The position numbers and the translations under genes are program-made. The notes beneath the pieces were generated by a model. That model was not told the DNA's origin. It searched no databases and saw only the letters and a program-made list of their open reading frames with translations. From Octopus bimaculoides (lineage: Eukaryota), in NCBI RefSeq assembly GCF_001194135.2, contig NC_068987.1:5385068-5449067 (forward strand): a stretch of DNA of 64,000 nt, in the 5' to 3' direction. Of the stretch, positions 1-64,000 are shown piece after piece. Each line of letters begins with the position of its first letter. Position 1 is the stretch's first letter.

Positions 1-1119
1 ATANNNNNNNNNNNNNNNNNNNNNNNNNNNNNNNNNNNNNNNNNNNNNNNNNNNNNNNNNNNNNNNNNNNNNNNNNNNNNNNNNNNNNNNNNNNNNNNNN
101 NNNNNNNNNNNNNNNNNNNNNNNNNNNNNNNNNNNNNNNNNNNNNNNNNNNNNNNNNNNNNNNNNNNNNNNNNNNNNNNNNNNNNNNNNNNNNNNNNNNN
201 NNNNNNNNNNNNNNNNNNNNNNNNNNNNNNNNNNNNNNNNNNNNNNNNNNNNNNNNNNNNNNNNNNNNNNNNNNNNNNNNNNNNNNNNNNNNNNNNNNNN
301 NNNNNNNNNNNNNNNNNNNNNNNNNNNNNNNNNNNNNNNNNNNNNNNNNNNNNNNNNNNNNNNNNNNNNNNNNNNNNNNNNNNNNNNNNNNNNNNNNNNN
401 NNNNNNNNNNNNNNNNNNNNNNNNNNNNNNNNNNNNNNNNNNNNNNNNNNNNNNNNNNNNNNNNNNNNNNNNNNNNNNNNNNNNNNNNNNNNNNNNNNNN
501 NNNNNNNNNNNNNNNNNNNNNNNNNNNNNNNNNNNNNNNNNNNNNNNNNNNNNNNNNNNNNNNNNNNNNNNNNNNNNNNNNNNNNNNNNNNNNNNNNNNN
601 NNNNNNNNNNNNNNNNNNNNNNNNNNNNNNNNNNNNNNNNNNNNNNNNNNNNNNNNTATATATATATACATACATACACGTGAGTCGACTAAGAGACCAT
701 AAATCAAGGAAAAGATGCATTGGTATACCTGCCAGTAGAATGCATATTTAATACTATACTTTTCGAATAATGTGTGTGTGTGTGTGATAATTGGAATAAG
801 TGAATGTGAGTTATCTTCCTTTCCGAGTGGGAGTTCTTACCCCACCTCCACGAATATTAACAGTATAACACTTCAAGGCAAGATTGATAAAACCTCGACA
901 GTATAACTTCTTATACTGTACATGATTGATTTAATATATTTAATCTATCTGGATCAAAGTTTATGCCTCTTGAAATATCATATTGAGACTGGCTATCAGT
1001 ATGAACTTTAATTCCAAATGACCTTGAATAAATTTTTACAGTAACCAGTAATAAGTTATACGTACTTCTTTGTTACCAGAAGCACGCGCGTATTGTATGT
1101 ATATATGTATGTATGTATG

Positions 1120-1410
1120 TATATAAAACGAACCTCCACCAACTATTCTGCCTATAGGTCTGTGCACACCTTTCAATGCAGTGTATGCCAGAAGGTCTGC
1201 AAATCAAACGGAGGCCTGAAAAAATATTTTAAGATCCACAAAGATCAGAACTTATCTGCAGCTCTTGGTGGTCCAAATCGGAGGTGCAATCTACGTGGAT
1301 GTCTTTTCAAAACATTGTCTGGTTTAAAAAGCCACATCAGATGCCATGATAGTGCTAACGTGTAGGTACAGGAGGTGGTCAAACTCTACATAAGGAGTTT
1401 GCTGCTCCAG
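1120..1410 (+). mobile_element. 3' end of an RTE-clade LINE ORF2 with two degenerate C-terminal C2H2 zinc fingers, plus short 3' UTR
   Basis: FQCSVCQKVCKSNGGLKKYFKIH and RCNLRGCLFKTLSGLKSHIRCH then stop at 1365; 5' end abuts a (TATG)n tract with no splice acceptor; Zn ligands partly decayed. Confidence 0.65.
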
Positions 1411-1689
1411 GATTATCCTTTCAACGGATTTTGTTGCATTATTTTCTAGTCACAGCAGATTAATAGAGAGATAACATTTTCAGACAACTACTTTCGATTA
1501 TTTCCGTTTATAAGGGCAGCAACAAAATATTTCGCTTTTTGAGTCCAAGAAAACACCCGGATCGTGTGGACTTCTTAAAATGGTTCTCCTCTTACAAAGT
1601 CTACTCCTATTCATGTATAGTTCAGGCCGTCCTAGCAGTTTCTAGTTGATTTTGTACACTGTTTCTTCCTCTTTTAATCGCTATATATA

Positions 1690-2400
1690 ACTGGTAAATT
1701 GTGGTTCTACTGCATTCTAGATGTATTCCATCAGAGGTACCTCAGAAAAGTCCTAAGGATCAACAAGCGGGACCGTTGTCACAAATAAGAAGATTCTGAG
1801 AAGAACTGAGTTATGACCACTACAAGAAATTATAGCAGAAAGCCAATTCGCCTAACTACCCACATTCTCCGTCTAACTCAGGGGTTCTCAAATATTTTTT
1901 GCCTATGGACCCTTTCGATTCGTATTTTACTTGTGTGGACCCCACCATAGCCATTCGATGTTTAAAAAATTCAATTGTATTTTCATGATTAAATATTATT
2001 AGGACTTATACAAAAATTATTGAAATATTTTGTGTATTGTAGAAGCATAACCAAATTTACTGGTCTGAAACACAATTTTTTCATGGCCCCCAATTTACTA
2101 TATTGCATCCGTAGACCACCAAAAATCTTATATGGATGCCCCGGGTCCATATGAACCCCGGTTGAGAATCCTTAGTCTAGCTGTTCAACAGCACTCGAAA
2201 ACAATCATGACATGGGGACCATCAGTTAGCTGATGTGAAAGGGGCTGACTGAAGATCACTTGATGGTAGACATTTAAAGATGATCTGAAGACAGATATTA
2301 CATGGAATGAATGTACAAGAGCAGCAGACGACCGACCCCAGCGGAGGAAACTTGCCGCGTAATGCGCTGAGCAGCAGCGCAGAAGGATCTGATGTTAAAG
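1690..2400 (+). mobile_element. Decayed RTE LINE ORF2 C-terminal fragment, interrupted by a hAT MITE
   Basis: Reads LDVFHQRYLRKVLRINKRDRVTNKKILRRT...HILRL|VQQHSKTIMTWGP...TFKDDLKTDITWNECTRAADDRPQRRKLAA with stops and frameshifts; typical RTE post-RT region. Confidence 0.8.
1879..2174. mobile_element. Non-autonomous hAT (Charlie/Buster-type) MITE
   Basis: TIRs CAGGGGTTCTCAA / TTGAGAATCCTTA; 8-bp TSD GTCTAACT (1871-1878) / GTCTAGCT (2175-2182) with central TA. Confidence 0.85.
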
Positions 2401-3102
2401 TTATAACTTGCGATGCGTGTAGCATCCTCAGTGTTGATTCTATGGAGTTTGTCTCGGTTGTTGGCAACAACTTGTTGCGTGTAGTTAGTTTACTTTCATT
2501 CCCATCTCTTTTGTGTGTCGAGTGCTTTGTCACATTTTGCTTTGGTGTTGTAAAAGCATATCCTTCACCACGACATTCGGTTGTTAGTCCAAGGGAAATT
2601 ACTCTGGTTTGCAATGTTGCTATCGCTTTCTGGGAATATAGGACATGTATGAACGTTTGATGTTTAAATCATTAAAAAGAAATGATATAGTTTAGGCATT
2701 TTTTGTTTTTAAAGAAGCTAGTACGTAATCTGATGGTAGCTTGACTACTATTTCTAGCATTTCGATCGACACAACACTGGCCACAACCCACAACACTGGC
2801 CAATTTGCTTTCGCCATAGGGTCTGCTATCCACAACACACACACGCACACTGAGGGACATACTTTGGGTTCCTAGCGACCAGGGAGAATCAGCAGCTGCT
2901 ATGGGCTTACATATGCCACTTGAGGCCCACTTCTGGCTGCACTGGTCAGACGTTCCTGTAACGATTACTCCCGCTCATCCGCACCTTGGCGGAATTTGAA
3001 CTCACAGGAGTGTTACTTTATTTACCAACTCCGGAAAGCTAAAAGACACTCTACTGGCTAGTCACGGTGGTGGTCATATCTGGATGTCCTTTACTTACCA
3101 CA

Positions 3103-3250
3103 GTGGAGAATAGCTTGCTTCCCAACCACATGGTTCTCGGTTCAATCCCACTGCGTGGCAGCTTGGACAAGTGTCTTCTACTATAGTCTCGGGCCGACCA
3201 AAGCCTTGTGAGTGGATTTAGTTAACGGAAACTGAAAGAAGCCCGCCGCA

Positions 3251-3286
<36 letters not shown>

Positions 3287-3515
3287 TGTATGTATGTATG
3301 TATGTTTGTGTGTGTGTGTTTGTTCCCCCACCATCGCTTGGCAACCGATGTTGGTATATTTACGTCCCCATAACTTAGCGGCTCGGCAAAAGTGACTAAT
3401 AAAATAAGTACTGGGCTTACAAAGAATAAGTCCTGGGGGTCGATTTGTTCGACTAAAGGCGGTGCCCCAGTATGGCCGCAGTCAAATGACTGAAACAAGT
3501 GAAAGAATAAAATGA
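3103..3515 (+). mobile_element. tRNA-derived SINE family A/B (head, internal TA/TG microsatellite, tail)
   Basis: B-box-like GGTTCAATCCC in head; near-identical copies at about 6120-6400, 9060-9230, 14610-14910, 18440-18740, 20855-21230, 22540-22900, 27655-27980, 35270-35640, 42285-42745, 47925-48200, 48700-49325, 51835-52020, 55890-56045, 59510-59695 and 63485-63930. Confidence 0.85.
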
Positions 3516-3685
3516 TAAATCTTAGTGATATGTTTTTTCCCCCCCTTGTAATAAATACTTGGTCTGAATTGTTAGTTGATCATTCAATATTATTTTAAAG
3601 TCAGATAAGTTATATAAATGAACCGAAAACTTGTGAAGTTTACATCTAACCAAATAGTAAATGGAATAAAATGTATTTACCATTC

Positions 3686-4034
3686 TTTTCTTCTCTAGGC
3701 ACAATGGCCCAAATTTTTGGGGAGGGGGGGGCAGTCGATTAGATCAACTCCAGTATGTAACTGGTACTTAATTTATCGACTCTGAAAGGATGAAAGGCAA
3801 AGTCGACCTCGGAGGAATTTGAACTCAGAACATAAAGACGGACGAAATACCGCTGGGCGAAATGTTTAACGGTATTTCGTCTGTCTTTATGTTTTGAGTT
3901 CAAATTCCGCCGAGGTCGACTTTGCCTTTCATCCTTTTGGGGTCGATAAATTAAGTACTATTTGCGTACTGGGGTCGATCTTATCGACTGGCCCCCTCCC
4001 CGCAAATTTCGGGCATTGTGCCTAGAGTAGAAAA
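3686..4034. mobile_element. Head-to-head inverted pair of family C SINE halves (Deu/Nin-like core), about 165-bp arms
   Basis: 3686-3852 is the reverse complement of 3870-4034; core GTCGACTTTGCCTTTCATCCTTTxGGGGTCGATAAATTAAGTAC; other family C copies near 9250-9445, 21740-22070, 29215-29345, 30440-30600, 36315-36555, 48355-48500, 54555-54660 and 56396-56690. Confidence 0.9.
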
Positions 4035-4161
4035 AAAAATGTATTTATTGCTGTAAATCTGGTCGTTATTTTACTCAGGGACTATTTTTGGGGTTGTTGC
4101 TGCAATACAGCAATTGTATCTCTTCATTAGAGAGCTCCGTAAATGTGGATTTCTTGCAAGC

Positions 4162-5112
4162 ATGGCAGAGGAAGAGACGATTGTGAAGAAAGAACCTGTT
4201 GAAGCGGTTGACTTGGAAACCAGGATTTTAGAATTATGTAAACAGAACCCTGATGGAGTAGACGATAGTGCTATTCTCGTCGATATGCCTCAGTTTGATG
4301 CTAACCAGAGGGTGCAAGCTATTAACCGGCTCCTCTCCACAGCCAAGATAGATTTGCTGAAAAGTGGTAACAAGTTAGTTTACAAATTAAAGGACCCTTC
4401 ATCGGCCAGTGTTGTGAAAGGCTCTGATAACCAAGAGAAAGTTGTTTACCAAATCATCAAGGAAGCCGGTAACCGAGGGATATGGATTCGTGACATACGG
4501 TATCAAAGTAATTTATTACTGACTCAAGTCAACAAAATATTGAAGAACTTAGAAAGTAAGAAACTTATTAAAGCCGTTAAATCGGTGGCTGCTTCTAAAA
4601 AGAAAGTCTATATGCTTTATGAATTGGAACCAGACCGATCAGTAACGGGCGGAGCGTGGTACAGCGATCAAGATTTTGAATCAGAATTTGTCGAAGTACT
4701 CAACCAGCAGTGTTTTAAATACCTGAATGAGAAAGCTGCAAATGCACGTGAAACTCTTTCAGCACCTATCATGCAGAGAAATGCATCATTCGCTTCTTCG
4801 ACGGACGTCTGGAAATATATATCGGAACTTGGTATCAGTAAAGTGAAGCTTGCTGTTGAGGACATAGAAACTATTTTGGATACTTTAATTTATGATGGTA
4901 AGGTGGAACGTTCTATAGTTGCTGGACCGTGTTCGTCTAGCGGCACATCTGGAAGTGTCACAAAATTATATCGAGCCATTAAGCCATTGATACAGCCGAC
5001 TGGATTAACAAGAATGCCATGCGGTACCTGTCCAGTTTTTCACCTTTGTTCAGAGGACGGTGTCATCTCGCCGACTTCATGTGTATACATGAAAGAATGG
5101 CTTGACTATTAA
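4162..5112 (+). CDS. POLR3F: DNA-directed RNA polymerase III subunit RPC6 (RPC34/C39), single coding exon, 316 aa
   Basis: Motifs GIWIRDIRYQSNL, KLIKAVKSVAASKKKVYML, TGGAWYSDQDFESEFVEVL, DIETILDTLIYDGKVE; C-terminal 4Fe-4S ligands CGTCPVFHLC...SPTSC; ATG at 4162 in good context (GCAAGCATGG); intact ORF. Confidence 0.97.
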   Translation: MAEEETIVKKEPVEAVDLETRILELCKQNPDGVDDSAILVDMPQFDANQRVQAINRLLSTAKIDLLKSGNKLVYKLKDPSSASVVKGSDNQEKVVYQIIKEAGNRGIWIRDIRYQSNLLLTQVNKILKNLESKKLIKAVKSVAASKKKVYMLYELEPDRSVTGGAWYSDQDFESEFVEVLNQQCFKYLNEKAANARETLSAPIMQRNASFASSTDVWKYISELGISKVKLAVEDIETILDTLIYDGKVERSIVAGPCSSSGTSGSVTKLYRAIKPLIQPTGLTRMPCGTCPVFHLCSEDGVISPTSCVYMKEWLDY

Positions 5113-5602
5113 AAGTTTTAATATTATAACATCATACATTTTATATATAAAAAAGATGTATATATTTTTTAAAGATATTTGTCACTTCTCTACTTTGTTA
5201 AACATATCGCCAAAATTCGAGCAGTTTTACTTTTTTTAAATTCACCAACGTTAACCTTCTGAATTCATGTTATTGTTGTTGCTTGGCCTCAGGTCAGTCC
5301 CACTCGGGTGGATCGATGATCAAAAAAATATTCCGGCTGCGACCGATCGTTTCTTCTACACATCAGTCAATGTAACTCCTTTCTAAGACAGCAGTAGCGT
5401 GATGTTTTAAGGAATTGCAGTTTCTATTTTTAGCAAGTCCACCGACCACATATAAGCTTCTACGTTGTCTCTTGTTTCTTCATCTGTGTTAGGTGGGTTG
5501 ACTTATAGGTAGTGGGGTTGTGTACGTGGTTAGTATTTCAGGATATCTTACAGCTTCGATGCAGAAGACTTTCAATAGCGAAAGTAAAGTAATTGATTCG
5601 GT

Positions 5603-6040
5603 GTTCCTTCCATATAACTCGACAAACTCAACATTTGACTTCGAGTATTTTCGTGACAGTTGCTGAAACGGGATGAGAAGAAAGCTAATGGGTTGTGTGT
5701 ACGTGCTTGTTCTTGTCTGTGTGCGTGTCTGTTCTGGTTCTATGCATTTATTTGTTGTGGAATATAGATATTACGAAATTATGCCAGCAATGTCTCATTT
5801 TAAACTTGAAGAAAAAAAAAGCCTTGCATATTCGTTCTTACCTGCTTCATGTGTGTATGTAAAATCCACAAATCTCCAAGCAGAAAACAGAATCGAAGTT
5901 TACACAGACACACACAAGAACAAGCACGCACACCCAACCCATTAGCTTTCTTCTCCTCCTCTCATTTCAGCAAATGTCACGGAAATACCCAAAGTTAAAC
6001 GTTGTCAAATGTTGAGTTTGTCGAGTTATATCGAAAGAAC
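5603..6040. repeat. Foldback element/MITE with about 130-bp inverted arms
   Basis: ATATAACTCGACAAACTCAACATTTGAC...AGAAGAAAGCTAATGGGTTG mirrored by CAACCCATTAGCTTTCTTCT...GTCAAATGTTGAGTTTGTCGAGTTATAT. Confidence 0.85.
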
Positions 6041-7030
6041 GCCAATTGATTCCTTTTACGCCTAGAAAAATAAGGAAACAACGTTTGGGAGGTGGGGAGG
6101 CACCAAACTGCAATTATCTTTTATCGTTTACTTGTTTCAGTCATTAGAATGCGGCCATGTTTGGGCACCGCCGTGAAGAATTTTAGTCGAACAAATCCAC
6201 CTCAAGACTTATTCTTTTTTAAGCCTCGTATTTATTCCACTGGTCTCTTCTGCCGAATGGCTATGTTACGGGAACGTAAACACACCAACACCGATTGACA
6301 AACGGTGATGGTTGGACACACACACACACACACACACACATATCTACGCCAGTCTTCTTTCGATTTCCATCTACCAAATCCACTCACAAGGATTTCGTTG
6401 GCCCAAGGTTGTGGTAGAGTGTTGTGGGATTGAACCTGGTTGGGAAGCAAGGAAAAGAGGGGATGGCCACAGCTGGAACACTTTTAAAAGAGACAGGCAT
6501 TTAGAAAAACTAGCATCAGTGTTTTAAAACAACCAACAGAACTGAAATATTTAAATCCCTTTTGAAACAAAATTTTAAAAATTGTTAAATTTCATCAACA
6601 TATTTTACCCCTAAACCTAAATCCTTTTAATAATGCATTTTTTTTTTTGCATGTGCCAACTTATTTTCCATTTTGAACATTTTCTCTTTTATTAGTTTGT
6701 AGTTGCTAAGCTTCCTCAAAGACAAAATCCCATTACTGTATTCATTGGGTAAGATGCTTCCCAGCCACTTGATGCTTTGAAAACTTGAACGCTTAGAAAT
6801 GGTAAGGAAGAAGAAGATGAGTAAAATAGCATTACCAAATAAAACCAGTAAAGCATTCTGTAATAAATGGTTGAGTATTGAACTCCACAAGATATTTGGT
6901 ATTCTTTCGATATGACTCAACAGAATCAAAACACCACAACACGTAAATACATAAAAACGGAACAGGCACACACAGAGACAAGAACAAGCATGCACACACA
7001 CAGACAAGAACAAGCATGCACACACACACA

Positions 7031-7280
7031 TATTATTATTATTCATGTCACTGCCGGGAATCGAACTCGGAATCTTGGGGTTAGTAGCCTGTGCTCTTAA
7101 CTCCAAGATTCTGAGTTTGATTCCAGGCAGTGATCCGAATAATAATTATAATGAGACCGAAAAATACCTTAGGAATGAGAACCCAGGTTCGAAATTTCCC
7201 CCAGACACCTGACGAAGGCTGGAGGGTATATCAGCTGAACAAGATGAAGACAAATATCCGTCAAATGTAAATAACATCTA
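7031..7280 (+). mobile_element. tRNA-like head hairpin joined to a Penelope-like terminal repeat fragment
   Basis: 7031-7078 inverted against 7103-7146; downstream CCTGACGAAGGCTGGAGGGTATATCAGC motif resembles Penelope-like termini. Confidence 0.5.
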
Positions 7281-7719
7281 AACTATGTTAGTATAGAAAA
7301 CATCAAATGATGATGATAATATATTGTATCCATGGTAAAGACAACTTTGGTTCGGTTTGACTAATAGAAAGTGCCACAGTGTAGGACAAACTAGCCAGAA
7401 ACTCTAAAATTAACAAATAATTAGATTACTGTGCTGTGTTCAATTCTGTCTGAAGAATCCACAACTGTTTTTGGATCAGAGTCCATCAGTTATATCAGTC
7501 TGTCTTATCCCTGGATCTAGACAGGTTCTGATTATAGGTACAATATGATGTCTTGCTTGCAAAGCCTCATCCAATTTAAAGTATCCATGCACAAGCAAAA
7601 CACCATCAGCTCATTTTCCTTGGTCTGACAAAGTGCTTTTAGAAGAAGTCAAAATTCAATTCTCGCAGAAGAATGAAAAACTTGTGTTTATGTAATTTAC
7701 TGTTCTATGTCGATTTTTC

Positions 7720-8030
7720 CATGCTAGCATGGGTCAGATGAATACATGTTATTGAGGCATTGTTTTACAGCTGGATGCCCTCCCTGTTGCTAACCTTTCA
7801 TCATCATCAATATCCACTTCTCCATGCTTATAGATGGAAATTTTTGAGGTAGGTTTTCTGTGGTTGGATGCCCTTCCTGTTGCCAACCGTCACCTGTTTC
7901 CAATCAAGGTAATATTTTCCCATGGCCAGACATGTTTTTCATGGAAGACTGGAAATAAACAACCTCACTTATATGACAGTGACGCTCATTTACAACCATC
8001 ACATGATGTCCAGTCAAAGGGTACACACAT
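7720..8030 (-). mobile_element. Family E repeat (RTE-like 3' UTR or derived SINE with (CAT)n tail)
   Basis: CTGGATGCCCTTCCTxxTGCCAAC core; related copies at about 8810-9010, 15420-15600, 17075-17260, 20220-20520, 23980-24390 and 27300-27530. Confidence 0.7.
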
Positions 8031-8300
8031 AACCACACATTATACCAACCTTTCTTAAGAACCACATGTAGCAAAAATGCTTGAAATCACTCAAAATGTG
8101 GGCTTTCACAATTACTCTGTTACAACCACATGTCTATAACATAGTCAAAAACATTGTCCTAAACTTTTTATTTCATCTCAAGGCCCCGAAATACTTCAAT
8201 TCCAAATGGTTGTTCTTGGGCCAGAAGCTGGGACGGCATCTGAAAACGAAGGGAGATAACTTAAGTCAAATTCTACATTCATTTCTTTTTATTAAATGTT

Positions 8301-8745
8301 CAGTCGGTGGACATAAAGAATGTGGAATGCACCCACCTTTCGTTTTCTTTATTTTTATAGAAATTTTTTTTTTTAAAGAATCCCCCCATTTTCGAGTACG
8401 GAGATTCTGATTCTGCAAGAAAAAAAAGAAAAAGAAAACGGCATTTAAAAGTTTTTATTTCCCCCTACCTAAATTCTTCAATTTTCACTTTTTACAGAGA
8501 TTTTTTTTTTTTGCAAAATACTTATAAAAATATGGNNNNNNNNNNNNNNNNNNNNNNNNNNNNNNNNNNNNNNNNNNNNNNNNNNNNNNNNNNNNNNNNN
8601 NNNNNNNNGGGTGGGAAATTAAAATTTCAAAATACGTTTTTTTTTTTTTTGCAGAATCAGAATCTCCATATTCGAAAATGGGGTGGGGTGTCTGTAAAAC
8701 AAAAAAACGAAAGCGGGTGCAGTCCACATTCTTTATGTCTGCCTG
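8301..8745. mobile_element. Foldback MITE, Tc1/mariner-like termini, spanning an N gap
   Basis: GACATAAAGAATGTGGAATGCACCC...GGAGATTCTGATTCTGCA mirrored by TGCAGAATCAGAATCTCC...GGGTGCAGTCCACATTCTTTATGTC; right end followed by TA. Confidence 0.7.
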
Positions 8746-11049
8746 TACAGTCCACTTTTGTAGGAGGAGAGGAATATATCTGATTGGATTAACACCAATA
8801 AAGTCATCATCATTTAACGTCCACATTTCCATGGGTTAGACAGAATTTGTTGAAGCAGATTTTCTATGACTGAATGCTCTTCTGGCTTCCTAGCAAGATA
8901 TTTCCCCATGGGCCACATGTGTTTTTCATGGAAGACTGCAAAGGAACAACACCACTTGTATGACAATGATGCTCATTTACAACCATCATGTGATGTCTAG
9001 ATATGGGTACACACAAACACCTAACTATCAACCTATCAATATATATACATAGATACATATGATGTGCTTCTTTCAGTTTCTGTCTTCCAAATCCACTCTC
9101 AAGGCTTTAGTCAGCCTGGGGCTATAATAGAAGACACTTGAAGCACCACACTGTAGGACTGAACCCAAGACCACATGTTTGGGCAAGTATGCTTCTCAAC
9201 CATGTAGCCACATCAGCTTCTAAGCCACACCAAAGCCTAATACAAACTTTGCTGGCAGAAACGTTAGCACGCCGGGTGAAATGTTTAGTGATATTTCGTC
9301 TGTCATTATGTTCTGAGTTCAAATTCCACCGAGGTCGACTTTGCCTTTCATCCATTTGGGGTCGATAACTTAAGTACTGGGGTTGATCTAATCGAGTAGC
9401 CCTCTCCCGAAAAATTTCAGGCCTTGTACGTAGAGTAGAAAATAATATAAGCTTTGAAAAAGAGAGATATACACCACCAAAAAGTTGAGTGGTTCCAGCT
9501 ATATAACATGCAAATAAAGACTTTGGAATTGTTCTTATTATCAAATGGATTAGTAGATAGATTCACTGATCTATTCTAATCTGCTTCTTACAGATTCCAA
9601 AATTTAATATAAATTCTTCTTATGGAAAAAGTGCTATGGCCGAGTATATAGTATTCGTCTCATTATTTTATTTTCTGCTGAAAGCATTGCATTATGGTCT
9701 TAGTGAAATAATTTCTTTGCCTTCAAGAAATCATTCTTAAAATTTGATTTGTTTTCCTTTTTTGGTAGGTACTTTAAAGTAAACCACCTCAGGGACCAGT
9801 CCTTGTTGCAGTTTGGTGGTTTGTGTTCTTCAGTCACCTTGCGAGCTATGCCAGTAGACCACAAGTTCCTGGTTGGGCCTTCCATGCTGGACAGGTCAAA
9901 GGATAGAAGCCAGACTGATATGGACCACCTCTTCTTAATGGTTAAAATAGGTTTACTGAAGGTGAACACCCCTGTCTTTATAAAAGGTTAAGTTTTAGAA
10001 GCATTGACACCAGTTCAAAACCTGGGAGAAAGCTTTCCCTCAGAGAAACATATACTTAGGTAGAGCTGAAAAAACAGGGATCCAATGGGAGAAAAGCAGG
10101 AAAGACAGCCTAGAGTTGGGAGCAGTGGAGAAAAGCTGTCGATGGCCTCTGTTTACTAGGGAGTGAAGGGCTTAAGTCCTTTTAAAAAAGAAATTCTCAC
10201 CAAACAAACTATCGTTAAATTGCCAGAGTTCTTAACTGAGAGTAATCAACTATATCTACCATTTCTTGGCCTGGAGAATGTTTTGGACAGGGTACAGTAC
10301 TGTGTAGTCTAGGGGTCACTAAGTAAACTAAGGTGCAATTGTATTGCTTGTGTAGTTTTTTTTTNNNNNNNNNNNNNNNNNNNNNNNNNNNNNNNNNNNN
10401 NNNNNNNNNNNNNNNNNNNNNNNNNNNNNNNNNNNNNNNNNNNNNNNNNNNNNNNNNNNNNNNNNNNNNNNNNNNNNNNNNNNNNNNNNNNNNNNNNNNN
10501 NNNNNNNNNNNNNNNNNNNNNNNNNNNNNNNNNNNNNNNNNNNNNNNNNNNNNNNNNNNNNNNNNNNNNNNNNNNNNNNNNNNNNNNNNNNNNNNNNNNN
10601 NNNNNNNNNNNNNNNNNNNNNNNNNNNNNNNNNNNNNNNNNNNNNNNNNNNNNNNNNNNNNNNNNNNNNNNNNNNNNNNNNNNNNNNNNNNNNNNNNNNN
10701 NNNNNNNNNNNNNNNNNNNNNNNNNNNNAGTTATCTTCGAAGTCCAGTGGGTTTGTTAAGAATGTATTAGAGATTTGTAAAACATTGTCTCTTGCCGAAG
10801 CTAATCGTTTTTCATTAGAAAGCCAACTTGTTAGTACTTCCCCTCTTCAAATTAGAATTATTAAACGGAAATTGTTTGTAGATTTATTTGAAATAAAAAC
10901 TGTGATGATGTGGCTTTCGTTCTTTTTATTTTTCTGAAATATTAAATGCAGGACTGGAAATAGATTTATTGAAATCTGTCATATTATTTAGAAATTACTT
11001 AGGTTACACCGGTTAGTTTTTTAAAAAATAAAATAATAATAAAAGTCTA

Positions 11050-11145
11050 ACTGACCAATCAGAGGTGAGTATGAAAGAAATCCAACGAATCAGCGAATCA
11101 ATACGGTGACAGGTCGAAGGTCAGACGTGACGTTGATTTCCCGGT
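11050..11145 (+). promoter_or_regulatory. Probable proximal promoter of the FAM199X-like gene
   Basis: NF-Y-type TGACCAATCAG (CCAAT at 11055-11059) and CRE-like GACGTGACGT (11124-11133) in a CpG-richer patch about 500 bp before the ATG; TSS not determined. Confidence 0.4.
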
Positions 11146-11628
11146 TTAATTTTTATTTTTTTCTTTTCATTCAAGTGTCCACGTTGTTAAGATTTTAGCA
11201 AAATCTCGACTATTTGTTATAGCTCCGACTACCAGTGCTGTGAGGAAGCACACGGGGGTAGCTCGTTACTAAACATAGGAGAATTTCAACTTTGGTACTT
11301 GATAGATTCATAGTTTTACATTGAAATATTTATAATTGTATATATATGTGTTATTTAAAAAAATAGTTTTCCAGTAGTTGATAGTTCATAGTCGAAATCC
11401 AGTGGAGCCTGATTTTTTCCCCCTCATTTCACTGCTGAACAATGATATAAAAACGAAAAGACAGTCGTTTGATTTCAAGTATGGCAGAGCCGTTTTGATT
11501 TTAGTGTCTTCGCATTATTAATTAAGAAATTTACATAGAACGAAAAGTAAAAAGAAAGAAAAAAGCCTTGACCATAATTAACTACCATTTTGGAACAACC
11601 CTATTAAAGTTACTGGCACTCATTGAAA

Positions 11629-11657
11629 ATGATCGCAGACAGTCCAGTAATGGCGAG
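11629..11657 (+). CDS. FAM199X: FAM199X-like protein, coding exon 1 (MIADSPVMA-R; a second ATG at 11650 is an alternative start)
   Basis: AG|GTATGT donor; phase 2 joins exon 2 to give AGA. Confidence 0.65.
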
Positions 11658-14600
11658 GTATGTGGTAAATCTTGCAATATACTTCATTAAATTTTATTTA
11701 CCATCGATAATAAAGTGATCGTTTCCATGTATATGTGTAAATGAATATATAAATTTACATGTGTGTGTGTGTGAGAAGGAGGAGAGAAAGCGAATGGCAG
11801 TAACTTGTAAAAGTACCTGAAATGTAATGCTACATTTATTGCATATTTCTCGTTTTCTGCACCTCTTCTTGCATCCGACCTTCACCCTCCTAGTTCCTAC
11901 ACAGCTCAGCTGATGCAGTTCTCAGTTTCTAGTCATCATGTACAGAATATCCTCGATTCTTTTATTATTATCTTTGTGTGTGTGTTTTTTAAATCTATAA
12001 TGGAACAGCTCATAATAAAATTGTTGCAATTAATCTTCGAAAGACTCTAGAAAACAAATGAAGCCGGTATTCGATTTTTGTTTGTTTGCTAATTATATGA
12101 TGTATTATTAAGAAAGTAAAAAAAAAATCACTATTAAGACGATACGAACGTGGCAATGCGTTGTGGTTTTATTTTAGTAATTATCTTTGTATAAACAGCT
12201 ATTTTATTTTGTCATTACTTTCTTTTAGACAACATCTTTGAACTAATGTAATTTCATTTTATTTTTGCCCCTCTATTTGACATAGGATTGTTATTTTTTA
12301 TGCAGAGAAACATTTATATACAGTGTAATTTTGGGAGAATGTTTCACGTGGTGTCATTATCAGCTGACGGGATCGTCTCTCTTTTTACCGGTCGGTACTC
12401 ATTAAACTAACGAGTGCATTAAACCTCAATAATAGAATTGTTTTTGTTAAAGAAGTGGAAAGCTTCACAAAAAATCTTAGCAGTTGTTTCCATTCCCAGT
12501 TTACTATTTCACTTGACGTTAAAAGCTGCTCTTGAAAAAATCACGAATGTCGTCGCACTTTTTAAAATCCTCGCTCTATAAATAGGCATTTTCTTTGTCA
12601 GAAATCATATTTCTACACACGATTTTTAATTAAAGATAAACCTTGTAAGGGTGAGAAATAGTGGTTTATTTCGATAAGTACTGGCAACTCTTATGTTTTT
12701 TCGGCAGCCTTTCGTCTAAACATCGCACGAATTTGTATAAGGGAGAAAAAAATTATAGGACATTGTTTTGGAAATTCTTTATAGTTAGGTGAATGTGGAT
12801 ATACCATTGATGAACAGAGAGGATAAACTTTTGTTGCCATAAAGGCACAAAACTAAAAACGAAATATCCTGCCAAATGGAACTGTTTAGTTCCACGTCAA
12901 CCGTTACCAAGAAGGTCTATCAGAAAAATCATTCAAAACTCGACTATTCAATCTGTTTCCATTGTCCACTATATCCATCCTTATTTACAATAAGGAGCGA
13001 CTTGAGGGAGATTTGACTACTATTTTCAGTCGATGGAGCTACCACAGTGTGGCTTCTTCTGTGTACGCGACGCACTTATTTTATTTACATTTTGTGTAGA
13101 TGTCAGAACACATCTGATAATATTTCTTAGCACTTATAACCGTGTTTAATTGTCTGTTTGTTATCTTTATTGTACCTCTATCTATATTAGTGGTCGGCGT
13201 CCACGTGTAATACATTATAACTACATGCACGACGATCTATAATTATGACATTACAATTACTGATCGTTACTGTACTTTTTATAGCCCCAGGTCGGTTCTG
13301 ATGTTGTTAAGGCGTTCCGGATGGAATCACTACCTTCTGTTTTTATAAGACTGACCTACCTTTTACTTAATACGAACTGTTTTTTTTTTTAATTAATTTT
13401 TGCGAATGAAGGTTGTGAGTTGTGGTAGGTAGATCCGATGTCTATTTTTAGTCGATCGAGCGACTACGTAAACGCTCCCTACTGTACATGCCATCGGATC
13501 AACCGTTGTGTATATAGGGTGTACAAATGTATACAATTACTACTCATGGTCTCCACGTACATTATTATCATCCAGCTTGCTTCCAGAGATACATTCACGG
13601 ATGTGTGTGTGTTTGTATATATAATATACACTCACGTGTGTATGTATGTATACTTACATACACACATGCATTTATGGGAATAAAAGACGTCCAGCATATT
13701 AAACGCACCCCAATTTCGGCAATACATATTTAGGAAGTAAAGATTTTCATGCTTGTGGAAGGCCTGGTCCAGGGGTGATATTTTTTTTGTTTTGATATAA
13801 AAGAAAGTGCGTCTTATATGCCATCAGATACGATATATGCGACGCACATTAATCATAGCAATGTTAGAAAGCTGCTTACATTGCAGGCACAAGTCCACAA
13901 AGAGTAGGTAATTCGATATGGAGACAACGTACACATCACCTAGATTTAACATAACTTTAATTGATCAACTAGTTGAACTGTCTAGTCGTTATAATTATAA
14001 CGTCTGTGGTTGAGTATTCCGCATAGGCGAGTACTCACCCATGGCACTATTCTCAAACTGACTCGGCTTGATGCAATGATTGACAGAATATAACTATTTT
14101 GGCGTCCACAGTCTTCGTTAACCTAATTTTACTCACATGGTTTGGGGCGACCCGAGATGAGTTGCGCAGTGGTTGCGAAATGAAATTCTTCACATTTCGG
14201 TCGTGTTTGCGTACACACATGTATACACTCGAACCTACTCACAGGCCACCACATGGTTTCATTTTGATGTCCACTGTTTCAACACGAACATGCGTTGGAC
14301 GAGAATTCTTAAGGCGGTACTCAGCGATCGGATTTTCCGATGAAGTGCTCTGCAGAAATTATTGAAGAAAATTTTTTTAATAAAATCAAGTTAATGTTAG
14401 AACTTGTTACACGGTGTACTCTGATATGAACTGCGGCCCCACGTGTTTAGATACATCTAAAAGTATACACACACGTGTGTGTATGTACCTGTCTGCGTTT
14501 GTGTGTGTATATATATATATATATATGTGTGTGTGTATTTAAGCTCTATGTTCATATGTATATATACATATCTACATGTGTTTATATATATGTATTTTAT

Positions 14601-17600
14601 CTTCTTATTTTGTCATTCGACTGTGGCCATGCTGGGACACCGCCTTGAAGGGTTTTTTAAAGTCTAGTACTTATTTTATCGGTCTCTTTTGCCGAACCGC
14701 TAAGGTTACGGGGACGTATACATGCCAACACCGGTTGTCAAGTGGTGGTGGGCGAGAACCACAATACATATATAACGGGCTTCTTCAGTTTCTGTCTACC
14801 AAATTCACTCACAAAGCTTTGGTTGACCCCAGGCTATAGTAGAAAACACGTGGGACTGAACTCGGAACCATGTGGTTGGGAAGCAGGCTTGTTGCCACGC
14901 CTGCGCCTATGCGTGCGTGCCTGTGTGTATGAGAAAGACGAGGTATATTGGAGCATAGTTTCCTATGACCAGAGGCACATCCTGCTTCCAAGGCACAATA
15001 AGAAAATGACTCGCCCCAGACACAACATAATGGTCTGAAGTTTTACAGTATTGAATTTCGGGGACTAATCAGATAACACCGTCTGTAGGAGCAGCGAGGC
15101 TCTTGTGTTACAACCAATATGTGTATACATGTGTGTGTTTGTATATACGTATATTCATGTGTGTGTATGTATATAAAAATATTTATAGGATGTTTTGCAA
15201 ACAACTTGCCCATATGCAAGTGCTACCAGTTGAGAACTGCACACTGGAAGCCAGCAAGTGTATGGGGTCATCAGGAGAGAATGCGCGCCGTGGCTGTGTG
15301 GTGAACCTCACCTTATCACTACCAGACTTTGAAAGTGCAGAACTACAGGGCTTTTGGTTCACATGGAATGTAAACATGTCCTCGCTGCTGTGTTCCTCAA
15401 TTGCTCTCATGTGAAGATACAAATTTCAACAACCATGCACAGGTTGGATGGTTTGACAAGAGCTTGAAAGCCAGGAGGGTAGGGGTGGGGGTGGGGGCGA
15501 TGCCAAGCACTATTGTCTTTTTTGGCATGGTTTCTATGGCTGGGTGTCCATCCCAATGCCAACTGGATTACAGAGTGTATTGGGTACTTTTTATGTGATA
15601 TCAACACTGGTGGGGGTTACCTAGTAACTTTGAAAGACACAATCAAGTCCCCTTGACTGGGTGAGGGGAGTAGTGTTGAGGGAGGTGGCTTTGTGCCGGT
15701 TGAGAAGTTAAGAGCTATAGAGATAGGTATATTTGTTGTAGAAGAGATACAAAGATACCCCTGTTGAAGAAGGGCAAAAATGATGGAGATAGAGAGATGG
15801 TAGTTGATATGTGCTGCACACACTCACACGTATATATGCATATACACATATAGGCGCAGGCAGGGTTGTGTGGATAAGTTTGCTTGCCAATCATGGTTTT
15901 CAGTTCATTCTCATTGAAGTGTAGCTTGAGACATCCTCTACTATGGCCCCAGGTTGATCAAATCCTTGTGAGTGAATTTGGTATATATATACTCCTTGAT
16001 TTGAAATCATTTAATAGTTGTAGATGAGTGTTAGAGTTCTACAAGCAGTGTCATTCATTTGTAATATTCCATGAGATCATGTCTGGCCAGAGAAACAGGT
16101 GAGTGTTGTCAGAGGAAGGGTATCTAGCTTTAGAAAATCTGCTTCAGTAAACTCTGTCCGACCTATGCAAGCATGGAAAAGTGGACATTCGGACAATAGT
16201 GTTACACACGTATATAGAGAAACCAACATGTGTCTTTCTGTCATTGCCTTCTCTTATAACTCTCTCCTCTTGGCCAAATTGCTTTTACTATATGTCGATG
16301 TCTCCAAATACTGAATGGCCTTGCATGTCTTAAAGCTTATGTATAGAAGACAACACTTAGTTGTGTCCAGTACCTTTTATCTTCACCCCTTCCCTCCTGT
16401 TGTGCCTCTTATCAGCCCATCTTGTTCTGTCTCCTATTGTACTCTTGCCCCTTTTCTGCTACATTTTCTAGGTTTCTTGTTATTCTATTTCCAGGTTGGC
16501 ACTGCTTTCTTGTATTGCTCTCCCTTCTCGACCACATTTCTTTGAATAGATCTACATATTCTCACAATAGGCTGCACTCTTATCACCATCCCTCTTATTT
16601 TGTTCTTAAATTCTTAAGGCGGACATTAAACGATGATGATATATATGCATACATATATCTGTGTGTGTGTTTGTTCGTTTATGTCTCCTTGTCTTGGCAT
16701 TGCATGTAAGTTGTAAATTAGTATCTCCAAACGAAGCAGTGTCTTTCATTTCCAATATTCTGTGAAAACAATTGGTGAGATGTGGAATCATATCTGTCAC
16801 TATATCTATGCGTTTAGGTTTGTCTGTAAACTGCTGAAAATGAGACATTACTTGAGGAATGCATTCTCACACTGAATGAAATGACAACGGAATCTAATGA
16901 AAAACTTATTTAAAACAATCACCTGAGGAAGTGCATTTTACATCTTGGATTGATGATAATGACTACACAACATCTCACCATTGAACTAGAGGTGTGAAAC
17001 TGTCTTAAAACAATTGTAGTAATTTTGAATATTGTTCATTCCATTTTCTATCATTTATCTATTCATAATATATATCATCATCATTTAACGTCTTGCTTTC
17101 CATGCTGGCATGGATTGGACAGTATGGCTGGAGCTGGCAAGTTGGAGAGCTGCTCCAGATTCTGGTCGTATGTTTTGGCCTGGTTTCTACACCTGGATGT
17201 CCTTCCTAACACCAGCCACTTTACAGAGTGTACTGGGTGCTTTTTATGTGCACCTGGCACATAGCACTGACAGGTGTTTTTTTTACATGACAATAGCACT
17301 GACAGGTGTTTTTTTTATTTGACAATGGCACTAGCACAGGTGTTTTTTTTGTTTTTTTTTACATGACACACACATAGTGCCTGCTGCTCATATTTTTGTT
17401 TTTAATATTTTAACACTAAATTACACACCTCACCAATGAACTCAAGGTGTAATATTGTATCCTAGCAGTTGTCAACCTTGACTTGGCCCATACTTTCTGA
17501 GCGAAGTTGGGCGGACAGAAACTGAAAAGAAGCCTGTCGGATGGTTTGGATCTGTACCTCGGGTGGCACAGTCTTGCCTGAGTGTTATGTGAAGGGTACG

Positions 17601-19009
17601 TGTGTCTGTGGAGCAATCGACCACTTAGATGTGAATTCAGGGACAGGTGATTCAGTTGATCAAAAGCTGTATCCTTCATTAATCGAACAAATGAGCGATC
17701 ACCACACACACATACCAGAATACACATAGATGTATGCTCACACAGGTAGGTATGCATACACACACACACACACACATGTATCCGAATACAGATAGATGTA
17801 AGCTCACAAACACATAGATGTTCACTCACACGTATAGGTATGCACATACAAACACACCTGTTGTTCGCACACAGGCATCATACAATCTGCCTTTCACTCT
17901 GAAGGAGAGAAACCCTTTGTTATCAACATAGGTAAAAAAGCTCTCTGAACTTTGCCTGTCCTATCCTTATTCCAGCAGCTTGCAAAGGGGGAAATCATCT
18001 TTTATATCCCCTTCACGATTTCTTTACAGTTTGTTCCAATGCTTAATAAAAGGTAACTTCTCATTTCTTAGTCTTAAATTTTAACCAATGATCTAATCTA
18101 GTTTTCTTGTCTATTTTCCAATTCGAACAGTGTCTGCAATACAGTCCAGAACATGCCAGAATTTTATTCTTGTCCTCAAGATTATTTTGATTATGAGGAA
18201 GACCTGAACTCTGCACTTGGTGATGAGTAAGTTTTATTATTATTATTTTATTTGTCTGCACTTCTGTTGCTTTTATTGATCATGATTTCCCAAATACATT
18301 GTCGTTATTGTCGTCGTCCCAACCATCATTTGACATTAGGTTTTCTTTCTTCTTAATTTTACTGCACATATCCTGCAGAAGATTTGCTTAATCCTTCAGC
18401 ATTCAAATTACTCTATCAAATGTATTGCTTATTTTGACTCTTTTACTCTTTCAGTCATTTGACTGTGACCATGCTGGAGCACCACCTTTAGTCGAACAAA
18501 TCGACCCCCAAAGACTTATTCTTTGTGAGCCTAGTACTTATTCTATCGGTCTCTTTTGCCGAACCACTAAGTTATANNNNNNNNNNCTTCTTTCAGTTTC
18601 CGTCGACCAAATCCACTCACAAGGCTTTGGTCGGCCCGAGGCTATAGTAGAAGACACTTGCCCAAGGTGCCAAGTAGTGGGACTGAACCCAAAACCATGT
18701 GGTTGGGAAGCAAGCTTCTTACCACACAGCCACACCTGCACCTATTCACATTTTTTGAATTAATCATTAATTATCCTGTAACTTTGAGATTTTGGGGTTG
18801 TGATTGTTCATTTCTAGAATGACATTGTAGGGTAGACGTGAGAGGCCCAATATGGCTGGTTTGAACGTAAAACAGAATATTTGTGCTGGATATGGCCGGT
18901 TTAAATGTTAAATGGTTAAGCAGTAGAAATCTCAGCGAAATAACTTGCAGTTCTCTTCCTTTATTATATAAGTTCAAATTTTGCCAGAGTCAATGTTGCC
19001 CTAAATTCT

Positions 19010-19220
19010 GATAACAAAAAGCCTCTTCCTCAGAGTGAAAGGTAGACTGTATGATGCATGTGTGCAAACAGCCATGCTACACAGCAGTAAAACATGGGCT
19101 GTGACTGCTGAGGACATGCGTAGGCTTGCAAGAAATGAAGCTAGTATGCTCCGCTGGATGTGCAGTGTCAGTGTGCATAGCTGACGGTGTAAGCGCCCTC
19201 AGAGAAAAAGTTGGGGGTTG
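19010..19220 (+). mobile_element. RTE LINE ORF2 fragment in FAM199X intron 1
   Basis: LFLRVKGRLYDACVQTAMLHSSKTWAVTAEDMRRLARNEASMLRWMCSV, the typical RTE post-RT motif. Confidence 0.85.
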
Positions 19221-19503
19221 ATACAATCAACTGACCCCCTTTTCCATAAAACTGCTAGCCAGCATTGTTAAAGTGGTGAGTCGGCAGAATATGTTAACTT
19301 GTGGAAGAAAATGCTTCACAGTATTTCTTCTGGCTCTTGTTATGAGATCAAATCCTGCTGACGTCAAACTTTGCCTTTCATTGTCATGGTCATTAAAATA
19401 AGTACAAGTTAAATACTGGAGTCGGTGGCCCCTCTCCTCAAATTTTTATCATCTTGTTGGCATCATCATCATTTTAATGTTTGTATTGATGTGATTGATC
19501 CAC

Positions 19504-19837
19504 TTTGACTAGTGACTGATCTGCTTTGACTAGGTCCACTTTGACTACTGATAGATCCACTTCGACTAAGATATTTGACTAGTGACTGATCCGCTTTGAC
19601 CAGGACATTTGACTAGTGATTGATCCATTTGACTAGTGATTGATCCACTTTGACTAGTGATTGATCCATTTGACTAGGACATTTGACTAGTGATCGATCT
19701 ACTTTGACTAGGACATTTGACTAGTGATTGATCCACTTTGACTAGGACATTTGACTAGTGATTGATCCATTTGACTAGTGACTGATCCACTTTGACTAGG
19801 ATATTTTACTAGTGACTGAACCACTTTGACTAGGACA
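19504..19837. repeat. Compound minisatellite: 19 TTTGACTAG cores with 20-21-bp and 13-bp unit types
   Basis: Units TTTGACTAG-TGAYTGATCCA(C) and TTTGACTAG-GACA read directly. Confidence 0.95.
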
Positions 19838-19947
19838 GTGTAAGAAGTTACAAAAACGTGAACTAGAATTATGTACAACCTTATTCTCACCAAAGGGGAT
19901 TTCAACCAGATATTGAGACCGTTTTTTTTTTTTTTTACTTCTCTCAG

Positions 19948-20108
19948 ATCCCTGTCTTTTGTTGAGGAAAATAACGTACGAGAAATTGAAGGACTGGATA
20001 GTCTATTTAGTCTGGGTGTCTCAGATACAGAGCGATTGTGTGATAATTTACTAGAAGATTCCGATTTACAGTATGTACTGACGAGCTATCAATACGAAAT
20101 GAATACAG
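19948..20108 (+). CDS. FAM199X: FAM199X-like protein, exon 2
   Basis: TTCTCTCAG acceptor, CAG|GTATGT donor; 161 nt, phase 2 to 1. Confidence 0.88.
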
Positions 20109-20547
20109 GTATGTGCTTTCATATATTTTCTGTATTTTTATTGTGGATTAGAAAATAACCAAATAATTCATTTCTGAACTCTGCTGGTGCCATGCAAGAC
20201 TTCAATTTGTAAATCAAATCAAATCACAATCAAATGGAAATCATAGTTGTGGCCGATGTCAGTGCCACCTGACTGGCTCCCTGTGCCGGTAGCACGTAAA
20301 AAGCACCATCTGATGTGGTTGGTGCCAGCCCTCTTGTGCTGGGCTGGTAGCATGCAAAAAGCACCCACTACACCCTTGGAGTGGGTGGCATTAGGAAGGG
20401 CATCCAGCTGTAGAAACCTTGCCAAGTCAGATTGGAGCCTGGTGCAGCCTTCTGGCTTGCCAGTCCTCAGTCAAATCATCCAACCCATGCCAGCATGGAA
20501 AAACGGACGTTAAACGATGCTGATGTTTTATTTCTTTCTCCTTGCAG

Positions 20548-20728
20548 AGCCATTAGTAAGCGTCAGCTTTGATTGGGATGATGAATCCATATCTTCTTCA
20601 CAGACGACCTCATTAGCAGATTCTGCGGAGTTTGATATGGTAGATGTCTGTGATACTAACATGCGTACCACCTCTGAACAGCTGGAATTTATTCATAAAA
20701 AATGTTTACCGAATGGCAGATGTCGATG
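20548..20728 (+). CDS. FAM199X: FAM199X-like protein, exon 3
   Basis: CCTTGCAG acceptor, TG|GTGAGT donor; acidic SFDWDDESISSS motif like FAM199X YWDWSDSE; 181 nt, phase 1 to 2. Confidence 0.9.
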
Positions 20729-21228
20729 GTGAGTAGCATAGCTTTTATCTTTTACTGGTTTGAGTCACTGAACCGTAGCCATTGTTTTGAAGGGGTCAGT
20801 CAAACAAATGGACCACAATATTTTTTTTTCTCAAGTCTAGTTCTTATTCTGTTACTCTTTTACTTGTTTCAGTCATTCGACTGTGGCCATGCTGGAGCAC
20901 CGCCTTTAGTCGAGCAAATCGACTCCAGGACTTATTCTTTGTAAGCCTAGTGCTTATTCTATCGGTCTCTTTTGCCGAGTCGCTAAGTTACGGGGACGTA
21001 AACACACCAGCATCGGTTGTCAAGCGATGCTGGGGGGACAAACACAGACACACACACACATATATATGATGGGATTTTTCAGTTTCCATCTACCAAATCC
21101 ACTCACATGGCTTTTGTCGGCCCAAGGCTATAGTAGAAGACACCTGCTCAAGGTGCCATGCAGTGGGATTGATCCCGGGACCATGTGGTTGGTAAGCAAG
21201 CTACTTACCACACAGCCACTCCTACGCC

Positions 21229-21265
<37 letters not shown>

Positions 21266-21509
21266 AAGCATTTATCCCAGCTATATCTGGCCCAAATATT
21301 CTGTGTTTTATGTTCAAACTGTCCAGTTTCTCTCTCTCACACCTACTGTACCATGTCACTGTGAAAATAGTGATATCATTGAAAGCTGTGAGATAATGTC
21401 TGACCACTTCACAACTACATTTGAACACAGCAATCTGAATGGTCAAGAATTTATCTGAGGCTTTTTAATTGGGCTGATTTATTTGAATCCTCCGTTTTCT
21501 ACTTTCCAG

Positions 21510-21658
21510 GCACCAACTGACACCGAGTGAACAAACATCTGTGATAATGGTTTTGAGTAATTTGATTCTTGAGCTTGGACCAAGGGAACGAGTTGAAGTA
21601 CTAAAATTGCTAAACCCCAATAGAAAACTTTCTCATTTCAACATGGATTCTCTTGTAG
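21510..21658 (+). CDS. FAM199X: FAM199X-like protein, exon 4 (too short for the ORF track)
   Basis: WHQLTPSEQTSVIMVLSNLILELGPRERVEVLKLLNP matches recalled FAM199X [38 protein letters not shown]; 149 nt, phase 2 to 1. Confidence 0.92.
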
Positions 21659-22339
21659 GTAAGGGAAACTGAGGACCTATTTATCTGTTCTTTCTCATTC
21701 CTGAAACAGCGTTTCACCTGTTAATGTATTCAGCAAGGCTTCAAAGCAGCAAGCTGGCAGAATCGTGACCAAACCGGGCAAAATGCTTAGCGACACTTTG
21801 TCGTTATGTTCTGCCAAGGATGGCTTTGCTTTTCATCCTCATGGGGTCTAAAAACTAAGTACCAGTTGGGCCACTTGGGATGATGTAATTGACTTAATCA
21901 CTTCCCCAGGCAAGGCTGTGAACTGGCAAAATGGTTAGCATGTCAGACAAAATGCTTAGCAGCATTTCTTCCAACTCTTTGTGTTCTGAGGAGTTTTAAA
22001 TCCTGCAGAGGTCTACTTTCGCTTTCATCTTTTCAGGGTTGTATTATTGACCTGCCTTCTCCTATTAAAATTGTCCTTGACCCCTGAAATGGACTGGTAT
22101 CTTTGTTCAATGTGAATATGGTGAACTCAGTCATTTGCATGCCATGGAAATTGGATAAATGGCCCTTATGAGCCATAGGGCTTGAGAAAATAGAATTTAT
22201 ATATATTAGGCTTGCCAGAGCGGTCATGTTTATAATGCACTTAGCTCTCCAGTACAATTTACAAATACCTGTAAGATATTTATATCATGTGCTGTATATT
22301 TTTTTTCATCCATTTTGTTGATCTTTCTTTTCTATCCAG

Positions 22340-22476
22340 ACCCAAGCTGGGTAACCGAGAAAAACATCAAGTTAGTTCTGGATTATTTGAAAAGTCCAAA
22401 AGCAAACCTGAGCTCATTTAACGAATACAAAGAGTCACAGAAACCTGTTCAACGGAGAAATAGGAAGAAACCTCAG
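22340..22476 (+). CDS. FAM199X: FAM199X-like protein, exon 5
   Basis: DPSWVTEKNIKLVLDYLK resembles LTDEKLKQVRNYIK; CAG|GTAAGG donor; 137 nt, phase 1 to 0. Confidence 0.92.
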
Positions 22477-24504
22477 GTAAGGGAACGACACATTGTTTTA
22501 TTGGTTTCTGGCATTGGTTGGCAATATGTTATTTTATACTCGTTTCAGTCATTTGACTGGGGCCATGCTGGAGCACTGCTTTTAGTTGAGCAAATCGGCC
22601 CCAGGACTTATTCTTTGTAAGGCTAGTACTCATTCTCTCGGTCTCTTTTGCCGAACTGCTAAGTTACGAGGAAGTAAACACACCAGCATTGGTTGTCAAG
22701 CAATGTTGGGGAGACAAACAGACACACATACATATATACGACAGGCTTCTTTCAGTTTCCGTCTACCAAATCAACTCACAAGTCTTTGGTCGGCCCTGGG
22801 CTACAATAGAAGATACTTGCCCAAGGTGCCATGCAGTGGGACTGAACCTGGAACCATGTGGTTGGTAAGCAAGCTACTTACTACACAGCTACTCCTACGC
22901 CTATATGAACAGTAACAAAAGAAACCTCACAGGTCTTAAAGGTGTACCACATTTTTTTTGTTTTAGTTCTCAAATCTGTTTATCTCAAGTCACGTCAACA
23001 AGTTTATCCTTGTCCTCTGCTATCATTGTCAGGCGCTGGCCTTTTCTTACTTGTACTGTAGCAACAATGGTTGTCTCCCTTGAAATAACCTTTGTCGCAA
23101 AAGATATTTTGCAACTTAAAAGAATGCTTCATAGAAACAAATTATATCAGTAAGGGACACTCTCAGGTACACGTGCACTAGTTTTAATGTAATTCTAGAA
23201 AGGGAAGCCTTAATATATCAGAATGCTGATATCTTTATCATCTTTCACATTTTAAATTTTCGTCAAAACTGCAACAGGTGCAGATGAGGCTGTGTGGTAA
23301 TAGGTTTGCTTTCCAACCACATTGGTTTAGGGTTCAAGACCCTTGTGTGACTCCTTGGGCAAGTGTGTTTTACTCTAGCCTCAGTCCAACCAAAGTTTTA
23401 AAGGGGGATTTGATGTAAACTGGAAGAAGCTGGTCAGGTGTATGCTTGTGCTTAACTGTCTCTTTGTCTTAACATCACACAGTAATTGTAAATGCAGGTC
23501 ACCATCATGGAAGCCGTTGCTTTGTGTCTAGTGTTTCTCTTAAAAACTTATCTGTCCACAGAGAAATATTATCTTACTAGGAAACAAGTGCTGGCCATAA
23601 AAATCCACTTCAATAAATTATCTGACCCATGGAAAAATAGACAGTAAAATGATATTGATTTCAACACTTGAAACCAGCCTACCTGATTTTGCACCCGGTA
23701 TTGAGTGCACCCATCCAACACCATTTTAAAATATTCACATCTAGATTATATCTTTCCAATATAATTGTAGCTGAAAACATTTTATGTTCTAAAAAAACAA
23801 TTTTAATGAGTTATTTCACTAAATCTCTCTAAATTCTATATTTAAAAATAAAAAAGAAATTGAAACACAAGCAATGTATTTAAATACAAATATGATTATG
23901 TAAAGGTGAAATGCAAATTAGTAACCCCAGTTTTTTGTAGTTATTGGAATGATTGAGTGTGGTGGCCTCACAGGCAATGTCTAGTGACCAAGATCTTTGG
24001 TGATATGCTGTGCTTGAGAAGACTCGTCAAGCCAAATGAAATCATAGCCCTGGCTGATGGTGGTGTCCTGTAACTGGCATGTAAAAAGCACCTTTTGAGT
24101 GTTGGCCTTACAGACGCAATGACCAAGACCTTTGGCATTATACTGTGCTTGAGAAGAAGACTTATGAAGCCAAGTGAAATCGTAGCTGTGGCAGATACTG
24201 GTGTCACACAACTGACATCCGTGCTAGTGGCATGTAAAAGCATGTATCACACTCTGAGGGGTTGGCATTAGGAAGGGCATCCAGCTGTAGAAATCACACT
24301 GGAGTTTGGTGTAGCCCCTCAGCTTACTAGCCTTGGTCAAACTGTCCAACCTATGCCAGCATGGACAACAGACTTTAAATGATGATGATGATAAACAGAC
24401 TGGCCACTTGTTTCTCTGGGGTTGGTCAAATTGATGTGTGTATATAGATCGCTGACCACTACATTTATATTTTTGTTCTCCTTGTTTCTTTGTGTTCCTT
24501 TCAG

Positions 24505-24600
24505 TTGAAGAGCGTAGCTCGAAACGCCAAAGACTTTCTCTATTCCCGAGCGTTAAACTAATCCATTTGTTGTTTACACCACCTGTCTTCGTAAATTCCC
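24505..24600 (+). mobile_element. Penelope-like terminal repeat fragment
   Basis: TTGAAGAGCGTAGCTCGAAACG...CCCGAGCGTTAAACTAAT; longer copy at about 49000-49220. Confidence 0.6.
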
Positions 24601-24685
24601 TCATATATATATATGAATGAATGAATGCATGATCAGATATCTATATTGTTATGCATTGTTTTATCTTTTGTTTTTTTCTTTACAG

Positions 24686-24841
24686 AAGAGAAAAGCCAGC
24701 AAACCTGAAGATCAAACAGAGAAAAGGGTTGTACAGGCAGTGAAGGAGAAAAAAAGTGGATTTTTCCAGAAAGAAATTGTTGTGTCATTGTCTCTGCATG
24801 AAGCATCGGATGAAGAAGTGGACATTGATATTATTGGATGA
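24686..24841 (+). CDS. FAM199X: FAM199X-like protein, exon 6 (terminal)
   Basis: KEKKSGFFQKEIVVSLSLHEASDEEVDIDIIG* resembles [31 protein letters not shown]; the six exons total 813 nt, 270 aa. Confidence 0.92.
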   Translation, partial: KRKASKPEDQTEKRVVQAVKEKKSGFFQKEIVVSLSLHEASDEEVDIDIIG

Positions 24842-26033
24842 CAACGGGGCAGATAGTGACTAATTTATAACCACTGTCACTAAGACTAATAGCAAAGACA
24901 TAGCCCCCACTCCCAAAATAAAGCTCTGTAAATATGTTGGTTTGTGACTTCTTTCATTTTTAACCCTTATTGTGACAAATTTTCAGCTGGAAACCCACCT
25001 CATACTGGTCAAGCCTTGGGGGGGGGGTGTTACTGACATGAAAAACAACCAGTACACCCTATTAAGTGGTTTGATGCTCTACCGTGTATAGGTTGGATCT
25101 AACATGATGCAATTTATTCTAATTAATTTTCTTTACTTGAGGGGATTTATAAAATATGTAAATGTTTGAGCTGACAACAATGGGGCCACATGTTATAGAA
25201 GTTTTTCAAATAATGCTGTTATCTTTGTCAATATATTTTATAGCAGATGTAAAAAAAAATCTGGCTTTGTAGTTTCATTAAGCCTGTTAATTGAATGTGT
25301 TTTTTTGAGTCTTGGTGATAAAAGTCTACAAGAAATATTGGATGCAAGCAGAAGATACCTGTGTTGTAGGCGACTTGGAAGGAATAGTTGTTAGGTTCAA
25401 GAAAATTGGGTCTTAGATGAGCAAAGACAGGATGAAAATATAGACGAACTGTCAGAATGGTGACAACAGATATAATGATAATGAGGAGTAATCTTATGGG
25501 GGAACATACAGTTTCTTAATTCAAAGGAAAGAAAAAGGGATTAGTTCCAAATATAAATAATGTAGATTAAATCTGTTTGTGGGAGATCATGTCATCGTGA
25601 AATCTCATTATGGGAAGATTGCTCTGAAGAGTTAGAGACTAGAGTTACTTTTGTACTTTTATTTTCTGAGTAAAGTGAGCTCACAGAACTATAACAGGTT
25701 TCATATATTAATCAGGTGGAAGATATATCTGCACCTCAATAAGGTATTATCAGAAGAGAATAACTGTAAAGAACATTTCTTTTTAATAATTCAGATAAAA
25801 TGTGTTAATTGTAATACATTTTTCAACTTCATAGTTTTGGATTGAATTTTGATTAAAAAGAAACAAATTCTGATAAAATACCAAAGTAAGGATTCATTAA
25901 CATCGTTAGTCTGGAATATGAACTTCTGGAAGCGTCTGGCAATTGTCTTTGTAATCCAGTTATGATCAACATCATAGTGAAACTGGTAAAAAGATTTTGG
26001 TAATTAATCACTCTGCTAAGTACTGCATCTGGT

Positions 26034-26082
26034 TCACATCATTGTTATTCGTCGGTGATCAATTTTCTCTAATTGGACTAAT
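26034..26082 (-). CDS. MED18: Mediator subunit 18, exon 6 (terminal; PLVQLEKIDHRRITMM*)
   Basis: Resembles MED18 C-terminus PLVHLEKID; TTTGCAG acceptor; phase 2. Confidence 0.93.
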
Positions 26083-26548
26083 CTGCAAAAAGTTAAGGAT
26101 AGTCACAACTTCTAACATTTTGTTTCAAAACAAGCATTTTTTCTTTCAAGTATATATATTTTGTAGTTAGTCACTGTGAGACATTGACCTTCAGGTAAAT
26201 TACGTAGTTCCAGAAGGAAGGCCTTCCTCTTTCAGGTCTGGTTGGTTTTTCTTATTAATGTTTCTGTAACTTAGCTTCTTCTAGGTAGGGGATGTTAGCC
26301 CTACACAAACCCATTTTCACTTCTGAGAAGGGGTTGTCCATAATTAGCCTGGCCTCTCTCCTTTGACTTCTGCAGCATGGAAGGCCCTTCTAGGAGCTTG
26401 CACAAGTCACCGTAACAAGGGCTGGATCTTGTGATACTGCTAAAGTTACAAAAGGGTATGAGGGGAAACTGGGTTTTTGCCCAACCAATAAAAATAAGTC
26501 ATCTACATGAGGGGTAAAAATTATTAAAAAAAAAAAAAAAAAGGATAC
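26083..26548 (-). other. MED18: U12-type (minor spliceosome) GT-AG intron, MED18 intron 5, 466 nt
   Basis: 5' site GTATCCTTTT; branch site TCCTTAAC at 26099-26092, about 10 nt before the 3' AG; phase 2. Confidence 0.9.
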
Positions 26549-26682
26549 GGTTTAAGTTGTTCAGCAAAATTCTTCATGTCATCTTGGAGTAATTCCTGTC
26601 CAGCTGGAGCCACAACTGAGAGTTCCACAAGGTAGGAGAGTGAAAGAGGTTCAATACTTTCTACATTATTTGGTTGCAGCAT
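26549..26682 (-). CDS. MED18: Mediator subunit 18, exon 5
   Basis: MLQPNNVESIEPLSLSYLVELSVVAPAGQELLQDDMKNFAEQLKP; 134 nt, phase 0 to 2. Confidence 0.96.
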
Positions 26683-26979
26683 CTGTAATGGAGACGATAT
26701 AAACTGTTAATCTCTCTAGATATATACATACACAAACACGTTTCAAATACCTGCTCCAATAACCCAAATTGGACACAGCTGCGAAGTGAAGAAACTACTT
26801 TTGATAAATAACAGCTAAGGGGAAATAACTCACGAGCCAATGACGATAATTTGGAGATGTCCTGGTCCGGCCTCATAGTTGTTAGCCCACCTTCCACTCG
26901 TCTCCCAGCTTCTGTATCTATGGATCCTGTTGAACTGTCCAACCTAGAGAGCCCACGTTAAAGTATGACGATACACAGG

Positions 26980-27270
26980 TACCAAATTAACGGGCGAAGT
27001 TATGAAGGCCACTGAAAGAGCCCAGTTAATTAGGGAGTTAGAGAAGATGCAGTTTGGTTCCTTGCCAGGGAGAAGCATTACTCACGCTCTCTATAATTCA
27101 CCAACTACTGAAGTATTAGGAAAAAGCAAACCATTGTACTTAGCGTTCGTTGACCTGGAGAGAGCGTTTGACACAATGATCCCTCATCTGTTGATTGCTG
27201 TGAAAGCTAAAAGAAGAACGATGGTGATTGAAATGGATGGGCAATGTATTTCATTAGAAATAGGGACACA
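26980..27270 (+). mobile_element. RTE LINE reverse transcriptase fragment in MED18 intron 4
   Basis: MQFGSLPGRSITHA...KPLYLAFVDLERAFDT; a more decayed related piece lies at about 10150-10300. Confidence 0.85.
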
Positions 27271-28031
27271 AAAGGGATTAAATGAATCATCAGCCTTGTT
27301 TTAACGGTTAATATCTCATTCTTGCAAGGGTCAGACAGACTTTGATGAGGCAGATTTTCTATGGCTGGATGCTCTTCCTGTTGTCAATCCTCACCTGTTT
27401 CCGAACAAAGTAATATTTCCCTTTAGCCAGTTATTTTTTTTGCCATGGAAGACTGGAAATAAACATCCTTGGTTGTATGATAGTGTTGTTATTTTTACAA
27501 CCATCACATGATATCAAAACAAAGGTACACACAGAGGCTTTGGTTGGCCCAGGGCAATTATAGAAGGTATTTTACCCAAGGTGCTGCACAGTGAGACTGA
27601 ACCTAAGACCACATGGTTGGGAAGCAAGCTTCTTAACCACACAGTCACACATGCCTCTTTTACTTGTTTCAGTCACTTGACTGCGGCCATGCTGGAGCGC
27701 CGCTTTTAGTCGAGCAAATCGACCCCAGGACTTATTCTTTGTAAGCCTAGTACTTATTCTATCGGTCTCTTTTGCCGAACTGCTAAGTTACAGGGACGTA
27801 AACACACCAGCATACACACACACACATATATATATATCGATAGGCTTCTTTCAGTTTCCGTCTACCAAATCCAATCACAAGTTTTGGTCGGCTCAAAGCT
27901 ATAGTAGAAGACACTTGCTCAAGGAGCCACGCAGTGGGAATGAACCCGGAACCATGTGGTTGGTAAGCAAGCTACTTTCCACTTAAACTTTAAAACAAAA
28001 ATGAAAGAGAGAGAAAGGCAACTCAACTTAC

Positions 28032-28110
28032 TCTGAAAATTTTGGAAACGGTAACTTTCATTCTTCCTTTGTGAAAGAAATATCCTTTTATGACATATTC
28101 ATAATCCAGC
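28032..28110 (-). CDS. MED18: Mediator subunit 18, exon 4
   Basis: RLDYEYVIKGYFFHKGRMKVTVSKIFR; TTTCAG acceptor, GTAAGT donor; 79 nt. Confidence 0.95.
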
Positions 28111-28216
28111 CTGAAAGAAAAGATAAATAAAAAAAAAACAGGCATTTTGTATTCAGAATGTTTGAAGCAAAAAAGAAAAGTGAGAAAATATCAGGGAAGT
28201 TTAAAAAATTTTTTAC

Positions 28217-28339
28217 CTGAAACCCATTTCATTAAGAAAAGCGACAACATTATCTGAGGTCCCGACATCAACATAGGTCCTCACCAGTGTGTGACGGGTT
28301 TTGTCCCCGACTTCAGCCTGGCCAATGTAGCGTAAATGC
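28217..28339 (-). CDS. MED18: Mediator subunit 18, exon 3
   Basis: WHLRYIGQAEVGDKTRHTLVRTYVDVGTSDNVVAFLNEMGFR; 123 nt, phase 2 to 2. Confidence 0.96.
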
Positions 28340-28796
28340 CTGGAAATATGTAAACAAAAAAATCATTTAAGGGAACGCAATTTTGTAGTCCAGGGGTAAT
28401 GAGGTGAAAATAGTAAATGGGTCAGTGGTAGGCCAAAAATTGAAATTATATGGAATACTGATTTTAGAATCAGTTTTTTTCATTTTTTTCTTTTTTGGTG
28501 GAACTTAAGAACCAAATATTTTCTGCTCTATATTTAAGAGATGAGGAATTATGTACATTAATTTGGTTGGCCTGGGGCCATAGTAGAAGACACGTGCCCA
28601 AGGTGCTGCACAGTTGCACTGAATCCAAGACCACAAGTCGGGAAGCTGCTTCTTTGCCATACCACCATGGTTGGTATATCATATTTAAGTCTACTATTTC
28701 TGGTATGTTCCTTCCATTTTAAGAATGGTAGAGTAAGTTTTGAAGGAGATTTAGCTGTCAATTCTAGCAAGTTGAGTGACCTAGGAGTGAACTTAC

Positions 28797-28872
28797 CATG
28801 GTGCATTTGCAGCTGTCAGACTATGACGTACTCTGTAGAAAACAGCCTGGCTATTCTGGTTGCTGGTTCCTC
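28797..28872 (-). CDS. MED18: Mediator subunit 18, exon 2
   Basis: RGTSNQNSQAVFYRVRHSLTAANAPW; CATCAG acceptor, TG|GTAAGT donor; 76 nt. Confidence 0.93.
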
Positions 28873-31021
28873 CTGATGAAGAAAAAACCAAAAATATAAT
28901 CATCCTAATATCTTCATGCCTCTTGGCCTAACTAACGAAAAAGACTGGTCCTTAACTATTTAAGGCTAGGTTTAATTTCCCCTTTTATCTTTGAGTAAAC
29001 AGAGTCTTGCAGATAAACTGAGACCAATTTTAAGCAGTTGACCTTCTTGATTACTTTTTATGGGGCGTACTTCAAGCAAGGACCACACTCGAGTGGCAAC
29101 CGTTTGAAGACGTGCATCGTGCGTGCGACACGCAAAATGAAAAAAGCGAAGGCTGTGGCAGCTGCAAAAATTCACGTTCTCACATGGAAGCAGTAATTGC
29201 TCAAAAGGGTGGCCATATTCTTTTCTACTCTAGGCACAAGGCCCGAAATTTTGGGGGAAGGGGCCAGTCGATTAGATCGACTCCAGTACACAAGCGGTAC
29301 TTGATTTATCGACACCGAAAGGACGAAAGGCAAAGTCGACAGCCGTATTGAGTGATAAATGCTTTTGTAATAAATGTTACATTAAAATTATATCTGCCTA
29401 CTAACATTAATTTAGTATTTATAACCAGTTTTATGCATCATAAAAAGTGTCTCAATTTATCTGCAAGGAGAGATTTGAAAGAAATTTGGCTGCTATTTTT
29501 AGTAGGTCGAGTGACAAAGCAGGTNNNNNNNNNNNNNNNNNNNNNNNNNNNNNNNNNNNNNNNNNNNNNNNNNNNNNNNNNNNNNNNNNNNNNNNNNNNN
29601 NNNNNNNNNNNNNNNNNNNNNNNNNNNNNNNNNNNNNNNNNNNNNNNNNNNNNNNNNNNNNNNNNNNNNNNNNNNNNNNNNNNNNNNNNNNNNNNNNNNN
29701 NNNNNNNNNNNNNNNNNNNNNNNNNNNNNNNNNNNNNNNNNNNNNNNNNNNNNNNNNNNNNNNNNNNNNNNNNNNNNNNNNNNNNNNNNNNNNNNNNNNN
29801 NNNNNNNNNNNNNNNNNNNNNNNNNNNNNNNNNNNNNNNNNNNNNNNNNNNNNNNNNNNNNNNNNNNNNNNNNNNNNNNNNNNNNNNNNNNNNNNNNNNN
29901 NNNNNNNNNNNNNNNNNNNNNNNNNNNNNNNNNNNNNNNNNNNNNNNNNNNNNNNNNNNNNNNNNNNNNNNNNNNNNNNNNNNNNNNNNNNNNNNNNNNN
30001 NNNNNNNNNNNNNNNNNNNNNNNNNNNNNNNNNNNNNNNNNNNNNNNNNNNNNNNNNNNNNNNNNNNNNNNNNNNNNNNNNNNNNNNNNNNNNNNNNNNN
30101 NNNNNNNNNNNNNNNNNNNNNNNNNNNNNNNNNNNNNNNNNNNNNNNNNNNNNNNNNNNNNNNNNNNNNNNNNNNNNNNNNNNNNNNNNNNNNNNNNNNN
30201 NNNNNNNNNNNNNNNNNNNNNNNNNNNNNNNNNNNNNNNNNNNNNNNNNNNNNNNNNNNNNNNNNNNNNNNNNNNNNNNNNNNNNNNNNNNNNNNNNNNN
30301 NNNNNNNNNNNNNNNNNNNNNNNNNNNNNNNNNNNNNNNNNNNNNNNNNNNNNNNNNNNNNNNNNNNNNNNNNNNNNTATTCAACGTTGTGCAAATCATT
30401 TGTATATAATTTGTAACAGAAGTAAATCATTCATAAGTTCTAAATGCTTAGCGGCATTTTGTCTGTCTTTAATGTTCTGAGTTCAAATTCCACCGAAGTC
30501 AACTTTGCTTTTCATGATTTCGGGTTCATGGTTGGGGGTCGATGTAACTGACTTACCCTCTCTCCCGAAATTGCTGGCCTTGTGCCAAAATTTGAAACCT
30601 ATATTGGGAACAAGGGAAAAACAAAACAAAACAAAAGACAATTCTACTGTGGAATGCATTCGAAAACACAGTTGGTGCGACGAAGATTTTGTTTAAGTTA
30701 ACAACCTTTGTGCATTCCTCGGTGCCAGGCAAAATCAAGGAAGCCTCTACGTTGCGGCGCTCGACATGCTAGAAATAGCAGTCGAATTTCTCTCCAAACC
30801 ACAGCCTAACATCGTAAAAGGACGTATTTGGTAAGATAGTTCAGGGTACACAATGCCCAAAGCAAACATAAATAAAATAAAGGACAGTCATGATTCATTT
30901 CGGGGCTAAACAACAACAAAAACAAACAAACAAGGATCTCAAAAAGAATTTAACCAAAATGGAATTCGTTAAAAAAAACAAACAAGTCATTGAAAACGTA
31001 TTGAAAGAAATCGGGCCTCAC

Positions 31022-31199
31022 TCATAGCAAACACAAGTTCATGATCATGGAATGTCTCGTAGTTGTTTTCAGCATTATCACAAAGACCCCGTAGTCGGTT
31101 GAGAAGAACTTCACAAGAACTGTCGACGACGCTTCCTTGCAATAAATATTCGTGGAACGGAGTGGCTTGATGCCGATGCGTGGAAACCGAACCTTCCAT
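31022..31199 (-). CDS. MED18: Mediator subunit 18, exon 1
   Basis: MEGSV...EYLLQGSVVDSSCEVLLNRLRGLCDN...ETFHDHELVF; A|GTGAGG donor; the six exons total 639 nt, 212 aa. Confidence 0.96.
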
Positions 31200-32033
31200 T
31201 GCTGTTGTTTGATCGATTAGCGATTTCCAATTATCGTATCATTAAAACAAACATTTCTATAATTGGTAAAATAACAAATTAAATTAAACTCTGGATGTAT
31301 TTTCTGTTTGTTAATGAAAGAACAAAGAAAGCATCGACCGCCAAAGCATTCAAAACTTAATGGCGTATATTACACGGTGTTGACTCAAAAAACGTTCCCA
31401 GTGATTTTAAAGCTGTTTTAGTACAGAAAGTTGGGAGGAATCGTCAGCGCACGAGATAAATAATGCCTGACTGCTATTTATTAAGAATTTATGAATACAA
31501 GTCTGGATCTTATTTTTGATAATAATTAGACAGACAGACAGACAGACAGACAGCTAAATAGATAGATTTGTGTAATCATGTCTGTCTATCTATCTATCTA
31601 TCTATCTAACTATTTATATCTATCTAGCTATCTAACTATTTATATCTATCTATCTATCTATCTACCTGTCTGTCTGTGTCTGTCTGTCTGTCTGTCTGTC
31701 TATCTCTATGTATATACATACATACATGCATCCCTTTTTTCTCTTTCTTTTTTTCTTATCTGTGTGTCTGGTTGAACAAATGGAAGAAAGACTTGCCAAC
31801 CCTCAAAGCGTCAAAAGGCGTTAGAAGACGAACTTAGGGAGCCGAGATAAGTAGGGAGATGTCTTCGAAGCCGGTTTCAGCGTAAGTGCGATTGGGATTC
31901 ATTGTCACCTGATACCTACAGAAGACAATAAATTGTAGTCCTTAAGGATTTTTATTAACGTTCTCTTTTTGTGTGTGTGTGTAATAGGAAAGAATAAACG
32001 TGTACTTGTTAGACGTTTTTTGTTTCTTTAAAG

Positions 32034-32834
32034 TAAGAGTGGAGGAATTTTTTGACCAATTACCTCAAAATGTGTTTGTTTATGCCGATGTTACCCCCTT
32101 GGTTTGAAAGGAAGGAAATCATAGATTCTTTGAATTCAAAAGGTTTATTGAATCTAATTATATGGAAAATACAATTATAAAAAGTATAAAACAGATGCAA
32201 TAAAATAAATTAATATCCACATTATGAAACAAAAGGATTTTTCTAGAAACTTTTTCAATTCGGGTTTTGGAGAAATGATGATGTTTCATTTTTGTTACAA
32301 ATACATCAAAATTGGAGCATTTTGATGCTAGAGCAATTTGTATACAGTCTTCAAGGTCCAATCGATTACTCTGCTTTGTATTTATGTTCATTGAAGTGGA
32401 AAATCCTTGTTTGCAGAGATAGGTTGTTGCAAAAGGCAGCAACGTTTTTGACTGCCTCCTCAAACCAGAAGAAAGATTTCTGTCGTAACAAGGAAAAGGT
32501 TTGGAAATTATACATTTCTAAATCTCTCAGAGAGATTTATGCAGTAGTGATACGATGAAGTAGTTGTATGTTGTCAACTTAATGTGACAGTCCCCTAAAA
32601 GGAATAATGCTACTGTTGGTTAGACCTAGGAAGCGGTGCAGCTTCCTAGGTCTAACCAACAGTTGTATTATTCCCTTCAGGGGACTGTCACATTAAGTTG
32701 ACTGCATACAACTACTTCAAGGAAAAGGTTTTTTTAAAAATATAATTTCACTTATGTCTAGTGAGTCTTTATTACCCCCAAGAATTTCATTTTTACCCCA
32801 CATGGGGTAATTGACTCCTGTTCGCCGACTCCTG
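32034..32834 (-). mobile_element. Internally deleted hAT (Buster/Charlie) element retaining the transposase C-terminal dimerisation region
   Basis: LLPFATTYLCKQGFS...KQSNRLDLED (32463-32230); perfect 8-bp TSD CTTTAAAG at 32026-32033 and 32835-32842; TIR CAGGAGTCGGCGAAC. Confidence 0.9.
32556..32719. repeat. Near-perfect 164-bp palindrome (79-bp arms, 6-nt loop GGTGCA)
   Basis: About 73/79 positions pair; the inner 23 bp pair perfectly. Confidence 0.97.
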
Positions 32835-33495
32835 CTTTAAAGAGTCCCATATAAACTTTGTTTGTCACGTGCACAATGACATTTCACATCTGCGAGTCCT
32901 TAATGATTGCAGTGTGACTTTGTTGAATAAGGAATGCAGGAGAAGTGATGAAGATCACCTTTTACAGCTTCTGTGGGATAAATTTCTTCCAAGTTGTTTT
33001 TGAAAGCACACTTGTATGTTGCGACGCCAGATAACTGAATTTGCTTTGCAGAAAACTATCTTTTTACACTGAAGTAATTTTCTTCATCGTTGCTGATACA
33101 TGTGCACTTGCTGGTCACCATATTGAAATGAGCTCGTTTGCTTATTTTCGCTGTTGTTAACCTCGCAGTTTCTAGTCTCTGTATGGCGAAGGAATAGACT
33201 CGAGGCCTAGCCAGCCCGTAATAGCCGTCCGCCGTAATCAGGGCGGCGCACGTAGTGAAAATTTCCCAACTGTATGATGATGCGAATTGTAGATGCCGCT
33301 GCTGTGTGCAGAGTGGTCAACGAGTAGGCTAAAAATGTGCCTCGGGACTGTGTTTAGACGTTCTAAATTTTTTTTTGAGATTTGTCTTCGGAGAAAGCGC
33401 GAGAAATTGCTTGCGAAATCGTGAGAGCGTGAGATTACGCATAAAATCGCGAGACTTACGTTGTTTTCGGGTGTTTCTTTCAGTTAAAGATTTCA

Positions 33496-34468
33496 TTATT
33501 ACCTCCACCTTAGCGAAGGCGGAGGTATTGTTTTCAGTCGTGTTTGTCTATCTGTGGACAAGATATCTCAAGAACCGCTGGATGGATTCGAATGAAACTT
33601 TCTGGGATGTTTGGCACGAACTGATTAGATTTTGAGATCGATCCGGTACCGGACAAGGATTTCATATTATTCTTTATATTTACTTTATTTTACATGAAGT
33701 ATTACGATCTTACATTCTTTCAAGTCTTTCTCTGCTTATCGCCCTTGAAAGCAAGCTCGTGATTTCACCGTAAGCTATGGTGGCATTGCTCTTTCCAAAG
33801 ATTTGTTTTCGTGTTTCTTTTATTAATTTTACTCGCGTCTCTCAAACTATATAAACAAATGGCAGTAAAACCGTTCAGTAATTCAATAACATATTCAGTA
33901 ACAATAATAAATTTAATTTATCCCTGACAATTTTTAGTTTTACCAATTTTGAATATATCGTTCCTGTTTAAGACCTCTTACCTACTTGACGATTGCATTT
34001 CTAGCTCTGCCTTTTAAACCTCCGTTAACAGCACCGTATGCAGGTCCTTTCCGTTTTCTTTCACGCACGGATAAATTTTTCCCTATAGACCTTAATGGTC
34101 GTAAAGACACTATATCAGTGGATAGACTAAAAAAGGCCTTCATAGAGAAAACTGTCCCTGTTCCCACAGCAGACAACACACACACGCAGTACCAGCATGG
34201 TAATTAAAAACACGGCCGGTACACCCACCTTCACATTCCATGACTACCGTTGGTATCGATCAGGTACCGAACAAGGATTCTGGATTATTTTTCCGTTTTT
34301 TTTTACTTAATTTTTGAGAGCGGTCGGGTTCATTTTTAGCATTCTCGTTTAATGAGAGCAGTCGAGTTTATTTCAGATATTCTCATTCTAAAAATCATCT
34401 CCGGCTAATCGTTGAGAGGACGTTAGTGTTGCCTTGGCAGAGGTTTCCACTCTCTGAGTGCTCTTGTT
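33496..34468 (+). mobile_element. Non-autonomous Helentron-like (DINE/HINE-type) element
   Basis: 5' hairpin TACCTCCACC-TTAGCGAA-GGCGGAGGTA; 3' end CCTTGGCAGAGGTTTCCACTCTCTGAGTGCTCTTGTT; T-rich flanks with no TSD. Confidence 0.7.
33986..34200 (+). mobile_element. Ty3/Gypsy integrase C-terminal (GPY/F) fragment
   Basis: PLTAPYAGPFRFLSRTDKFFPIDLNGRKDTISVDRLKKA matches the PY.GP.....HV.RLK-type GPY/F module. Confidence 0.8.
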
Positions 34469-34566
34469 TTATTTGGTTTGCAAGATTTTTGATGTGAACT
34501 CATATGCTGAAATAGATTTTGTTGTTATCTCGGCAGGGTCGTTGTGCCAATAATGATAAACACACC

Positions 34567-34868
34567 CACTGGTTCTGTTTCACTTCTTTTATTATTATTA
34601 GTCAATTTGTTAACATTTACTCAATTAAATAGTCAACTGATTGATTAATCATTGTGCGAGTCAATCAATCAGTTAGATTTTTGAAAGTCCTTCATTGCTA
34701 TTCACGGCCTTTGGGCGTCATCGATAAGGTTGCGAATAGAAACGAAAGGATTTTGAACAAATCCAGCTGATTGACTGTCCGAGTGATTACTCAAACAATC
34801 AATTAGTTAATTGGTCAAATGTTAACGAATTAACTAATAATAACAAAAGGAATGAAAGAGAACCAGTG
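34567..34868. repeat. Diverged 300-bp foldback element
   Basis: CACTGGTTCTGTTTCA...TTAGTCAATTTGTTAACATTT mirrored by AAATGTTAACGAATTAACTAA...TGAAAGAGAACCAGTG; the arms run almost to the centre. Confidence 0.85.
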
Positions 34869-35849
34869 CGTATATGTATTCTTTGCATAGTGACCCTCCC
34901 GAAATACAACACTTTCAGTTAAAGATGTTTTTAAGATTTGTTCTTCAATTTTATTTTCAAAGCTGACGTACTCTGGGGGTTTCTTTCATGGTGTCTTTTC
35001 ACTGCTTTTGTCGACCTAACATACTCGTCTCCCTTTACTGATCGACGTCGCACACAACGTGAACTTTTGTTTGAATGTGAGATTTTCTCTCTTGTGGATT
35101 ATGTCTACCACAACAGATGATGCCACGAGGATAAATCTGCTAAATGACCAAACTTATCCTTCCCTAGAAGCAAGGGTTTCGCTTTCAAATGAAGAATTAT
35201 AAAATAAATTTCTCGAAAGGGCTGGGTAGGACTTTGGTGTTATCTTTTTAAAGTAATCTTTTATCTTTTATCTGTTTTAGTCAGTGGACTGTGGCCATGC
35301 TGGGGCACCGCCTTGATAGGTATCAGTCGAACAAATCGATCCCAATATTTATTTTAAAGTCTGGTAGTTACTCTATAGATCTCTTTTGCCGAACCGGTGA
35401 TTGGGATGTCAATAAACCAACACTGGTTGTCAAATGGTAGCAGGAGGACAAACACAAAGATACCCTTCCACACAAATATGACGGGTTTCCACACAGTTTC
35501 CGTCTACAAATCCACTTTGAAGGCATTAGTCAGTTCGGAGCTAAAGCAGAAGACAATTGCCCAGACTGCAGCGTACTGGAATTGAACTAGAATCCATGCG
35601 GTTACAGAGTGAGCTTCTTAACTACTCATGCCTCTTAAGCATGCCATGAAGTTGCTCTTAAAGTGGATTAGAACTCATAATCTATTTGCTATAAGCAATA
35701 TATTTCTTGTAAATTCAATGGTTTATTGAACGAGTGAGACAACTTGAATAAGCGGCCAGGTGATTTTATAATGAATTTGACTCTATTGTCAGTATTGATT
35801 CCTCGTATTTGATCACTAAATGTTCCGTTGTTATTCTTAAACTTGTTAC

Positions 35850-36240
35850 AAGGCAGTTGTGTTGGCACTTCGTCGCTTATGACATCGAGGGTTCCAGATG
35901 ATTCGACCTACAAAACAGCCTGTTCGTGAAATTAACGTGCAAGTGGCTGAGCACTCCACAGACACGTGTACCCTTAACGTAGTTCACGGGGATATTCAGC
36001 GTGACACAGTGTGACAAGGCTGGCCCTTTGAAATACAGGCACAACAGAAACAAGAAGTAAGAGTGAGAGAAAGTTGTGGTGAAAGAGTACAGCAGGGTTC
36101 GCCACCATCCCCTGCCAGAGCCTCGTGGAGCTTTAGGGGTTTTCGCTCAATAAACACTCACAACGTCCGGTCTGGGAATCGAAACTGCGATCCTTTGACC
36201 GCGAGTCCGCTGCCCTAACCACTGGGCCATTGCGCCTCCA
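35850..36240 (-). mobile_element. tRNA-derived SINE family D
   Basis: Reverse complement of most of 58717-59035; tRNA-like head near 36240. Confidence 0.8.
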
Positions 36241-36924
36241 CAAGGCAATAACCTCAACTAAACAAACTCGCTCACACACATATACACACACATGCACACA
36301 ATTATATTGAATGTCGATAAATTAAGTACCAGTTACGTACTGGGGTCGATCTAATCGACTAGCTCCCTCCCCTAAAAATTCGGTCTTGTGCCTAGAATAG
36401 AAAAGATTATTGTTTAAGTTCAAATTCCGCCGAGGTCGTTTTTGCGTTTCATCCTTTCGAGGTCGATAAATTAAGTACCAGTTTCGTACAGGGGTCGATC
36501 TAATCGACTGGCCCCCTCCCCCAAAATTTCGGGCCTTGTGCCCAGAGTAGAAAGAATATATTTTGTAATATAATATGATTGCCTAACGAAATACTGTTCC
36601 CTACTGGCCATTAAAAAGTAAAGGTAGTTCCTACACCCTTAGGGCTGCTTACACGGTTTCCATGGAGTAAAGGTGATCGAGATCCCTATATTCAACCTCA
36701 ACGGAACGCCAGCCTGTTGTAAAGTTAGTTATTTACATTAGAGCAACGTAAAATGAAGCGTTTTGTTCAAGATCGCAACGTATTGCTCGACCCGGGAATC
36801 GAAACTACGATCTTTCGATCGTGAGGGCAGCAACCTACATTCCTTCACATTCATGTGGAACTATAAAACATATCGAAGCAGGATAGGAAATGTGATAAAA
36901 CATTGTTTTACCTAGTTCATGTGG

Positions 36925-37105
36925 GAGGAGTAGTAATAGTAGTAGTGGTGGTGGTGGCATTAATAGAAGTGGTGGTAGACATAGTAGTAGTGGTAGTGGT
37001 AGTGGTCGTGGTGGTTGTAGTAGTAATAGTAGTAGTTGTAGTAGTGACATCATCATTATCACCACCACCACCACCACCACCACCAAAACCACCATTACCA
37101 CCACC

Positions 37106-37156
<51 letters not shown>

Positions 37157-37160
37157 GGCA
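36925..37160. repeat. Compound triplet tract: (GTA/GTG)n then (CAC/CAT)n
   Basis: Read directly. Confidence 0.95.
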
Positions 37161-38499
37161 GCAGCAACACAGTAGGAGTGGTCTTATTTTATATTTAGTA
37201 TTGAAACCGTGTCAAAAAGGATCCTCGGGGAGTTGTTGTTTTGTAATGGACGCTTTTAGTTTTCTTTTATATTTTAGTTTATATTTTTAGATTTATTTAT
37301 TTATTTATTCTTGCTAAGACTGGATTCTGAATTTATTTATTCATACTGCGTAAATATTCCGAATTCAATAGATACGTGACGATGTGTGTGTGTGTGTGTG
37401 TGTGTGAAAATGTCACTCGTCGGCGAATCGAATAGACATATTTCTATCAGTTTCGTCTCCCACTTGTACTAAATCCAATAAAATGCGCAGCGAGTTGGCG
37501 GAGTCAGTAGAGTGTCAAGGAGAATCCCTTGCGCTCTTTGTTTCAGCTCTTAACGTTCAGAGTTCATTTTTCGCCGAAATCAACCTCAATCTTTCGACTT
37601 TCTTTGGGTCGATAAATGGAGTACCAGTCAGTTACTGGGACCTTTATTTGTTGTTGTTGTTGTTGTCGTCGTCGTCGTTGTTGTTGTTCTTCTTTTTCTT
37701 GTCTCTCGATCGATTTCTGTCTGCCTGCCTGCCTGCCTGCATCTCCCACCTCTTTCTAAAAACTGGCTACGTTGCAGAACACAGGACTTGAACGGACCGG
37801 AGTAGGGTTCGGGAGCCCTGTTATAAGCTACCCAAGAAACTTTCTATACATGGTTGGCTAAATCTGTAGGTTGTATACCACCATCATCATCATCATTATC
37901 ATCATCATCATCGTCGTCGCCGCCGCCATCGTTTTTGCTATCGTCATCATCATCATCGTCATCATCATTACTTGTCACTTACCTGTCTTATCTGTGATGA
38001 ACGTAACCAATTAATCCTTCTGGTTACATCTATCTGTCAATTAGGATGGAAAAATAAACTTGACTTATGATAATCTAATCTCTCACAAAGAAGACGGTGG
38101 AAGAGTAGAGTGAAACAGTTACAGCTACAAAGAACCGAAGCTAAGGTTGTCGACTCGTTTCACAGAAAGCGAACGTTATTAACAGTATTTAATGTTATTC
38201 TGTTCATTTTACTAAAATTAGTCGTCCTCGTGACATTACATATAAAGTATTGGAGAAAAAGAGTCATAAGGTAATAGTTGGATAAAAAGGCTGTAATTTC
38301 TTCAAGAAAGTGCAGCAAAAATTATTAATTATATAAAAAAAAAGCAACCCAGAATGACACAAATCTTTTGAAAAGAAATATCCGTATTGTGTAAGCGCTT
38401 TCGCTGTTAACAGCTTTTCAAACACACGTCATGAGTTAATCTGTATAAAAGGAGTTTTTTTTTTTTAGTAGCTGTGTTTACTATTTACTGTTTTGTTTC

Positions 38500-38830
38500 G
38501 GATTCAGAAATATAATAAAGTATTCATCTTTTAGCCTTTCGTAGTTGAAAATTTTCATCTTTATTTTGAAAATAAAAAGGAAATATTCGAACTTTTCCAT
38601 TTGCACAAATGTCTAAATGCTCCTTACATGGAACATTTCTAAGATGAATGTTTGATTTGTTGCTTATGTACCCTAACCCGATGTATTGATTTTGATCTGG
38701 CTTGGCCGATGTAATCCTCATTGCATTGAAGGCATGTGATGCAGTAAATGAGATCTTTTGTTTTGCATTTCATATTTACATTAACCTTGCGCATCCTAAC
38801 GGATAGCCAACTCTGCTCATGCATTATCTA
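38500..38830 (-). mobile_element. Penelope-like GIY-YIG endonuclease remnant
   Basis: CKTKDLIYCITCLQCNEDYIGQARSKSIHRVRVHKQQI, then after a frameshift HLDICANGKVRIFPFY. Confidence 0.85.
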
Positions 38831-40083
38831 ACTGTTAACTGGTGGAGTTATGTTTTCAGTAATTTTAATATCTTGCTCACTGATACCACTCAGTTCTGAT
38901 GATTATGTACTGTTGAACTGTTGACTCTTTGGTTGTCAGCGCTACACCGTTTCGTCTCAAATCACTTCTACTATTTTAAATTTCCGAATCAAGCTGCTCT
39001 TCTTATCGGTCAGTCATCGATCAGTTCCAGTAGCATCTCAGATTTTAAATGAAAAGAGTTCACTGCCGGTACCTCGCTCATCTTTCTTTTCTTAAAAAAA
39101 GGGATGCTGTGTTTCCTTCACGACTCTTGTCACAGTGCAACATAGAATATCCCGAGAGGAAAAGAGAAAAAAAGGGATAGAGATAGCTAGATAGACAGAA
39201 AGATATATATATATATATATANNNNNNNNNNNNNNNNNNNNNNNNNNNNNNNNNNNNNNNNNNNNNNNNNNNNNNNNNNNNNNNNNNNNNNNNNNNNNNN
39301 NNNNNNNNNNNNNNNNNNNNNNNNNNNNNNNNNNNNNNNNNNNNNNNNNNNNNNNNNNNNNNNNNNNNNNNNNNNNNNNNNNNNNNNNNNNNNNNNNNNN
39401 NNNNNNNNNNNNNNNNNNNNNNNNNNNNNNNNNNNNNNNNNNNNNNNNNNNNNNNNNNNNNNNNNNNNNNNNNNNNNNNNNNNNNNNNNNNNNNNNNNNN
39501 NNNNNNNNNNNNNNNNNNNNNNNNNNNNNNNNNNNNNNNNNNNNNNNNNNNNNNNNNNNNNNNNNNNNNNNNNNNNNNNNNNNNNNNNNNNNNNNNNNNN
39601 NNNNNNNNNNNNNNNNNNNNNNNNNNNNNNNNNNNNNNNNNNNNNNNNNNNNNNNNNNNNNNNNNNNNNNNNNNNNNNNNNNNNNNNNNNNNNNNNNNNN
39701 NNNNNNNNNNNNNNNNNNNNNNNNNNNNNNNNNNNNNNNNNNNNNNNNNNNNNNNNNNNNNNNNNNNNNNNNNNNNNNNNNNNNNNNNNNNNNNNNNNNN
39801 NNNNNNNNNNNNNNNNNNNNNNNNNNNNNNNNNNNNNNNNNNNNNNNNNNNNNNNNNNNNNNNNNNNNNNNNNNNNNNNNNNNNNNNNNNNNNNNNNNNN
39901 NNNNNNNNNNNNNNNNNNNNNNNNNNNNNNNNNNNNNNNNNNNNNNNNNNNNNNNNNNNNNNNNNNNNNNNNNNNNNNNNNNNNNNNNNNNNNNNNNNNN
40001 NNNNNNNNNNNNNNNNNNNNNNNNNNNNNNNNNNNNNNNNNNNNNNNNNNNNNNNNNNNNNNNNNNNNNNNNNNNNNNNNNNN

Positions 40084-40255
40084 NGAGAGAGGGAGAAAGA
40101 GAAGGGAGAGAAAGAGAGAAGAGGGAGAGGGCAGGAGAGAGGGAGAGAAAGACTCGCTGAAATTTGTCAATTGAACACTATTGACGCACACACTTTCCTT
40201 TTCCTCATACACATAAAGAGAAATACGTTCACACTCATATACAGAAAGAGAAAGA

Positions 40256-40323
<68 letters not shown>

Positions 40324-40440
40324 AAGAAAGGGTAGAAGAGAAAGCCAGAAAGAGAGAGATAGAGTGAGCAAGAGAAAGAGAGAGAGAATGAGAGATAGAG
40401 AGAGCAAGAGAAAGAGAAAGAGAGAGAATGAGAGAGAAAA
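40084..40440. repeat. Polypurine (GA)n-rich tract
   Basis: Read directly; similar tracts at 43540-43676, 45780-45960 and 57205-57500. Confidence 0.95.
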
Positions 40441-41264
40441 ACATTAAAACAAGAAAAACATGAAAATGTCTGATGTCAAATAAGTCAGCGTCGAATCAGC
40501 GACGCCCAAACATCTCACAGCCCTTATTTTCCGACCCCTGAAAGATATAATGCAAACTCGACATCGACAGGATTTGATCGCTGGAATTTCAAATAACGCA
40601 AAAATATTGTATCCAACATTGCAACGTCTCTGCCACTTCTTTTCCGCCATTACAATTTGATTATCACATATTATTTACAGTTTCCTCTCTACATCGAAAT
40701 GAATTAAATGTTTAAGTGGTTCGATACCTTAAGGAGATGAAACAATTATATACAAATAAAAACATCAGAGAAAAACATACACGCAAAAAAAGAACAACAA
40801 CGGGAAACCAGATTGAATACTATAATAATAATAATAATAATCGAATTTTCTTTCGAGGGTTTGCAAAGTTTATATGAATAACGAAATATAGTAGTTCCCA
40901 GAAGGTTTTTTTGTTCTTCATAGGATTATTATTATTATTATTGTTATTGTTATTATTATTATTATTATTAATTTCATTATTATCATTGTTAAAATGTCGC
41001 TTCTAAGCATCATTATTTCTCCGTATCTATCTTATTACGTCAGAGGAAGCAAATGAAAGAAGTATATCTGTTCTATATATATATAGAGAGAGATAGATAG
41101 ATAGATATGTCTATGGCATCTATATTTAATCTAACTGAGTTACGGAGATATTACGAATGATTATACTTTAAAGCTTCTGATGTACACCCGAAAAATGTCT
41201 GTAAATCGTTACTGAAATTTATACATACATATTCTTCTCAAAATATATGCATTCTTATAAGAGC

Positions 41265-41307
<43 letters not shown>

Positions 41308-41311
41308 CAAC

Positions 41312-41576
41312 CGATAAAAAGAATACAGTGAACTTGCCTTGGTGAGTGGAAAATCCAACGTTTCGGACAGAATCCTTCTTCAGTGAAAATTGAAAGGGGA
41401 GAAATTTCTGGATGTGTTCCGTATCAGTTGCAGTATTTTTTTTTTAAACTTCGAGGATGTAAAAACTCTGCTGTGTCTCATTAGTTTCTCTCCTTTTAAC
41501 TGTTTCGCTGAAGATTTTTGTCCGAAACGTTGGCTTTTCCATCATCCGTAACAAGCTCACTGTACTCTTTTTATCG
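41312..41576. mobile_element. Inverted pair of Penelope-like termini
   Basis: About 90-bp arms, each with CTGAAGA...CCGAAACGTTGG. Confidence 0.75.
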
Positions 41577-42502
41577 ATCTTACCCTATAAGTCTTCACGA
41601 TGCAGACCAACACCAGTTTCTTTAGAGTTTGTTTGATCATATATATATGCATATATGACTGTATAAGTGTATATGTGTTTGTAAAATGCATACATGGGAG
41701 CTATAAAAAATGATTCAGTAATTATAATACAGCTCTACAAATAGGATATAACGCTGTCTCTAGTCCGATATATATACAATATACATTAATAATTCGCATA
41801 CAATTTATGAAATATTCAAATTTGGATTTCTTTTTTTTTGTTATCCATTCGTTCATTTCATTTCATTTTTATATAATTTCATTTTTTTTAATAAGAAATT
41901 AATTTTCTTTTATTATGTCATATCAGTTATTGGAGAAATTAGATCCTCGTGAAGTGAATTTGCAAAGATTTCGATCAGTTCTTTCGATAGAAAACCAAGT
42001 GAAAAAAAAAGAAGAAAAAAGCAGAACCAGAGAAGGTGGTGTGTTGTTTAAGATGTCAGCCTATTATTTACTTGTTCTAAGGAATAAAGTGACTACCGTA
42101 ATGAAGAATTGCCCTCGGAGCCTGCGTGATTAGCCAGGCAACAATATTTGAATTCGTCTTGGTCTCCATCTGATATCGCTGCTTTGATATCTTGCTCGTT
42201 CACACACGTTAGTCACGGAAATGAACGAACAAGATGGCTTACTATGTGTTTGTTCTTACTATCTTTATTTTTTCTTTATCTTTTATTTATTGACGTCATT
42301 GGAATGCGGCCATGCTGGGGTACCGCCCTGAAGAGTTTTGTCGAACACATTGACTCCCAGTACTTATTTTCAAAGCCTGGTTTTTACTTTATCGGTTTCT
42401 TTGCTGAACCGCTATGTTACGGGGACGTAAACAAACCAGCATCAGTTGTCAAGCAGTGGAGAAAACAAGACACAAACACCACTCACTCACTCACTCACTC
42501 AT

Positions 42503-42588
<86 letters not shown>

Positions 42589-43088
42589 TGGGCTTCCAAA
42601 CAGTTTCCGTCTACCAGATTCACTCCCAAGGAATCTGTCGTCCTGGGGCTATAGCAGAAGACGCCCAAGTTGCCGCGTAGTGGAACCGAACCCAAAGCTA
42701 CGTGGTCGCAAAGCGAGCTTCTCCACTCCACTGCCATGCCTGTGCCTCTTACTATAGAATAAGATAATTAGTACATCTAGTAATTACACATTAAGATAGT
42801 TGCTAGTCAGGCAATCAATGCCATTGGCTTCTACATGATACACATCAATTCTGACGTCTCTGCTGAAATTTCCCGTCCACTCACAAACAAAATGATTGTG
42901 CATATGTATGTGTGTTTGTCTACATATGTGAATGCTTGTATGCGTTTGTATGTGTGTGTATGCCAGCTACTGCTGCTCTTGGTCGTTATATGATACAAAT
43001 TTCGCCACCTACATATGCTCATTGCTTCAATTTGAAATCCTGGACGATATTCATGACGGCCAAACATTCGCGGCTGATAAAGAACGGC

Positions 43089-43162
43089 GTGAACAGACGA
43101 CAGATGTGAACAGACGACAGTTGTGAACAGACGACAGTTGTGAACAGACGACAGTTGTGAAC
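43089..43162. repeat. 17-bp minisatellite GTGAACAGACGACAGTT x4.3
   Basis: Read directly; one mismatch in the first unit. Confidence 0.95.
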
Positions 43163-43632
43163 GAAATTCATGTCGATTGACGACGAATTATGTCTGCAGC
43201 TGCCTGTTCGCATCTCATTGCATTGCATCAGCTTCTAACGCAAGATTGTCTATTCCGTACAATTTGTCATCCATCTTTTATCGACCTCACCATCCTCCTT
43301 TTTCTCATTGTCGCTCCCAGATGGAGCAATGTTTGGTGCCACCGCAGCTACCATCATCATAATCATAACCAACAGCAGACAGTATAACCATCAGATATCA
43401 TTATTATTACGGTAGCTTCCGTCATCAGCATCCCCGCCATCTTGTGTACCGTCAGCGACATAACGAACGCGATGATGGCTGCTAATCGCTATGACGATCG
43501 CCAGCATTAACTCTCTTACACTTCTGAGGTTGTAACAAATACTTTTCACTCCTTCTTTTCTCACTCACTCCTCTCCCTCTCTCCCTCTCTTTTCCTTCTT
43601 TATTTCTCTTCTCCCTTTCACACACACACACA

Positions 43633-43676
<44 letters not shown>

Positions 43677-43963
43677 NNNNNNNNNNNNNNNNNNNNNNNN
43701 NNNNNNNNNNNNNNNNNNNNNNNNNNNNNNNNNNNNNNNNNNNNNNNNNNNNNNNNNNNNNNNNNNNNNNNNNNNNNNNNNNNNNNNNNNNNNNNNNNNN
43801 NNNNNNNNNNNNNNNNNNNNNNNNNNNNNNNNNNNNNNNNNNNNNNNNNNNNNNNNNNNNNGCCATCTTTGTTGTCGTTGTTATTACTATTGACGTGACA
43901 ATTGTCATTGTTGCATTGTCATAGATAAAACCGGAAACAGTATTTCATCAGCAGTATCATAAC

Positions 43964-44002
<39 letters not shown>

Positions 44003-44043
44003 TAGCACAATTATCATCAGAAACATCAATATGAACATAATTA

Positions 44044-44081
<38 letters not shown>

Positions 44082-44409
44082 TAATAATTCTTATTACTAC
44101 TGTTACACCCTTCCTTCTCATTTATTCTCAACATCGCCGTTATCGTCGCCGTCGCCGCCATTTTCTTCAACCGCTTCTTCTCCCCACACCTTCCTCCTCT
44201 GTATCATCATCGTTTCTATTTCTTATATTAATTTACTTCTATTACGTACATAAACCGTGTAATTACTTAGAGTTATTTTTCTGGTTGTTATTACAGAGGA
44301 TTATATTCATTGACTTGTTGATTTATTTGTTTGTTTCTCCTTTTTTTTTTTAAAATTATTCACGTATTTCTCTCCATTTTCTTTTTTTTTTGTTAATGCA
44401 AAGGAATTA

Positions 44410-45305
44410 CTAAGAGACGAATGGTCTGATCTTTGTGCTGCGTAACTGCTTTCGTCTTGTGATTAATTCAATCAAGACGAACGAAGCAATCACCACACAA
44501 ACGGCAAATAAGGCAACAGAAAGGGAGACAATCACCGCCACTATATTGCTACTGAGAGATGTGTCGGCAATATGGTGGGCGTCTTTACTTCCTTTCACCG
44601 AGAACCGTGACGACATCTTAAAGGTGTCTTCATTTTTAACCAACACCGACTGCGACGACAACAGCGGGCCCGATTCGTCGGAAACCGACAAAAGGGTTTC
44701 GTTACCGCCGTTTAACATCTGTTCGTTACAGTTCGACTGCTCACTGCTACCATTTTCTGATGCATTGCGAGACGTGTTTAATTGACACTGCTTATTCAGG
44801 GTTGTCAAACGCATTCCCAGCACACTAAAACTACTTCGGTCGGCGTCGTAAAGCATTCCATAAGAAGTATTGATTTTAATATCTAAGATCGAATGGTACG
44901 TGCCTTGAAGATTCCCAACTCGTGTAACCGTTACGTTCTCCTGAGTTAGCTTGTAGACGTGAGTAGCTGTTTCGTTGGTGTAATAATCAAGTAAAACTTG
45001 TGACGATGGTTCATCTCCGAGTGTTGACGGACTGACAGCAACCAACGAACTGGCGTTGTGTTGGCTTTTCAGGGAAAAAGCCTGGTAACCTATGTACTGT
45101 TCCAACGGTGGCAAGATGAAGTCGTTCTTGTACATAGTCTGTTGGTCATACGAACTTACATTCGTGATATACATCACTTGGATCGGTTTAACCGATTTTA
45201 ACATGATATAGCATTCATTTAGAAAGTCCAATTGAAGCGCATCTGAGTCTTTGACCATATATGATGCCACTGTGGTTTCCAGGGTAACCGTCACGTTAGT
45301 TTCAC
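44410..45305 (-). CDS. IgGFc-binding-domain membrane protein, terminal exon (end of domain, Ser/Thr-rich stalk, TM helix, short tail)
   Basis: TTTTTGCAG acceptor, phase 1; KSVKPIQVMY...ILPPLEQY motif; TM IVAVIVSLSVALFAVCVVIASFVLIELI followed by RRK; 896 nt, intact. Confidence 0.9.
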
Positions 45306-45727
45306 CTGCAAAAATAAAACAAAGTTTGTAAATACATAAATAAAATTAGGTAGATAAGGGCTTTTCACTTTTACAAGTTTACTTTAGGTAGCGTATTTAC
45401 TCGTGTATAAGGCGTATTCGCGTATAATTTGCACTCCAGTTTTTTCACTTAAAATTAAGCATAAAATAGTGCGACTTATACACGAATAAATACTACACAC
45501 ACACACACACACACATATGTGTTTAACGTTTTCTTGATGTCCTGTACCCATATATGCATGTATATATACATATAGATGTAGGTATAAACATATATGTATG
45601 GATATATGCATATGTTTATATATCATTTATATTATGTTTGAGTGTGTGTGTGCATGTGTGTATGTGTGTGTGTGTGAGTATACAAGTATGTATATATGCA
45701 CATACATATATATGCATAATGTATATT

Positions 45728-45792
<65 letters not shown>

Positions 45793-45853
45793 CTTTCTCT
45801 CTTAGTAAGCAAAAGAGAAAGAGAGAGTGTAAGCAAGAAAGAGACAGAGTGAA

Positions 45854-45921
<68 letters not shown>

Positions 45922-46371
45922 AAAGAGAGACAGAGAGGAAGATATTGAAAGAGAGGGAGCGAAGAGATATAAATGAGACCGCTGGATGAATAAAACTCAT
46001 TAATCAACAAATTGAATGAATGCCAGACGACAAATTTTTGCCTTCCCCAGTTGTTGACAGTATTTGCTGACCATTGAGAATATACTTCAACAGTTTCCCA
46101 TCGTCACGTGGCTTACCGCATAACATTATTAGCCAATCACAGGTCAGGATATCTTAATGATTTATTTACGACACTCTTTTACGATATTAGCTGCCGCATT
46201 GTTTTATGGCAATCATCTATATTTGATACTGATAACAAATGTATGTATGTATGCATGTATGTATGTATGTATGTATGTATGTATGTATGTATGTATGTAT
46301 GTATGTATGTATGTATGTGTGTATGTATGTATGTGTGTGTGTGCGTGCATGTATATGTGTGTGTGTGCCTG

Positions 46372-46434
<63 letters not shown>

Positions 46435-46574
46435 GCCTGTCTATCTATCTGTCTGTCTGTCTCTTTTGTTTTACTAACTGGATTGCGGCCATGTTGGGGC
46501 TCCGCCTTAGCCGTACAAATTAATCCCAGTAGTTATTTTTCTTTTAAAATCTGGTACTTTTTCTATCGGTCGTC

Positions 46575-46649
<75 letters not shown>

Positions 46650-46652
46650 TTA

Positions 46653-46836
46653 GTGTCCTTTGTCTAAGCTATTTCGTCACGCATCTTGTGACCTCTTCAG
46701 CCACTCTTTATTCCACGTGTCTTCTCTTTTTCTTTTTAGTTCATAGTATCTTTACAGACCAAGAGGAGACATGTAGGATAAAGAGTCGTTGAAAAGGTCA
46801 CAGAATGTGTGACGAAAGAGCTTAGACAAAGGACAC
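46653..46836. repeat. 184-bp foldback element
   Basis: GTGTCCTTTGTCTAAGCT...GTGACC mirrored by GGTCAC...AGCTTAGACAAAGGACAC. Confidence 0.9.
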
Positions 46837-48228
46837 GAAATCAAGAACAGTAACAAAGCTGTAGTGAAGTCCAAGTATATATTGTGCGTGTGGTTATTTG
46901 GTACAAATATGACCATCCTCAATTATAACAGAAATGCTCGAAATGAGGAGTAGATAGACAGCCGACAACAGATGAAGGGTCCTTTCTCTGTGTTTACTTG
47001 TCCTGTTTTCCATTTTTCTCACGTTGCTTATGTATTTCATGTTATTTGCACCCTTGGTAACGTCCTGTACCCATATATGCATGCATACATATATTATATA
47101 TTATCTATTACATATATATACACACACACAGATCTCTCTGTGTGTGTGTGTGTGTGTATGTTTGTGTGTTTGTGTGTTTGTGTGTGTGCGTGTGTGTGTC
47201 CCACTGCTTGACAATCGGTGTTGGTCTGATTACGTCTCCTCCGTAACTGAGCGGTTCGGCAACAGAGACCGATAGTATAAGTCCCAGACATTATAAAAAG
47301 AAAATATGCACTGGAGCCATATTCTTCAACTAGTCTTTCCTCTTTTTCTTCAGGCATGCAAGGTGTGAATTGAGGGACACTTGACTGCTGTTTCTAGCAG
47401 TACAAAAGAGCAGAAAGGAAAAGCAAATGAAAAACAAAACAAAAACAAACACCCCTTCCCCCACCCAAAAAAAAGAAAAACGTGGAAAGGTTCTCTCTTT
47501 GGCACGTTTGTAGGATGGTGATGTGCCATATCAGTTTCGAAACAACTGATTCGAGAATGAACGAAAAATATATCGAACAAATTCCATGTGCGATATTATC
47601 GATTGGTTTTTAACCAAATTTCGCTTCGTTAACAAACCAAATTGAGGTTAATCAAATTTTGAGCAATTAAATGTATTCAATTATCAACCTTCATCTGCTC
47701 TTGTTGACGATAGCTAATTACAACCAGCGCAGCAGAATGTCTAAATAATGGACGTCGCAGTTCGTTACAAATCAGAGATTTTGGCTCACAGTGACACCAA
47801 ATCCGTAAAACCATTTATTTTCCTTTAATGAAATAATTAAAGAGACGTCTCTATACGATTATTTCGGTCCGATATTATTCGTCTGTCAAATTTGAAGAAT
47901 TTTCATTGAAATTATAAACATGCCGGGCGCTGGTGTGGCTGTGTGGTAAGAAGTTTGTTTCCCAACCGCATGGTTCCGGTTTTTGTTCCTCTTCTAAGCA
48001 GAAGATACTTAGGCAAGTATCTTCTGCTATAGCCTCGACAGGACCAAAGTCTTGAGAGTAGATTTGGTAGACAGAAACTGAAAGAAGCTCATCGTACACA
48101 GACACACACACACACATTTATGTGTGGGTGTCATTTTGTCTGTATTTGTCTCCCACCACCGCTTGACAACCGGCGTTGGTGTGTTTACATCTCCATAATT
48201 GTGTCCACGCAACAAAATAGAAAACTGA

Positions 48229-48631
48229 GGATCCCCAATAGTATTTTAAGGGACCATGAAAAATTCTGCTTTAGATGTATCTATTGCGAGAAACTTCTAG
48301 ATTTCTTTCCCTAACAGTTTATATTAACAAGTTAATGTGTGAAAAACAAAACAGGAGAGTTCAGATTCCGCCGAGGTCGACTTTGCCTTTCATCGTTTTG
48401 GGGTCGATAAATTAAGCACCAGTTGCGTACTGGGGTCGATCTAATCGACTGGCCCCACCTCCACCAAAATTTCGAGCCTTGTGCCTAGAGTAGAAAAGAA
48501 AAACAAAACAGGAATTCTGAAAGAAGTTTCTATAAAACTAGTTTTTACACATCAAATGTTTATGGGGGTCCACCAGAATAAAATAGTAGTGAATGGGGTC
48601 CATAGATTATAATAATGGTTGAGAACCACTG
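48229..48631. mobile_element. Truncated hAT MITE with a nested family C SINE
   Basis: Right TIR GGTTGAGAACCACTG followed by CTTTAAAG; body similar to 1879-2174. Confidence 0.65.
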
Positions 48632-48994
48632 CTTTAAAGCAATAACCTCGTCAAAGAGAGGAATGGTTAAAATCATCGGATTTTATTTTATTCTTTTACT
48701 GGTTTCACTCATTTGGTTGCAGCCATGCTGGAGTAACGCCTTTAGTCGAACGAATCGACTCCAAGACTTATTCTTTGTAAGTCTAGTACTTATTCTATCG
48801 GTCTCTTTTACCTAACCGCTAAGTTACGAGGACGTAAACACACCAACATCGGTTGTCAAGCGATGGTGGGGCGGGTGACAAACACAGGCACACAAACACA
48901 CATATATATACGATGGGTTTCTTTCAGTATCCGTCTACCCAATCCACATTCACACATACACACGCACGCGCACCTCGTTTTGGGATCACCACTA

Positions 48995-49220
48995 CTTTAT
49001 TATCTCCCCTTCTTCCTAGCTCTCCTATGTAACCCCTCTGTTCGGCATTCGCCATGATAGATCGCTAGCTACTAAACCTTTTTCTATTTTCTCTCCCTGT
49101 TTATTTCTGTTGAAGAGCGTAGGCTCGAAACGTAAAAGACTTTCTCACTTCCCGAGCGTTAAACTAATACATCCATTTGTTGTTTACACATCCGTCTTCG
49201 TCTTTTGCTTTTTTGTAAAT
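48995..49220 (+). mobile_element. Penelope-like terminal repeat inserted in a family A/B SINE
   Basis: TTGAAGAGCGTAGGCTCGAAACGTAAAAGAC; homologous to 24505-24600; SINE sequence resumes at CTATAGTAGAAGAC. Confidence 0.6.
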
Positions 49221-52200
49221 TCTCACTATAGTAGAAGACACTTGCCCAAGATACCACGCAGTGGGACTGAAGCCGGAACCATGTGGTTGGGAAGCAAACT
49301 TCTTGCCACATAGCCACTCCTGCACCTCGAAACTTTGATTACAGATTGCGCTTAGCAGTCTCTTATTTCTACCCAGTTGTCTAATTCATTGTACACCTCC
49401 AAGAGCATTAGCAGTACAAGCGAAATACAAACTATGACTTCAAATTAACAGATTGCGGATTTATATTGCTTACCGCATATTCTGTAACGAGCCATAATGT
49501 GGTCTGAAGTTATATTACCCCACTGTGAATTTAAATTAGATTTGATACCTGTTTATTAAATATAGAACAAATAATTATAATTACAATGTAATTACGCTTA
49601 TACAATGTAATTACAATTATAATTACGCACATGATTATAACTCGCGTGCGTGTGTGTACTCCATTCAATTTGATTCAGTTTTCTATCGATATTTCTTTTG
49701 CATTAATGATGAGGCTTAGGTGAAACCTATCAGATACGAAGTATTAAATGTTACCCTTTTTTAGCATATAGGGAGCATATTTTTGTTCCCTAAAAATCTT
49801 TCTAAAAAGTCTTCTCGAGTCCTGCATGCAAAGTTGAGCCTCCATAAACTAATTTTGCCCCTAACGCTCAAGACTGAAAGCTAATAAATCAAAAACATGT
49901 AAGGACAAACACAGGACGAAGAGTACAAAGGGTTTTGCGAAAAAGAAAGGTCCGTGTAAATATTAAAATAACAGCGAAAAATATAACAGTAATAATAATA
50001 ATACTAATAATAATAAATACCCTGATGCAGTACCAGGCAGTGGCTCTCATGGTTTCTGATCTTAATTGATTGGAAGTGTTATCATGTACATTGTTTTGTC
50101 TTGGTATAAAAAGTTGGGCTACAGAAAATATTCTGCTTACTACCACAGATTTGCTTCTCAGTTGTTTGACCTTAACCAGTTGAGCATGCCCCTTAGTGGC
50201 TGACGATATGTGCATTTCTGATCATATAACTGTCTAAGGGATAAAAATATCCGTTTATCTACCAGTATGATTACCTATGTTAACCCTGGGCATATATATG
50301 CAAGCATATTATGTTCATAGGTCACAGGTAATGACAAAGATAAACGTGAGTTTATCAGGAATCAAATTCAAAGTAAACAGAAAATGGAGAAATATTGATC
50401 AACAACAATTGGCTTATATCAGTTATTACTTTTTAATGTGTGTGTGTGTGTGTGTGTGTGTGTGTNNNNNNNNNNNNNNNNNNNNNNNNNNNNNNNNNNN
50501 NNNNNNNNNNNNNNNNNNNNNNNNNNNNNNNNNNNNNNNNNNNNNNNNNNNNNNNNNNNNNNNNNNNNNNNNNNNNNNNNNNNNNNNNNNNNNNNNNNNN
50601 NNNNNNNNNNNNNNNNNNNNNNNNNNNNNNNNNNNNNNNNNNNNNNNNNNNNNNNNNNNNNNNNNNNNNNNNNNNNNNNNNNNNNNNNNNNNNNNNNNNN
50701 NNNNNNNNNNNNNNNNNNNNNNNNNNNNNNNNNNNNNNNNNNNNNNNNNNNNNNNNNNNNNNNNNNNNNNNNNNNNNNNNNNNNNNNNNNNNNNNNNNNN
50801 NNNNNNNNNNNNNNNNNNNNNNNNNNNNNNNNNNNNNNNNNNNNNNNNNNNNNNNNNNNNNNNNNNNNNNNNNNNNNNNNNNNNNNNNNNNNNNNNNNNN
50901 NNNNNNNNNNNNNNNNNNNNNNNNNNNNNNNNNNNNNNNNNNNNNNNNNNNNNNNNNNNNNNNNNNNNNNNNNNNNNNNNNNNNNNNNNNNNNNNNNNNN
51001 NNNNNNNNNNNNNNNNNNNNNNNNNNNNNNNNNNNNNNNNNNNNNNNNNNNNNNNNNNNNNNNNNNNNNNNNNNNNNNNNNNNNNNNNNNNNNNNNNNNN
51101 NNNNNNNNNNNNNNNNNNNNNNNNNNNNNNNNNNNNNNNNNNNNNNNNNNNNNNNNNNNNNNNNNNNNNNNNNNNNNNNNNNNNNNNNNNNNNNNNNNNN
51201 NNNNNNNNNNNNNNNNNNNNNNNNNNNNNNNNNNNNNNNNNNNNNNNNNNNNNNNNNNNNNNNNNNNNNNNNNNNNNNNNNNNNNNNNNNNNNNNNNNNN
51301 NNNNNNNNNNNNNNNNNNNNNNNNNNNNNNNNNNNNNNNNNNNNNNNNNNNNNNNNNNNNNNNNNNNNNNNNNNNNNNNNNNNNNNNNNNNNNNNNNNNN
51401 NNGACACATACGCTACACCATACAAATAGTTTGCTGCAGTAGATAATTGTATTTGTTTTTTGCGGCTAACGTAAGACACATTTTCAACGGCAGCTATTTT
51501 TTTTTATCATATAATGTATATTTCTGCTTATATAAAAAAACTGGAACTGCTAGTAAACAATTAATATTTAATCTACGTATGAAATGAAATAGATAAAATT
51601 AATGTTTAATTCGTATAAGAAATAGAAGTATTTAATCTTCTGATGATATAGAAAAACAAAAGTAAAACAGAAGCGCATTAACACCCGTGTCTGAGTGATA
51701 ACAAATAGTCTTTCTATATACAGAATTTGAGACTAGTTTCGTATTATCAGCTGTGGATTTTCCCTCCAGTTCCACCACCAATTGTCCTGAAAGTGTTATG
51801 AACGTCATGTAGCTTAAATTTCTTATCTTTTAGGCGCAGGCGTGGCTGTGTGGTAAGAAGTTTGCTTCTCAATCACATGGTTTCGTGTTCAGTACCACTG
51901 CGTGGCACCTTAGGCAAGTACTTTCTTCTATAGCCCCGGGCCAACTAAAACTTTGTGAATCGATTTGGTAGACGGAAACTGAAAGAAGCCTGTCTTATAT
52001 ATATCGAAAAACACAATATGTGCGTGTCTGTGTGTCTCTTTGTGTCCAATGGCTGAAGTAGCAAGAAGATAAAAGATTAATTTCAGTATCTGGGTGGTTA
52101 AAAAATAATCTTCTTATTTCTTTACTGCCCACAAGGGACTACAACCACAAACGCCCTTAAAAATGTTATGAACTTCACAGTTTCAATTTCTTATAATATC

Positions 52201-53252
52201 TTAAACCTTGTAGTTTTATAAGAAACCGATGACCGACAGATATGGTGTGCACAATACATATATTCTCGATTATCACAAGTGTTTGGTTGAAAAAGAAAAG
52301 ACGTTTCTTCACCAATACCGTGTTAAATGAAACAAGGATAAAAGAATAATCGAATATGTAGGAAAAATAGGTTTTCATTCTGAGACCCCAAGTTGTCCTG
52401 AGCATTGTGAATGTTTATTGGGGAGCATTTTTGCGGTCCAGGCAGAGTCTCTGACTGATCGTCGACCCGTGTTATCAAAATCAAATAACATGGTTCACAA
52501 TTGAGTATACCGTGTTATTCCGGATCAGATGAAGGAATCAGTGATAAACGAGGATAGTTGTAATAAAGTAGGTGACCATCACGTGACTCGAAAGTCCGAT
52601 GCGTTAATATCTTCCGATTTTTTTCACATTCTTTAAAATACTATCGGGAAAAAAGTATGAACGGCTTGCAATTTCATTTTCTCCTACCGTACAAATCTGG
52701 GACCGTGTGCCTTACGTACAAAACCATAAATCCTAACAAAGATTTGGTGATTCTCTCAATTTTATGGAATCAAAAATTACTGTAACGAAGGAAGAGCAGT
52801 GGTGGTGGGTCACACACAAGCACAAAGACCCCCAGGTAGCGCCCAATGGGAAAAACCAATAAAAGGCGGTGTGGTCATGTTTAGAAAGCCTTTGATCATA
52901 GTTCTGCCTAAACAACAAAAACAGCAACAACAATAACAACGGCCAAACGTTATTCTCATGAAAATTTATTTACTCGTCTGAAACAATATGTTAAAATTGT
53001 GCGGTATTTCACAGTGAAGACAGTACGGGGTTCGATTTTACGCTATTGAAATACAGCACATGTTACATGATAGCATCTAAAAAATACGATACAATGGATT
53101 ATTTAATATACTATGGATATAATTTAAACAGTAATACGATGAGCAATTACATGTATGATATGCAATGGGGATATGATAAACAAAGGGATGATATTAATGC
53201 ATTTTCAATGTGATATAATTGAATAAGGGCTTGAAAAACATTATACAATATA

Positions 53253-53302
<50 letters not shown>

Positions 53303-53799
53303 NNNNNNNNNNNNNNNNNNNNNNNNNNNNNNNNNNNNNNNNNNNNNNNNNNNNNNNNNNNNNNNNNNNNNNNNNNNNNNNNNNNNNNNNNNNNNNNNNN
53401 NNNNNNNNNNNNNNNNNNNNNNNNNNNNNNNNNNNNNNNNNNNNNNNNNNNNNNNNNNNNNNNNNNNNNNNNNNNNNNNNNNNNNNNNNNNNNNNNNNNN
53501 NNNNNNNNNNNNNNNNNNNNNNNNNNNNNNNNNNNNNNNNNNNNNNNNNNNNNNNNNNNNNNNNNNNNNNNNNNNNNNNNNNNNNNNNNNNNNNNNNNNN
53601 NNNNNNNNNNNNNNNNNNNNNNNNNNNNNNNNNNNNNNNNNNNNNNNNNNNNNNNNNNNNNNNNNNNNNNNNNNNNNNNNNNNNNNNNNNNNNNNNNNNN
53701 NNNNNNNNNNNNNNNNNNNNNNNNNNNNNNNNNNNNNNNNNNNNNNNNNNNNNNNNNNNNNNNNNNNNNNNNNNNNNNNNNNNNNNNNNNNNNNNNNNN

Positions 53800-53830
<31 letters not shown>

Positions 53831-53853
53831 GTAGAATGAAATAACTTCCTTAC

Positions 53854-54363
53854 CTGTAATTTTCAGAGTGACAAGTATTTCTGGCGTCAAAGGTACAGCA
53901 ACGAACATTTTCCCCCATGTAGTGACCGGTGGCAACATTTCCGAAGTGGATATCGGAGGTTCAAAACACACAGTACCATTTCGTGGGTCATATGCTGATA
54001 TACCAGCAACTAGAACTCCGACTGGTCGGCTGGCGCTTATTTTCACACCGTCCATCAAATTGCCATCGTCCAAGGCCAGAACCTCGTTTGGTTTAATGGT
54101 GTAATTGAACTCCGTGTCCCCAAGTCCGCAGATAAGTAGGTCACACAGAGAACTGTTGCTGTTGACGGTCAGCGTGACATTGGTCAAAGTTTTTGGAATA
54201 CCTTGAGGTAAGATGTAAACCGTTGAAGACATGTTTATAGACGTACTGGGGGTCATGATGACGTAATCAGTTCCGAAAGTGTCTGTAGGATACAACTGGC
54301 TCCTGTCCCCTTTCTGCCGGCCGTACATAACACACACATCTCCTGTGGCTATTAGCAACAAAG
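53854..54363 (-). CDS. IgGFc-binding-domain membrane protein, internal exon
   Basis: LYPTDTFGTDYVIMTP, ISASRPVGVLVAG and EMLPPVTTWGKMFVAVPL are FCGBP N-terminal domain motifs; TTATTTTGCAG acceptor (weaker alternative at 54348), G|GTAAGG donor; 510 nt, phase 1-1. Confidence 0.9.
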
Positions 54364-54506
54364 CTGCAAAATAATAAAAATGTGATAATAATAATAAAGA
54401 TGATGATGATGATGGTGGTGGTGGTGATAACAGCAGTAACAACAACAACAACAACGACAACAACAATTCCATCCGGCGTGCTAACGATCCTGCCAGCTCA
54501 CTGCTT

Positions 54507-54552
<46 letters not shown>

Positions 54553-54661
54553 GGTTTCAAATTTTGTCACGAGGGCAGCAATTTTGGGGGAGCGGGTGAG
54601 TCGATTACATCGACCCCAGTGTTCGACTGGTAGTCATTTTATCGACCCCCTCCTCCGAAAG

Positions 54662-55150
54662 GAGCTTCCGACTCAGAGATGCAGTTACTCGGACTCGAAC
54701 GTGACGCCGGTCTGTCTCAGAGTTACGAGCTTGGACTCAGAGACGCAGTTACTCGGACTCGAACGTGACGCCGGTCTGTCTCAGGGTTACGAGCTTGGAC
54801 TCAGAGACGCAGTTACTCGGACTCGAACGTGACGCCGGTCTGTCTCAGGGTTACAAGCTTCCGACTNNNNNNNNNNNNNNNNNNNNNNNNNNNNNNNNNN
54901 NNNNNNNNNNNNNNNNNNNNNNNNNNNNNNNNNNNNNNNNNNNNNNNNNNNNNNNNNNNNNNNNNNNNNNNNNNNNNNNNNNNNNNNNNNNNNNNNNNNN
55001 NNNNNNNNNNNNNNNNNNNNNNNNNNNNNNNNNNNNNNNNNNNNNNNNNNNNNNNNNNNNNNNNNNNNNNNNNNNNNNNNNNNNNNNNNNNNNNNNNNNN
55101 NNNAGAGACGCAGTTACTCGGTCTCGAACGTGACGCCGGTCTGTCTCAGC
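54662..55150. repeat. 64-bp tandem array broken by an assembly gap
   Basis: AGAGACGCAG recurs at 54675, 54739 and 54803 and again after the gap at 55104. Confidence 0.95.
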
Positions 55151-56044
55151 GTTACTCATGTTACAGTTGAGTGACCGGGGGTAACTTGAAATGAAGTCTA
55201 TTTGCTGCTCAAGAACACAACACACCACCCGGTCGGGGAATCGAATCAACGAGCTGGCGACTGTGAATGCAACACGTTAACCACTAGGCCACGCACGTTC
55301 ACGAAAATTATGCATGGACTTGTAAAAGAGAGAAAAGGAGCGAGAGAAAATGAGACGTGCCATATTTAATATGCGGTTTATATAACACTAGAGTGCTCGA
55401 GCCGTCAATAATAACAGCGTGTGTTTTACTAAACTTTCTGGTAATTATATCATTTGGGCTTGCATGTATGAATGTTCGATTTTTCCAATTGGCGCTATTG
55501 TTGAAGAATGTATATGATGAAAGTTGTTCATGAGAGTAAGAAGATGTAAATAAAAATGTCAAAATAACAGGAAAATAAGAACATTATAGTTATCGCTTCT
55601 CAAATACTATCTATGTTCGATTACTTTTAATATGTACAATAAGTTGTAGTTAATCATTCATACAAACATAAAAAAAAGCATTAGTTGAACATTATGAGAC
55701 AAAGAAGGGAACAGAACGGACATTCGATTGCAATAAACGGGGGAAAAAAAATGAATAAACCGAACGGTACAAGCCTGTGTCGAACAATTAGAGCTCATAT
55801 CGAATAATCTAGAAAGTAAAGCCCATAAAGTGGGGCACATTCAAAAGCTTCAACGGATTAAGTGTTACTCACAAGAAGTAAAAATTACATAGGCGTGTGG
55901 TAACAAGCTTGCTTCCCAAACACATGGTTCCGGGGTTCAGTTCCACTGCGTGGAACCTTGGGCAAGTGTCTTCTACTATAGCCTCGGGCCGACCAAAGCC
56001 TTGTGAGTGGATTTGGTAGACGGAAACTGAAAGAAGCCCGTCGA

Positions 56045-56078
<34 letters not shown>

Positions 56079-57276
56079 NNNNNNNNNNNNNNNNNNNNNN
56101 NNNNNNNNNNNNNNNNNNNNNNNNNNNNNNNNNNNNNNNNNNNNNNNNNNNNNNNNNNNNNNNNNNNNNNNNNNNNNNNNNNNNNNNNNNNNNNNNNNNN
56201 NNNNNNNNNNNNNNNNNNNNNNNNNNNNNNNNNNNNNNNNNNNNNNNNNNNNNNNNNNNNNNNNNNNNNNNNNNNNNNNNNNNNNNNNNNNNNNNNNNNN
56301 NNNNNNNNNNNNNNNNNNNNNNNNNNNNNNNNNNNNNNNNNNNNNNNNNNNNNNNNNNNNNNNNNNNNNNNNNNNNNNNNNNNNNNNNNNNNNNNCTAGT
56401 TGCGTACTGGGGTCTATCGAATTGACTGTCCCCTCCACCCAAATTTCGGGCCTTGTCCCTAGAGTAGAAAAGAATCGTTAGCACGCCGGGCGAAATGTTT
56501 AGCGGTAATTTCGTCTGTCTTTATGTTCGAGTTCAAATTCCGCCGAGGTCGACTTTACCTTTCATCATTTCGAGGTCGATAAATTAAGTAACAGTTGCGT
56601 ACTGGGGTCTATCTAATTGACTGACTTCCCCCACAACCCGCTGCAAAAAAAAAAAAAAAATCGGGCCTTGTGCCTAAAGTAGAAAAGAATTAGACGCAAT
56701 CAATAATGCATAAGAACCATCTCATATCGAAGCAAGGAATTGTGGGATTTTGAGTAAAATCTAGGGTTAAGAAACTCCGAATGATCTGGTGCAACATGAA
56801 ATGTTTTGCTCAAGAACACAATTAAATCGCCCGTTCTGAGAATCGAAATCTCAACCATGCGATTGTGAATGCAACACCATAACCACTAGAACACTCTTCT
56901 TTTCTATAATTCATTCGATAAGTTCCACAAATTGGTTATTGTTATCTGTACATTATAAGGCAAGTATGCAGCACAATAATACAATAACGGTGGGAACAGC
57001 AAAATTCAATATGAATAAGCGTGCACACAATATATTGATGCTTATAGATAGAAAAACCTAAGCCATTTAGACATTCAAATGTATTTATGAATATATTTTC
57101 TTTTTTTTTTATTATTTATCGGCAGATAATAAAAAAAATAAAAATGATGCAAGGGCCGAGAATTTAGTGCATTGTACTTATCGAAACAACAGTTGGTTAA
57201 TAATATGTATGTATCTCTCTCTCTCTCTCTCTCTCTCACTCTCTCTCTCTATCTGTCTGTCTGTCTTCTGTTTATC

Positions 57277-57360
<84 letters not shown>

Positions 57361-58716
57361 TCTATCTATCTGTTTACCTATATATTTACTTCTCTCTCTC
57401 TAGTTAACTCTCTCTCCCTACTTACCCCTCTCTCTCTCTCGCCCTCTATCTATTTATCTATTTACTCCCTCTCTCTCTCTATCTATCTATCTATCCTATC
57501 TCTCTACTCGTGTCTTGAGTTCTATTTTCCTGTTTGTATCACCAAATCTATTTATGAATATTGATAAAAGACATTTCTCCATTTGTCAACGCAAATTATC
57601 TCTAAAGAAATTTAGAATGTTAGTATGAAGCTGGCATTCACTAAACAACCTTAGTTTACACACGAATCCTTAAGAGGAGCTTACGATAGCCACACGATTC
57701 TCTGGATTCTCACAACTCATTTGCATTCTGCTCAACTCACTAACCCCGAGAGCGCTTAAGTGGCTTACACACAATGATAGAAAAACTACATATAGATGTG
57801 TCGCGGAGAGATATTCCTATTCTTCGAAAGGAAAAAAATACAAAGTGTCTTATCAGAATAAAATGAACTCTTTTGTATGACGAATGTGCCGAAAGGCCTA
57901 CCGTTTCGATCGGATGACTAAAGCCACTGATCCCAGTTGATTAAAATAATTACTTTTTACTGACCAAATCAAAGTAATTTTGTTCAATTCCGGCAAGGTC
58001 ATTGATCCCTACTGACTAGAATGCTTATCTTTTACTAACCAAATCAGTACAATTTTGTCCCGTTCCGGCATTCCATGCATTGCATATAATAAGAGTGAAT
58101 TTTGCGTGTATATTTAGAGTTGAATGGTTAATGTAAGCATGATAATCTGGTAATCTGCCGAGTTAGCTTTCTTTATTTGCTTTAATTTGTGAATTTACAA
58201 TTATATATAATGCCGAGCATACATATTAGTGAATATTAATACAAACATGTTCGCTTAATATTTTGCATTCTGAAATTAATACTACATGAAGAAGGTTGCG
58301 AAACTGCTGTAATCCCATGGAAGTCACGTGGTTAAATAAGTATATTTTCCTCTGCCATGTCTCCTGAATGTATATTTCTATATGCTCCTCATAGAATAAT
58401 TTTATGGATTTTCGATTACATGGATACTCTACGAGTACATTACACTTCTCTGTAATCGATTCTCTGTAATTGAGTGAACTGATAGCCGAGTCTGTCAGAG
58501 GAGCTAACTCTGATAGCCGGACGATTCTCTGAATTCCTATGTTAAGCTGCTCGTTTGCATATATATATNNNNNNNNNNNNNNNNNNNNNNNNNNNNNNNN
58601 NNNNNNNNNNNNNNNNNNNNNNNNNNNNNNNNNNNNNNNNNNNNNNNNNNNNNNNNNNNNNNNNNNNNNNNNNNNNNNNNNNNNNNNNNNNNNNNNNNNN
58701 NNNNNNNNNNTATATA

Positions 58717-59035
58717 TACGTGGTTTAGTGGTTAGGGCATTCCGCTGACGATCGTAAGGTTGTGAGTTCAATTCCCGGCGATGTGTTGTGTCCTTGAGCA
58801 AGAAACTTTATTTCACGTTGCTCTAGTCCACTCAGCTGGCAAAAATGAGTAGGACCTGTATTTCAAAGGGGCCAGCCTTGTCACACTCTGTGTCACGCTG
58901 AATCTCCCTCAAGAACCACGTTAAGGGTACACGTGTCTGTGGAGTGCTCAGTCACTTGCACGTTAATTCCACTAGCAAGCTGTTCCATTGATCGTATCAG
59001 CTGGGACCACCGTCGTCGTAACCTACGGAGTGCCC
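58717..59035 (+). mobile_element. tRNA-derived SINE family D, near full length
   Basis: A box TGGTTTAGTGG, B box GAGTTCAATTCC, then GTGTCCTTGAGCAAGAAACTT core (Meta/V-SINE-like); partial copies at 55150-55290 and 56790-56890. Confidence 0.8.
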
Positions 59036-59921
59036 CGATATATACATACATATACATACATACATACATATATATATACATACATACATATATAAAAATA
59101 CACATATGTGTATGTATGTATGAAATAAACCAATAAAACGAAACAGGTGGAAATGAACGGAGGTGTATTATGAGCGAATCACTTTCTTCCCTTTTTTTAA
59201 AATAGAAAATGTAATACTTTACAAACTGTTTTTTGCTGGTTTCGACTGTTTGTTTTCAGTCTTATCAAAACCAGTAATTTTATCAAACATTCAGTTCGCC
59301 ACATAATGTAATTTTTTTCGAATAATAATATTTTTATTTAATTCATTTCGTCACATTTTGACTGATTGACTGGTACACTCCCCAGATACATATGTATATA
59401 TACACACACGCACATGCACACACACACACATACACAAACACACATACACACACACACACACATGAACACACACATAAACGTACACACACGCACACACACA
59501 TATACTCTTTACTCTTTTACTCTTTTACTTGTTTCAGTCATTTGACTGCGGCCATGCAGGAGCACCGCCTTTAGTTGAGCAAATCGACCCCAGGACTTAT
59601 TCTTTGTAAGCCTAGTACTTATTCTATCGGACTCTTATGCCGAACCGCTAAGTCACGGGGACGTAAACACACCAACATCGGTTGTCAAGCGATACATGCA
59701 TATGATCGCTGTGGTGTTCCGTTACAAGAGAACTACTCATTTAAGACGAATATGTGTTCATAACACACTCAATTCCTGAGCGCAAAAAACTCTGGGACTG
59801 CCGGTGTTTCGTCATCGTTGTGTCTCGTCAGTCAAAGACACCCCACTCTAATGAGCCTCACAAAATGTTAAAGCTCTTGCTTATAATTTCAGCGAACAAA
59901 ACGTTTACTGATCCTGCTGAC

Positions 59922-60065
59922 ACCTATCAGCCAATAATAAATCGCCAAATGCACGGTGAACAGCGAGATTTACAACGATGGGTTCCATATTGGTTCTTAA
60001 TACGTTCTGGTAAATTGGAAACTGGCCAAGCATAACCGTGATTAGCACATTTATGTTCGAATCTG
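59922..60065 (-). CDS. Candidate upstream exon of the IgGFc-binding-domain gene
   Basis: ATTCCAG acceptor; DSNINVLITV...PIVVNLAVHRAFGDLLLADR; a phase-1 GTCAGC donor joins 54363 in the register of the recalled FCGBP segment VNISAK...HAVVIHSDYAISV; donor is weak. Confidence 0.55.
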
Positions 60066-61556
60066 CTGGAATGCATTAAAAATGAATATGCCTAGGTCTC
60101 CACGAAATATCACATGTACTAGAACACATACTTTCCAAGATAAGGAAATAAAGTAGAACGAAAATATATGCACGGGTGTAGGTTTTTAGTTGAATTTGTT
60201 TCAGCTGTTACGGTTACGGCCAAAAACAAAGCTATAAATACAAGGAGATTTTATCTTTGAATCATTCGAAGCAATCAGGAAACTATCGTGAAAAAAAAAA
60301 AGAAAAAAACACCACCATCAAAGAGGAAAAAAAAAACTGCATGTAAAAAGGCTAAATTTCGCTATGAATTTGGAAGTCATCCAATCAATAGCTTTTTTTG
60401 GTTAAGAACATCTGAACTTGATAGGTATGTTAATGGATTTGACCGGTAGCTATGTGAAACACATCAACACGTTAAAACTGACGAAAGAAAAGAAAAAAGA
60501 ATACTAAAATATTAAGAGTTAATAATTGTTTATTCAATGTGACGAGAACTTTCAGATTTAAGAGTGAGTGGGGAAATGATAGTATTTTGCGTGCTCGCTT
60601 TTCCCACAACTAGAGACGAAAGGGAAATGAAATTATCACAACCGATAATCCCAAACAGGTCGCGTTTTCTGTTTATGAGAAGAATATTTGCTCTTAACTG
60701 CGTGTGCTAAGAACCATGATAAAAGTTATTTCCATGATTTTTTAATGGATATTTGAAAAGAAAAAAAACCCCCGAATGTCATGTAGCCAATTTCCATCAG
60801 TGGTGCATAAATAAGAATGTAGTGTCCTTATAAGTATTATGTACGGAAGCTTATTTTTTTTTCAGGGTGAGGAAAATATTTTATCGATACGATGTAATAC
60901 CTGAATCGAATTCATGATCCAGAAATTAGGATTGATATCGTGAAGTCACCAATAACGTTTTCTTTTTAGAGCAAATGCTTGAAGAAATAAGAAGAACAGG
61001 ATATTGAAATGTTCGTACTTACAAGATCAGAAGCAAGTAATTTGTTATAATAATATTTTCAATAGTAAACAATACGATAATAAACAAGTTTTCGTTAGCC
61101 ATGGAGTTGGCTTACTCATAGGTTCTTTGCGATGCTGTATCGCAAGATGAGGGACTCTCAATGTGGTCACTTGGCCTGTTAGAAAGCGCAGCCAAACTTC
61201 CGCAAATCAAACGCTTACTGTTTAAAAGAAAGGAAAGGATACATTCGATTATCTAGTCCCAAGCACTCTTAAAAAGATGGGATTGCCAAGGCTGGAATGC
61301 TTGCGATCATATGTTCCGCTTCGTCAGAGCTGATCTGGGGCTAAACAACACAGCACTTGAATTCATATATCAAAGACAAAACTAGTGTAAAGGGGAAGTG
61401 TATTAGAAGCAGAGAATAATTGACTGAACACGGTTTCGTCCTCAATATATCATGTAGATAGACTGAAAAGCATTCATCAGTAAGCTACACAGACACCCGA
61501 GGATACCCCAAACATCTTCTGTTTGCTATATATATATATATGTGTGTGCATATATA

Positions 61557-61780
61557 TAGGGTGTTTAAAAAGTCTCTCAGCAGTTAATTTTTTTTTTATT
61601 CTGACTCTCCAACAGTCAGACTCTCTAAGATGTATTTCAAAACGTGTAGAAGAGTCAACTTATGTATTGAAAATGAATGAAGGACGACACTTTCAACTCA
61701 TCTTATAAAGTTTTTTAAAGTCTTGTAAAGTCTAATATATTCTTTTGTAGTCTTATACCACCTTATAAATATTTTATTTT
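61557..61780 (+). mobile_element. Tc1/mariner-like remnant
   Basis: TA-AGGGTGTTT-like terminus and decayed transposase C-terminus (R...CIE...GRHFQLIL*). Confidence 0.5.
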
Positions 61781-62490
61781 GCAACAAAATACTTACTGCG
61801 GAGAGACGTTTTGAACAGCCTATGTAAATATNNNNNNNNNNNNNNNNNNNNNNNNNNNNNNNNNNNNNNNNNNNNNNNNNNNNNNNNNNNNNNNNNNNNN
61901 NNNNNNNNNNNNNNNNNNNNNNNNNNNNNNNNNNNNNNNNNNNNNNNNNNNNNNNNNNNNNNNNNNNNNNNNNNNNNNNNNNNNNNNNNNNNNNNNNNNN
62001 NNNNNNNNNNNNNNNNNNNNNNNNNNNNNNNNNNNNNNNNNNNNNNNNNNNNNNNNNNNNNNNNNNNNNNNNNNNNNNNNNNNNNNNNNNNNNNNNNNNN
62101 NNNNNNNNNNNNNNNNNNNNNNNNNNNNNNNNNNNNNNNNNNNNNNNNNNNNNNNNNNNNNNNNNNNNNNNNNNNNNNNNNNNNNNNNNNNNNNNNNNNN
62201 NNNNNNNNNNNNNNNNNNNNNNNNNNNNNNNNNNNNNNNNNNNNNNNNNNNNNNNNNNNNNNNNNNNNNNNNNNNNNNNNNNNNNNNNNNNNNNNNNNNN
62301 NNNNNNNNNNNNNNNNNNNNNNNNNNNNNNNNNNNNNNNNNNNNNNNNNNNNNNNNNNNNNNNNNNNNNNNNNNNNNNNNNNNNNNNNNNNNNNNNNNNN
62401 NNNNNNNNNNNNNNNNNNNNNNNNNNNNNNNNNNNNNNNNNNNNNTATATATATATATATATGTCTGTCTGTCTGTCCGTCCGTCCGTCC

Positions 62491-62533
<43 letters not shown>

Positions 62534-62539
62534 AGTTTG

Positions 62540-62598
<59 letters not shown>

Positions 62599-64000
62599 GT
62601 ATACATGCGTATATTTATCTCGATTAATACTGTGTTCCTTAATACACTAAATTTATGTCGGCCATAACAATTTTATGTCAGCCATAACTCTATAAACATG
62701 AACGACATTACCCAACCAGACTCAAAATCGCTGTATGAACTAGTTTCCTCTTTTGATGAGATATAATCTGCATGTGTTGGTAATGCCATGTTTATAAATA
62801 GCTTTTTACTCCAGTAATTGTATTAATATGAAATATGTTGTGAAAGTAATTCAATTGCATCGAAATGACAGCGTGAGTAATGGCTTCCAGCTATTCAGGC
62901 AACATTTTGTTGTTCCATATTTTTTTTCCGTTTCTATAATCTCTTTACTGCTACTACTCCTCTTGTACATATGAACGTGGGAGTAGTATTAAGGCAATTA
63001 TACGTGGTACTAATTGGATCATCACGATAAAGGTTAATTTTTTTTTAACAGGTTTCAATTCCCTTCGGAAGCCTATAAAGAAATAGATCATATGGTGTCA
63101 AAAGCGTGGCTGTGCGGTCAAGAAGACCACTTTGCAATCAAGTGGCTTCGGGTTCAGTACCATCGCGCGACACTTTGCGCAAGTGTATTCTACTATAGAA
63201 GGAGAAAGAAGAAATGCACTCAACACCAGAGCTAAAGACACTTCCGAAAGAGGTGGGCACCACGTCGAAAACGCTAGAGGAGTAGGGGCCGAAACCGGAC
63301 GTGGTTCCTCCTGGGTCCTTTAAAGGAGCTGTTGAGGTAGCAAACCACGAAACGCGGTTGGAATTCCTTCTTTGACTATCTCTGCCAAAAAATGCCTTTA
63401 GAGTTCATTGTGGTTGTGAAATTTCCATAGATCGGAGGAGTGAGAAAACCTTGCTTAAGCTTTCATTTCCTTTTAACATTCTTCACTTGTTTCAATCATT
63501 GGACTGCGGCCATGCTGGGGCACCGCTTTGTGAGTATTTAGTCGAAGTAATGAACCCTAGTACTTCTCTTTAAGTCTGGTACTTATTCTATCGATATCTT
63601 TTGCCGAACTGCTAAGTTACGGGCACATAAGCAAACCAGTATTGGCTGTCAAGTAGAGGGGAGGTTAAACTCACACACACACACACGTGTGTGTGTGTAT
63701 GTGTGTATGTGTGTATGTGTGTGTGTATGTGTGTGTGTGTATGTGAGTGCGTATGAGTGTGTGTTTATGTGTGTGTGTTTGTGTGTTAGAGTGTGTGTTG
63801 GTGTGTTTGCGTTTACGGCGGGATTCCACACAATTTTCGTTTACCAAATTCACTCTCAGTGCATTAGTTGATCCGGGGCATTAGCAGAAGACACATGACC
63901 AAGATGCTGTGTAGGGGGATTGAATAAGAAACTACGCATCCATCCATCCATCCATCTATCTCCGCCTACTATTTACGGAAGGTTTCTGGAAGGTCTCTTC

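What the first reader, a model, noticed from the sequence alone, without database searches (positions are those of the whole stretch)
26083..26548. Minor-spliceosome (U12) intron in MED18
Seen: donor GTATCCTTTT, branch site ATCCTTAAC about 10 nt from the AG, and phase 2. All other introns reconstructed here have U2-type donors. Known: these are the diagnostic U11/U12 recognition sequences, and U12 introns are rare and often rate-limiting. Retention would delete the conserved LVxLEKID C-terminus. Inference: Mediator head assembly may be tied to minor-spliceosome activity in this lineage. GT-AG termini mean annotators would treat it as ordinary.
Basis: partly seen in the sequence, partly recalled or inferred. 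Interest (0 to 1): 0.7.

Follow-up and report, generated by a model that had tools for sequence, protein, structure and literature searches.

The report
Ancient U12-type intron in octopus MED18
The last intron of the Octopus bimaculoides MED18 gene is a real minor-spliceosome (U12-type) intron, but it is inherited from the earliest animals rather than special to octopus, so it is an ordinary, well-preserved example of a known kind.

Summary
Observation confirmed. The window is Octopus bimaculoides. MED18 lies on the minus strand in six coding exons, and the rebuilt protein is 100% identical to NCBI's MED18. Intron 5 is exactly 26548..26083 (466 nt, phase 2, inside an invariant Pro codon). It starts GTATCCTTT (9/9 to the U12 donor consensus, 3/9 to the U1 consensus). 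TCCTTAAC (8/8) places the branch A 10 nt from the AG. The other four introns have U2-type donors.

Each motif alone occurs at chance frequency in the window. The case rests on their position and on comparison with other species. The intron at the same alignment column and phase carries GTATCCTT plus a TCCTTRAY-like box 9-15 nt from the AG in cuttlefish, bivalve, abalone, annelid, spider, hemichordate, octocoral and sponge. The octopus and cuttlefish intron interiors are only 40% identical.

An amoebozoan has a U2-type intron (GTATGC) at the same site. A shark and a mouse lack the intron and all other ancestral MED18 introns.

The U12 call is therefore sound, but "in this lineage" is wrong: the intron is at least metazoan-old. 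The proposed link between Mediator head assembly and minor splicing is untested speculation. Retention would give ...KPYPFFFFF-stop. This is a new member of a known kind, of low to moderate interest.

The parts
26034..31199 (-). MED18 coding region. Six coding exons: 31199-31022, 28872-28797, 28339-28217, 28110-28032, 26682-26549 and 26082-26034 (stop TGA included).
   Evidence: tblastn probe; exact junctions and a 639-nt CDS; 100% identity to NCBI O. bimaculoides MED18; Pfam PF09637 at E 4.5e-42; E 7e-75 to human MED18 in PDB 7EMF chain R.
26083..26548 (-). Intron 5, the last intron: 466 nt, phase 2, GT-AG, U12-type.
   Evidence: The orthologous introns are U12-type in nine other animals.
26540..26548 (-). 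U12-type 5' splice site GTATCCTTT, the inferred site of U11 and then U6atac pairing.
   Evidence: 9/9 to RTATCCTTT and 3/9 to the U1 consensus CAG|GTAAGT. GTATCCTT is invariant in all nine other metazoan orthologs mapped.
26526..26542 (-). Run of 17 T directly after GTATCC. It supplies positions +7 to +9 of the donor consensus.
   Evidence: It is absent in cuttlefish, whose donor reads GTATCCTTTTATTT, so the run is octopus-specific and not needed for the signal.
26524..26526 (-). First in-frame stop (TAA) if the intron is retained. The product would end ...EQLKPYPFFFFF.
   Evidence: Translation.
26092..26099 (-). U12-type branch-point box TCCTTAAC. The predicted branch A at 26093 is 10 nt from the 3' end of the intron.
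   Evidence: It is conserved exactly in cuttlefish, and 6-7/8 boxes lie 9-12 nt from the AG in the other animals.
26083..26084 (-). 3' splice site AG.
26257..26400 (-). Dispersed-repeat fragment inside the intron. It is a passenger, not part of the splicing signals.
   Evidence: 73% match to 10005-9862 on the opposite strand.

Best explanation
Window 26548..26083 (minus strand) is a constitutive U12-type (minor-spliceosome) GT-AG intron, the last intron of Octopus bimaculoides MED18. Inferred mechanism, from the established minor-splicing pathway: the U11/U12 di-snRNP recognises the intron as a unit, with U11 pairing to GTATCCTT at the 5' end and U12 pairing to TCCTTAAC so that the A at 26093 bulges out as branch point. 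U4atac/U6atac.U5 then joins, U6atac replaces U11 on the donor, and the two exons are ligated. Ligation rebuilds the invariant Pro197 codon (CC|A) and adds the conserved tail LVQLEKIDHRRITMM. The intron is not a cephalopod novelty. Its position dates back at least to the common ancestor of animals and Amoebozoa, and its U12 identity at least to the last common ancestor of animals. It was deleted, together with every other ancestral MED18 intron, on the line leading to jawed vertebrates. Shown here: the sequence signals, the gene model, and positional and signal conservation. Inferred: actual use of the minor spliceosome, and any kinetic or regulatory consequence.
For: 1) Signals: donor 9/9, branch box 8/8, branch A 10 nt from the AG, and only 3/9 match to the U1 consensus. 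The other four introns of the gene score 4-7/9 to U1, at most 4/9 to the U12 donor, and have no correctly placed branch box. 2) The gene model is exact: 100% identity to the public MED18 protein. 3) Orthology: in a 22-sequence protein alignment, the intron falls at column 243, phase 2, in all 10 non-vertebrate animals mapped and in Balamuthia. 4) GTATCCTT is invariant in Acanthosepion, Tegillarca, Haliotis, Owenia, Parasteatoda, Ptychodera, Dendronephthya and Corticium. Each has a TCCTTRAY-like box with its A 9-15 nt from the AG. None of the roughly 40 other introns in these genes has GTATCC. 5) Selection on the signals only: between octopus and cuttlefish, the donor is 10/10 identical, the branch-to-AG segment is 86% identical and the interior is 40% identical. 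6) In the sponge Corticium this intron is 456 nt while its five U2 introns are 52-170 nt, as expected if a different machinery with different length constraints removes it. 7) Phase 2 fits the known bias of minor introns away from phase 0. Molluscs are reported as relatively rich in minor introns, and Octopus sinensis is among the species analysed (PMC10639083).
Against: No RNA evidence for the octopus junction was examined here; support is the annotated protein and comparative data. No minor snRNA gene lies in the window (Rfam scan empty), so the presence of the machinery in this genome rests on the literature. No formal intronIC or PWM score was computed. The T-run after GTATCC is octopus-specific, so part of the 9/9 match (+7 to +9) may be incidental, although cuttlefish also has TTT there.
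Confidence: 0.93

Rival explanations
1. The intron is a regulated bottleneck. Slow U12 splicing of the last MED18 intron would limit production of full-length MED18, tying Mediator head (Med8-Med18-Med20 jaw) assembly to minor-spliceosome activity.
For: The intron identity is sound. It has been kept as U12-type for more than 600 My in many phyla. Retention truncates a conserved tail: L195 and P197 are invariant and K203 and D205 are at least 90% conserved across 22 species. Because it is the last intron, a retained transcript would carry no downstream exon junction, so by the usual EJC rule it would escape NMD (inference).
Against: No expression or retention data were examined. Jawed vertebrates dispense with the intron entirely and Balamuthia has a U2-type intron at the site, so MED18 function does not need it. 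Long conservation is typical of U12 introns in general, and a survey of more than 3000 genomes argues that neutral processes explain much of it (PMC10639083). In the AlphaFold model the tail after helix 183-193 is mostly coil, with confidence falling to 71 for residues 201-210, so its structural importance is not established here.
Confidence: 0.1
2. It is an ordinary U2-type GT-AG intron that resembles the U12 consensus by chance.
For: Each motif alone occurs at chance frequency in the window. A second GTATCCTTT at 61242 is clearly a chance hit. The last 20 nt are 70% pyrimidine, not very different from the U2 introns.
Against: Both motifs lie exactly at the homology-defined junctions with correct spacing, a joint chance of about 1e-9 per intron as I estimated. 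Both are conserved at the same site from sponge to octopus while the interior is not. The donor matches only 3/9 of the U1 consensus.
Confidence: 0.02
3. The intron can be spliced by both systems, or is on its way to conversion to U2-type, as appears to have happened at this site in Amoebozoa.
For: Balamuthia has GTATGC, one base away from GTATCC, with a CTAAT branch at the same position and phase. Conversion of minor to major introns is a recognised route (PMC10639083). Tegillarca (TACTTAAC) and Haliotis (ACCTTGAC) have weaker branch boxes.
Against: The octopus signals are perfect, with no sign of decay, and there is no nearby alternative GTRAGT donor at the junction. The direction of change in Balamuthia cannot be established from one outgroup.
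Confidence: 0.05

Closest known systems
U12-type (minor, U11/U12-dependent) spliceosomal introns, GT-AG subclass
   Same: Donor /GTATCCTTT. Branch box TCCTTAAC 10 nt from the 3' splice site. Poor U1 complementarity. Non-zero phase. Deep positional conservation as U12-type across animal phyla.
   Different: Nothing structural differs. The host gene is not a minor-intron gene in human or mouse, because vertebrate MED18 lacks the intron, so it is missing from the vertebrate-centred lists.
Catalogued minor introns of molluscs, including Octopus sinensis (Larue and Roy 2023, PMC10639083; database introns.info)
   Same: Same class of feature, in the same clade, identified by the same signals. The survey reports molluscs as relatively enriched in minor introns.
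   Different: I could not query the database, so I do not know whether this intron is listed. No paper in the searchable library holds MED18 together with 'minor intron' or 'U12-type', and the seven that hold MED18 and 'U12' are unrelated by title; I opened only the most relevant, which was unrelated.
Regulatory 'rate-limiting' minor introns described in vertebrate cells (retention controlled by U6atac level)
   Same: It is a U12-type intron whose retention would introduce an early stop.
   Different: No evidence of retention or regulation exists for this intron. This is a resemblance in potential only.

Membership tests
U12-type intron (GT-AG subclass) | 5' splice site matching /RTATCCTT(T) | tested here: met
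   GTATCCTTT at 26548-26540, 9/9.
U12-type intron (GT-AG subclass) | Branch-point box TCCTTRAY close to the 3' splice site (roughly 10-15 nt, from my own knowledge of the family) | tested here: met
   TCCTTAAC at 26099-26092, 8/8, with the branch A 10 nt from the intron end.
U12-type intron (GT-AG subclass) | Poor fit to the U2-type donor, and no dependence on a long polypyrimidine tract | tested here: inconclusive
   The U1 consensus match is 3/9, against 4-7/9 for the other four introns, which meets the first half. Pyrimidine content of the last 20 nt is 0.70, not clearly different from the U2 introns at 0.70-0.90.
U12-type intron (GT-AG subclass) | Orthologous intron is U12-type in other species (the comparative criterion used by U12 catalogues) | tested here: met
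   Same alignment column and phase, with GTATCCTT plus a placed branch box, in 9 other animals from sponge to hemichordate.
U12-type intron (GT-AG subclass) | Removal depends on U11, U12, U4atac and U6atac snRNPs | not testable with these tools
   This needs knock-down or in vitro splicing experiments.
U12-type intron (GT-AG subclass) | The host genome encodes the minor spliceosome | not tested
   No snRNA lies in this 64-kb window. The literature reports minor introns in Octopus sinensis and enrichment in molluscs (PMC10639083).
MED18 (Mediator head subunit, Pfam PF09637) | Full-length match to the Med18 family and orthology to animal MED18 | tested here: met
   Pfam E 4.5e-42 covering profile positions 1-237 of 243. 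100% identity to NCBI O. bimaculoides MED18. E 7e-75 to human MED18 in solved Mediator structures. AlphaFold model with mean pLDDT 86.5.
Regulated or rate-limiting minor intron ('molecular switch') | Measurably higher retention than neighbouring U2 introns, and a response to minor-snRNA levels | not testable with these tools
   No RNA-seq or perturbation data are available here.

The most novel reading that the evidence does not exclude
MED18 is an unrecognised, pan-metazoan minor-intron gene. Its last intron has been held as U12-type since before sponges diverged because slow minor splicing meters the supply of full-length MED18, and so the Med18-Med20 jaw of the Mediator head. Jawed vertebrates escaped this control when a reverse-transcribed copy erased all ancestral introns.
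Probability: 0.08. Interest if true: 0.55.

Novelty: new member of a known kind. Interest (0 to 1): 0.22.

Why it matters
The finding adds one clean, deeply conserved example to the set of animal U12-type introns. It also shows that MED18 belongs to the ancestral metazoan set of minor-intron genes, although vertebrate-centred lists cannot contain it. The gene offers a compact natural series for studying what happens to minor introns. The U12 type is retained from sponge to octopus. A U2-type intron occupies the same site in an amoebozoan. The intron is deleted, along with all its neighbours, in jawed vertebrates. None of this changes current understanding of minor splicing or of Mediator. A regulatory link would matter, but it has no support yet.

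Tried and rejected
1) Motif enrichment in the window gave nothing: RTATCCTTT and TCCTTAAC occur at chance frequency. Significance comes only from their placement and conservation.

2) I checked the second GTATCCTTT at 61242-61234 (minus strand) as a possible second U12 intron and rejected it. There are stops in all three frames within 10 codons upstream and no placed branch box.

3) I considered whether the donor might be an artefact of a retroposon poly(A) tail on the plus strand, since A17 abuts GGATAC. Only a 144-nt interior piece (26257-26400) is repeated in the window, and the donor is conserved in species without the T-run, so I rejected this.

4) The Periplaneta look-up returned a spliced transcript contig (L009), so the insect state of this intron could not be determined.

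5) Literature searches for MED18 with 'minor intron', 'U12-type' or 'U12' found nothing relevant. A search on Mediator complex plus minor spliceosome gave one unrelated plant review.

6) An Rfam scan of the window for minor snRNAs or other RNAs found no hit.

7) The structure prediction meant to judge the importance of the C-terminal tail was indecisive. The tail after helix 183-193 is mostly coil in the monomer model, with falling confidence.

Full report
**What is in the window**

The window is from Octopus bimaculoides. A tblastn probe with human MED18, written from memory and used only as a lead, placed MED18 on the minus strand between about 31.2 kb and 26.0 kb. Reading the junctions gave six coding exons: 31199-31022, 28872-28797, 28339-28217, 28110-28032, 26682-26549 and 26082-26034. 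They sum to a 639-nt open frame. The 212-aa translation is 100% identical, end to end, to the NCBI protein named MED18 of O. bimaculoides. It matches Pfam Med18 at E 4.5e-42 and human MED18 from solved Mediator structures at E 7e-75. The gene model is therefore secure, and the public annotation already uses these splice sites.

**Checking the observation**

- Intron 5 is exactly 26548..26083, which is 466 nt and phase 2.
- It interrupts the codon of Pro197 (CC|A), one of only ten invariant residues in a 22-species alignment.
- It begins GTATCC followed by 17 T.
- TCCTTAAC lies at 26099-26092, with its second A 10 nt from the terminal G.
- The donor matches the U12 consensus RTATCCTTT at 9/9 and the U1 consensus CAG|GTAAGT at only 3/9.
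- Introns 1-4 begin GTGAGG, GTAAGT, GTAAAA and GTAAGT. They match U1 at 4-7/9 and the U12 donor at no more than 4/9, and they have no branch box in the right place.
- Reading through the retained intron gives ...EQLKPYPFFFFF and then TAA at 26526-26524, so the tail LVQLEKIDHRRITMM would be lost.

**Is it more than chance?**

The motifs alone are not. The donor 9-mer occurs 3 times in the window against 1.39 expected, and the branch 8-mer occurs 2 times against 1.95 expected. The other GTATCCTTT, at 61242, has stop codons in all frames just upstream and no placed branch box, so it is a chance hit.

What chance does not explain is both motifs sitting at junctions fixed independently by protein homology, with the right spacing. 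From the counts above I estimate this at about 1e-9 per intron. The comparative result below points the same way.

**Comparative test**

I fetched the genomic loci of MED18 orthologs and mapped each protein onto its locus with an exact spliced alignment (mapping). I then projected the introns onto a protein alignment.

All ten non-vertebrate animals share introns at alignment columns 79-81 (phase 1), 107 (phase 2), 159 (phase 2), 187 (phase 0) and 243 (phase 2). Four of them also have an intron at column 228 (phase 0). The column-243 intron is the one in question. Its signals are:

| Species | Group | Donor | Branch box | Branch A to intron 3' end (nt) |
|---|---|---|---|---|
| Octopus bimaculoides | cephalopod | GTATCCTTTT | TCCTTAAC | 10 |
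| Acanthosepion | cuttlefish | GTATCCTTTT | TCCTTAAC | 15 |
| Tegillarca | bivalve | GTATCCTTTT | TACTTAAC | 11 |
| Haliotis | gastropod | GTATCCTTCC | ACCTTGAC | 9 |
| Owenia | annelid | GTATCCTTTA | TCTTTAAC | about 10 |
| Parasteatoda | spider | GTATCCTTTA | TTCTTAAC | 11 |
| Ptychodera | hemichordate | GTATCCTTTA | GCCTTAAC | 12 |
| Dendronephthya | octocoral | GTATCCTTTA | TTCCTTAAT | 12 |
| Corticium | sponge | GTATCCTTCA | TCCTTTAC | 12 |

GTATCCTT is invariant in all of them. No other intron of these genes starts GTATCC.

Between octopus and cuttlefish, the first ten intron bases are identical and the branch-to-AG segment is 86% identical. The interior is 40% identical, which is close to what an optimised alignment of unrelated AT-rich sequence gives. 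In the sponge this intron is 456 nt, while its five U2-type introns are 52-170 nt. Together this is the pattern expected of a functional U12-type intron under purifying selection on its recognition signals.

**Age and losses**

The amoebozoan Balamuthia mandrillaris has an intron at the same column and phase, but it reads GTATGCAGTT...CTAAT... and is U2-type. Balamuthia also shares the column-107 and column-187 positions. The position is therefore at least as old as the common ancestor of animals and Amoebozoa. With a single outgroup I cannot say whether the U12 state is older than animals or whether Balamuthia converted it.

The mouse-like rodent Apodemus and the stingray Hemitrygon lack this intron and all the other ancestral positions. 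They keep a single coding intron at a different site, column 40, phase 1. Loss of every ancestral intron together is what reverse-transcript-mediated loss would produce, a route discussed in PMC10639083. This explains why MED18 is not among vertebrate minor-intron genes. Molluscs and Ptychodera have lost the column-228 intron.

**How it most likely works**

By the established minor-splicing pathway, which is inference and not tested here:

1. The U11/U12 di-snRNP binds GTATCCTT and TCCTTAAC together, with A26093 as the branch point.
2. U4atac/U6atac.U5 joins, and U6atac takes over the donor.
3. The exons are ligated, which restores the Pro197 codon.

Whether splicing is slow or regulated is unknown. 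If the intron were retained, the stop would lie in what is effectively the terminal exon. The usual exon-junction rule would then not trigger NMD. This is inference.

The AlphaFold model (mean pLDDT 86.5) shows helix 183-193 followed by a mostly extended tail whose confidence drops to 71 for residues 201-210. The tail is conserved: L195 and P197 are invariant, and K203 and D205 are conserved in at least 90% of sequences. Its role was not established.

**Comparison with what is known**

The feature meets all sequence-level and comparative criteria for a GT-AG U12-type intron. Dependence on the minor snRNPs and the presence of their genes in this genome were not testable in the window (the Rfam scan was empty).

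Larue and Roy (PMC10639083) classified introns in more than 3000 genomes. They include Octopus sinensis among the analysed species, report molluscs as relatively rich in minor introns, and argue that neutral processes explain much of minor-intron evolution. Their database probably lists this intron, but I could not check. No paper in the searchable library links MED18 with minor or U12 introns.

**Verdict**

The U12 interpretation is supported with high confidence. The phrase 'in this lineage' is wrong, because the intron is ancestral to animals and was lost in jawed vertebrates. The proposed tie between Mediator head assembly and minor-spliceosome activity is untested, and I give it about 0.1. 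This is a new member of a known kind, with interest around 0.2.

Noticed in passing
window 4159-5112 (+): An uninterrupted 317-aa ORF encodes a full-length RNA polymerase III subunit Rpc34/POLR3F (Pfam PF05158, E 1.8e-99, whole profile). In this window it is a single-exon gene, which suggests an intronless gene or a retrogene.
   Followed up: partly
window 53828-54472 (-) and 44410-45294 (-): Two large exons carry the N- and C-terminal halves of an IgGFc_binding domain (PF17517, E 4e-17 and 8e-5). The second ends in a hydrophobic, transmembrane-like stretch. They probably belong to one large gene on the minus strand.
   Followed up: partly
window 61234-61242 (-): A second exact GTATCCTTT. There are stops in all three frames within 10 codons upstream and no branch box with a placed AG downstream, so it is a chance occurrence.
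   Followed up: yes
L002 (Apodemus) and L008 (Hemitrygon), whole loci: Jawed-vertebrate MED18 has lost all five or six ancestral metazoan coding introns, including the U12 one. It has a single coding intron at a position (LLQ|G, phase 1) not seen in any invertebrate mapped. This pattern is compatible with replacement by a reverse-transcribed copy.
   Followed up: partly
L012 (Balamuthia mandrillaris) 2293-2370: The amoebozoan MED18 has a 77-nt U2-type intron (GTATGCAG...CTAAT) at exactly the position and phase of the animal U12 intron, one base away from GTATCC. It also shares two other animal intron positions. This may be a minor-to-major conversion, or it may be the ancestral state.
   Followed up: partly
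L005, L006, L010, L011 (alignment A2 column 228, phase 0): A sixth ancestral MED18 intron (after ...AGQ|E) is present in the annelid, spider, octocoral and sponge. It is absent from the four molluscs and the hemichordate.
   Followed up: yes
window 29525-30377 and 12 other N-runs: Thirteen assembly gaps lie in the window. One of them (853 N) is inside MED18 intron 1, so that intron's stated length (2149 nt) is nominal.
   Followed up: yes
window 26257-26400 versus 9862-10005: A 144-nt piece of the U12 intron's interior is a dispersed repeat, with 73% identity to a copy on the opposite strand.
   Followed up: partly
PMC5493778, section 2 (literature): [quoted passage not shown] The MED18 orthologs of an octocoral and an annelid mapped here carry clean U12-type signals, which agrees with the later survey (PMC10639083) rather than with that statement.
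   Followed up: partly
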